A stretch of 44,265 bases of DNA from Candidatus Parcubacteria bacterium. GTDB taxonomy: Bacteria > Patescibacteriota > Minisyncoccia > Phycocordibacterales > CAIZLB01. The DNA is taken from positions 1-44,265 of the forward strand of contig JAYSOO010000100.1 of assembly GCA_043722755.1 (NCBI GenBank). The letters run 5' to 3'. Below the pieces are notes generated by a model, which made no database searches, was not told the origin of the DNA, and saw nothing but the letters and a program-made list of their open reading frames with translations. Positions 1-44,265 of this stretch are shown here, piece by piece; position 1 is the stretch's first letter; each line of letters opens with the position of its first letter. The translations under genes were made by a program, and so were the position numbers.

Positions 1-5
1 GAAAG

Positions 6-413
6 TTATCTTGGCAAATTCTTTTGAATCTTTAGAAGATTCTTGCGTAGTGGTATTTTGTAAAAACATATATATGCCATTATCCCACCTAAAGCATTCA
101 TAAGCAAATCAACATGTGTATCTACCCAAAAACTTATATTCATCAATACGTTTTTTCCGATTCGAAACTCAACATATTCCCAAAATATGGATAAAAAGAA
201 AATAACAACAAATATATTGATATTATTATCCATCTTTAAATATTTTAAAATCGAAATCGCTAAAGTTGTGACAGACAAACCTCCAATAAAATGCATGAGT
301 ATGTCAGCATTGGGATAAAAATAGTAAAAACTAGAAACTTTTGCGATGGTGTCAAAAGTTATAAGTAAAATCAACATGGTTAAACTTATAAAGAATAGCT
401 TTTTATTATTCAT
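6..413 (-). CDS. small polytopic membrane protein, possibly VanZ-like
   Basis: 135-aa ORF with about four hydrophobic segments. The spacing of ADILMHF, WEYVEF and DLLMNALGG resembles VanZ-family motifs. Assignment is by motif recall only. Confidence 0.35.
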   Translation of the reverse strand: MNNKKLFFISLTMLILLITFDTIAKVSSFYYFYPNADILMHFIGGLSVTTLAISILKYLKMDNNINIFVVIFFLSIFWEYVEFRIGKNVLMNISFWVDTHVDLLMNALGGIMAYICFYKIPLRKNLLKIQKNLPR

Positions 414-429
414 GGCTTTAGCAAGAGTC

Positions 430-550
430 GTTTATTTTGTTCACTCTGCCGAGAAGTCCTCAGAATTTTCTAGGAAAATTCCTGCGGGTCGGACCTACGG
501 AGCGCTTTGCCTAGGGCAAAGTGTCGTTCGTAAAACTCACTTAAATAAAC
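430..550. repeat. G+C-rich palindromic intergenic element (long copy)
   Basis: Shares the core GTCCTC...CGGACCT.CGG...GCGCTTTGCCTAGGGCAAAGTGTC with 24061..24151. Closed by GTTTATTT/AAATAAAC. Internal hairpins AGAATTTTC-TAG-GAAAATTC and CTTTGCC-TAG-GGCAAAG. Confidence 0.75.
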
Positions 551-713
551 CACCCCTCCTAAAGCCCCCAAACCAATTGAACCTAGTAAAATACTAGGTG
601 GGTGTTCTAAAACTCAAGCCAAGGCTTAAATTTACACGAACTCCCTGAAAGATATATCTAAGTCAATTGTTTGGAGACTACTTTATTATAACAAATTCAG
701 GTCATGTATGTAG

Positions 714-3700
714 CTAGACAACTTTTCTTTTTATATTATAGACCTCAACCTCTTCATCTTGCGTTTCGTATTGGCTATTTAACTCTGTTTGAAGATTTAA
801 AATATCTTGATATTTCTTACTTCCTTCAAAGCCTGTTCCTGCTGGTATCAATCTACCAATCAAAGTGTTTTCCATAATACCGTATAGTGGATCATGCTGA
901 CCCTTTAGAGACGCATTAACTAAGATACGGTTTGTGTTTTGAAATGAGGCTGCGGTTAGGAAAGATTGTCTATTTAGTGATCCTTCCATAGTACCCATGA
1001 TCGTTGTTCTACCTTTTGCTGGCATACTTTCTTTTTCTGCGCAGATTCTGTTTGTTCTAACAAATTCGAATGTTTCTACAACATCACCCATAGAAAGTTC
1101 TGTGTCTCCCTTATCAGTAATAATTACACGATTGAACATCTCACGAACAACAATCTCGATGTGTTTTCGTCCAAGATTTACACCTTGTAGTTCGTAAATC
1201 TTCTTAACTTCTCCGATGATATATGACTGAGCTGCATCACGACCTGCAAACTCGTAGATCTCATTTACGTCAGCTGAACCATCAGTCATGATTTGACCTT
1301 TAGTTACATGTTGACCAACCTTTACTTGAACGATACGAACTGGGTGAACTGAGAATTCCAATTCACTACCTGTTTTCTTTGAAGCTTTCAAAGGCACATC
1401 TGGCAAGATTCTTATAACTTTCTCATTGTTCTTTTCTATAACCGCAGTTACAACTCCATCATGAGATGCAATAGCTGCAGGATTCTTTGGTGTTCTGTTT
1501 TCAAATAATTCTTCAACACGTGGAAGACCAGCAGTAATATCTCCTCCCGACACAGCTACACCTCCGGCGTGGAAGGTACGCATAGTAAGCTGTGTTCCAG
1601 GTTCACCAATAGCTTGAGCAGCAATAGTTCCAACTGATTCTCCTAGATCGATAAGCTCACCTGTTGAAAGGTCGGCACCGTAACATTTTGAACAAACACC
1701 TCTGTCTGTTTTACATGTTAATGGAGATCTTACGTACAATTCTTCGATTCCTGCCTTATCAATAACTTTTGAATCATCTTTTGAAATCAAGTGACCCTTT
1801 TTAAATAACACCTCTCCATTTTCATCAGCTAAGTCGGCTGCCAAAATTCTACCAAAAATGTTTTTACTGAAAGATGTTTCGATACCTGAAGCAGTTTTCT
1901 TAGTCGAAATGATCGAATCATTAGTTTTACAATCAAATTCAGTAATGATAACTGACTGTGCTAAAATAAACAGTTTACGAGTCAAGTAACCAGCCTTAGC
2001 AGTGTTCAAGGCGGTATCTGTCATACCTTTACGTGCACCGTGAGTTGAAATAAAGTATTCGATTGGAGTAAGACCTTCTTTGAAAGAAGACTTAATCGGC
2101 AACTCGATGGTTGTTCCCTGCGCAGTGGCAATAAGACCTTTAATACCAACCATCTGGTTGATATTACCAATAGATCCACGAGCTCCTGAAAGGACCATGT
2201 CATTCACAGGGCCGTTATCAGGTAATGTTGCAGGAATCATTTTCTCGATTTGAGATTGCACACTTTGCCATAGACGGATTATTTTCACGTGCTTTTCTGT
2301 TTCTGATAGCAAACCTTTGTTGAATGCATCATACACAGCATCAGCTGATTCTTGTGCATCATCAAGCGCCTTGTATTTATCTTCTGGAATTTGGATATCT
2401 GATATAGCCCAAGTGATACCTGATTTTGTAGCAAAAGAGAAACCAAATTTCTTAATTGAGTCGATTATTGGAGCAACATTGTTTCTTCCTTCTTTGATAA
2501 TCAATTCATCAATCACGCCATTCATCACGTTTTTGTTTATTTCGCGGTTAATGAATGTAATATTTTCTGGCAATAATCTGTTAAATAATATACGTCCAAC
2601 TGTTGTGTCAAACAATTTCCCTGAGTATTCACCAAACTTTCCATCTTCAGGCGCCAAAACTTTGATAGGAGCACGGTGTGAGATTATATCATTGTTCAAG
2701 GCTATGATAGCAGCCTCAGGTGATTCAAAATATTTATCCGCACCCAATTCTGAAGAAACCATTTTAGTTACCCAGTATGATCCAACAACTATATCAAGCA
2801 TTTTATCTGTAATAGTTGCATCTCCTGATCCTGGCTTCAAGATGTTTTTGTCAGAAGCCATGATGTTATGCGCTTCGTATTGAGCTTCTTCTGAAAGAGG
2901 AACGTGAACTGACATCGTATCTCCATCGAAGTCAGCGTTAAACGGTGAACAAACAAGTGGATGTAGTTGGATCGCATTTCCTTCTATAAGAATAGGTTGG
3001 AATGCTTGTACTGAAAGTCTGTGTAGTGTTGGAGCACGGTTTAGCAATACATATTTATCTTTGATAATATCTTCTAATATTGACCAAACAACTTCATCTC
3101 TATCTTCGATCATTCTGTTTGCTCCTTTGATACTAAATGCCAATTCTTTTCCTAAAATTTGTGAAATAACGAAAGGTTTGAACAATTCCAAAGCCATATT
3201 CTTTGGTAGTCCACATTGATTAAGCTTAAGATCTGGTCCCACAACGATAACTGAACGACCTGAATAGTCAACACGCTTACCAAGTAGGTTTTGTCTGAAA
3301 ATACCTCTCTTACCTTTCAAGTTGTCAGCAATAGATTTAAGTGATCTTTTTTGTCCTGGGTTTATTCCTGAAAATGCTGGACCATTACCTTTCATAGAGT
3401 TATCAAGCAGTGCGTCAACAGCCTCTTGCAATATTCTTTTTTCGTTTCTCAGGATAACGTCTGGCGCTTTTATATCATAAAGTTTTTTAAGACGATTGTT
3501 TCTGTTTATAACTCTTCTGTATAGATCGTTAATGTCAGATGTAGCCTGTCTGCCTCCGTCAAGTGCAACCATAGGACGAAGTGCAGCAGGAATAACAGGC
3601 AAGGCTTTGATGAAAGTCCATTCTGGTCGTACACCTGATTTTTTCATCGCATTGATAAATCCTAATCTTCTGATGATTTTTTCTCTTTCAACTGAAGTAG

Positions 3701-4442
3701 CCTTTTCCAAGTCTATTGTAAGTTTTTTATATAAATCATTTATATTCAAGCCTTTTAGTATATTGTAAATAACTTCACCTCCGATTCCAGCTTCGAAAGA
3801 TGATCCGAATTTGTATGAGAATTTGTGATATTGATTTTCATCTAACACCTTACCAACATAAATCATGTCGATATCAGCCTTAGTTGAAGTCATGAGATCT
3901 CTTAGTGCATCTTTAGTTTTTTCATCTTCGATATTTTTCATTTTTGACTTAAACTCGTCGTCAAGTTCTTTATGAAGTCTTGTTTTTTCTTTCTCATCAA
4001 TCTTTGTAATAAGATATCCAGCAAAGTAGATAACTTTTTCAACTTCACCGGCAGGCATACCAAGAATAGTAGCTATTCTTGAGGGCATGTTTTTCAAATA
4101 CCAGATATGAGATACAGGTACACATAGTTCGATATGTCCCATTCTCTCACGTCTTACGATTGATTTTACGATTTCAACTCCACATTTTTCACATATGATT
4201 CCTTTGTATCGGATTCCTTTGTATTTTCCACAATAACATTCATAGTCTTTTTCAGGACCGAATATTTTTTCACAGAACAAACCATCTCGCTCTGAACGAG
4301 CAGTACGGTAGTTAAGAGTTTCTGGTTTTTTAACTTCTCCTCTTGACCATTGTCTGATTTTTTCAGGTGATGCCAGTTTGATTGAAACTGAATCGATATC
4401 ATCAACTGAAGTTTTTGTATTTATTTTTTTATCTTTGAACAT
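714..4442 (-). CDS. rpoC: DNA-directed RNA polymerase subunit beta-prime
   Basis: 1242-aa ORF. N-terminal zinc-binding CYCGKYKGIRYKGIICEKCGVE, catalytic NADFDGD motif and full-length beta-prime layout. Lies 57 nt downstream of rpoB. Confidence 0.97.
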   Translation of the reverse strand: MFKDKKINTKTSVDDIDSVSIKLASPEKIRQWSRGEVKKPETLNYRTARSERDGLFCEKIFGPEKDYECYCGKYKGIRYKGIICEKCGVEIVKSIVRRERMGHIELCVPVSHIWYLKNMPSRIATILGMPAGEVEKVIYFAGYLITKIDEKEKTRLHKELDDEFKSKMKNIEDEKTKDALRDLMTSTKADIDMIYVGKVLDENQYHKFSYKFGSSFEAGIGGEVIYNILKGLNINDLYKKLTIDLEKATSVEREKIIRRLGFINAMKKSGVRPEWTFIKALPVIPAALRPMVALDGGRQATSDINDLYRRVINRNNRLKKLYDIKAPDVILRNEKRILQEAVDALLDNSMKGNGPAFSGINPGQKRSLKSIADNLKGKRGIFRQNLLGKRVDYSGRSVIVVGPDLKLNQCGLPKNMALELFKPFVISQILGKELAFSIKGANRMIEDRDEVVWSILEDIIKDKYVLLNRAPTLHRLSVQAFQPILIEGNAIQLHPLVCSPFNADFDGDTMSVHVPLSEEAQYEAHNIMASDKNILKPGSGDATITDKMLDIVVGSYWVTKMVSSELGADKYFESPEAAIIALNNDIISHRAPIKVLAPEDGKFGEYSGKLFDTTVGRILFNRLLPENITFINREINKNVMNGVIDELIIKEGRNNVAPIIDSIKKFGFSFATKSGITWAISDIQIPEDKYKALDDAQESADAVYDAFNKGLLSETEKHVKIIRLWQSVQSQIEKMIPATLPDNGPVNDMVLSGARGSIGNINQMVGIKGLIATAQGTTIELPIKSSFKEGLTPIEYFISTHGARKGMTDTALNTAKAGYLTRKLFILAQSVIITEFDCKTNDSIISTKKTASGIETSFSKNIFGRILAADLADENGEVLFKKGHLISKDDSKVIDKAGIEELYVRSPLTCKTDRGVCSKCYGADLSTGELIDLGESVGTIAAQAIGEPGTQLTMRTFHAGGVAVSGGDITAGLPRVEELFENRTPKNPAAIASHDGVVTAVIEKNNEKVIRILPDVPLKASKKTGSELEFSVHPVRIVQVKVGQHVTKGQIMTDGSADVNEIYEFAGRDAAQSYIIGEVKKIYELQGVNLGRKHIEIVVREMFNRVIITDKGDTELSMGDVVETFEFVRTNRICAEKESMPAKGRTTIMGTMEGSLNRQSFLTAASFQNTNRILVNASLKGQHDPLYGIMENTLIGRLIPAGTGFEGSKKYQDILNLQTELNSQYETQDEEVEVYNIKRKVV

Positions 4443-4499
4443 ATTTTTTTATTTCGTTATTTGTTATTGAGATTAATTTTTTAAATTTTAAATAAATTA

Positions 4500-7400
4500 T
4501 TATTCTTCAGTTGCTACTACCTCTCCTACTTCAGTAACACTTTCTTCATCCTCCATATCTAATCCATATTCTTCATCCATTTGATTTCTGTTTTCTTGAT
4601 GATCTCCAACGTGTCCAACATCAAGTCCAACATCAAGTTCTTTGCCTTGATCATTGTCGAATCCAACATCTATACACAGTCCTCTTAGGTTTGACAGCAA
4701 CACGTTAAATGATGCAGGTGTATTTGGATCAGAAATTCTTTCACCCTTAACGATAGCATCATATGTAGCTGATCTACCCAAGATATCATCTGATTTTATA
4801 GTTAACATTTCACGTAAAGTATATGACGCTCCGTAACCTGCAAGTGCCCAAACCTCCATTTCTCCAAATCTTTGTCCTCCTCCCTGAGCCTTACCTCCAA
4901 GTGGCTGTTGAGTGATAAGAGAGTATGGTCCTGTTGAACGTGCATGGATCTTATCCTCAACCATGTGGTGAAGTTTAAGCATGTACATATATCCAACTGC
5001 AACATCTTGCTGGAACATGTCTCCTGTTCGTCCGTCGAACAACTTCATTTTTCCTGATCTGTCATACCCTGCTGTTACCAACTCATCTTGAACTTCTTCA
5101 GCTGTAGGTCCCATGAATGCAGGAACGATAGCTTGATAGCCAAGTTTTGAAGCGGCCAATCCCAAGTGTAGCTCAAGGATCTGACCCAAGTTCATACGAG
5201 ATGGAACACCAAGAGGTGTAAGAATCATATCTACAGGCGTACCATCAGCCATGTAAGGCATATCTTCAACAGGCAATACTTTTGATATAACACCTTTGTT
5301 TCCGTGACGTCCTGCAAGTTTATCTCCAACTGAGATATTTCGAAGCAGAGCAACTTCGACGTAGATTCTTTTTAAGATACCTGATTCTAGCTTGTCACCT
5401 CTTTCTCTTGAAAATGTTTTTATACCGATAACTCTTCCTCTCTTTCCGTTTTCCAATCTCTTTGAGGTATCTTTCACGTCCCTAGCTCTGTCACCAAAGA
5501 TAGATCTTAGAAGTCTTTCTTCAGGCGTTAGTTGTGTTTCTGTTTTTGGAGTGATCTTTCCAACCAAGATGTCTCCAGGTCGAACTTCTGCACCAATACG
5601 AATAATACCTTCAGCATCAAGATCTTTAAGCTTTCCTTCTGATACGTTTGGTATATCATGAGTTGTAACTTCAGGTCCGATCTTTGTATCACGAACGTTG
5701 ATTACAAATTCTTCAATATGAATAGATGTAAACTTTGATTTCTTAACCAAGTTTTCTGAGATAATAATAGCATCTTCATAGTTTGATCCAGACCATGTTA
5801 GGAATGCAATCAAAATATTTTGCCCTAGCGCGATTTGACCTTCAACAGATGTTGAAGTGTCAGCAAGAACGTCTCCTCTTTTTACTTTTTGTCCTAAGCT
5901 TACTGTAGGTCTTTGATGAAATACTGTAAATTGGTTTGTTTTATTGAAAACAGCAAGTCTATATGTAGTCTCTCTCTTACCTTTTATAGTGATTGAGGCA
6001 GCATCAACTGCTGTGATCTCTCCATCTTCTGGTGCTATGATAACGCGCCCTGTATCTCGTGCAGCAGTCTCTTCAATACCTGTAGCAACAAAAGCTGCCT
6101 CAGGAACAATACAAGGTGTTGCTTGTTTCTGCATACCTGATCCCATGAGTGATCTGTTAGCATCGTTATGATTCACAAAAGGAATCATAGAAGTGGCGAT
6201 AGAAAACGGCTGACCAGATGCGATATCGATCAAATCTACATCTTTTTTATCAACGATAGTTGGATCACCTTTTAGACGAACCTCTACCATTTCATCTGCG
6301 ATTTGACCATTTTTATCATAGTTGATAGCAGCATGAGCAATCTTGAATCCTTCTTCTTGCAACGCATCAAGATATACGATTTCTTTTGTAATTTTTCCCT
6401 TGGAAACTTTTGCATATGGAGTCTCGATCATTCCAAAATTATTTACTCTCGCGTAGGCTGCCAAGTGAAGAACAAGACCAATGTTGGCACCTTCAGGTGT
6501 ATGTATTGGACATACACGACCATAATGAGAAGAGTGAACATCACGAACCTCAACACCAGCTCTGTCAGATGAAAGACCTCCTTGACCTAGTGCTGTAAGG
6601 ATTCTTAAGTGTTCCAACTCTGAAAGAACGTTTTCTTGGTTCATGAATTGTGACAATGGGTTTGTAGAGAAATATTCTTTGATTCTAGCTTGTAGTGGAC
6701 GAGGAGATATCAATTGCATAGGCTGACTTACATCTGACTCTATAGTCGACATTCTATTTTGAACGTTTTTCTTGATTTGCAAAAGACCAAGTCTCACTTT
6801 TTGTTGTAATTGTTCACCAACAAATCTAACACGTCTTGAACCTAAGTGATCAACATCATCAGCTTCTGATTCAGGAATGTTTGTCATGTTACAAATATGT
6901 GAAATAAGAGTTATAAAGTCATCAAGATTTAGAGTATTTCTTGCCAAGTCTTTTTCTTCCATACTTTTTCCAAAACGAGAGTTAAATCGAAAACGTCCAA
7001 CTCTTGAGAAATCATATCTCTCTGATTTGAACATGTTTTCTACAAAATCTTTCGCGTTTTGAGCTGTAGCAAGCTCACCATCTCTCATTTTTTTGTAAAT
7101 TTCAACAACAGCTTCTTCTGCTGTTTTTGTATGATCTTTTGCTAAAGTATGATCTATATATGATTTGATGTTTTCATCATCTCCAAACAAATCTTTGATA
7201 TCAGAATCAGTTCCGGCTCCAAGAGCTCTAAGCAGTGTTGTTACTGGGAATTTTCTTTTTTTGTCGATCTTAACATATACACCTCCATCAGTATCTGTAT
7301 TTATTTCTATCCATGAACCACGCGCTGGAATAATCTTTGCTCCGATATAATTTTTTCCTTTATGCTCATCTGACGTAAAGAATGCTCCAAAACTTCTCGC

Positions 7401-7790
7401 AAGCTGTGGAACAATACATCTTTCAATACCATTAATAATAAAAGTACCATGCTCTGTCATCATCGGCACGTCTGACATAAATATTTCTTGCTCTTTTTCA
7501 GTACCAGTAATGTGATTAACTAGTTTGATAGTTGCCTTGATTGTAGCTTCGTAATTAACTTTATTTTCTTTCGCATAGAACTCATCGTATTTAGGACGAT
7601 CAAGTCTTATACCTTCGAATCTGAATTCGAATTTTTTTTCTGTATAATCTTTCGTTAGAGAGAATTCATTGAACACTTCATTTAAGCCTTTCTCCAAAAA
7701 CCACTTGTATGATTGGATTTGACCCTCTACCAGGTTAGGTAACGGGACTAAAGATTCACGAAAACGTGAAAAATGTTTTTTTGTTAACAT
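4500..7790 (-). CDS. rpoB: DNA-directed RNA polymerase subunit beta
   Basis: 1096-aa ORF with beta-subunit signatures (GEMEVWALAGYGASYTL, LGVPSRMNLGQILE, NKGVISKV). Followed directly by rpoC. Confidence 0.97.
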   Translation of the reverse strand: MLTKKHFSRFRESLVPLPNLVEGQIQSYKWFLEKGLNEVFNEFSLTKDYTEKKFEFRFEGIRLDRPKYDEFYAKENKVNYEATIKATIKLVNHITGTEKEQEIFMSDVPMMTEHGTFIINGIERCIVPQLARSFGAFFTSDEHKGKNYIGAKIIPARGSWIEINTDTDGGVYVKIDKKRKFPVTTLLRALGAGTDSDIKDLFGDDENIKSYIDHTLAKDHTKTAEEAVVEIYKKMRDGELATAQNAKDFVENMFKSERYDFSRVGRFRFNSRFGKSMEEKDLARNTLNLDDFITLISHICNMTNIPESEADDVDHLGSRRVRFVGEQLQQKVRLGLLQIKKNVQNRMSTIESDVSQPMQLISPRPLQARIKEYFSTNPLSQFMNQENVLSELEHLRILTALGQGGLSSDRAGVEVRDVHSSHYGRVCPIHTPEGANIGLVLHLAAYARVNNFGMIETPYAKVSKGKITKEIVYLDALQEEGFKIAHAAINYDKNGQIADEMVEVRLKGDPTIVDKKDVDLIDIASGQPFSIATSMIPFVNHNDANRSLMGSGMQKQATPCIVPEAAFVATGIEETAARDTGRVIIAPEDGEITAVDAASITIKGKRETTYRLAVFNKTNQFTVFHQRPTVSLGQKVKRGDVLADTSTSVEGQIALGQNILIAFLTWSGSNYEDAIIISENLVKKSKFTSIHIEEFVINVRDTKIGPEVTTHDIPNVSEGKLKDLDAEGIIRIGAEVRPGDILVGKITPKTETQLTPEERLLRSIFGDRARDVKDTSKRLENGKRGRVIGIKTFSRERGDKLESGILKRIYVEVALLRNISVGDKLAGRHGNKGVISKVLPVEDMPYMADGTPVDMILTPLGVPSRMNLGQILELHLGLAASKLGYQAIVPAFMGPTAEEVQDELVTAGYDRSGKMKLFDGRTGDMFQQDVAVGYMYMLKLHHMVEDKIHARSTGPYSLITQQPLGGKAQGGGQRFGEMEVWALAGYGASYTLREMLTIKSDDILGRSATYDAIVKGERISDPNTPASFNVLLSNLRGLCIDVGFDNDQGKELDVGLDVGHVGDHQENRNQMDEEYGLDMEDEESVTEVGEVVATEE

Positions 7791-7877
7791 ATTTTGTTAT
7801 ATTTAAAAATTAGAGAATTGAGATTAATAAAAAAGCGGAAAAGGCTATCATTACTCAATCGGTTTTACGCTAAGGGT

Positions 7878-7906
7878 ATAGTAGCATATTTTTTGCTTGA
7901 GTGCAA
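7878..7906 (-). promoter_or_regulatory. rpoB promoter
   Basis: On the minus strand: TTGCAC, a 17-nt spacer ending TGC, then TACTAT. Lies about 90 nt upstream of the rpoB ATG. Confidence 0.55.
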
Positions 7907-8003
7907 CTTGATTTTGAGGTGCGGTGGTGGTTGAGGTTTGGGTGGGTTGAGGGTGATGAGTATGTGGTTTTGGGTGTAATCTTGCGTTGGACAAGTCTGC
8001 TAC

Positions 8004-8031
8004 TTGCATTTTGTAGACACATTGCTATAAT
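8004..8031 (+). promoter_or_regulatory. promoter-like element pointing into the 3' end of the NYN gene
   Basis: TTGCAT, a 16-nt spacer ending TGC, then TATAAT. There is no downstream + strand ORF, and I could find no convincing fold or terminator. Confidence 0.35.
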
Positions 8032-8073
8032 ACATACATCAATACGAATTAGGGCCCGAAGCGTGTAAGTGCG

Positions 8074-8676
8074 TTAGGTACCTTTTTCATTTATAGGCTT
8101 ACATATCAATGATTTTATATCTGGAGAACTCAAGTGAGCGGTATAATAATCTCCCAACTGCTTATACAGTGACGAATAAAACTTCCTGTTTGGAAATAAC
8201 ACTTTTTTAAACACCTTCTTTTCAACTAGATATTTAACCATCTTTATATAATCCCCATCCCCTGATACCAATACAATATTATCAAAATCGGTATTATCCA
8301 CTACATTTTTCATTATCTCAAACACGATATCTGTATCCACATTTCCCTTCTTAGCCGACTTGGCTTTTTTATTATGTTCTTTAAACAATATCGTAAATCC
8401 TGCATCTGATATCTGCTTATATAAATCATCATTCTTTTTGTTTATATAGCCGATAAAATAATAGGCATCATCAACCTGATAATTTTCTTTCAAATATATG
8501 TAAAACCGAGTCAGATCAACTTCCCAAGCTTGACCACAAGTGCAATCTAAAAGCTCCATCTCTCGTATGTTTTTCTGCAATATGATTGCACACATATCAC
8601 ACTTAATAGTGCCAAAATGTAAGTTTTGACTGTCTATAAATGCTATGTTTTTTTCTTGTGGTTTTTCTGAGTCCAT
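8074..8676 (-). CDS. NYN/LabA-like (PIN-fold) domain protein
   Basis: 200-aa ORF. IAFIDSQNL near the N-terminus and GNVDTDIV...VLVSGDGDY are typical of NYN/LabA-like domains. Carries a Cys-rich insert (CDMC...CTC). Confidence 0.65.
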   Translation of the reverse strand: MDSEKPQEKNIAFIDSQNLHFGTIKCDMCAIILQKNIREMELLDCTCGQAWEVDLTRFYIYLKENYQVDDAYYFIGYINKKNDDLYKQISDAGFTILFKEHNKKAKSAKKGNVDTDIVFEIMKNVVDNTDFDNIVLVSGDGDYIKMVKYLVEKKVFKKVLFPNRKFYSSLYKQLGDYYTAHLSSPDIKSLICKPINEKGT

Positions 8677-8773
8677 TACTCAATTTTATCATGTGTGTCA
8701 AATGGAATGATTGACAAAATACATATAAATGGTATTTTGAACTTACGCACATTTTACAACCACCAACACTACA

Positions 8774-9175
8774 ATGACCACTGCACTTAAACATACAGGC
8801 AATCCCGAGATCTGGCTTCGTGTCTTCGAAGAAGTAATGAAAAAAGATCCAACCCTCGTGCTTAACGAGGACACTCGACTTAGCTTCGATGGGGCCGATA
8901 CCAGCATGCACCCTGAAGCTCACGTTCTTGGAGTGTTCAAGCTAGGATGCTTTCCGTACGATGAATTCCTCATTATCACTTTTATGTTCAATGGAAGTTG
9001 GGATGATTTTTCGGACATCAAGTTCGAACGCAGCCGAGACATCAACGATCTCAAACTGCCGACTCCTGCTGAGATGGAAATTATCCGCTTTCATGATCTT
9101 GGCATAACAGAGGTTGAAGGCGGAGAAACACCGGGTGACGAATGGGAATCTTCCCGATACGAAGGCGAACTTTGA
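8774..9175 (+). CDS. hypothetical acidic protein, visibly G+C-richer than its surroundings
   Basis: 133-aa ORF with no motif I recognise. Promoter-like TTGACA (8711-8716) lies upstream and a strong hairpin plus T-run terminator lies downstream (9201-9229). Confidence 0.55.
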   Translation: MTTALKHTGNPEIWLRVFEEVMKKDPTLVLNEDTRLSFDGADTSMHPEAHVLGVFKLGCFPYDEFLIITFMFNGSWDDFSDIKFERSRDINDLKLPTPAEMEIIRFHDLGITEVEGGETPGDEWESSRYEGEL

Positions 9176-9200
9176 ATCGCTTCCAACTTCAACCCTTAGG

Positions 9201-9229
9201 CGGGCACCACCGAGTGCCCGTCTTTTTTT
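9201..9229 (+). terminator. intrinsic terminator of ORF 8774..9175
   Basis: CGGGCAC-CACCGA-GTGCCCG stem-loop followed by a T-run. Confidence 0.8.
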
Positions 9230-9231
9230 AT

Positions 9232-9259
9232 TTGACTCCACATAAATATTTGCTATAAT
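9232..9259 (+). promoter_or_regulatory. promoter of the candidate sRNA (DUF3800 copy 1)
   Basis: TTGACT, a 16-nt spacer ending TGC, then TATAAT. The hexamers and TGC are conserved with 25361-25388 while the spacer sequence differs. Confidence 0.6.
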
Positions 9260-9265
9260 AGACCC

Positions 9266-9345
9266 ATAGCAAGTTAGACCTCCATAAGAGGGGCTGCCAT
9301 CGGCGGCCCGCGCGTAGAACATACGCAGATCTTAGGAGGCTTTGC
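9266..9345 (+). ncRNA. candidate structured sRNA convergent with DUF3800 copy 1
   Basis: Driven by promoter 9232-9259. Closing helices GCAAG/CTTTGC and CCTCC-A-TAAGA / TCTTA-GGAGG enclose hairpins at 9291-9309 and 9312-9326. The T:G pair in the first hairpin is tolerated only on the + strand. Homologous to 25395..25467. Ends are approximate. Confidence 0.55.
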
Positions 9346-9348
9346 TTA

Positions 9349-18220: not shown

Positions 18221-18931
18221 TCACTTTATAAATAAGTTTTTAAAAGATTGAAGAAATCCAATTTTGACAGTCTTATGGGACTTGTCAAATTCCAGACGAA
18301 TCTTGTCTTGTATTTTAGCTGGTATACCTGCATCTTTAAGCACTCTCTTTGCCTCATCTATCTTTCCTTCTTTTTTAAGCTCACGAGCTTTGTCAAAAGC
18401 TTTTTTAAATTCTTCTTTATTTACCTTGTTCTCCACTTTGTTTATTTTTTTACCCAAAGCCAAAGGGGTTTCAGGAAGACCGGCCGTTTTGATCAAAGCC
18501 TTAGCCTCGTCTATCTTTCCTTGTCTGATTAAATCAGACACTTGCTTCAATATTTCTTTTTGAGCAACAGTCAGATCGGGTCTGTTGCTGATAAATTTAA
18601 TTAATATAGGATTTACCTTATTATCTTCTAATAATTTTATAGCCTCCGTTTTCTTGTCTTGCTTAAATAATGCATAGGCATTTACAAGGACCGCAAATTG
18701 GGTTTTGGTTATGCTTTCGTTGATATTTAAACTTTTTAAAGTGTTTATGAATAAATTATAATCGTTATTTTTTAATGCGTTTTCAATAGCTGTTTTGTTT
18801 GTTTCTATTAGCTCATGATTTTTACCAACAAGACTTTTTTTAACAGTGCTTGCATAAATATTTGAGTTATTCACCATCGCCGCAGCCAATATAATACTTA
18901 ATAAAATTATTTTTTTATTGATTGTCCTCAT
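18221..18931 (-). CDS. secreted helical-repeat protein
   Basis: 236-aa ORF with a signal peptide. Internal repeat QGKIDEAKALIKTAGLPE / EGKIDEAKRVLKDAGIPA. Last gene of the sigma operon. Confidence 0.55.
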   Translation of the reverse strand: MRTINKKIILLSIILAAAMVNNSNIYASTVKKSLVGKNHELIETNKTAIENALKNNDYNLFINTLKSLNINESITKTQFAVLVNAYALFKQDKKTEAIKLLEDNKVNPILIKFISNRPDLTVAQKEILKQVSDLIRQGKIDEAKALIKTAGLPETPLALGKKINKVENKVNKEEFKKAFDKARELKKEGKIDEAKRVLKDAGIPAKIQDKIRLEFDKSHKTVKIGFLQSFKNLFIK

Positions 18932-18948
18932 AACTATATATACGTATA

Positions 18949-19710
18949 TTATTTTCTATTTATTACAAAATCACAAATATCGCTCACAAAACTATTATTT
19001 TTATTGATACTTGGTCGTAATCCATTGTTAGAATTAGGCTTAAATCTAATTTTATCTATATTTAATGGTATTATTTGACAAGCGGTAAAATTATTCTGAT
19101 AATCATACCTTCCTGCAATAGATATAAGTTGATTATTTTGCAAAACTTCCTTTGAATTATCTAATAAATAGGACGTATTAACGTTCCATACACCGTCTTG
19201 AATATCTCTAATCAACATATATTGCCTGTCGATAAATAAAACTTCTCCTGATAGCCTTCCTGATTGTGGATCGGTCCAATTTACCAGTCTTTCATTCTCA
19301 AACTGATCTAAGAAATAACCTCTTTGAGCCAAGACTTTCGACAAAGCTATTCCCAAAGAAAAACTAATTATTAAACTGATCCCGGCTACAAACACAATGG
19401 AATATTTATAACCCTTATTGGTTTTTTTAAACAGGTAAAATACAAGTAATAGACTGATAATAAATAATATCGCCCAGATAATAGGTATGTTAGATATCAG
19501 GAATTGATTATACGAGCTCGCAAAATAATTCCAATTATCAAAATCAATATATAATGTCTTTAAAAAGAAGAATGCGAACGCGTACGATCCAAATATCGTA
19601 GATATTGCAAGCAAAAACCAGATCGATATTTTTCGTAATAGAAAAATACTTCTTGATATAGGCCTTACGTTTCCTTCTTTTATTTTTTGCATTATTTGAT
19701 CATTATTCAT
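18949..19710 (-). CDS. membrane protein, putative anti-sigma factor
   Basis: 253-aa ORF that overlaps the sigma-factor stop by 8 nt. Short cytoplasmic N-terminus followed by TM segments. Assignment is by position only. Confidence 0.4.
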   Translation of the reverse strand: MNNDQIMQKIKEGNVRPISRSIFLLRKISIWFLLAISTIFGSYAFAFFFLKTLYIDFDNWNYFASSYNQFLISNIPIIWAILFIISLLLVFYLFKKTNKGYKYSIVFVAGISLIISFSLGIALSKVLAQRGYFLDQFENERLVNWTDPQSGRLSGEVLFIDRQYMLIRDIQDGVWNVNTSYLLDNSKEVLQNNQLISIAGRYDYQNNFTACQIIPLNIDKIRFKPNSNNGLRPSINKNNSFVSDICDFVINRK

Positions 19711-20269
19711 ATATTTTTTGTTTTAAGAGTTTTTTGGCCCTATTAATCTTAACCCCTACACTGTTGATTGATATTTTCAATATATCAGATATCTCCTCGT
19801 AACTTTTATCTTCGAAAAATTTCAACATCAATATTTCCTGATAGTCTTTAGGTAATTTTTTAATTTCATTTTTTATTAAATCTAAATTTTCCTGATCAAA
19901 CATTTTTTGAAGGCCGACGGTATTATCCTCATCCTGCAGTATGTGTATCAACTTTGAATCATCATCGTCCAAAGAGATACATGTATATTTTTTATTTTTC
20001 CTATGCCAATCGATTATGTAGTTGTGAGTTATGCGATAGATCCAAGATGAAAAAATTAAACTGTTATCATATTCATTTATGTTTCTATAAATTTTTATAA
20101 AAACATCTTGCAATATGTCTTCCTTGTCATGATTACTAACACTTGTTCGCCTGTTTATATATCTTTCGAGTTTCGTCCTATACCTGTCTATGATATAGGA
20201 AAGAGCCTCTGGATTTTTACGAACCAAAATGACTAGCTCATTATCAGTTTTATTTTCTATATCTTGCAC
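19703..20269 (-). CDS. ECF-type RNA polymerase sigma-70 family factor
   Basis: 188-aa ORF with a GTG start. Region 2 (DVFIKIYRNINEY...WIYRITHN) and region 4 HTH (SYEEISDILKISINSVGVKINRAKKLL). Confidence 0.85.
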   Translation of the reverse strand: MQDIENKTDNELVILVRKNPEALSYIIDRYRTKLERYINRRTSVSNHDKEDILQDVFIKIYRNINEYDNSLIFSSWIYRITHNYIIDWHRKNKKYTCISLDDDDSKLIHILQDEDNTVGLQKMFDQENLDLIKNEIKKLPKDYQEILMLKFFEDKSYEEISDILKISINSVGVKINRAKKLLKQKIYE

Positions 20270-20337
20270 TCTTATATTATATACGATTTTTTAAAAAAAA
20301 TATTACGTTTATGCTGAAAACTAGATTTTAGTACCAC

Positions 20338-20366
20338 TTGACAAACAACTTTTAATCATATATAGT
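20338..20366 (+). promoter_or_regulatory. promoter of ORF 20376 (leaderless configuration)
   Basis: TTGACA, a 17-nt spacer, then TATAGT. The ATG lies 9 nt after the -10 element. Confidence 0.55.
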
Positions 20367-20375
20367 GTAAGTATT

Positions 20376-21602
20376 ATGGAAAATAACAGCATATTTCGAA
20401 CAATCATACGCTTTGCAATAATACTAGTATTTCTAGTATTATTGGTCTTTTTAAGTATTACTTTATTTAAATTAATACCTTTAGGAATCAACCAATTGGC
20501 TACAGCCAGTCTTTCTCTTACAGGGTTAGATAAAGATGCTACGACCACTGTACCTGTCACCATAGACAGAATCCCTCAATCAGTTGCTACAACAACCTAC
20601 GGGTTAAATGGTACTATCACGCAAAACGTTGGTGATATTATTATAAGTACAACAACAAATACCTCAGCGGTCAAACCTACAACTCCAGTAACAGTGTACA
20701 AGCCGACCACAGTATACAGACCTAAAATCGTGTACTACCCTCCTACACCTGTATATACTCCAACATACGTCTACACAGGACGTAAAAATATAAAGACCAC
20801 CCTGTTAGCTATTGGAGTTATCGATAGATATTCTGGTCAATTTGTCGCAACAAATTCATTTACTACAGATGATACTATTTCTGTTAAATACAAAATATCA
20901 AATGACCATGATACTGCAACAGGACCATTTTCTATGCGTGTTGATATGCCAGCAATAGCATCTGCCGACAGGGTTAAATTCATTAACAACATAAACATTC
21001 CTGGAAGAAGTTCATACAATGTTGAAGCTCGTTTTAACGGGATAGATACGAGCACAACCCCGATTCTAAGAGTATATGCCGATATCAACGGAAACGTTGT
21101 TGAGACAGATGAAAATGATAACAATCTTTCTGTAAATTTTAATGTAGTAAATAATAATAATTGTAACTATTATAATCAAAACAATACTAACTGTAATAAT
21201 AACTGTAATTATTACAATAACTGTAATAACACAACATCTCCTAACTTGATCATATCTTCTATTCAAGCTGGTAGAATAAGTGGGGGCAGCTTTTCAAATC
21301 AAAGTAGTTTTAACTACGGCGATAGAATCTACATAAGAATGGTCGTAAGAAATATTGGAGGAACATTCACAAACAATTGGTCAACTCGTAATACATATAC
21401 TGATACAAACGGCATACAAAGAACTCTTACAACAAACAGTGAGCGACCTCTAGCATCAGGTGAGGAAATGACTGTAACGTATGAAGTTGATAGTTTGACT
21501 CGAGGCAATACAACATTTAACATCAACATAGATTCAAATGGAAACGTATATGAGTCGAATGAGAATGACAACGTGACGACGTTAGGAGTGTATGTAAACT
21601 AA
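20376..21602 (+). CDS. membrane-anchored protein with two CARDB-like domains joined by an Asn/Cys-rich linker
   Basis: 408-aa ORF with an N-terminal TM. Each domain ends in an E-x-(D/N)-E-N-D-N motif (ETDENDNNLSVNF, ESNENDNVTTLGV). Promoter at 20338-20366 ends 9 nt before the ATG. Confidence 0.55.
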   Translation: MENNSIFRTIIRFAIILVFLVLLVFLSITLFKLIPLGINQLATASLSLTGLDKDATTTVPVTIDRIPQSVATTTYGLNGTITQNVGDIIISTTTNTSAVKPTTPVTVYKPTTVYRPKIVYYPPTPVYTPTYVYTGRKNIKTTLLAIGVIDRYSGQFVATNSFTTDDTISVKYKISNDHDTATGPFSMRVDMPAIASADRVKFINNINIPGRSSYNVEARFNGIDTSTTPILRVYADINGNVVETDENDNNLSVNFNVVNNNNCNYYNQNNTNCNNNCNYYNNCNNTTSPNLIISSIQAGRISGGSFSNQSSFNYGDRIYIRMVVRNIGGTFTNNWSTRNTYTDTNGIQRTLTTNSERPLASGEEMTVTYEVDSLTRGNTTFNINIDSNGNVYESNENDNVTTLGVYVN

Positions 21603-21656
21603 TTCTTAAATTAAATGAAAAATAGTAGATATCTCAAAAGAATACTGCTATTTTTA

Positions 21657-21722
21657 TTAACGACGTAGAGTGAGAGAAACAAAAGTGTACACACTTTTGT
21701 TTCCGAACCGAGGAGTTAACAG
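21657..21722. repeat. 66-nt repeat, copy 2
   Basis: See 18140..18205. Lies between the 3' ends of ORF 20376..21602 and trpS. Confidence 0.9.
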
Positions 21723-21769
21723 GTCAATACCTCGATGCGTAGCACTCGGGGAGGTATTCATTGATTCCT

Positions 21770-22789
21770 CTATCCAAAATAATCAATCTTCATATGTCTT
21801 TTCATCTCCATCATATTTTTCTTGGCCTGCTTTTGAACTTTTTCAGTTCCTTTTTGTACGATCTTAAGAATGGCTTTTTTATCTTTTTCAAGAACCTTGC
21901 GACGCTCACGTATCGGGGTTATCAAATCTTGTAACACCTGTATCAATCTTTTCTTTAGAACAACGTCTCCAAGTCCGCCTTTTCTATATTGTTTTTTTAA
22001 TTCGTCGATTTCTGATTTTCTCTCGTCAAATATATCGAGATATGAAAATACAACATTACCTTCAACTTTTCCTGGGTCTGAAACCAAGATATGACTTGGA
22101 TCAGTATACATACTCATAACTTTTTTTGCGATTATATCATCTTCATCTGAAAGATATATAGCATTATTTAAAGATTTACTCGCCTTAGATTGTCCATCGA
22201 TACCAACCAATCTTTTAGTATCAGATAGTTTAGGTTTTAATTCGGTAAAATATTCTCCATATATAGAGTTAAATTTTCGCACGATTTCATTCGCTTGTTC
22301 TATTTGAGGAAGTTGATCATCACCTACAGGAATAACATTTGATCGGAGAAATAACATATCCGCAGCCTGACTAACCGGGTATGCTAAAAATCCAGCAGGT
22401 ACATCTTCACCAAATCCTTTTTGTTTCATTTCTGTTTTTACGGTTGGATTTCTTTTGAGACGTGCAAGTGTTACAAGGTTTAAAAAAATAACAGTCATCT
22501 CAGCTATTTCTGGGATCTGGGATTGTATAAAGTATGTTGTTTTTTTAGGATCAACACCGCAAGCCATGTTGTCGAGGATAACTTCGATAACATTCTCACT
22601 GACCTTAGAGGGGTTGCTCGCATTATCAGTAAGTGCTTGGACATCGGCGATCATGTAGTATGCTTCGTCGGCAGTTTTTTGTAATTCGATGCGATTTTTA
22701 ATAGAGCCGACATAATGTCCAAGATGTAATCTTCCTGTTGGTCGGTCCCCTGTGAGTGCAATGGTTTTTTGAGTTTGGGTGGTTTTCAT
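21770..22789 (-). CDS. trpS: tryptophan--tRNA ligase
   Basis: Class I HIGH motif (TGRLHLGHYVGS) and a KMSKS-like KASKS. About 339 aa when started at ATG 22789. The ORF-track start at 22894 overlaps the upstream gene and is an extension. Confidence 0.88.
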   Translation of the reverse strand: MKTTQTQKTIALTGDRPTGRLHLGHYVGSIKNRIELQKTADEAYYMIADVQALTDNASNPSKVSENVIEVILDNMACGVDPKKTTYFIQSQIPEIAEMTVIFLNLVTLARLKRNPTVKTEMKQKGFGEDVPAGFLAYPVSQAADMLFLRSNVIPVGDDQLPQIEQANEIVRKFNSIYGEYFTELKPKLSDTKRLVGIDGQSKASKSLNNAIYLSDEDDIIAKKVMSMYTDPSHILVSDPGKVEGNVVFSYLDIFDERKSEIDELKKQYRKGGLGDVVLKKRLIQVLQDLITPIRERRKVLEKDKKAILKIVQKGTEKVQKQAKKNMMEMKRHMKIDYFG

Positions 22790-22835
22790 ATGGGTTAATA
22801 GTACCTTATTGTGTGAGGGGTTATCAAGGAGGTAC

Positions 22836-23144
22836 CTAGATAAGAATCGGAGCGATAATTGACGCAAATAACGAAAGTAAAATTGTCCATCCAATAGTGG
22901 CCAGTATGTTTATTTTTTCAATAACTTGGGGATTCTTTCTCTTCCTTCTTAAAGCGATTAATATAAAAATACCACTTAATATAATAAGTGGTACAGAAAT
23001 AAATATAATAGAAATTCCCTGTGATACACCAGCAAAACTACATCCACCCCCTATACAACTTGCAAGTTCTTGTTTCTGTAGAAATGTCATTACAATAAAA
23101 TTTATTAATGCTGTCAGGAAAGTTACAATAGATGCTGTTTTCAT
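22836..23144 (-). CDS. small membrane protein
   Basis: 102-aa ORF with three hydrophobic segments. TATAAT lies 7 nt upstream of the ATG. Confidence 0.45.
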   Translation of the reverse strand: MKTASIVTFLTALINFIVMTFLQKQELASCIGGGCSFAGVSQGISIIFISVPLIILSGIFILIALRRKRKNPQVIEKINILATIGWTILLSLFASIIAPILI

Positions 23145-23229
23145 AAATATAATTATATGCTAATTAACCTTCTATAGTAAGAGCATTTTTTATTTTCCAC
23201 TTATCCACATTTTTTTATTTGCAAATTAT

Positions 23230-23258
23230 TTGACAGGTGAACCCTAGTTCACTATACT
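23230..23258 (+). promoter_or_regulatory. lexA-operon promoter with an embedded LexA (Cheo-type) box
   Basis: TTGACA (23230-35), a 17-nt spacer, then TATACT (23253-58). The spacer contains the palindrome GTGAAC-CCTA-GTTCAC (23237-23252), which matches GAAC-N4-GTTC. Confidence 0.7.
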
Positions 23259-23264
23259 ATAAAC

Positions 23265-23465
23265 ATGACTAAACAACAAACAATAACAACAATAAACAAA
23301 GAAATTAATAAAATTAATGAAGAGATAGATATGAAAATAATCCAAGGGCTAGCCTACAGAGCCGAGGCAAGAAGACATAAGATGCTTCTTCTAAAACTTC
23401 GCCGAGACGCTCGTCCTACATGGCAATATCGCCTTTCACGCATGGTAACTTCATTCTTGCTATAA
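23265..23465 (+). CDS. small basic/helical protein, first gene of the lexA operon
   Basis: 66-aa ORF. Its ATG lies 6 nt downstream of a TATACT -10 element whose spacer carries a LexA box. lexA starts 25 nt downstream. Confidence 0.45.
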   Translation: MTKQQTITTINKEINKINEEIDMKIIQGLAYRAEARRHKMLLLKLRRDARPTWQYRLSRMVTSFLL

Positions 23466-23490
23466 TAACTGTATAATATAAATTTGAAGC

Positions 23491-24057
23491 ATGATACAAG
23501 ATTACCAAAAAAAAATATTGTCATTTTATGAGACTTATAAACGTATGCCTGGCTACGCAGAGATAATGAAGCTTACTGGTTTCAAATCGAAGAACGCTGT
23601 GTATAAGTTGATAAATAAGTTGGTTGATTTAGGGGTACTCAATAAAGACAGTCAAGGGAAAATAACTCTAGCTGCGAGTATGGATGAGGTCCCGTTCTTG
23701 GGGTATGTTGAAGCTGGTCTACCTTCTCTTGCAGAAGAAGATTTATTGGATACAATCGATCTAGATAAATATCTTATTCCTCATAAAGAGAATAGTTACA
23801 TTCTTGAAGTGAAAGGTGACTCTATGATTGATGAAGGTATCAAAGAGGGTGATTATGTTATCGTTGAAAAAAAATCTGATGCACTTGACGGAGAGATTGT
23901 TATCGCCGAAGTTGACGGTGGATATACAATGAAGTATTTGAAGAAAAAAGGTAGTGTCATATTCCTAAGACCTGCAAATAAAGATTTTAAAGATATCTAC
24001 CCTACTGAGTCGTTTGCTATTGTTGCTGTTGTTAAGGGGGTGATACGGAAGTATTAA
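23491..24057 (+). CDS. lexA: LexA repressor (S24 peptidase)
   Basis: 188-aa ORF with an N-terminal winged HTH, an Ala-Gly cleavage site (VEAG), catalytic Ser in GDSM and Lys in MKYLKK. Confidence 0.9.
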   Translation: MIQDYQKKILSFYETYKRMPGYAEIMKLTGFKSKNAVYKLINKLVDLGVLNKDSQGKITLAASMDEVPFLGYVEAGLPSLAEEDLLDTIDLDKYLIPHKENSYILEVKGDSMIDEGIKEGDYVIVEKKSDALDGEIVIAEVDGGYTMKYLKKKGSVIFLRPANKDFKDIYPTESFAIVAVVKGVIRKY

Positions 24058-24060
24058 TAA

Positions 24061-24151
24061 AATTCTTACTTCTTCGCTCCGTTTCAGTCCTCGGACCTGC
24101 GGTCCTGCGAAGCGCTTTGCCTAGGGCAAAGTGTCACTCATTGTAAGAATT
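24061..24151. repeat. G+C-rich palindromic intergenic element (short copy)
   Basis: Has the same core as 430..550. Closed by a different 9-bp helix, AATTCTTAC/GTAAGAATT. Nested helices CTTCGC/GCGAAG, GGACC/GGTCC and CTTTGCC/GGCAAAG. Confidence 0.75.
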
Positions 24152-24197
24152 TAAGTAATTGTAAAAATTTATTTAGTCACAAAACAGAGAATCTAGT

Positions 24198-24220
24198 CCT
24201 AGCTTACAACTAGGTTTTTT
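24198..24220 (+). terminator. terminator after the lexA region
   Basis: CCTAG / CTAGG stem followed by T6. Confidence 0.5.
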
Positions 24221-24247
24221 GTTTTGTTATGTTATTATACAAACAAT

Positions 24248-24646
24248 ATGAAATACCAAAACCTAATCACTAAAGGAATTGAGGAAGCATTAAGTACTGT
24301 CGCTTTCCACCGCGATGGACCGCTTACAAGATATGTAATGCTGCAAAAAGATAAGGTTGATGGAGATGGCGGATTTAGAGTCGTAAGTCATATCGTAGAT
24401 ACGACAAACAAGGAATTAGGTTCGTATTGCGAACTTCACTACCATGATTTTGATGAGGTGAATATAATATTATCTGAGGACAATTCTCTAAAGTATAAAA
24501 TACAACTTGAAGACGAAACGTATACAGTCGAAGCACCTGCAACGGTATATATTCCAAAAGGTATACGACATGCTGCCGAAGCAATTTCAGGAAAAGGAAC
24601 CTATATAACCATCACTTTTACTAAAGAATACGTGGCAAAACAATAG
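24248..24646 (+). CDS. cupin-fold protein (hypothetical)
   Basis: About 132 aa from ATG 24248. His-rich beta-barrel-like motifs (CELHYHDFDE ... GIRHAAEA). Confidence 0.45.
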   Translation: MKYQNLITKGIEEALSTVAFHRDGPLTRYVMLQKDKVDGDGGFRVVSHIVDTTNKELGSYCELHYHDFDEVNIILSEDNSLKYKIQLEDETYTVEAPATVYIPKGIRHAAEAISGKGTYITITFTKEYVAKQ

Positions 24647-24668
24647 ATTTAGCAAGGCTTTTCTATAC

Positions 24669-24697
24669 TTGATTTTTTATATTAAGTATGCTATAAT
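24669..24697 (+). promoter_or_regulatory. promoter of ORF 24747
   Basis: TTGATT, a 17-nt spacer ending TGC, then TATAAT. The leader is about 50 nt. Confidence 0.55.
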
Positions 24698-24746
24698 ATA
24701 GAAGTAAACCCCTTCTCTCCCAAGAACCTTTTCAACCACAAAACCA

Positions 24747-25343
24747 ATGAACCTTCCGCAAATTCTGCAAGTGTTGTCGGGTATCATTTTGATGATTGTC
24801 CCGATTATTATGATCACACGAGTGATGGCCAGCAAGATCAACCCGAACGCAACATCCTTCCTTATACGAAGCGTTGTTGCTGTTGCAAACCTGATTACCT
24901 ATTTCAACATGACTCACCAGAGCTCATGGAAATCGATTGTCATGCTGGCTTCCGCGGTGTCGTTGACTTTAATATTCGTCACATGCGCTTACAAAAACGG
25001 TTTCAAGAATTTAAACAAAATAGACAAGATCAGTGCAACTCTTAGCCTGGTCATACTTCTATTTTGGGGATTCAGCGGAAAAGACATTGCGACAAACCTG
25101 TTGCTTCAAGTCGTTATCGCAGTATCCTACATCCCGACAATCAATGGAATCAAAAAGAGAATCAACAAAGAGATTGTACTTCCCTGGGCACTCGCTTCAA
25201 CTTCATATGCTTTGGCTTTAACCAGCCTTATCATAATGAACTCGAGCTTTGTGTCGATGGTAAACCCTATCCTTTGCCTAGCACTCAATACGGTTACAAC
25301 GATCATCATAAGAATCGTCAACAAAAAAACGCAATCCCAGTGA
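24747..25343 (+). CDS. polytopic membrane protein (6-7 TM), function unknown
   Basis: 198-aa ORF, somewhat G+C-richer than its neighbours. Consensus promoter at 24669-24697. A terminator overlaps its stop codon (25330-25353). Confidence 0.6.
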   Translation: MNLPQILQVLSGIILMIVPIIMITRVMASKINPNATSFLIRSVVAVANLITYFNMTHQSSWKSIVMLASAVSLTLIFVTCAYKNGFKNLNKIDKISATLSLVILLFWGFSGKDIATNLLLQVVIAVSYIPTINGIKKRINKEIVLPWALASTSYALALTSLIIMNSSFVSMVNPILCLALNTVTTIIIRIVNKKTQSQ

Positions 25344-25353
25344 TTGCGTTTTT
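25330..25353 (+). terminator. intrinsic terminator of ORF 24747..25343
   Basis: CGCAATC / GATTGCG stem followed by T5. The stop codon lies inside the hairpin. Confidence 0.75.
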
Positions 25354-25360
25354 CTTTTAT

Positions 25361-25388
25361 TTGACACCGTTATCAAATCTGCTATTAT
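25361..25388 (+). promoter_or_regulatory. promoter of the candidate sRNA (DUF3800 copy 2)
   Basis: TTGACA, a 16-nt spacer ending TGC, then TATTAT. Confidence 0.6.
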
Positions 25389-25394
25389 TAACTC

Positions 25395-25467
25395 ATAAAC
25401 AAGTCAGACCTCCATGTGAGGACTATCCAAAGGGTAGTCCAAAAGCTCACAGGAGGCTTTGTTTTTT
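25395..25467 (+). ncRNA. candidate structured sRNA convergent with DUF3800 copy 2
   Basis: Driven by promoter 25361-25388. It has the same closing helices, with compensatory changes (TGTGAG/CTCACA). Apical hairpin GACTA/TAGTC. Ends in a T6 run. Overlaps the 3' end of ORF 25404..26006 in antisense. Confidence 0.55.
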
Positions 25468-26006
25468 ATTATAGTTATGAGATTTTGTAACTTCATAAAA
25501 TATTTAGGTGAGTCATGTTCAAAATTTGAAAATATAGACCAAGAATAAAAATCTGCAATTTGAAGAGATTTTTCTTTATTCGGTTCTGAAAAAATCGCTT
25601 TTAATCCATATAGTAAATACATCTCGAGTATTTTCTTATTGTAATACTTTCTAATATCTTTTCTGGCTATAGTGACATTTTTTATATTATTTTCTTTAAA
25701 ATATTTAGCCAGCTCCTCAAGCGTGTAGAGATAAACATCTTTTTCAAATTGTTTATCTTTATCAAAAACATAAACAACACACTGTATATTGCTCTCAATT
25801 ATTTTCTGTACGAGCTTATTCTTAACGACTTTATTCTCTTTATGTGCATGGAAGTTTACTGATCTATCAATTTTAAATTTATGAATATTCTTTGCAATAC
25901 GTCGCAACATGAAAATATCATTAACAATAACACTTGTTAATATAAAATATCTACTTGATTTCTTTTTGTATCCAGTGTCCCCACTTTCATCTATGTATGC
26001 ATACAT
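25404..26006 (-). CDS. DUF3800-family protein (copy 2)
   Basis: 200-aa ORF starting MYAYIDESGDTGY, paralog of 9349..9900. The last ~21 codons extend beyond the homologous end of copy 1 and are antisense to the candidate sRNA. Confidence 0.7.
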   Translation of the reverse strand: MYAYIDESGDTGYKKKSSRYFILTSVIVNDIFMLRRIAKNIHKFKIDRSVNFHAHKENKVVKNKLVQKIIESNIQCVVYVFDKDKQFEKDVYLYTLEELAKYFKENNIKNVTIARKDIRKYYNKKILEMYLLYGLKAIFSEPNKEKSLQIADFYSWSIFSNFEHDSPKYFMKLQNLITIIKNKASCELLDYPLDSPHMEV

Positions 26007-26073
26007 TCGTAAATCCTAGCAAAACACCCATAAAATTTTGATAAAGAAATAATCAAGAAACATTGTCGAAAAA

Positions 26074-26108
26074 ATAAAAAAACCGACTTCAGAATTACCC
26101 TTAGTCAG
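26074..26108 (-). terminator. intrinsic terminator after gyrB
   Basis: On the minus strand: CTGACT...AGTCGG (one G:U pair) followed by a T-run. Confidence 0.55.
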
Positions 26109-26138
26109 CTTTCTATTGTCAGATAAATAAATTTTTTC

Positions 26139-28241
26139 CTAAACATCCAACCTCGCCGCCCTCGCATTCGACTGAATGAAACTCTTTCTCGATGGAACAT
26201 CAGTACCCATCAAAACGTCGATCACACGGTCTGTTGCTACTATATCCTCTATTCTAACCTGCTTCAAAACTCTTTTTGCTGGGTCCATAGTTGTCTCACC
26301 AAGCTCATCAGCGTTCATTTCACCTAATCCTTTATATCTTTGTATATAAGGCTTCTTCATAGTTTTGGTTTTTGAAGTTGTTTCTTCCTCTCCTTCTACT
26401 TCCTCCATGTTTTCATTTTCCTCCTCACCTTCCTTTATCTCTGCATCAGCTTGCTCATATCCTATCTTTTTAAAGTATACATCCTTCTCTGCATCTGAAT
26501 AATAATATCCAACTTCTTTTCCGTATTTGATCTTGTATAGTGGCGGTTGTGCTACATATATAAACCCTCCTTCAATAAGCGGTCTAAAATATCTATATAA
26601 CAAAGTTAGAATCAATGTTCTAATGTGAGCACCGTCAACGTCGGCATCAGTTGCAATGATAACTTTATGATATCGAAGTTTTGTGATATCAAACACATCA
26701 CCGATGGCAGTACCTAAAGCGATAACTAAGTTTCGAACTTGCTCTGAAGCCAAGATCTTATCAAGTCGTGCTCTTTCAATGTTTAAGATCTTACCTCTAA
26801 GTGGTAGCACAGCTTGTGTCTTTCTGTTTCTTCCTTGCACTGCTGTACCTCCCGCAGAATCCCCCTCCACAATGAAAAGCTCTGACTCTTCAGCTCTTCT
26901 ACTTTGACAATCAGAAAGTTTTCCTGGAAGTGTCATTCCTTCTAGTGCCCCCTTGCGGAGTATGGAATCCTTGGCAGCCTTAGCAGCTTTACGAGCACGC
27001 ACAGCAAGAACAACTTTAGAGATAATCTGCTTTGCATCATCTGGATTTTCCTCAAGGAATGATGAGAAAGCCTCACCAAAAATACTCGATACGGCGGATT
27101 GTGCTTCGGTTGATCCAAGCTTTGATTTTGTCTGTCCTTCGAACTGTATCTCTTGCAGCTTCACTGAAACAACTGCACATAAACCTTCAAGTACATCATC
27201 TCCCGTAAATGACTCATCATCTTTAACCAGATTGCTTTTCTTCGCGTATGTATTTAAAATACGAGTCAATGCCGTTTTAAAACCTGTAACATGAGTACCC
27301 CCCTCTAACGTATAGATATTGTTAGCAAAAGCCACAAGACGTGGATTCATGTCATCAGTATATTGAAGTGCAACTTCAACACCAACATTAACACCTTCTG
27401 CTCCTTTGTCTTTTGATGTATAATCCTTTTCTACATAGAAAACATTTTTATGAATAACTTTTTGAGTTTGATTGTAAAAAGAAACAAGTGAAGATAATCC
27501 ACCTTCAAAGTAAAATGAAGTTGATGGAGCAATAATGTTTTCATCATAAATATATACAGAATCGTCAAGAAGTGATTTTATCTGTTTTTCATTCATACCT
27601 GATTCTCTTAAGTCGATAATATTTATCGTTAAACCTTTTACAAGATATGCTTGTTGTCTAAAACGTGACACTATTTTTTGCCAATCATATTCTATACCCT
27701 CTTTGAAAATAGTCTCATCTGGCTTCCAAGTAACAATAGTTCCATGCAACTTTGATGTACCAACTTTTTTAAGAGCGTATTTAGGTTTACCGATCTCATA
27801 CTCTTGTATGAACTTTGATCCATTTTGATGAACTTCAACACGAGTATGTATTGACAGAGCGTTCACAACAGAGGCGCCCACACCATGAAGTCCTCCAGAG
27901 ACTTTATAGCCCTCACCACCAAACTTACCTCCGGCATGAAGTACTGTCATGATAGTTTCCACTGCTGACACTTTCGTTTTAGGATGTAAACCTGTTGGCA
28001 TACCGCGACCGTTGTCGACTATACGTATATATCCGTCCGGCAGTAAAGATACCTCGATACGATCTGCAAAACCACCCATAGCCTCATCGCGACAGTTGTC
28101 AAAAATCTCCCATATAAGGTGATGTAAACCTTCAGGTCCTGTAGTACCAATGTACATACCTGGTCGCTTTCTAACAGGCTCTAGACCCTCTAGGACTTGG
28201 ATTGAATCGGCGTCATAGCCTTTCTGTTTTTTTTCTGCCAT
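26139..28241 (-). CDS. gyrB: DNA gyrase subunit B
   Basis: 700-aa ORF with a GHKL ATPase domain (LHHLIWEIFDNCRDEA, GGLHGVG), a Toprim domain (ELFIVEGDSAGG, DADVDGAHI) and YKGLGEM. An acidic insert precedes the C-terminal tail. Confidence 0.97.
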   Translation of the reverse strand: MAEKKQKGYDADSIQVLEGLEPVRKRPGMYIGTTGPEGLHHLIWEIFDNCRDEAMGGFADRIEVSLLPDGYIRIVDNGRGMPTGLHPKTKVSAVETIMTVLHAGGKFGGEGYKVSGGLHGVGASVVNALSIHTRVEVHQNGSKFIQEYEIGKPKYALKKVGTSKLHGTIVTWKPDETIFKEGIEYDWQKIVSRFRQQAYLVKGLTINIIDLRESGMNEKQIKSLLDDSVYIYDENIIAPSTSFYFEGGLSSLVSFYNQTQKVIHKNVFYVEKDYTSKDKGAEGVNVGVEVALQYTDDMNPRLVAFANNIYTLEGGTHVTGFKTALTRILNTYAKKSNLVKDDESFTGDDVLEGLCAVVSVKLQEIQFEGQTKSKLGSTEAQSAVSSIFGEAFSSFLEENPDDAKQIISKVVLAVRARKAAKAAKDSILRKGALEGMTLPGKLSDCQSRRAEESELFIVEGDSAGGTAVQGRNRKTQAVLPLRGKILNIERARLDKILASEQVRNLVIALGTAIGDVFDITKLRYHKVIIATDADVDGAHIRTLILTLLYRYFRPLIEGGFIYVAQPPLYKIKYGKEVGYYYSDAEKDVYFKKIGYEQADAEIKEGEEENENMEEVEGEEETTSKTKTMKKPYIQRYKGLGEMNADELGETTMDPAKRVLKQVRIEDIVATDRVIDVLMGTDVPSRKSFIQSNARAARLDV

Positions 28242-28250
28242 ATGAGGAGT

Positions 28251-28259
28251 ATTATAGCA
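28251..28259 (-). promoter_or_regulatory. gyrB extended -10 element (leaderless configuration)
   Basis: TGCTATAAT on the minus strand, 9 nt upstream of the gyrB ATG. No good -35 element. Confidence 0.5.
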
Positions 28260-28327
28260 TGTTTGAGAGTTTTTTGGGTAGGAGTTTTGTGGGTTTTGTG
28301 GTGTGGGTTTTAGAAGAATATAGAAAA

Positions 28328-28687
28328 TTATCCCCTTCCCAACTTTTCTTCCACTGACTTAAGTTTTTCATTCAATCTAACAAGTTTTTCAGGTATGTCA
28401 CCTTCTGGAACTTTGACCATTTCCATTTGTATCATGTAGTATGCGGCAAATAGATATTCTCCAACATCAAAAACAAGATTGGAATCAACAAGTAGATCAG
28501 CAACTTCAATATTGAACTCCAGTCGAGAATATGTACTCTTTGATTCATCAGCTTCTTTTTGCATTTGAATAAACCAAAGCTTGTAAGCTTCGACCGCTTG
28601 AAAAGATTCACCTTGTTGTTTAAAAAGTTGAACAACTTCGTCTCTGGTTGGTATTTCTGGGCTGAAAGATTTTTCGAATTGTATCAT
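28328..28687 (-). CDS. hypothetical helical protein
   Basis: 119-aa ORF. TGcTACAAT lies 6 nt upstream of the ATG. No motif recognised. Confidence 0.45.
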   Translation of the reverse strand: MIQFEKSFSPEIPTRDEVVQLFKQQGESFQAVEAYKLWFIQMQKEADESKSTYSRLEFNIEVADLLVDSNLVFDVGEYLFAAYYMIQMEMVKVPEGDIPEKLVRLNEKLKSVEEKLGRG

Positions 28688-28747
28688 GGGTTTATTGTAG
28701 CAAGTTTTTTATATAGCAGTAAAATATTCCAGTGTATAGTATTCATA

Positions 28748-29044
28748 TTATGTAAAACGTGTTTTTTTTATTGGACTACTATCAAAAACCAAAGACCAAA
28801 GTGAAAGTGATTTTTTATTCCATTCAGACACATTTGAATTATGTATAGCTGTTGATATTTCCTCTTTCGTAAAATTATCAAAAAGCCACGTAACAGCATA
28901 AGTTGTACCCATATTTAAGATATTTTTAATGATGAGCAACCTATGGTCAGGCAACGACAAATCGATCTTATCTGTATCATAAGACCAAAGACATACTTTT
29001 ACTGAGTCAGGTAAATCATATTTCATATATGTATTATACCACAA
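28748..29044 (-). CDS. hypothetical small protein
   Basis: 98-aa ORF with no confident family assignment. Confidence 0.4.
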   Translation of the reverse strand: MWYNTYMKYDLPDSVKVCLWSYDTDKIDLSLPDHRLLIIKNILNMGTTYAVTWLFDNFTKEEISTAIHNSNVSEWNKKSLSLWSLVFDSSPIKKTRFT

Positions 29045-29080
29045 ATGTAAGGGTTTAGCAGTTCCGAATATTTATTAAAT

Positions 29081-29108
29081 TTGACACATTTTAAAAATTT
29101 GATAACAT
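29081..29108 (+). promoter_or_regulatory. promoter of the candidate sRNA (MazF-like copy 1)
   Basis: TTGACA, a 16-nt spacer, then TGaTAACAT (an extended -10 element). Confidence 0.5.
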
Positions 29109-29113
29109 ATAAA

Positions 29114-29172
29114 GCACGAGAGTAACGCTCTCTTTGCCTTCGGGCCAGCAGCATCCAGTTGGATGTTGTTTT
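29114..29172 (+). ncRNA. candidate sRNA convergent with MazF-like copy 1
   Basis: Driven by promoter 29081-29108. Hairpins GAGAGT/GCTCTC (29118-29132) and GCC-TTCG-GGC (29136-29145). A 10-bp terminator stem (29147-29170) has two G:T pairs that work only on the + strand. A U-rich tail abuts the toxin stop codon. Confidence 0.5.
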
Positions 29173-29560
29173 ACTTTACATAAAGGTGACTAAAGTGTTT
29201 AAATAATTTTTTGTATTTGTTTTTAGATAAAGTGTACATCTTACTGACCAACCTTCTCCTGTCAAAACTCCTGATTTGGCAAAACAATACACCATGTTTT
29301 TTATTATCATTCGTAAATATAAAACTTTTATGTTTATCTGGGTATAGCTTTGTGGTTAAGGGCATGCCAATAAACATGTTTGGTATTTCAGTATTTATAA
29401 CCAGCACAGGTCTCAAGAAACCCAAACCTTTTCCATAGATTTCTTTCCCTATATTCATACCTAGATTACACCACCATATTTCCCTAATTTTTGGATTAAG
29501 ATATCTTTTGGTACTATTTATCTTTTGCTTTTTTATATTCCATATATTGTATACATTCAT
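29171..29560 (-). CDS. MazF/PemK-family toxin-like protein (orphan, copy 1)
   Basis: EIWWCNLGMNIGKEIYGKGLGFLRPVLVI and QIRSFDRRRL parallel the GDVYFADL..G.EQ.G.RPVLVI and IRTIDKQRL motifs of EndoA/MazF. No antitoxin-sized ORF is adjacent. Confidence 0.75.
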   Translation of the reverse strand: MNVYNIWNIKKQKINSTKRYLNPKIREIWWCNLGMNIGKEIYGKGLGFLRPVLVINTEIPNMFIGMPLTTKLYPDKHKSFIFTNDNKKHGVLFCQIRSFDRRRLVSKMYTLSKNKYKKLFKHFSHLYVK

Positions 29561-29681
29561 TCGAATATTTTAACAAGCAGGTCATCAAGAAAAACAAGAG
29601 AAATACCGAAGTTTTATCTGTGGAAATAATTAACCCTCTTGTGGCTAAAATAAAAATTCTAAAGAAAAAATATGAATTTTT

Positions 29682-31682
29682 CTACCGCACCTCAAACCCT
29701 GCCCCAACCAAAACACTCGCAATCTCCCCCATAACCCCCTTCGTCTCCTCCTCAGTCAACGTCTTCTCATATGACTGGAACACAAATCGATACGCATAAG
29801 ACGTCTTCCCATCTTTCTTGAAAATATCAAACCTGAAATAATTTTCTATAAGTGGTTGTTTTGCAACTTCATCTTTTATCATATGTTCTATATCCTCCTC
29901 ACCCTTACCCAACTCATCACTCACAAAAAATGCTATATCACGACTCATAGTTGGGTAGTCAGATCCTTTTTTATATTTCATACCTTTAATCAGTGCATTA
30001 TCAGATAAATAATTGTTTGCATGTTCAATATGCTCAAGTGAAATATTGTCCAGATTCAATTCACAAATAATAGTATTATTAATTGTCTCTATTTTTCCAC
30101 CCACCAAACCGAGCTCTGTTACTATCTCACCCATAGCATCCTCAGCTTTTTTATCTTTCGGCCATTTCACCATTCCAAGCCCTATAGCTAGATGATTCTC
30201 CTCAACGACATCATTTCCACTTTGAGAAAATACTTTTCCAATTTCAAAAATCTTAACTGTATTTTTTGAAACGAGATCCAGATATTTAAAGTTATTTAGA
30301 ACTGCTTTTATAATATTATTTTTCAAATCGCCTCGTAAACTATCTCTATCTGCCGTCAATGAATTTTCTAACAGAATAGAATTAGAATTTACTTTTGAAT
30401 CAACAAGAGTGTGCAGTATCACCTCATCAAAGTCGCGTGCTTTAAAGAATTTTCTCAAGTTGAAAATAAGCTTGTCAGTATTATTTATTAATCCCAAACT
30501 TGGAGTACTACTGTCCTTAAAAGTCTCATCATATTTCAAAGATTCAAAACCTTTATTTCTTAAAAATTCATCAGCTACATCTTCTGGTAGATTTAAATCT
30601 GAACGGTGATATGGAACGGTTATTGTATAATTACCCTCTGTTGTCTTTATCACCTCGGCACCAGTTTTTGGTAAAGTATATTCCAAGAACGAAATGAGTT
30701 GATCTGGAATAGTTGTATCTTTTGAATCTATCATCTTAGATATATTGTCAATAGTGATGTCAATAGTCTTTCTATTATTTTTATTGATGATATGAGATAT
30801 GTCATTTGAGATTTCAGTCTCGTGCACTTTTATCTCTGGTTTATCCCAAGTTAAAAGATGAATATAATCTTGCACCGCTAACAAAAATCTTTCTTTATTT
30901 AACCCTTGCTCAAAACGTTTTGATGAATCATTTAACAAGTTTAATGATCGCGCAGTTTTTCTGACTGTTGTTTGGTTAAAATTTGCAGACTCTAAATACA
31001 CACTAATTGTGTGTTCATCAACCTCAGCTTTGCTTCCTCCCTTCACACCAGCAATAGCCAAGATATCTTTACTGTCTCGTATAACCAATGTATTAGGCTC
31101 TAATTTTATTTCTTTACCGCCGAGTAAGGTTATAGTCTCTCCTTCTTTTGAGAGATCAACATGAATATGACCATAGACTTTATCAGCATCAAAAACATGC
31201 AATGGTTGCCCACTATCAAACATGACAAAGTTTGTCAGATCAACTAACAATGATTTTGGATTTTGACCAATAGCTGTTAAAGATTTTTTTATCCACTCTG
31301 GTGATTCTATGTTTTTAATATTTTCTATTTTAGTAATCGAATACACTGGACATAACTCTGTTAGAAATTTATTTACAATTTCATGATTGACAGAAAACTT
31401 TGTAAGTAATATATCTTTATCAGTTATATCAAATCTAATATTTTCATCGATAATAAGCTCGGGAATAAGTAGAGATAATTCCAAAGCCACATATCTAAGC
31501 CCATGGGCATATGGTCCACGGTCAGGTGTTATCTTGATATCATATATAAAATCATCGTCTTTTTCCTCAAAAGAATCAACCTCAAAAGCGTGCATAGTGA
31601 GAATATCTACTAGGTTTTTTGGTGTTGGTAAAACATCTGGATTTTTGTAGTATGTTGATAACCAGTTATATGAAATAAGCAT
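29682..31682 (-). CDS. pheT: phenylalanine--tRNA ligase beta subunit, lacking the B2 OB-fold domain
   Basis: MLISYNWL start, B3/B4 core (GQPLHVFDADKV), B5 and a C-terminal FDX-ACB-like end. At 666 aa it is shorter than the ~800 aa typical of bacteria. The segment between EVD and ITPDR is only ~15 aa. Confidence 0.9.
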   Translation of the reverse strand: MLISYNWLSTYYKNPDVLPTPKNLVDILTMHAFEVDSFEEKDDDFIYDIKITPDRGPYAHGLRYVALELSLLIPELIIDENIRFDITDKDILLTKFSVNHEIVNKFLTELCPVYSITKIENIKNIESPEWIKKSLTAIGQNPKSLLVDLTNFVMFDSGQPLHVFDADKVYGHIHVDLSKEGETITLLGGKEIKLEPNTLVIRDSKDILAIAGVKGGSKAEVDEHTISVYLESANFNQTTVRKTARSLNLLNDSSKRFEQGLNKERFLLAVQDYIHLLTWDKPEIKVHETEISNDISHIINKNNRKTIDITIDNISKMIDSKDTTIPDQLISFLEYTLPKTGAEVIKTTEGNYTITVPYHRSDLNLPEDVADEFLRNKGFESLKYDETFKDSSTPSLGLINNTDKLIFNLRKFFKARDFDEVILHTLVDSKVNSNSILLENSLTADRDSLRGDLKNNIIKAVLNNFKYLDLVSKNTVKIFEIGKVFSQSGNDVVEENHLAIGLGMVKWPKDKKAEDAMGEIVTELGLVGGKIETINNTIICELNLDNISLEHIEHANNYLSDNALIKGMKYKKGSDYPTMSRDIAFFVSDELGKGEEDIEHMIKDEVAKQPLIENYFRFDIFKKDGKTSYAYRFVFQSYEKTLTEEETKGVMGEIASVLVGAGFEVR

Positions 31683-31766
31683 ATATTTAGAGTACCAGAT
31701 GAGGTTTTTATTGTAAATCGTGAAGAGCTTGACTTATTTATACATTGTTGGATTATAAAATTAATG

Positions 31767-31795
31767 TTGGCATAATTTTCTCATAGGTATATAAT
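31767..31795 (+). promoter_or_regulatory. promoter of the pheS/pheT antisense RNA
   Basis: TTGGCA, a 17-nt spacer, then TATAAT. Confidence 0.55.
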
Positions 31796-31801
31796 AAATA
31801 C

Positions 31802-31981
31802 GTAACACTTCCTCCGCAGGAAAAGTTACATATCGGAACAGAAATTATTCAGTTCCACCAGCACATTCTCTCGTATGTTATTTAAAATCCTGAGTTTGGC
31901 CTATGGTTTCCCTTGGCACTCTCTCTCGATTTTAAATCTCATACCAAAATACGATCATCCTCATGGATAGATCGTTTTTTT
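31802..31981 (+). ncRNA. candidate ~180-nt structured RNA, antisense between pheS and pheT
   Basis: Consensus promoter TTGGCA-17-TATAAT (31767-31795). Intrinsic terminator at 31951-31974 plus T7. Internal helices GTAAC/GTTAC, GGAAC/GTTCC and the 10-bp ATTTAAAATC/GATTTTAAAT. No family recognised. Confidence 0.45.
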
Positions 31982-32024
31982 ATATATAAAATAAGCACCA
32001 CCACTCTCCTTGATACTGATTTAA

Positions 32025-32068
32025 GAACAAAAACAATCTATACTTTTTTGTATAGATTATTTTTGTTC
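32025..32068 (-). terminator. long hairpin immediately after the pheS stop
   Basis: GAACAAAAACAATCTATAC / GTATAGATTATTTTTGTTC, a 19-nt-arm stem with one mismatch and a T6/A6 loop. Confidence 0.6.
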
Positions 32069-32076
32069 GAGAATCC

Positions 32077-32808
32077 TTAAAACCATCTCGAAAACCTCAC
32101 ATCTCCACTCGACATATCCCTTATATCATCAATTCCATATTTTAACATTACCAATCTTTCCAGTCCTATACCGAACGCAAAACCTGAATATTTTTTTATC
32201 TGATCCTGATCCATCTTTTCATTATCCTTAAAACCATGGATCAATACTTCTGGATGAACAATTCCTCCACCACACACCTCAAGCCATCTATCTTTCCATA
32301 AAATATCAACTTCAAATCCCGGTTTTACGAATGGAAAATAACTGGCACGAAATCGTACTTGAATATCGTCACCGAAGAATTTCTTAAAGGCGTGGGTCAA
32401 GGTATTTTTTAAATCAGCCATTGAGATATTTTTATCAACACAAAGACCTTCAAGCTGATGAAACTCAGCCTCATGAGTTGCATCCGTTGCCTCATTTCTA
32501 AAAACTTTCCCAGCAGAGATGATTCTTATCGGTGGCAAATTTTCATTCATGCATTGTATTTGTGAATTTGACGTATGAGTTCTCGGGAGAATTCGTTCCA
32601 TTGATCCTGATTTTTCCATTCTCTCAAAACTTTTAGGCAACCAAAACGTATCTTGTGAATCGCGGGCAGGATGATCCTTCGCAACTCGAAGAGCATCAAA
32701 AATTTTCCATTCAGTATCTATTTCAGGACCATTATAAAAATCAAATCCAAGCTCCTTAAAAATATCTATAAACTCATATATAGTTTGTGTTGTTGGATGT
32801 AAGCTCAT
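32077..32808 (-). CDS. pheS: phenylalanine--tRNA ligase alpha subunit, catalytic core only
   Basis: 243-aa ORF beginning at the HP.T..T motif (MSLHPTTQTI). Class II motifs are present (DHPARDSQDTFWL, FRNE...HEAEFHQLEG, GFAFGIGLERL). There is no N-terminal coiled-coil. Confidence 0.9.
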   Translation of the reverse strand: MSLHPTTQTIYEFIDIFKELGFDFYNGPEIDTEWKIFDALRVAKDHPARDSQDTFWLPKSFERMEKSGSMERILPRTHTSNSQIQCMNENLPPIRIISAGKVFRNEATDATHEAEFHQLEGLCVDKNISMADLKNTLTHAFKKFFGDDIQVRFRASYFPFVKPGFEVDILWKDRWLEVCGGGIVHPEVLIHGFKDNEKMDQDQIKKYSGFAFGIGLERLVMLKYGIDDIRDMSSGDVRFSRWF

Positions 32809-32817
32809 GTTTTTATT

Positions 32818-33540
32818 TTATCTTTTTTTAGTCGTTGTTGCAGTCCTCGTTGTAGTTGTCGAGGTTGACGTCGCATTTTTCAATGCTTTCCAAATTTTTA
32901 TTTCAGGAATATATGACTCTATCTTCTCAATATCCTGATAACCTGTATATGTCTTTTCGTTTATAACCAGAGTGGGGCTTTGTGTAACCTTAAATATTGA
33001 TGACAGGGTGTCCAACGCTGGATTATTGCTTTTTTTGTCTAGATAATATACACGTATCTCTGGATAATCTAAAATTATCTTATCTAAGATAATTGACTGC
33101 TTTGCACAATCTTGACAGTCTGCATCATAGAAATATAATATAGACACTGTATTTTTTTTACATCTGTCATGAAATTCTTTAGCTAAAAGATAGTCTTTTA
33201 TTTGCAGCAACGAGTAATATTTTTTCAAGGAAATAACATCTGCATTTTCATAGCCCAACTGATTTTCAAGAGACTTTATTTTTAATGCAACATTGTTTAA
33301 ATCCTCATTAAATCCTATATCGCTTACTTTTGTGTTGTCGTTATTAACAATATGCTCACATGATGTTTTTTGCAAAAGCGAGAATCTAGTTTCCACAGAC
33401 AATATATCAAGATTTATCCTACTTTCCAGATCGCGAAGAGACTGAACTTTTTGATTACTAAACCCGTTGCTTAACCATATAGAGAAAAAAAATATCGCCA
33501 AAGTGATTATAAATGTATAAATATATCTTTTTTTATTCAT
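32818..33540 (-). CDS. membrane-anchored thioredoxin-fold protein (CxxC)
   Basis: About 240 aa from ATG 33540; the ORF-track start at 33600 overlaps the GT2 gene. N-terminal TM, a CQDC motif and a Thr-rich C-terminal tail. Confidence 0.5.
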   Translation of the reverse strand: MNKKRYIYTFIITLAIFFFSIWLSNGFSNQKVQSLRDLESRINLDILSVETRFSLLQKTSCEHIVNNDNTKVSDIGFNEDLNNVALKIKSLENQLGYENADVISLKKYYSLLQIKDYLLAKEFHDRCKKNTVSILYFYDADCQDCAKQSIILDKIILDYPEIRVYYLDKKSNNPALDTLSSIFKVTQSPTLVINEKTYTGYQDIEKIESYIPEIKIWKALKNATSTSTTTTRTATTTKKR

Positions 33541-33565
33541 AGTATTAGTATACTGATTTTTTAAT

Positions 33566-34813
33566 TTATCGCCACATAACCTTGCGTTTTGTAAGTCCAT
33601 TATATATTGACTTTAGGACCCATATTGGTGCCAAGATCGAGAACATGAAGAGAAAATACGGTATGTTCCAGAAATTCTTTTTTGAGACGTTTGATATCTC
33701 GCGACCAAATAAATATTGCAGGGTAACGCTGATATATAAAAACATGGCCATTATCACATATATCTTCGTATTGATGAAGAAAGCATCAAATGTTACCCAT
33801 TCAAAGAACCCTGTGAATCCAACTAGGTACAATTTATAAAAAAATTCCCAGATTGATAGAGCTACCTTATAGACAGAGTAAAAGAAAACAAAAAGTAATA
33901 TCAGATATGTAAACAATGTCATTGGCAAAGTGAACACTCCAAAATTTTTATACTTTCTATTAAACAACATAGCTTTGTAGTCCAAAACATTCATTATAAA
34001 GCCGTAACTCCATCTCAGTCTTTGCTTATAAAGTTTTTTAATAGTGTCAGGTCCCTTTGTCCAAACGATAGCATCATGGGCATGACGAACCTTAAGTCCC
34101 GCTTTTTGCATACGTATTGTCAGCTCTATATCTTCGAGATTGTGTGCATTGTTGTATCCTCCAACTATATCAAACACCTCTTTTCTAAAAACAGAAAAAG
34201 CACCAGGAACGACAAAGACAGCATCAGCTACTCCAAGCATCTTTTTGGTAAATGAAAAAATTTCATATTCAATCTCTTGAGCTTTTTGAGATATTGTTTT
34301 TGGTTTTTCTATAAGAACTGTCCCTCCAAGAGCCATCAAATCATTATCTTCGATAAAATAACGCACTGCATTTTTCAAAGCTTCGCGATTTATCTTTGTA
34401 TCAGCATCGAAAGACACAACTAATTCTGTCTTTAGAAAATTTAGTGCATGATTTAATGCAGAATGTTTTCCGCCATTTTCTTTGGTCAAAAGCATCACCT
34501 GATCGTTATTGGAAAATTCTTGCAAATTTTTCCAAGTGCCATCTGTAGATCCATCGTCAATTACGATAATATGAAATTTATTTTTAGGGTAATCCAGATT
34601 TAAAACTGAATTTACCGTTCCCAAGACCGAATCCTCTTCATTCCAACAAGGTATTAAAAAAGTTACGGATGGATATTCCTCATCCTGTATTTCTCTTTTG
34701 TTTTTTTTACTAGAATCAATGCTGTCTTCAAAAAACACAATTAAGAAAAAGACCTGTATATATATAGCTATGAACAAAAGAGATGTGTATATTATGTCGA
34801 AAGAATTTAACAT
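33566..34813 (-). CDS. family 2 glycosyltransferase, processive synthase type
   Basis: 415-aa ORF with IVIDDGSTDGT, DAD and the QRLRW motif (KQRLRWSYG), flanked by TM segments as in PgaC or cellulose-synthase-like enzymes. Confidence 0.85.
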   Translation of the reverse strand: MLNSFDIIYTSLLFIAIYIQVFFLIVFFEDSIDSSKKNKREIQDEEYPSVTFLIPCWNEEDSVLGTVNSVLNLDYPKNKFHIIVIDDGSTDGTWKNLQEFSNNDQVMLLTKENGGKHSALNHALNFLKTELVVSFDADTKINREALKNAVRYFIEDNDLMALGGTVLIEKPKTISQKAQEIEYEIFSFTKKMLGVADAVFVVPGAFSVFRKEVFDIVGGYNNAHNLEDIELTIRMQKAGLKVRHAHDAIVWTKGPDTIKKLYKQRLRWSYGFIMNVLDYKAMLFNRKYKNFGVFTLPMTLFTYLILLFVFFYSVYKVALSIWEFFYKLYLVGFTGFFEWVTFDAFFINTKIYVIMAMFLYISVTLQYLFGREISNVSKKNFWNIPYFLFMFSILAPIWVLKSIYNGLTKRKVMWR

Positions 34814-34831
34814 ATGTCATGTCTGAATATA

Positions 34832-35299
34832 TCACAAAATATGGTTTATAACAATTAAATATTCTGTAAAATTTTGAGTTTTTTTGCGTGAATCAATCCA
34901 TGAGAAATCTACCTTCAATGTTCTACCACTATCAATCAATTCAATGGCATATTTTAACATCAAGACATTTTCCATTGGATTGAATTCCTTGTTTGAATAT
35001 GTATTTTTCATACCATTATTTTCTAATTTTTGGGTTAACACCACATTGCCGTTCTTCGAGATGATTTTTAATTCTTGATTATTTATTTGGACACCTGATT
35101 TATACAAATATTGCTGCAAGATGTTTAAGTTGGCATAAACCTGATTTTTGACATAATAATTTTGATTATTAGTCTGTATTATTTTTTGCAAATGGAATAC
35201 TGATGACATCATGATTAAGAATATAAAGCAAAATATGCTCATATATAGTATTAATTCTATTAATGTTAATCCTCTATTTTTTAAGTTTATTTTAGCCAT
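34832..35299 (-). CDS. prepilin-type N-terminal cleavage/methylation domain protein (pilin-like)
   Basis: 155-aa ORF. RG/LTLIELILYMSIF matches the class III signal peptide pattern. Confidence 0.65.
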   Translation of the reverse strand: MAKINLKNRGLTLIELILYMSIFCFIFLIMMSSVFHLQKIIQTNNQNYYVKNQVYANLNILQQYLYKSGVQINNQELKIISKNGNVVLTQKLENNGMKNTYSNKEFNPMENVLMLKYAIELIDSGRTLKVDFSWIDSRKKTQNFTEYLIVINHIL

Positions 35300-36456
35300 A
35301 GTATATGTGGCTGATTATTGATAAGCATTGCAAATAAAAAACTATCCTCAAAACAATTATATGAGATAACCCTAGATGGTAAATTTATAATTTTAAGAAG
35401 ACTTAAATTTTTTGTAAAAAATTGCAGTTCCTTGTCCTCTGCTGATGAAATTATCAATAGGTTTTGATTGACGGTCTGAATAAAGTCTATGGTTCCGTAG
35501 GCTTTATATTTGTTCAAAAAATGTAAGCCAAAATTCTTAATCTCTAGGAGAAATAATTCGAAGCTAGCAACCGTCCTACCTAAATATATGTAAGGATCTA
35601 AATAATAGACACTCTTACCATTTCCAAGAGAGAGCGGTGCATCGTATGAATACACCAAGGCAAAGTTTTTTTCATACACAAAAAGCTCTGTATCAGATGC
35701 ATTTGCAATATATATCATATCCTGATCTGCAAACACACCGCTCACCTGACCACCTATCTCTTGAGACTTTGTGGGCAACTTTACATCATTGCTAGTTTCA
35801 TCCAATGGTAAAAAAAACAGCTCTCCTCCGCTATTATTTTTCTCAGTACCTATTAGTAAATTTTTATTGTATAAATAAACTTTTTTAGGTAAAGCACCTG
35901 AAGTAGATAACTCATTTATTTTAATAGAACCTAAGGATATTAAAGCATTATTGTCAGGATTTACTTTAAATGTTTTAACATGACTATTGATGCTTGTATT
36001 TAATACATATATAAAATTATCATGTAAAATGGCATCATTAATACCTGGACCAATATCTAAAGATTGCAGCAAATCTAAATTTATCTGATTATCAATAGTG
36101 TTGAAATTAAAAAGAAAAATATCTTTTTCAGTCGTTGAGGCTGAATTGGTAGTGAGAATCATTTTATTTTTATGGAAAATTGAAATACTAGTCACCGGAG
36201 TTGATGTTGAAATATATTTGCTTAAATTTAATACCTGAAGGACAGATGGAATGTTTGGCTGATTTTCATCTATATAACAATATTTATTGCCATAGCTGTG
36301 TATCGTTAATGCGTACGGCTTACTATTAATAATTTTATTTTTTACGTTGATGCTTGATACAAAGTAAAACATAGATGCTAAAACAACCGACAATATGGCC
36401 AGTGATATGATTATTTCTATAAGGCTAAAGCCCATATTTTTGAAATTTTTTTTCAT
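35287..36456 (-). CDS. large pseudopilin-like protein with a beta-propeller-like repeat domain
   Basis: Starts at ATG 36456 in an ATGA overlap with the upstream gene. MKKNFKNMG/FSLIEIIISLAIL is a prepilin signal. Repeated (I/Y)Y(V/I)(L/A)N-type strands follow. Confidence 0.55.
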   Translation of the reverse strand: MKKNFKNMGFSLIEIIISLAILSVVLASMFYFVSSINVKNKIINSKPYALTIHSYGNKYCYIDENQPNIPSVLQVLNLSKYISTSTPVTSISIFHKNKMILTTNSASTTEKDIFLFNFNTIDNQINLDLLQSLDIGPGINDAILHDNFIYVLNTSINSHVKTFKVNPDNNALISLGSIKINELSTSGALPKKVYLYNKNLLIGTEKNNSGGELFFLPLDETSNDVKLPTKSQEIGGQVSGVFADQDMIYIANASDTELFVYEKNFALVYSYDAPLSLGNGKSVYYLDPYIYLGRTVASFELFLLEIKNFGLHFLNKYKAYGTIDFIQTVNQNLLIISSAEDKELQFFTKNLSLLKIINLPSRVISYNCFEDSFLFAMLINNQPHILWLK

Positions 36457-37502
36457 TGCAGTGATTCTGTTAGTTGATACATGGGCAATATGATGGATAT
36501 ACAAATAATTAAAACAACAATTCCAACAATGATTATAAGAACAGGCTCAATTACCCTCTGAAACCTTTCAAAAGCATTAAATAAATTTTCTTTTATATTT
36601 ATATGGCAAATTTCAAAAACTTCGGCAAACTTGCCTGTTTTTTCGCCGGAATCAATAATAGATTCCCAGTCTTTAATTTTATTGTATGCGTTTTTATCTA
36701 ATAATTTTAAAGATTGCGCGCAACCATTTCCCTTGTTTACTGATATGTATATTTTTTCAAATTGGCATCTCAAGTCACTATCATTGATAGATTGAAATGC
36801 GAACAAAAGAGCCTGTGAAATTGCAATACTTGAGCAAGTAGACATATGCACGATCTTTAACCATTTTTCCATATGCCAATAAAAATATATGTCTTTTATG
36901 TATACTACTTTTGATAATAAAAATTTCCTTATTTTATGCATCATGCCGGAGACAAAAATATTATTTTTAAAATAAATACATGCAACAGAAAGGGCAAATA
37001 TGGAAATTAAATCTATGTGCCAATAATTTAGCAAATGCTCACTTAAGAACATGATAACTTTCGTGGTTATTGGCAAAGTTTTCAAGTCTTTGAATAAAGG
37101 TGAGATTTTTGGAATAATGATTAACAAGATCAAAAGTAGTAGAGAGAATGTCATAAATAGAACAAGGGCTGGGTAAATGAAGGCATTGATCATTTTTTGC
37201 TTTTGAAGATGTTGGTCTTTTAATAGATCACTGAGTGATAGAAAAACATTGTCTATATTACCCGTCTGCTCAGCCACTTTAATAAAAGATATTTCTGTAT
37301 TTGAAAAATATGTATTTAAGTCAGTGTTGGATAAAACGTCAGACAGCTTCAAACCGCTCTCAACCTCTTGGCTGATTTGCATTGTTTCCTGACAATTACT
37401 TGCTATTTTTGTTGAGCTTGATAGCGACTGTCCGGACTTTAAATAAAAATAATTTTTCTTATACCAAAGCGACCTGTATTGTAAATTTTTAATTTTAATC
37501 AT
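36453..37502 (-). CDS. type II secretion system F / PilC-family platform protein
   Basis: 349-aa polytopic ORF with two GspF-like helical regions. ATGA overlaps with both flanking genes. Confidence 0.75.
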   Translation of the reverse strand: MIKIKNLQYRSLWYKKNYFYLKSGQSLSSSTKIASNCQETMQISQEVESGLKLSDVLSNTDLNTYFSNTEISFIKVAEQTGNIDNVFLSLSDLLKDQHLQKQKMINAFIYPALVLFMTFSLLLLILLIIIPKISPLFKDLKTLPITTKVIMFLSEHLLNYWHIDLISIFALSVACIYFKNNIFVSGMMHKIRKFLLSKVVYIKDIYFYWHMEKWLKIVHMSTCSSIAISQALLFAFQSINDSDLRCQFEKIYISVNKGNGCAQSLKLLDKNAYNKIKDWESIIDSGEKTGKFAEVFEICHINIKENLFNAFERFQRVIEPVLIIIVGIVVLIICISIILPMYQLTESLQ

Positions 37503-38590
37503 AATTGTAAATCTATTGATATTCTATTAATCTCCTCCTCTGTCGTGATATGTCGACTATACATATCCGAACAAGCATCACGAAGTAATGTGTGACCTGC
37601 TGTGGTTAAGTATTGTTCTATCTCGTATGGGGTTTTTCTCTTATTTATCATATCCCTGATCTCGCTATCAATTGGCACGATTTCAAAAATCCCTTTGCGA
37701 TGACCATATAACCCAATATCATAATCAAACACACGTATAAGCCTTTGACTTAGAATAAGTGTAATAGAAGAAGACAGTAGATATGGCTCAACACCTATCT
37801 CAATAAGTCTTGGAATAATAGAAGCAGCGTTGGGAGCATGAATAGTAGTCAACACTAAGTGCCCCGTCAATGCTGTTTGAATGGCAGCAAGCGCCGTTTC
37901 TTTGTCACGAATCTCACCTATCATAATAATGTCCGGATCTTGTCTTAAAATTCCGCGAAGCGCTTCTTTAAAACCAAAATCTTTATCATTGTTAACCTGA
38001 ATTTGACGTATGCCTTTTATAGCAGACTCTACAGGATCTTCTATAGTTACTATGTTCTTATTGTGCTTACCGTGATTTAAGTATTTTAAACTTGTGTACA
38101 GCGTGCTGGTCTTACCTGACCCTGTAGGTCCAGCTACGATAATAAGACCGGAGCTTTTCTTAAGAGACTCTTTGTAAATTTTTATTTGACTTTCAGACAT
38201 ACCGAGTTCCATAAAACTTTTGTATTTATCGTTATCAGGTCGGAGCAATCTCATGACACAATTCTCGCCATAAAAGGTCGGGGCTATGGAAACACGTATA
38301 TCCACCCTTTCATTTACAGCTTCAGATACAAAATAAAATCTTCCGTCCTGTGCCTTATCATGAATGTCAGATCTTAAGTTTGCCAATACCTTTATCTTGC
38401 CAATGCATAAACCAAGAAGATCCGTATCAAAATATCCACTCTCGTGAAGATTTCCATTAATGCGCATTCGAATATACACCTGATTCTCTCTCGGATCAAT
38501 ATGAATGTCTGACGCATTCAAACTAATAGCCTTCTCTATCAGAGAAGATATAAATATATGTATGTCGTTTTGATATATGTTTTTTTCCAC
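37499..38590 (-). CDS. GspE/PilB/PilT-family secretion ATPase
   Basis: 363-aa ORF with a GTG start. Walker A GPTGSGKTS, Asp box, Walker B (IIMIGEIRD) and His box (TGHLVLTTIHA). Confidence 0.9.
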   Translation of the reverse strand: MEKNIYQNDIHIFISSLIEKAISLNASDIHIDPRENQVYIRMRINGNLHESGYFDTDLLGLCIGKIKVLANLRSDIHDKAQDGRFYFVSEAVNERVDIRVSIAPTFYGENCVMRLLRPDNDKYKSFMELGMSESQIKIYKESLKKSSGLIIVAGPTGSGKTSTLYTSLKYLNHGKHNKNIVTIEDPVESAIKGIRQIQVNNDKDFGFKEALRGILRQDPDIIMIGEIRDKETALAAIQTALTGHLVLTTIHAPNAASIIPRLIEIGVEPYLLSSSITLILSQRLIRVFDYDIGLYGHRKGIFEIVPIDSEIRDMINKRKTPYEIEQYLTTAGHTLLRDACSDMYSRHITTEEEINRISIDLQL

Positions 38591-38674
38591 ATACCAATTA
38601 AAACATTTTGCATATGTAGTATATTAAAAGAAAAGATAAAGTTTTGATGAAGATTAGATAAAGTTTATTGAAAG

Positions 38675-38704
38675 AAAACTAAAAGCACCCCGAAGGATGC
38701 TTTT
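38675..38704 (-). terminator. terminator about 105 nt downstream of DUF3800 copy 3
   Basis: On the minus strand: GCATCC-TTCG-GGGTGC (UUCG loop, one G:U pair) followed by TTTTAGTTTT. Confidence 0.6.
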
Positions 38705-38808
38705 AACCGAGCCATTGGACGGTACAGCCTATACTGTACTTGAGGACTCGTATATTTGTCGAGCGTTTTTAACTAGTATAAAACCAATGGACTTACCATA
38801 TATATATG

Positions 38809-39480
38809 TTATTCCTTTTCGTTTTCCTTGTCAACGTTTAAAGGAAAAATTACTGATTTAACAATCTTATTCGAAAAATAACAATAAAAATAGTCTTTAT
38901 TGTAATTATGCTTAGCATAGATAGCATTCGCAAACATATCGACAGCTTGTAAATTTTTATGTTTTCGAGAATTTTCATACCTAACGTATATTTGTTTATT
39001 GTAGAGCGAATATTTTAACAATTCGGTGCGTAAATAATCTTCAAGAGATTTTTCTGATGTTATTTTTACATTCCTTTCATCTATGGTTACATATACATTT
39101 AACACATCTGTTTTCATTAGCAATGGATGCATCATTAATTGAACCATATAATTAAAACAAATATCTTTATTTTTAAATAATTCAGGATGCACATTATCTT
39201 TGTCTACGATTAAATAGTAGATATTAAAATCAATTGGATCTACATACGTAAAAAAGAATTTCTTATCATTAAAAGCCATTTGATTTGAGTGCAATTCTTT
39301 ATCCTTACCTGTTTTAGATTTTTCTTTTATAATATATTTAACCATGCTAGCAAACTTTTTTCCTTGAAAATCATCAAGCATTAAAGCACATATGACAAAA
39401 TATCGACCATTCTTTCCAATGTCCATTGTTCCCGACTCGTCTATGTAGATGTATAATTCGTTTTTGTCCACGTAGGACAA
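38809..39480 (-). CDS. DUF3800-family protein (copy 3, divergent)
   Basis: 223-aa ORF with LYIYIDESGTMD near the N-terminus. It has a TTG start as drawn, so the exact start is uncertain. Lies directly downstream of the Type III res gene. Confidence 0.6.
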   Translation of the reverse strand: MSYVDKNELYIYIDESGTMDIGKNGRYFVICALMLDDFQGKKFASMVKYIIKEKSKTGKDKELHSNQMAFNDKKFFFTYVDPIDFNIYYLIVDKDNVHPELFKNKDICFNYMVQLMMHPLLMKTDVLNVYVTIDERNVKITSEKSLEDYLRTELLKYSLYNKQIYVRYENSRKHKNLQAVDMFANAIYAKHNYNKDYFYCYFSNKIVKSVIFPLNVDKENEKE

Positions 39481-39547
39481 TTAGAGCATTTTGGGGTTGA
39501 AGTTTTTTTGAGAGAAAGGATAGAGTTTTGCTGAAGTTTTCATGAAG

Positions 39548-41818
39548 TTATAATTCTAACTTTTTCCATGTTTTACTATCTCCCATTTGCCATTCCTTAT
39601 CTTTATATATAACAATACCGCCAAAAACATTTTTATTCTTTTTTATGTAATCATGCAATGCTTCAGATTTTGCTTTTGTAAATGTATGAACATCTCTATC
39701 TGATTCATCTTTTGTTTCGAATATACCGATTTTTCCATCTTTAAATTGAACAATGTAATCAGGATAAAAAGTATGGACAGGATCTTTTCCGTCCTTATTA
39801 TCGAATTCGTAGCGAATACCGAAGTAATCATCTCTGTTAACACCATTTTTGTACCACCAAGAAATCATATTCGATCCATCGAGTACTTTTTCGAATTCTT
39901 TTTCTGGGTTTGAACGGTTTCTGTCTAAATAACATGGGTTTAATATATATCTTTTGTAATCAATCACCTCCGTAACTTGAGAGTTGAAATAATCCTTGGA
40001 TGGAATCTCAAACACAGAAGGATGCTCGGTATCTTCTTTTGCTTTTTGTTTTTTAACTATTGAATACTCGTTAACTGCCCGAATAAATATTGGTTCAATC
40101 TTAGATTTATTTAAAATAAGTATAGCCTGAGTGGATAGGAAATAATCTTTTGTAACATCAGGACCAAAAATGTTTTGACACATAATAAGCCAAGCGACAT
40201 TCATAGACGGAACAGATCTAGCCACGTTCGTAAAGGGTACCATCATATACCTAAACAAACCCTTTGCAGTAAGTTCGATTTGTCTATCACTTACATTTAG
40301 AGTCTCATAATCATCTTCTTCAAGGGGTGTATTGTATTTATCTATCACACTTATTTCAACAAAAATATCAGATATAACTTTATGATAAATATCCCCCCTT
40401 TCAAATTTCCAACCTACTTTGCTGAGTTTATCTATATTTTTTGTATGATCCCCCGCCTTTAAATCAAGTTCTTTCAAAAATTGATTTAACAATACCGGTT
40501 TAAAATCTGACTTAATATCTTGATAATCTGCACGCTCTTTGTAAAAGGAATTAAGGTGTATTGGTTTATAGGCATCCTTTCTAACTGCCAACTGATCACC
40601 TAATATCTTTGGATTATAATTTTCAATATCAAATGATACATCATCCGAGTTAACATATACATAGGCTTTATTTAAAGACTCTACTTCATAATGTTTCTGT
40701 TCTGGTGTTCTCAATATTCTACCTAGAACCTGTATTTCAAACACTTCACTTTGTATCTCTCTAAACTTTAACAACACTTGTGCCCGAGGACAATCCCATC
40801 CTACTGCGATAGCTTGTTTAAATATCAAAAACTCTTGTATTCCATCATTTTTACTTATATTTTCTATATTTCTCTCCTTTACATCCTTTTCATGTAACCA
40901 AATAGCAAGTCGTTCATCATCTTGATCAATTCCTTTTTCCTTTTTTAAAAAATCTAAAACTACCTCCTTAATAGACTCCCCATCTCCACTATTTGGTAAC
41001 TGTATAAGTAGTAGAGGATTAACGTCTATGCCATTTTCCTTATAAAGTTTTGCAAGCTCATCCCTCTTGTGAACAGCGGTTCGTAAAACAGTCTGGTCAC
41101 TGTCATCTTTTTTCAATAACACAAAACCAGCATTTACCAATATCTGATCTTTAATCATCTCTTCGTCAATAACATCCTGTGCTTCTATTTCTTCTTTGTA
41201 GAATTCAGTTGCATCATTGATGTTAACTTTAGGTGTGGCGGAAACCTCTATAACTACATTTGGATTTATCAAATCAATAATCTCGCCACTACGTAGTGAA
41301 TCTGTGTGACTTTGAGACTCATCTATAATTAATATTATTTTTCTATTGATAGAGTTGGTATTATCTAGCATTTCCCTAAAATTTACATGATCACCGTCTT
41401 TCATTACGATGTTTTTCCATTCTTGAGTTTTATTATCCTTAGACCGTATCTTATTCCAGCTCGAAACCAAAACTGAATCTTTTGAAAGTTCATATCGTGC
41501 CGTACCAAAAACATCTTCAATGCTTTCTATTTTTACATTTTCACCAATATTTTTTTGCAATGATCTTTTACTTTGATTATGTAGATCCCCTGTTCCAATA
41601 GATAACCACAAAAAAGTAAAATCAATATTTTTACTCTCTTTATTTTCTTTTATCAAACTCTCTATAATTCCAGCCATCATGACTGTTTTACCTGACCCTG
41701 TTGGAGCTTTGAAAGTTATAACTCTTTTTTTATCATCTTTATAAGATAAAAAAGAATTGGCTTTATTTTTTATATTCGCAACAGCTTTTTGTTGATATTC
41801 TTTAAGTGTAAATTTCAT
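39548..41818 (-). CDS. res: Type III restriction enzyme, Res subunit (SF2 helicase plus PD-(D/E)xK nuclease)
   Basis: 756-aa ORF. Motif I KAPTGSGKTVMM, motif II LIIDESQSH and a C-terminal PDYIV...ETKDE nuclease-like motif. Lies 6 nt downstream of mod. Confidence 0.85.
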   Translation of the reverse strand: MKFTLKEYQQKAVANIKNKANSFLSYKDDKKRVITFKAPTGSGKTVMMAGIIESLIKENKESKNIDFTFLWLSIGTGDLHNQSKRSLQKNIGENVKIESIEDVFGTARYELSKDSVLVSSWNKIRSKDNKTQEWKNIVMKDGDHVNFREMLDNTNSINRKIILIIDESQSHTDSLRSGEIIDLINPNVVIEVSATPKVNINDATEFYKEEIEAQDVIDEEMIKDQILVNAGFVLLKKDDSDQTVLRTAVHKRDELAKLYKENGIDVNPLLLIQLPNSGDGESIKEVVLDFLKKEKGIDQDDERLAIWLHEKDVKERNIENISKNDGIQEFLIFKQAIAVGWDCPRAQVLLKFREIQSEVFEIQVLGRILRTPEQKHYEVESLNKAYVYVNSDDVSFDIENYNPKILGDQLAVRKDAYKPIHLNSFYKERADYQDIKSDFKPVLLNQFLKELDLKAGDHTKNIDKLSKVGWKFERGDIYHKVISDIFVEISVIDKYNTPLEEDDYETLNVSDRQIELTAKGLFRYMMVPFTNVARSVPSMNVAWLIMCQNIFGPDVTKDYFLSTQAILILNKSKIEPIFIRAVNEYSIVKKQKAKEDTEHPSVFEIPSKDYFNSQVTEVIDYKRYILNPCYLDRNRSNPEKEFEKVLDGSNMISWWYKNGVNRDDYFGIRYEFDNKDGKDPVHTFYPDYIVQFKDGKIGIFETKDESDRDVHTFTKAKSEALHDYIKKNKNVFGGIVIYKDKEWQMGDSKTWKKLEL

Positions 41819-41824
41819 ATAGTT

Positions 41825-43510
41825 TTATTTAATACTTGGCATTTCTTCTATGTTTATATTTTTCCAATCTTTCAATTTTTCTATTGTTTCTTTTGGATTT
41901 GTAAGTGAGAATATATAGGCTGATTTTGTACCCACAAATTTTTCTAAATCTTTGTACATGTTTTCTAGATCCACATCATCTATGCCGTAATATATGGCTG
42001 TACTGTGAGCTAAGTTATTCATAATCTTATACGATGGTTTTGTAACATTAATATCAAAAATACCTTCCTTTAAAGAAATCAAATCAGTAGAATTTTTAGA
42101 TAGATTAAATTTCATATTATCTTCATGTTTTATTCTGTCAATAAAATCGCATTTTAAATATTCTAAATTCCCACCCAAACATTCTACCTTTTCTCCTTTT
42201 TTATTTTTATATCCATTCATTACCCTTTTTAATCTTTCATAGGTAATTTTTTCTGCGATCTTGTGTTCACTTTTTTCATCCCCATTATTTGTAACTAGAA
42301 TGAATTGGCGATTACCACCATCTTCTTTATTGAGTTCGAGTACCGCGTGTCCTGTGGTCCCAGAACCCGCGAAGAAATCGAGGATGAGAGCATTTTTATT
42401 ACTAGACATTTCACACAAAGTTTTTATCAACTCAACAGGTTTTGCATTATTAAAATCTCTAACATCTAAATCTTTAATTATTTTTGTCCCATTTGTATTC
42501 GAGTAAATATTTTCAATAAAGGTTAACTGCGAGTAATTTTTAACTCTGTCATCATAATTTATATAATATCCGTTATTATTTTTTTCTATACTTGCTAGTA
42601 AATATTTTTTAGGCCAGACTCTATCATTTTTAAATTCAACAAAATCATTTTTTAAAGCAAACTCAAATTTATCCTTTGACCATGTCCATCTATATCCATT
42701 ATTTTCAGGTATACCGCCAGGATAATACAGAATATCGTTGTGTTTAATTGGGTAATCTAATGAACTTACATAACCTAAACTTATTGTATCTAGAGCTTGT
42801 TTTGTATGATAAAATCCTCTTTTTTCAAAATGAACATCTGAATACTTAAATGCCTTATCACCTTGAACTAAAATTTTATTAAAACCAGATAAGTCTATTT
42901 TTTTTGAATATGCTAACAAGTAGTCCATATTACTAGTACTGTGTGTACTTTGAGTTTTTCCTCCTTTTACTGTCAATCTAGGAAAAAAACTAATAAAATT
43001 ATCATTACCAAACACACCATCACACAACAATTTCAACTGCGCCTGTTCATTATCATCTATAGATATAAAAATAACTCCAGTATCTTTTAATAATTCTTTT
43101 GCCAGTTTCAATCTTCTTTCCATAAACGACAGCCACTTACTATGGCGATAGCCATCCTCACCATCAACAAAATTATCATTGTAAATAAAATCCTTATTCC
43201 CAGTATTATAAGGTGGATCAATATATATTACATCCACCTTGCCCTTATGCGTATAATTCAAAATCTGAAGTGCATGATAATTATCCCCTTCTATTAAAAC
43301 ATTCACTGGACCACCCTTATTATTCCTAATACTTCTTTCTTTTATATTTTTTAAAATAGGATATTTGTTCTCACACTCCAAAACAACATCTTCATCTTTA
43401 TCTTCCCACACTAAACCGTATTTTGTTTTTCTTTTTAACTTTTCTTCCAGCTCTTTTATACGAGAAAAAAGCTCTTCTTTATTTAAATCTTCTAATGACA
43501 TAGGCGACAT
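41825..43510 (-). CDS. mod: Type III DNA methyltransferase, Mod subunit (beta-class N6A/N4C)
   Basis: 561-aa ORF. Motif IV IDPPYNTG precedes motif I LDFFAGSGTTGHA. Confidence 0.9.
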   Translation of the reverse strand: MSPMSLEDLNKEELFSRIKELEEKLKRKTKYGLVWEDKDEDVVLECENKYPILKNIKERSIRNNKGGPVNVLIEGDNYHALQILNYTHKGKVDVIYIDPPYNTGNKDFIYNDNFVDGEDGYRHSKWLSFMERRLKLAKELLKDTGVIFISIDDNEQAQLKLLCDGVFGNDNFISFFPRLTVKGGKTQSTHSTSNMDYLLAYSKKIDLSGFNKILVQGDKAFKYSDVHFEKRGFYHTKQALDTISLGYVSSLDYPIKHNDILYYPGGIPENNGYRWTWSKDKFEFALKNDFVEFKNDRVWPKKYLLASIEKNNNGYYINYDDRVKNYSQLTFIENIYSNTNGTKIIKDLDVRDFNNAKPVELIKTLCEMSSNKNALILDFFAGSGTTGHAVLELNKEDGGNRQFILVTNNGDEKSEHKIAEKITYERLKRVMNGYKNKKGEKVECLGGNLEYLKCDFIDRIKHEDNMKFNLSKNSTDLISLKEGIFDINVTKPSYKIMNNLAHSTAIYYGIDDVDLENMYKDLEKFVGTKSAYIFSLTNPKETIEKLKDWKNINIEEMPSIK

Positions 43511-43555
43511 CTATGTTCATCGAGCTCCACTTATATTAATTATTAAACGACAAAA

Positions 43556-43685
43556 AGGGATACCCGATGGTCGCCACAATCATACAAGCGCAATGCCTGC
43601 AATCATGTGCATCGAGGTACCCCTCTACATGCGTGATTACTGGCATCCACTTTAAATGGTTTGCTTCTTATATGATTATGGCGAC
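43556..43685 (-). ncRNA. candidate structured leader or ncRNA upstream of the Type III mod gene
   Basis: Extended -10 TGCTATACT on the minus strand (43692-43700). A 15-bp closing helix joins 43685-43671 with 43584-43570; one G:T pair is valid only on the minus strand. Inner hairpin at 43601-43638. GGG-TAT-CCC plus T5 at 43565-43552. Confidence 0.4.
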
Positions 43686-43723
43686 ATGGCTAGTATAGCA
43701 TAACAGGTTGATCATTTACAGAT

Positions 43724-43751
43724 TTGACAGATCTGTTCCTTTTGCTATAAT
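43724..43751 (+). promoter_or_regulatory. promoter of the candidate sRNA (MazF-like copy 2)
   Basis: TTGACA, a 16-nt spacer ending TGC, then TATAAT. Confidence 0.6.
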
Positions 43752-43757
43752 ATAAGC

Positions 43758-43808
43758 ACAAATGGGTTATCCCGGACATCCGAGCTTTTCAGCTCGGATT
43801 TAATTTTT
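43758..43808 (+). ncRNA. candidate sRNA convergent with MazF-like copy 2
   Basis: Driven by promoter 43724-43751. Its 5' end ATAAGCAC matches copy 1 (ATAAAGCAC). Hairpins GGG-TTAT-CCC and ATCCGAGC/GCTCGGAT (43778-43799), then a T-rich tail reaching the toxin stop codon. Confidence 0.5.

Positions 43809-44265: not shown

What the first reader, a model, noticed from the sequence alone, without database searches (positions are those of the whole stretch)
25361..26075. Second DUF3800-sRNA module: compensatory base changes and promoter-only conservation support a functional RNA
Seen in sequence: the coding DNA of the two modules has diverged strongly outside the N-terminal ~45 codons. Even so, the blocks CAAGT(T/C)AGACCTCCAT and AGGAGGCTTTG are identical in both. 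The promoter hexamers and the TGC of the extended -10 are conserved (TTGACT/TTGACA, TATAAT/TATTAT). The 16-nt spacer keeps its length but not its sequence. Paired positions covary. TAAGA/TCTTA in copy 1 becomes TGTGAG (25415-25420) / CTCACA (25446-25451) in copy 2. G9269:C9345 becomes A25399:T25462. The apical hairpin occupies the same place with unrelated sequence: GACTA 25421-25425 pairs with TAGTC 25435-25439. Copy 2 ends in a T6 run (25462-25467), so the closing helix also looks like an intrinsic terminator. In copy 2 the DUF3800 ORF runs 21 codons further than copy 1 (…KASCELLDYPLDSPHMEV). As a result the mRNA and RNA would be perfectly complementary over about 64 nt (25404-25467).
Basis: seen in the sequence. 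Interest (0 to 1): 0.8.

Follow-up and report, generated by a model that had tools for sequence, protein, structure and literature searches.

The report
Small RNA gene paired with DUF3800
A roughly 72-base structured RNA with its own strong promoter lies tail-to-tail against a gene for an RNase HII-like DUF3800 protein in a Patescibacteria genome; the pair recurs across that phylum and is a new, well-supported example of the still-unexplained DUF3800-associated RNAs.

Summary

- **Promoter and RNA.** At 25361-25388 there is an 11/12 sigma-70 promoter with a TG-extended -10. It is followed by a bulged hairpin RNA (about 25395-25467) that ends in a U run. This RNA converges on, and overlaps, the 3' end of a DUF3800 ORF (25404-26006, minus strand).
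- **Recurrence.** A covariance model finds 45 copies in 382 kb of held DNA. All but three loci lie at the 3' end of a DUF3800 gene, or at a contig end where the gene could not be seen.
- **Structure.** 94% of cells are paired, 18 of 22 pairs show double changes, and 0 of 500 shuffles reach these values.
- **Strand.** There are 92 G-U against 17 A-C cells, which puts the RNA on the promoter strand. It is therefore not the mRNA's 3' UTR or terminator.
- **Rfam.** No Rfam 15 family matches.
- **ORF tail.** The 20-codon ORF tail through the RNA is clade-specific read-through, modelled with low confidence.
- **Third module.** A third DUF3800 gene in the window carries a different RNA on the same strand as the gene. 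Antisense pairing is therefore unlikely to be the general logic.

Best reading: this is the cognate RNA partner of an RNase HII-like nuclease, probably inhibitory or regulatory, with the antisense overlap as a secondary layer. It is a new member of a known but unexplained kind.

The parts
25325..25353 (+). Intrinsic terminator of the upstream + strand gene (24747-25343). It insulates the sRNA unit at its 5' side. It has A and T runs on both sides, so it could also stop minus-strand transcripts.
   Evidence: Terminator scan; inverted repeat I2.
25361..25388 (+). sRNA promoter: -35 TTGACA 25361-25366, 16-nt spacer, TG 25380-25381, -10 TATTAT 25383-25388.
   Evidence: 11 of 12 match with TG. The same promoter is present at the same distance in 21 of 24 protein-anchored homologous loci.
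25395..25467 (+). Type-1 DUF3800-associated sRNA, about 72 nt; the start is inferred from the -10. P1 is 25398-25402 / 25459-25463. The bulge is G25403 U25404 C25405. P2 is 25406-25407 / 25457-25458, then bulged A25408, then 25409-25413 / 25452-25456, then 25415-25420 / 25446-25451. The apical hairpin P3 is 25420-25428 / 25432-25440. The U run is 25462-25467.
   Evidence: CM hit 25393-25469, 70 bits, E 3.5e-13; fold -29.9 kcal/mol, z -6.5; covariation on 43 distinct sequences; strand test.
25404..26006 (-). DUF3800 ORF, copy 2, 200 aa, RNase HII-like. The last 20 codons (25404-25466) run through the sRNA gene.
   Evidence: Pfam PF12686 E 8e-13. AF2 mean pLDDT 87.8; residue blocks 181-190 and 191-200 average 61 and 39. 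Foldseek top hits are RNase HII/H2, E 2e-6. D6, E7, Q149 and D152 are invariant and D90 nearly invariant.
26013..26057 (-). DUF3800 promoter region: -10 TAGGAT 26013-26018 with TG at 26020-26021. The hexamer ends exactly 6 nt before the ATG, which implies a leaderless mRNA. Upstream lies the conserved block TTTCTTTATCAAAATTTTATGGGTGTTTTG.
   Evidence: The same TAnnnT hexamer ends 6 nt before the ATG in 18 of 24 loci scored automatically. Most exceptions are alternative start calls or 7-nt spacing.
9232..9259 (+). Promoter of the copy-1 sRNA (TTGACT-16-TATAAT, with TG).
9266..9349 (+). Copy-1 type-1 sRNA, about 84 nt, with an extra hairpin (9311-9325) inserted in the 3' linker.
   Evidence: CM hit 9264-9352, 58.8 bits; fold -38.5 kcal/mol, z -5.2.
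9349..9900 (-). DUF3800 ORF, copy 1, 183 aa. The stop codon lies in the sRNA's U-rich tail, 3 nt outside the last pair. Its own -10, TATGAT at 9907-9912, ends 6 nt before the ATG.
38674..38834 (-). Third module: promoter (TTGACA 38834-38829, TAACAT 38811-38806) inside the 3' end of a third DUF3800 ORF (38809-39480, minus). It drives a different structured RNA (about 38800 to 38674) on the SAME strand as the gene, ending in a terminator (38708-38677).
   Evidence: Pfam DUF3800 E 2e-14; promoter and terminator scan; conserved with compensatory changes in L086, L087, L088 and L091.

Best explanation
The element is a real, independently transcribed small RNA gene of about 72 nt.

**Anatomy.** It has a near-consensus extended -10 promoter and a long bulged hairpin that also serves as its own terminator. 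The basal part of the hairpin is sequence-invariant: 5' CAA-GUW-AG-A-CC paired with 3' GGCUUUG. The distal part and the apical hairpin vary freely while keeping their pairing.

**Proposed role (inferred).** I take it to be the cognate RNA partner of the adjacent DUF3800 protein, an RNase HII-like DEDD nuclease expressed from a weaker promoter as a leaderless mRNA. The abundant RNA would bind the protein through the invariant basal module. It would either hold the nuclease inactive, in the manner of an RNA antitoxin, or act as its cofactor or substrate. Loss of the RNA would then release or change the nuclease activity.

**Antisense overlap (inferred).** The tail-to-tail arrangement means the DUF3800 transcript must run into the RNA gene. 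This probably adds a second, cis layer (transcriptional interference or 3'-end duplex formation), but I do not think it is the primary logic.

**Shown:** the RNA gene, its strand, its promoter, its structure, its strict linkage to this DUF3800 subfamily, and the RNase HII-like fold with intact acidic residues.

**Inferred:** RNA-protein binding, inhibition, and any defence or addiction role.
For: - **Linkage from the protein side.** Every one of 23 protein-anchored loci of the subfamily has the RNA at the ORF's 3' end.
- **Linkage from the RNA side.** A metagenome scan for the RNA gave about 19 genuine motif hits. Fourteen have a convergent DUF3800 ORF within 14 nt, and 3 are at contig ends.
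- **Structure.** 94.2% of cells are paired, 18 of 22 pairs have double changes, 0 of 500 shuffles reach the observed values, and slid controls give 36-53%.
- **Strand.** G-U 92 against A-C 17; promoter conservation.
- **Sequence invariance inside helices.** In P1 and P2, A-U 41/41, A-U 41/41, A-U 42/42 and C-G 42/42 never vary. In most loci these positions are not covered by the ORF. This constraint is not needed for a perfectly complementary cis-antisense RNA and is typical of a protein-recognition surface.
- **Other DUF3800 subfamilies carry other RNAs.** Type 2 (L021, L026, L030) is convergent. Type 3, in this very window at 38674-38834, is on the same strand as its gene and so cannot be antisense. 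Types 1 and 3 share a 5' GUAAG(A/U)CC-like element.
- **Precedent.** Weinberg et al. 2017 (PMC5737381) found 11 DUF3800-associated RNA motifs lying on either side and in either orientation.
- **Extra RNA copy.** L003 carries a second tandem RNA, 121 nt from the ORF, with an intact 11/12 promoter and a 78-bit CM score.
- **Protein.** RNase HII/H2 fold, E 2e-6, TM about 0.55. D6, E7, Q149 and D152 are invariant and D90 nearly so.
- **Promoter strengths.** The sRNA promoter is near-consensus. The protein's promoter has a poor -35 and gives a leaderless mRNA. This asymmetry is typical of an antitoxin kept in excess.
Against: - No experiment or transcriptome was available. RNA-protein binding is entirely inferred.
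- The convergent, abutting arrangement is invariant for type 1 (38 of 38 visible loci). It is shared by the unrelated type-2 RNA even though the proteins are only about 25% identical. This argues that cis geometry itself matters.
- Two genomic places (three loci) have the RNA without DUF3800: L066/L069 next to a doc toxin gene, and a weak hit in L075.
- No PADLOC defence model matches the protein.
- The two type-1 modules of this window sit among housekeeping genes (rpoBC, gyrB), not in a defence island.
- Co-inheritance of adjacent sequences would by itself make RNA subtypes track protein clades.
Confidence: 0.5

Rival explanations
1. Pure cis-antisense regulator. The strongly transcribed convergent sRNA pairs with the 3' end of the DUF3800 mRNA, or collides with its transcription. 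This lowers DUF3800 expression through duplex cleavage (for example by RNase III) or interference. The RNA would have no protein-level role.
For: - The convergent, abutting or overlapping geometry holds in all 38 type-1 loci where the gene is visible. The stop codon lies 0-12 nt outside the last pair, or the ORF reads 4-60 nt (131 nt in divergent L014) into the RNA.
- The unrelated type-2 RNA has the same geometry.
- The DUF3800 mRNA appears to be leaderless, which leaves only the 3' end as an RNA-level control point.
- The sRNA promoter is much stronger than the gene's own promoter.
Against: - A cis-antisense RNA is complementary by construction. It needs neither invariant bases inside helices nor strand-specific G-U pairs nor compensatory changes in an apical hairpin.
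- The type-3 RNA in the same genome is on the same strand as its gene.
- DUF3800 motifs I-XI occur in either orientation (PMC5737381).
- The distal RNA copy in L003 and the orphan in L069 keep their structure without overlapping a DUF3800 mRNA.
Confidence: 0.22
2. The conserved hairpin is only the 3' UTR or intrinsic terminator of the DUF3800 mRNA on the minus strand, and the + strand promoter is fortuitous.
For: The hairpin also folds on the minus strand: -26.5 kcal/mol (z -4.4) and -33.7 kcal/mol (z -3.8). It lies directly after the stop codon in most loci.
Against: - G-U 92 against A-C 17 favours the + strand.
- On the minus strand the hairpin is followed by CUUGYUAUR and not by a U run.
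- A sigma-70 promoter matching at least 10 of 12 positions, with TG, lies at a fixed distance in 21 of 24 unselected loci.
- A U run follows the hairpin on the + strand.
Confidence: 0.03
3. An independent trans-acting sRNA with targets elsewhere in the genome, linked to DUF3800 only by co-inheritance in a compact cassette.
For: It has its own promoter and terminator. Orphan copies exist.
Against: - Linkage is close to absolute in both directions.
- Each DUF3800 subfamily has its own RNA type.
- There are several divergent copies per small genome (the window has two, and L001/L002 come from one MAG). This fits paired modules, not a single regulator.
- No extended single-stranded seed region is conserved. 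The invariant bases lie in or next to helices.
Confidence: 0.1
4. The RNA programmes the RNase HII-like protein as a guide, or forms the RNA strand of an RNA:DNA hybrid that the enzyme cuts. That would make it an RNA-directed nuclease system and not an inhibited toxin.
For: - The fold is RNase HII-like, and such enzymes act on RNA:DNA hybrids.
- DUF3800 accompanies retron type VII reverse transcriptases and Cas12a2/Cas12a3/Cas13 loci (PMC7736814, PMC10910872, PMC13594972).
- The distal part of the RNA is variable.
Against: - The variable part is kept base-paired by compensatory changes, so it is not an exposed guide.
- There are no arrays or spacer-like turnover.
- Close relatives share identical variable regions (alignment).
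Confidence: 0.08
5. A DNA-level element, such as a recombination site of the integron attC kind or a protein-binding palindrome.
For: It is an imperfect inverted repeat with bulged bases, and the 5' block contains GTTAGAC, which fits GTTRRRY.
Against: - The partner site RYYYAAC is absent at the other end, and the polarity is wrong for attC.
- Strand-specific G-U pairs together with the conserved promoter and U run point to an RNA.
- No flanking repeats were found.
Confidence: 0.02

Closest known systems
DUF3800-I to DUF3800-XI RNA motifs (Weinberg et al. 2017, NAR 45:10811; Rfam e.g. RF02969 DUF3800-I, RF02968 DUF3800-IX)
   Same: A structured, covariation-supported small RNA found next to genes for the DUF3800 domain. 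It often ends in an intrinsic terminator and its function is unknown. Different DUF3800 lineages carry structurally unrelated RNAs. A UAA-containing element recurs: here GUWAGACC (GUAAGACC where W = A) in type 1, and GUAAGUCC in type 3.
   Different: No Rfam 15 family matches, at gathering score or at E up to 10, in the window or in 19 homologous loci. This motif is confined to Patescibacteria, always converges on and abuts the ORF's 3' end, and has a clearly defined promoter. I could not read the 2017 supplement, and I do not know which of the eleven motifs are in Rfam. Identity with one that is absent from Rfam is therefore not formally excluded.
Type III toxin-antitoxin systems (ToxIN, CptIN, TenpIN)
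   Same: A protein nuclease paired with a dedicated, abundantly expressed structured RNA encoded next to it. This is the proposed working analogy: the RNA neutralises the protein directly.
   Different: Type III antitoxins are tandem repeats located upstream of the toxin in the same operon and are processed by the toxin. Here there is a single hairpin RNA with its own promoter, downstream and convergent. The protein has an RNase HII-like fold, not a ToxN/Kid-like one. Toxicity has not been shown.
Type I toxin-antitoxin pairs with convergent 3' overlap (txpA/RatA, bsrG/SR4 of Bacillus subtilis)
   Same: A convergent sRNA gene whose 3' end overlaps the 3' end of the partner mRNA, with a strong sRNA promoter.
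   Different: Type I toxins are small hydrophobic peptides, whereas DUF3800 is a soluble enzyme-like protein of 183-200 aa. The RNA here carries conserved structure and invariant bases that antisense pairing does not require.
Retron type VII (reverse transcriptase + DUF3800 + msr/msd RNA; Mestre et al. 2020, PMC7736814)
   Same: A DUF3800 RNase H2-like protein functionally tied to a structured non-coding RNA whose 5' and 3' ends pair.
   Different: No reverse transcriptase gene lies next to any of the modules examined.

Membership tests
DUF3800-associated RNA motifs (class of Weinberg et al. 2017) | Located next to a gene encoding the DUF3800 domain (PF12686) | tested here: met
   Pfam E about 1e-12 for both ORFs. 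Of 45 CM hits, 38 have a visible convergent DUF3800 ORF abutting or overlapping them. The other hits are 4 at contig ends and 3 loci without the gene.
DUF3800-associated RNA motifs (class of Weinberg et al. 2017) | Conserved secondary structure supported by covariation | tested here: met
   94.2% of cells paired, 18 of 22 pairs with changes on both sides, 0 of 500 shuffles, slid controls 36-53%.
DUF3800-associated RNA motifs (class of Weinberg et al. 2017) | Matches one of the already described motifs (Rfam covariance models DUF3800-I etc.) | tested here: not met
   No hit at gathering score, or at E up to 10, in the window regions or homologous loci. It is therefore a new motif within the class, not a copy of a described one.
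Type I TA, convergent 3'-overlap antisense RNA | sRNA transcribed antisense to, and overlapping, the partner mRNA | tested here: met
   The RNA's 3' end abuts or overlaps the ORF's 3' end in all visible loci. Transcription itself is inferred from promoters.
Type I TA, convergent 3'-overlap antisense RNA | Toxin is a small hydrophobic, membrane-active peptide | tested here: not met
   The partner is a 183-200 aa alpha/beta protein with an RNase HII-like fold.
Type I TA, convergent 3'-overlap antisense RNA | RNase III-dependent degradation of the duplex | not testable with these tools
   Needs experiment.
Type III TA (ToxIN-like) | Antitoxin RNA made of tandem direct repeats upstream of the toxin in one operon | tested here: not met
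   A single hairpin with its own promoter, downstream and convergent. Only L003 has two copies, each with its own promoter.
Type III TA (ToxIN-like) | RNA binds and inhibits the protein; the protein is toxic alone | not testable with these tools
   Inference only.
Intrinsic terminator / 3' UTR of the DUF3800 mRNA | Hairpin followed by a U run on the mRNA strand; wobble pairs compatible with that strand | tested here: not met
   No U run after the hairpin on the minus strand. G-U 92 against A-C 17 favours the opposite strand.
Retron (type VII) ncRNA | Adjacent reverse transcriptase gene | tested here: not met
   No RT domain among neighbouring genes in the window or in L077-L085.
Integron attC site | 5' RYYYAAC ... 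GTTRRRY 3' core sites at the two ends of an imperfect palindrome | tested here: not met
   GTTAGAC is at the 5' end and the 3' block is GGCTTTG. The polarity and the partner site are wrong.

The most novel reading that the evidence does not exclude
DUF3800 proteins and their neighbouring RNAs may form a widespread, so far unrecognised class of two-part RNA-protein modules. In this reading a dedicated, strongly expressed structured RNA directly holds an RNase HII-like nuclease in check, or arms it. That would be a new kind of RNA-antitoxin or abortive-infection system. Recognition would go through a shared GUAAG(A/U)CC-type element, and a reduced Patescibacteria genome keeps three such modules.
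Probability: 0.3. Interest if true: 0.75.

Novelty: new member of a known kind. Interest (0 to 1): 0.58.

Why it matters
DUF3800-associated RNAs have been an open puzzle since 2017. Eleven unrelated structures accompany one protein domain, and no function is known for either partner. DUF3800 also turns up beside retron type VII, Cas12a2/a3 and Cas13 systems.

This family adds a small and clean pair to work with: an RNA of about 72 nt and a protein of 183-200 aa. It comes with:
- defined promoters for both partners;
- a defined invariant RNA module to mutate;
- natural variants (43 distinct sequences);
- a same-genome contrast between convergent (type 1) and same-strand (type 3) arrangements.

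Together these make the question 'does the RNA act on the protein or on the mRNA?' directly testable in a heterologous host. It is also one of few well-supported new structured RNAs specific to Patescibacteria.

Tried and rejected
- **Rfam 15.** Searched at gathering score on the whole window and on 19 loci, and at E up to 10 on the two module regions, the third module and the type-2 loci. No DUF3800 motif or other relevant family matched. The only hits were tRNA, tmRNA and LOOT elsewhere. A 28-bit STnc150 match (gathering score 60) on the minus strand of 25318-25515 rests on the neighbouring terminator and A/T-rich sequence, so I dismissed it.
- **Phage origin.** The PHROG hits to RNA polymerase and tail fibre suggested a phage at first. 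The window is a Patescibacteria chromosome. rpoB/rpoC are about 43% identical to bacterial ones, the homologous loci are Parcubacteria, Saccharibacteria and Nomurabacteria MAGs, the phage records gave no nucleotide or protein match, and IMG/VR gave none.
- **Sequence search of solved structures.** Nothing found.
- **PADLOC.** No model matches any of the three DUF3800 proteins.
- **Flanking repeats that would mark a mobile cassette.** None found.
- **Known RNA-structure motifs.** By inspection the basal bulge is not a K-turn (AG follows the 3-nt bulge instead of GA, and there is no GA on the other strand). It is not a sarcin-ricin or loop E motif. The apical hairpin is not SRP domain IV, because its loops vary.
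- **Anti-Shine-Dalgarno idea.** The CCUCC arm is not conserved (it is CCCUCG, CCCCUA or CCUCGU elsewhere), and the mRNA appears leaderless.
- **2017 supplement.** It is not held, so the lineage lists of DUF3800-II to XI could not be read.
Full report
**What is in the sequence.** The region 25361-26075 holds a compact two-gene module.
- On the minus strand there is a 200-aa ORF (25404-26006) that matches Pfam DUF3800 (E 8e-13).
- On the plus strand, directly after the terminator of the upstream gene (25325-25353), there is an 11/12 sigma-70 promoter with a TG-extended -10 (TTGACA 25361-25366, TATTAT 25383-25388).
- Seven to ten bases after the -10 a long bulged hairpin begins. It ends in a T6 run (25462-25467).
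- The same layout is found at 9232-9900.
The only corrections are that the ORF tail is 20 residues, not 21 codons, and that the 64-nt complementarity is trivial for overlapping convergent genes.

**Origin of the window.** PHROG matches to RNA polymerase subunits and a tail-fibre-like protein first suggested a phage, but the window is bacterial.
- It holds full-length rpoC and rpoB about 43% identical to bacterial ones, gyrB, and tRNA synthetases, Fpg and type IV pilus genes.
- The relatives of the DUF3800 protein lie in Parcubacteria, Paceibacteria, Saccharibacteria and Nomurabacteria MAGs.
- Phage and viral collections hold neither the DNA, nor the protein, nor the RNA pattern.

**Is the RNA real, and on which strand?**
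- The database search found 75 relatives of the protein. Downstream of every subfamily member fetched through the protein (L001-L014, L077-L085), the same element is present.
- An alignment of 32 instances gave a consensus fold and a covariance model. That model finds 45 instances in 382 kb of held DNA, at 34-85 bits.
- On 43 distinct sequences, 94.2% of cells form standard pairs and 18 of 22 pairs show changes on both sides. None of 500 column shuffles reaches any of the five measures. Sliding the 3' partners by 1-3 columns drops pairing to 36-53%.
There are 92 G-U cells against 17 A-C cells, so 94.2% of cells pair on the promoter strand against 86.1% on the mRNA strand.
- In 24 instances that were not selected for a promoter, 21 have at least 10 of 12 consensus matches with 16-18 nt spacing. 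Twenty-one have TG before the -10, and the -10 always ends 7-10 nt before the first pair.
- A U-rich run follows the hairpin only on this strand.
- The element is therefore a small RNA gene of about 72 nt (84 nt in copy 1). It is not the 3' UTR or terminator of the DUF3800 mRNA.

**Anatomy of the RNA.**
- The base is nearly invariant: 5' A-R-C-A-A, then a G-U-W bulge, A-G, a bulged A and C-C, opposite 3' G-G-C-U-U-U-G-Y-U. Several of these pairs never vary in 41-42 sequences.
- Beyond the base, the rest of P2, the apical hairpin P3 and the 3' linker vary freely but keep pairing. Copy 1 has an extra hairpin in the linker.
- In most loci the ORF does not cover these bases, so coding constraint does not explain the invariance. 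A perfectly complementary antisense RNA would not need it either. This looks like a recognition surface.

**Linkage.** A metagenome scan with an RNA-only pattern plus the -35 returned 44 stretches.
- About 19 fold like the motif; the rest are GC-rich chance matches.
- Of the genuine ones, 14 have a convergent DUF3800 ORF within 14 nt, and 3 lie at contig ends.
- Two places lack the gene. One is L066/L069, where the RNA abuts a doc toxin gene inside a type I restriction island. The other is a weak, doubtful hit in L075.

**The ORF extension.** The position of the stop codon relative to the RNA varies.
- In 22 loci the stop lies 0-12 nt outside the last pair, that is, in the RNA's U-rich tail.
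- In the other loci the ORF reads 4, 12-16, 24 or 56-60 nt into the RNA (131 nt in the divergent L014).
- The 20-aa tail occurs in the copy-2 clade (L077, L080, L081). Unrelated tails of 19-23 aa, which also read through the RNA, occur in L084 and L085. The syntenic sister L078 (gyrB-DUF3800) has only 6 extra residues.
- The tail's amino acids simply translate the conserved RNA blocks (KAS = AAAGCCTCC; MEV-stop = ATGGAGGTCTGA).
- In the AlphaFold model, residue blocks 181-190 and 191-200 have mean pLDDT 61 and 39, against 87.8 overall.
- It is best read as tolerated read-through.

**The protein.**
- The model (pTM 0.83) matches archaeal and eukaryotic RNase HII/H2 best (3p83, 1i39, 2dff; E 2e-6 to 1e-4, TM about 0.55). 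This agrees with published remarks that DUF3800 has an RNase H-like fold (PMC7736814, PMC10910872).
- D6, E7, Q149 and D152 are invariant and D90 nearly invariant in 30 sequences. The N-terminal IDESG resembles the RNase HII GIDEAG motif; that comparison is from my own knowledge.
- A TAnnnT hexamer, often with TG, ends exactly 6 nt before the ATG in most loci. Upstream of it lies a conserved block, TTTCTTTATGAGAAYTTTATGGGTGTTTTG.
- This implies a leaderless mRNA from a promoter with a weak -35, in contrast to the near-consensus sRNA promoter.

**Other DUF3800-RNA pairs.**
- Distant relatives (L021, L026, L030; about 25% identity) carry a different convergent promoter-driven RNA, GGUCGCGAG..AAUCGCGCCCAUCGAAAG plus a terminator hairpin, with compensatory changes visible by eye. 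It is not in Rfam.
- A third DUF3800 gene in this window (38809-39480, Pfam E 2e-14) has a promoter inside its own 3' end. That promoter drives a roughly 125-nt structured RNA on the same strand.
- This third RNA is conserved in four other contigs, with 11 pairs changed on both sides. It begins with GGUAAGUCC, reminiscent of GUWAGACC in type 1.
- Because this RNA cannot be antisense to its gene, and because the 2017 study found DUF3800 motifs on either side and in either orientation, the common denominator of DUF3800-RNA pairs is unlikely to be antisense pairing.

**Mechanism.**
- Shown: the RNA gene, its strand, its structure, its promoters, its linkage to DUF3800, and the protein fold.
- Inferred: the abundant RNA binds the RNase HII-like protein through the invariant basal module and restrains or programmes it, in an RNA-antitoxin-like manner.
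- The convergent overlap adds a cis layer. The strict tail-to-tail geometry of types 1 and 2 keeps the pure antisense model alive as the main rival.
- Minus-strand terminator, DNA-level site, unrelated trans-sRNA and guide-RNA readings are weaker, for the reasons given with each rival.

**Comparison with what is known.**
- The kind is known: DUF3800-associated structured RNAs, often terminator-ended and of unknown function (Weinberg et al. 2017).
- This particular motif matches none of the Rfam models, is confined to Patescibacteria, and has a fixed geometry and a defined promoter.
- I could not read the 2017 supplement, so identity with a motif that is absent from Rfam cannot be formally excluded.
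- It works somewhat like a type III toxin-antitoxin pair and looks somewhat like a 3'-overlapping type I pair, but it fails defining features of both.

**Verdict.** It is a new member of a known but unexplained class, of moderate to high interest. It offers a minimal, well-defined pair and a built-in natural contrast (convergent against same-strand RNAs in one genome) for finally testing what DUF3800 RNAs do.

Noticed in passing
window 38674-39480 (minus strand): A third DUF3800 gene (Pfam E 2e-14) has a promoter (TTGACA-17-TAACAT) inside its 3' end. It drives a different structured RNA of about 125 nt on the same strand, ending in a terminator. The RNA is conserved with compensatory changes in L086, L087, L088 and L091. 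Its 5' GGUAAGUCC resembles the GUWAGACC of the type-1 RNA. No Rfam match.
   Followed up: partly
window 39548-44190: The third DUF3800 module sits directly after a type III restriction-modification pair (Res helicase 39548-41818, N6/N4 methylase 41825-43510) and near a PemK/MazF toxin gene (43807-44190). Res + DUF3800 synteny recurs in L086 and L087. By contrast, the two type-1 modules lie among housekeeping genes (rpoBC, gyrB).
   Followed up: partly
L021 about 3040-3200, L026 about 4650-4800, L030 about 1170-1330 (minus strand of each locus): Distant DUF3800 genes (about 25% identity) have another convergent, promoter-driven RNA: GGUCGCGAG..AAUCGCGCCCAUCGAAAG followed by a terminator hairpin. 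The first hairpin shows compensatory changes (CGCGA/UCGCG against CGCAA/UUGCG). Not in Rfam 15.
   Followed up: partly
window 26007-26057 and 9901-9950; upstream of DUF3800 in most loci: The -10 hexamer of the DUF3800 promoter ends exactly 6 nt before the ATG in most loci, which implies a leaderless mRNA. A longer conserved block (TTTCTTTATGAGAAYTTTATGGGTGTTTTG) lies upstream. It is more conserved than a promoter alone would need and may be an operator.
   Followed up: partly
L069 3713-3785 (also L066 791-863): An orphan type-1 RNA (59 bits) without DUF3800. It lies between a type I restriction hsdR gene and a phd/doc toxin-antitoxin pair, and the doc stop codon abuts the RNA's 3' end as DUF3800 does elsewhere. 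Its -10 is degraded (TACATT).
   Followed up: partly
L003 4535-4729: Two type-1 RNA genes of different subtypes in tandem, each with its own 11/12 promoter. Only the proximal one abuts the DUF3800 ORF.
   Followed up: partly
L027 5061-6199 and L028 3958-5109: In two different Parcubacteria MAGs another DUF3800 gene lies directly upstream of the tmRNA gene on the same strand. It may be coincidence or another DUF3800-RNA neighbourhood.
   Followed up: no
L030 1456-1576: A LOOT RNA (Rfam RF03000, 91.5 bits) lies about 290 nt from the type-2 DUF3800 module.
   Followed up: no
window 10041-12560 and L083 78-2360: A large protein with a Peptidase_S74 (endosialidase chaperone) domain, tail-fibre-like by PHROGs, lies next to the copy-1 type module in the window and next to its relative in L083. 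This is unusual content for a small Patescibacteria genome.
   Followed up: no

Follow-up and report, generated by a model that had tools for sequence, protein, structure and literature searches.

The toxin gene at 29171-29560 on the minus strand of the window (the whole 44,265-nucleotide stretch of Candidatus Parcubacteria DNA analyzed here) and a predicted small RNA (sRNA) gene facing it on the plus strand probably constitute a two-gene toxin/RNA-antitoxin module, in which a MazF-clade toxin would be silenced by an excess of the convergent sRNA, likely through an antisense route. MazF is a textbook type II toxin, and members of the subfamily concerned carry the RefSeq label 'type II toxin-antitoxin system PemK/MazF family toxin'. 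The pairing of toxin and sRNA recurs in most of 88 toxin copies from Patescibacteria, Rickettsiales and Campylobacterota, and the results suggest that a whole MazF subfamily is paired with a structured convergent sRNA. The preliminary description of this locus had proposed that the toxin is partnered by a convergent sRNA instead of MazE, a proposal now supported by comparative and literature evidence. Judged from its sequence, the module belongs with a barely characterised kind of RNA-antitoxin system that has a precedent on a Campylobacter plasmid, and because of this precedent the idea is less new than had been assumed.

The MazF-like toxin

The first of two toxin genes in the window (copy 1) encodes a protein of 129 aa, which had been assigned to MazF/PemK from its motifs. 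Profile and structure searches agreed with this assignment. The protein matched Pfam PF02452 (PemK_toxin) with 43.2 bits (E 5e-11; cut-off 23.1), and the best match in a PDB profile search was B. subtilis MazF/EndoA (E 5e-10). An AF2 model (pLDDT 82) was compared with the PDB by Foldseek, and the best 50 matches listed were MazF or MoxT throughout, with TM about 0.55-0.7; the modelled fold is that of the MazF/Kid SH3-like barrel. The invariant R50 aligns with the catalytic Arg of B. subtilis MazF (R25) and the Thr/Ser of the PLT(T/S)K motif aligns with its T48, and from these residues the copy-1 protein appears to be a catalytically intact MazF-clade endoribonuclease. The subfamily is marked by invariant W7 and K11 and by the motif REIWW..G.N.G.E.YGKG...RPVLVI. 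In fold, catalytic Arg and Thr/Ser, and size class the protein resembles the toxins of the type II systems MazEF, PemIK and Kis-Kid; it differs from these in having an additional, subfamily-specific N-terminal extension of approximately 25-30 aa, predicted by AF2 as two helices, and in having no MazE/PemI gene beside it (one exception in 76 toxins). NCBIfam gave no match for copy 1 and a CptIN score of 16.3 bits for copy 2, where the cut-off is 90, and PADLOC called no specific system for the window toxins.

A putative toxin promoter with the extended -10 element TGTTAAAAT was located at 29567-29575 (minus strand). It ends 6 nt before the ATG, suggesting that the toxin mRNA is leaderless or nearly so. 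At 25 of 51 family loci a TAnnnT element ends 6-7 nt before the ATG, and an SD-like motif was found at four of the 51. The copy-1 module sits between pheT and gyrB, on a contig that is probably chromosomal.

The convergent sRNA gene and its relatives

The plus-strand promoter that had been read opposite the toxin is present at 29081-29108, with a -35 box TTGACA (29081-29086), a 16-nt spacer and an extended -10 TGaTAACAT (29100-29108; TG at 29100-29101, TAACAT at 29103-29108). It agrees with the consensus at 10 of 12 positions and is conserved in four homologues (L093, L095, L096 and L097). The promoter scan gave one tie at 10/12, a minus-strand site inside the toxin ORF that has no TG, and the number of promoter-like matches in the scanned region was 4 against 5.8 expected. 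The transcription start was placed 7-8 nt past the -10 box, a rule checked on the mapped start of the Campylobacter sRNA CJpv3, located on pVir at the seventh nt past TATAAT. The predicted sRNA, a putative RNA antitoxin of approximately 58 nt, thus extends over 29115-29173 of the plus strand, and its delineation draws on the fold, a covariance model and a consensus structure.

Three hairpins had been proposed for this RNA and all three were recovered. Hairpin 1 (29118-29132, GAGAGU-AAC-GCUCUC, with a U:G closing pair) undergoes a compensatory swap from GAGAG/CUCUC to GGGAG/CUCCC in homologues. Hairpin 2 (29136-29145, GCC-UUCG-GGC) is conserved more strongly than any other element of the RNA family. 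The third is an intrinsic terminator at 29147-29170, with a 10-bp stem that includes two G:U pairs, followed by UUUUA; the RNA then ends in UUA at 29171-29173, the complement of the toxin TAA stop, just where the preliminary description had ended the U-tail. The plus-strand RNA has a minimum free energy (MFE) of -24 kcal/mol (z -3.3) and the same segment of the minus strand folds less well (-19 kcal/mol, z -1.8). G:U pairs valid only on the plus strand had been noted earlier in the terminator and in hairpin 1. Four of five homologues keep the two terminator G:U pairs, which give the terminator hairpin its strand specificity, and its inner stem covaries. In agreement with the earlier reading, the terminator scan made a call at 29147-29170 on the plus strand only and no U-run was seen beyond the hairpin on the minus strand. 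Since there is no minus-strand terminator, an overlap of the toxin mRNA with the sRNA is predicted. When five close homologues were analyzed by RNAalifold the same three hairpins were obtained, with 18 pairs, of which four show compensatory double changes and two are conserved G:U pairs. A small peptide encoded within the sRNA was considered and rejected, because the candidate frame is shifted by a single-base indel between the window and L093.

A covariance model of the type A sRNA (R1) was built from eight other loci, the window being left out. Its sole credible match in the window was 29112-29177 of the plus strand (64.8 bits, E 6.5e-14, full length 1-73), the second-best score being 14.9 bits. 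Across 434 kb of loci R1 gave 17 matches; every one was opposite in strand to the toxin, and 16 lay at the toxin 3' end. The 10-mer GGCTTCGGCC/GCCTTCGGGC occurs 49 times in 440 kb, and 43 of these occurrences lie no more than 90 nt from the stop of a toxin encoded on the other strand.

The window also carries a second toxin paralogue (copy 2), found by tblastn at 43807-44190 of the minus strand, which encodes 127 aa and is 33% identical to copy 1. It too is faced by an sRNA gene, read from the promoter, hairpin and terminator in the sequence at 43724-43809 of the plus strand. Here the promoter (43724-43751, TTGACA-16-TATAAT with TG) matches all 12 consensus positions, the RNA begins near 43758 (ACAAAUGGG-UUAU-CCC), and the U-tail of the terminator (43778-43799) reaches into the stop codon at 43807-43809. 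This architecture is type B, as in most loci of the family.

At the level of the family, a convergent promoter-like site was found for 83 of 88 toxin copies, and in 53 of these 83 the -10 box lies 48-70 nt from the toxin stop. The median MFE z score of 53 sRNAs was -3.1, and both hairpins were present in 81% of sRNAs compared with 19% of shuffled sequences. UUCG or GNRA loops occurred 54 times in 106 on the sRNA strand, where about one is expected, and five times when the toxin strand was read. Covariation in hairpin 1 was 0.280 against 0.068 in shuffles, a value reached in none of 500, and the sRNA strand was the more stable in 33 of 43 cases (p = 4e-5). In type B sRNAs the second hairpin varied too much to be aligned by MAFFT, and structure parsing with shuffled controls was used instead; an N-padded, structure-fitted alignment was left out of the pair counts because it is circular. 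Rfam 15, whose families include the pemK motif, ToxI and istR, gave no match at gathering thresholds in the window and none on the sRNA in 20 loci; in E-value mode (E <= 10) it returned only noise on the region and nothing on the sRNA in 12 loci. The Rfam pemK motif (RF02913) does not match the sRNA, and an istR match in L033 (25.7 bits, E 0.5) was dismissed as noise. With E <= 1e-10, the toxin subfamily falls into approximately 1,900 clusters at 50% identity, and species-representative genomes contain at least 565 of its loci. Its modules are mobile, being found on plasmids, in prophages, in tandem arrays and beside R-M systems. A MazF gene is also present in the CJIE4 prophage.

A counterpart on the Campylobacter plasmid pVir

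The protein pVir0047 of plasmid pVir from C. jejuni 81-176 is 36% identical to copy 1 (BLASTP, E 5e-19) and 41% identical to copy 2 (E 3e-23). It has the same N-terminal extension and motifs as the window toxins and likewise no adjoining protein antitoxin. According to Tables S5 and S12 of Dugar 2013, pVir encodes CJpv3, a Northern-positive sRNA of 77 nt that runs from 31119 to 31043 on the minus strand, and the step heights given there for the transcription starts are 16164 for CJpv3 and 28 for the toxin, a ratio of approximately 580-fold. As in the window, CJpv3 is convergent with the toxin gene, has three hairpins and starts 7 nt past an extended -10 box; its 3' end (31043) lies 5 nt from the pVir0047 stop (CDS end 31038).

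The two modules also differ. R1 had no match at E <= 0.01 to the pVir, H. suis and Nitratiruptor loci, that is, no homology of the sRNAs was detectable with this model. On pVir the toxin mRNA carries a leader of 26 nt, whereas many members from Patescibacteria look leaderless, and the pVir module is plasmid-borne whereas copy 1 lies among probably chromosomal genes.

Passages of PMC10470494 and PMC7826846 describe cjrA/cjpT on pVir, published by Shen et al. in 2016 (Mol Microbiol 101:909), as an RNA antitoxin and protein toxin and call the pair a type I toxin-antitoxin (TA) system. Elimination leaves CJpv3, of the three sRNAs of pVir, as very probably cjrA, and cjpT is very probably pVir0047. 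The pair is reportedly needed for maintenance of pVir. With a homologous toxin, a convergent sRNA and no protein antitoxin, the window locus has, as far as its sequence can tell, the make-up of a cjrA/cjpT-like module. If the pairing of the whole subfamily with an sRNA is confirmed, the 'type II' annotation of its genes would need correcting, Patescibacteria, Rickettsiales and others would join the lone Campylobacter example, a defined RNA family missing from Rfam would be gained, and the module would offer a compact model for asking if RNA inhibits MazF directly or only via its mRNA.

Mode of action and alternative explanations

In the mechanism that we favor, the sRNA would be transcribed convergently from its near-consensus promoter in large excess over the toxin mRNA, and this excess would keep the toxin silent. 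The toxin transcript, which here seems to lack a terminator of its own, would read through the sRNA gene, so that its 3' UTR would be complementary to the sRNA over the entire length of the latter and the excess sRNA could pair with it, leading to degradation or silencing of the message. Loss of the module or a halt in sRNA synthesis would then free the toxin. The analysis shows the gene content, the strand, structure and covariation of the RNA, the conserved pairing, the lack of a protein partner and the expression of the sRNA of a homologous module; toxicity, neutralisation by the sRNA and the antisense route are steps that we infer. The preliminary description had expected the toxin mRNA to read through and become antisense to the whole sRNA. 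This fits the clade of the window, with its one-way terminator and conserved G:U pairs, but it is not the sole possibility. Of 53 loci scanned roughly, 13 had A- and T-runs on the two sides of the terminator, which may then work in both directions; at these loci the overlap of the toxin mRNA would be confined to the terminator.

An antisense route resembles that of type I systems with convergent RNAs overlapping at their 3' ends, such as txpA/RatA and bsrG/SR4 of B. subtilis and par of E. faecalis, in which fst RNA I and RNA II share a bidirectional terminator. The module has in common with these the predicted 3' overlap or abutment, a strong antitoxin promoter, a small structured RNA and, in some family loci, a common terminator. 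It departs from type I in its toxin, a soluble MazF-type RNase of 129 aa here against a hydrophobic peptide of less than 60 aa. Unlike the convergent type I systems it also has no pairing signal near the translation start, since par-like pairing between the 5' portion of the sRNA and the start of toxin translation did not differ between cognate and non-cognate combinations (p = 0.66), and its loops are UUCG and GNRA tetraloops rather than recognition loops. It also speaks against the antisense route that these rigid tetraloops make poor antisense-recognition loops and that the 5' part of the sRNA is conserved across phyla, which a pure cis-antisense RNA does not require.

A possible but clearly less probable explanation is a type III-like one, in which the folded sRNA would be a pseudo-substrate in the RNA-binding groove of the MazF-like dimer, bound through its short single-stranded 5' leader and the UUCG hairpin, and the convergent layout would merely link both genes and let the terminator be shared. 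ToxN-type toxins have the MazF/Kid fold in common, and the pairing of an RNase of the MazF/Kid/ToxN fold with a non-coding RNA is found in the type III systems ToxIN, CptIN, TenpIN and AbiQ/antiQ as it is here. Direct inhibition is favored by the conservation across phyla of a 5'-ACAAnUGG leader, a GGC-UUCG-GCC hairpin and GNRA-capped stems, in a portion of the sRNA for which overlap with the toxin mRNA is not necessary, and by the bidirectional look of some type B terminators. It is also favored by sRNA copies away from toxin 3' ends (L008 at 2273-2346, L003, L009 and L080), which, if functional, would have to act in trans. Paralogous modules in one genome differ in their leaders and hairpins, as expected of insulated protein-RNA pairs, and the modelled N-terminal helices of the subfamily could be an RNA-binding surface. 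On the other hand, the tail-to-tail layout, with the terminator at or over the toxin stop, is nearly invariant in three phyla, suggesting that the cis geometry itself is selected. The toxin belongs to the MazF clade and not with ToxN, CptN or TenpN (Foldseek, PDB), and the RNA is a single-copy hairpin RNA encoded downstream on the opposite strand, unlike the tandem-repeat array that lies upstream on the same strand in ToxIN; the repeats at the locus amounted to two trivial low-score AT-rich tandem rows, with no direct-repeat families. In the passages cited above, moreover, the Campylobacter system is classed as type I by its authors. It is likewise only tentatively that we consider a MazF neutralised by a single-copy tetraloop sRNA pseudo-substrate, as a widespread TA family of genome-reduced Patescibacteria with leaderless mRNAs and shared bidirectional terminators; its mode would be unlike the repeat-derived cyclic complexes of ToxIN.

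It is improbable that the sRNA is instead a substrate, cofactor or trans regulator of a MazF-like RNA-processing enzyme, the protein being non-toxic or controlled in another way. The subfamily has diverged and has an N-terminal extension, and a lethal toxin seems risky among the housekeeping genes (pheT, gyrB) of a tiny genome. Nevertheless, the catalytic Arg and Thr/Ser are kept, the modules are mobile, the pVir sRNA greatly exceeds its toxin mRNA, which is typical of antitoxins, and the pVir pair is described in the cited passages as a TA system with an RNA antitoxin.

Still less credence can be given to an overlooked protein antitoxin, whether the product of a DUF6922-like ORF, of an ORF below 45 aa or of a distant gene. 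The antitoxin gene comes second in some TA families, our ORF screens had lower limits of 30 aa for clustering and 45 aa for the Pfam scan, and one family locus (L075) does have a MazE ORF. A DUF6922-like ORF of 98 aa lies downstream of the copy-1 toxin on the same strand (28748-29044, minus). However, it is missing at L093, the syntenic close homologue, and is not conserved beside other family members. Upstream of copy 1 no adjacent co-oriented MazE/PemI gene is present: the toxin start and the pheT stop (29682) are separated by 121 nt without a plausible ORF, close to the ORF-free stretch of about 120 nt reported before. A conserved small antitoxin ORF was also sought at the other family loci. 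The Pfam scan of the flanks of 76 toxins found a single MazE domain ORF, the one at L075, where it occurs together with the sRNA; same-strand upstream ORFs of 45-160 aa accompany 25 of the 76 toxins, MazE being one of them. All-vs-all BLAST of the flanking ORFs revealed no conserved neighbor cluster, and neighboring genes vary in size, strand and family at nearly every locus. The frame inside the sRNA, as noted above, is broken by the indel.

The least credible reading, which the data weigh strongly against, takes the element for the 3' UTR or terminator of the toxin or pheT-gyrB mRNA, with a chance plus-strand promoter and no sRNA: mostly Watson-Crick hairpins do fold on either strand and AT-rich genomes are rich in promoter-like matches, but 83 of the 88 copies keep the promoter with a fixed spacing, the tetraloops (54 against 5), the conserved G:U pairs, the U-tails seen on that strand only and the greater stability in 33 of 43 cases point to the sRNA strand, and the sRNA of the homologous C. 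jejuni module has a mapped transcription start and a Northern signal.

The copy 1 toxin and its convergent sRNA

The 129-aa ORF of copy 1, the module formed by a toxin gene at 29171-29560 on the minus strand and an sRNA converging on its 3' end, had been assigned to MazF/PemK from its motifs, and this identity was confirmed by a Pfam PemK_toxin match of 43.2 bits (threshold 23.1). Its top profile match among PDB sequences was B. subtilis MazF/EndoA (E 5e-10), and the best 50 Foldseek matches listed for its AlphaFold model (pLDDT 82) were all MazF or MoxT structures, with ToxN, AbiQ and CptN not among them. Within the subfamily the catalytic Arg R50 is invariant, and conservation extends to the Thr/Ser of the P-L-T/S-x-K motif; its hallmark is an N-terminal extension of two predicted helices, with W7 and K11 invariant. 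NCBIfam and PADLOC contain no specific model for this subfamily. A word-indexed search returned 43 toxin homologues, and a one-genome-per-species scan returned at least 565 relatives, mainly from Patescibacteria (Saccharibacteria, Paceibacterota, Nomurabacteria and others), with some from Rickettsiales and Bdellovibrio-like bins. In an exhaustive profile search the number of clusters at 50% identity was 1,896 for E <= 1e-10 and 363 for E <= 1e-30. Many of the toxin genes appear to lack a leader: of 51 loci, 25 have a TAnnnT box that stops 6-7 nt short of the ATG, and only 4 have an SD-like motif. The box of the candidate leaderless arrangement in copy 1 lies at 29567-29575.

The window is AT-rich (34% GC). 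The minus-strand gene order is pheT (29682-31682), a gap of 121 nt, the toxin ORF, a gap of 126 nt, a 98-aa DUF6922-like ORF (28748-29044; 27.6 bits against a cut-off of 27), which thus sits between the toxin module and the next gene, a 119-aa ORF, and then gyrB. The 126-nt gap carries, on the plus strand, a -35 TTGACA (29081-86) followed by a 16-nt spacer and an extended -10 TGaTAACAT (29100-08). The predicted sRNA consists of three hairpins (GAGAGU/GCUCUC, GCC-UUCG-GGC and a 10-bp stem with two G:U pairs) and a UUUUA tail whose final three bases complement the toxin TAA. The sRNA strand folds with -24 kcal/mol (z -3.3), against -19 kcal/mol (z -1.8) for the minus strand of the region. When promoter, hairpins, tail and ORF were re-examined, every sequence-level statement of the preliminary description on copy 1 proved correct, including the lack of a U-tract after the hairpin on the minus strand, where no U-run occurs.

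Four closer homologues of copy 1 (L093, L095, L096 and L097; 88-60% identity) were fetched, and the promoter and sRNA were clearly homologous to those of copy 1 in all four. L093 shows the same pheT-toxin-119aa-gyrB synteny without the DUF6922 gene, which is therefore probably an insertion in the window. In L095, L096 and L097 the module lies in unrelated genomic contexts, indicating that it moves as a unit. RNAalifold on the five sequences recovered the same three hairpins as described from copy 1 alone, with 18 pairs, compensatory double changes in 4 of them, and the two terminator G:U pairs kept in 4 of 5 sequences. A covariance model (R1) of this form of the sRNA, type A, built from eight loci outside the window, matched the window solely at 29112-29177 on the plus strand (64.8 bits, E 6.5e-14), the second-best score being 14.9 bits. 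Over 434 kb of loci, all 17 R1 matches were antisense to the toxin and 16 of them lay at its 3' end.

Toxin-sRNA pairing across related loci

In this family, MazF-type genes that lack a protein partner are coupled tightly, and almost invariably, to a strongly promoted, structured convergent sRNA. Of 88 toxin copies, drawn from the window and 80 fetched loci, 83 face a convergent promoter of sigma-70-like type, and the distance from -10 box to toxin stop is 48-70 nt in 53 of these 83; most of the exceptions reflect wrongly called promoters or toxin ORFs that extend into the sRNA.

The type A sRNA of the copy 1 clade comprises a hairpin, a small UUCG or GCAA hairpin and a terminator. Type B, found in most loci and in copy 2, has a 5'-ACAAnUGG leader, a 3-4-bp UUCG-type hairpin and a variable 5-11-bp hairpin, often followed by a third hairpin within which the stop codon lies. 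The median MFE z-score of 53 RNAs was -3.1. Both hairpins were present in 81% of the RNAs and in 19% of dinucleotide shuffles, and stems of at least 8 bp in 47% and 1.3%, respectively. The hairpin-2 arms comprised 42 distinct versions among 52, every one pairing, and covariation in hairpin 1, from a structure-blind MAFFT alignment, was 0.280 against 0.068 in shuffles, a value that none of 500 shuffles reached. The strand of the conserved RNA is unambiguously that of the sRNA: read on this strand, 54 out of 106 loops have a UUCG or GNRA sequence (about 1 expected by chance; 5 when read on the toxin strand), the fold is more stable in 33 of 43 cases (p = 4e-5), and 43 of the 49 occurrences of GGCTTCGGCC/GCCTTCGGGC in 440 kb have a toxin stop no more than 90 nt away on the other strand.

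In L044, L038, L064, L046 and L050, two or three modules stand in tandem, every toxin with an sRNA of its own that differs from the others. Extra or orphan sRNA copies lie away from the toxin 3' end in L008 (2273-2346, a second type A copy of 62.8 bits, 140 nt upstream of the toxin), L003 (~3018), L009 (~2964) and L080 (~2405); behind the type A sRNA of L003 and L009 stands one of type B. A near-threshold match to the type III hammerhead ribozyme (46.9 bits, gathering 48.5) was seen at 2192-2246 of L029, upstream of the toxin gene by some 250 nt.

The absence of a MazE-type partner, claimed from copy 1, extended to nearly all the related loci. The genes beside the toxin have no constant size, strand or family across the loci, and an ORF of 45-160 aa directly upstream on the toxin strand was present for only 25 of 76 toxins. 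When ORFs of 30 aa or more lying no further than 600 nt from the toxin were compared all-vs-all by BLAST, no recurrent protein partner appeared; the largest cluster of flanking ORFs was made up of toxin paralogues in adjacent tandem modules. Among all 55 flanking candidates scanned with Pfam, a single MazE_antitoxin domain was detected, in L075. This ORF (2268-2450) lies 35 nt upstream of the toxin (2486-2960), and L075 retains a complete convergent sRNA, through the whole of which the toxin ORF extends; the locus may represent a hybrid or a transitional stage in evolution. ToxI-like repeats, tandem or direct, were not found near copy 1.

The pVir counterpart and possible modes of action

By tblastn, relatives were located on plasmids from C. 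jejuni, C. coli, Helicobacter suis and Nitratiruptor as well as in Campylobacter prophages of the CJIE4 type; their annotation reads type II PemK/MazF toxin or "toxin MazF", and an antitoxin is listed for none. The closest relative of the window locus is the module of pVir (C. jejuni 81-176), whose toxin is CJJ81176_pVir0047 (30634-31038, plus strand). The dRNA-seq tables of Dugar et al. (2013; PMC3656092) place a 77-nt sRNA, CJpv3, on the minus strand from 31119 to 31043, between pVir0047 and pVir0048, and give it as "Detected on Northern blot" (Table S12); the TSS step height is 16164 at 31119 for CJpv3 and 28 at 30608 for the toxin (Table S5). In this relative, then, the sRNA is in vast excess. 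The mapped TSS of CJpv3 is the G seven bases past TGATATAAT, as predicted beforehand from sequence; its 3' end is 5 nt from the toxin stop codon, and its fold has three hairpins. Unlike the leaderless-looking loci of the family, the C. jejuni toxin mRNA has a mapped 5' UTR of 26 nt (PMC3656092). The H. suis and Nitratiruptor plasmids have the same layout, judged by sequence.

Passages in PMC10470494 and PMC7826846 cite Shen et al. for a pVir RNA-antitoxin/protein-toxin pair, cjrA/cjpT. We infer that cjrA is probably CJpv3 and cjpT pVir0047, since CJpv3 alone among the pVir sRNAs faces a toxin homologue. The pair is also said to be located in 81-176, which favours the same assignment. Further reasons are that CJpv2 is also reported in strain IA3902 and that CJpv1 was not shown by Northern blots (Table S12, PMC3656092). 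If the pVir module is cjrA/cjpT, one experimental paper has already described this kind of system, to which the window adds two new members. The size of the family, the dominance of Patescibacteria within it, the conserved RNA architectures (not represented in Rfam), the toxin mRNAs that seem to be leaderless and the question of direct RNA-MazF inhibition appear undescribed in the literature searched.

The sRNA is likely to be the antitoxin. If so, antisense action is slightly ahead of direct binding for the copy 1 clade; overall, antisense has a chance roughly somewhat short of even, direct binding is rather unlikely, and the remainder falls to both or to other modes. Under type I-like antisense control the toxin transcript would carry the full complement of the sRNA. 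In the copy 1 clade the terminator is specific to the sRNA strand, because the opposite strand has A-C mismatches in place of the conserved G:U pairs and lacks a U-run after the hairpin, so the toxin transcript should read through and bear that complement. The near-universal tail-to-tail geometry in three phyla suggests that the cis arrangement itself is selected, which counts against type III-like binding of the sRNA to the toxin protein. A search for pairing between the sRNA and the toxin translation start found none. Binding to the protein is favoured by the conserved 5' leader and UUCG hairpin, by tetraloops that are rigid and poor as antisense-recognition elements, by terminators that look bidirectional in 13 of 53 loci, confining the overlap to the terminator, by the sRNA copies away from any toxin 3' end, by the distinct sRNAs of paralogous toxins in one genome and by the N-terminal extension specific to the subfamily.

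Among known types, the window locus resembles 3'-overlap type I systems, but its toxin is no small peptide. It possibly works like type III systems, although the toxin is not ToxN-like and a repeat array is missing. The toxin is a true MazF, whereas the protein antitoxin that defines type II MazEF is missing.

The copy 2 module and its surroundings

The second module of the window (43724-44190) has the same layout, with a toxin paralogue at 43807-44190 on the minus strand (33% identity to copy 1). Its sRNA promoter is a perfect consensus, TTGACA-16-TATAAT with TG, and the short type B RNA starts with ACAAAUGGG-UUAU-CCC and ends in a terminator whose U-tail enters the stop codon. The module adjoins a type III R-M pair (mod 41825-43510, res 39548-41818). 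Immediately upstream of the mod gene start, the GC-rich stretch 43505-43715 forms a long stable fold on the minus strand (-76 kcal/mol, z -5.4; plus strand z -2.4); it had no match in Rfam and may act as a structured leader or be an ncRNA of its own. Two DUF3800 genes (25404-26006 and 38809-39480) are also present in the 44-kb contig and, together with the R-M pair and the two toxin modules, suggest that it is rich in mobile or defence-type genes, interleaved here with housekeeping genes.
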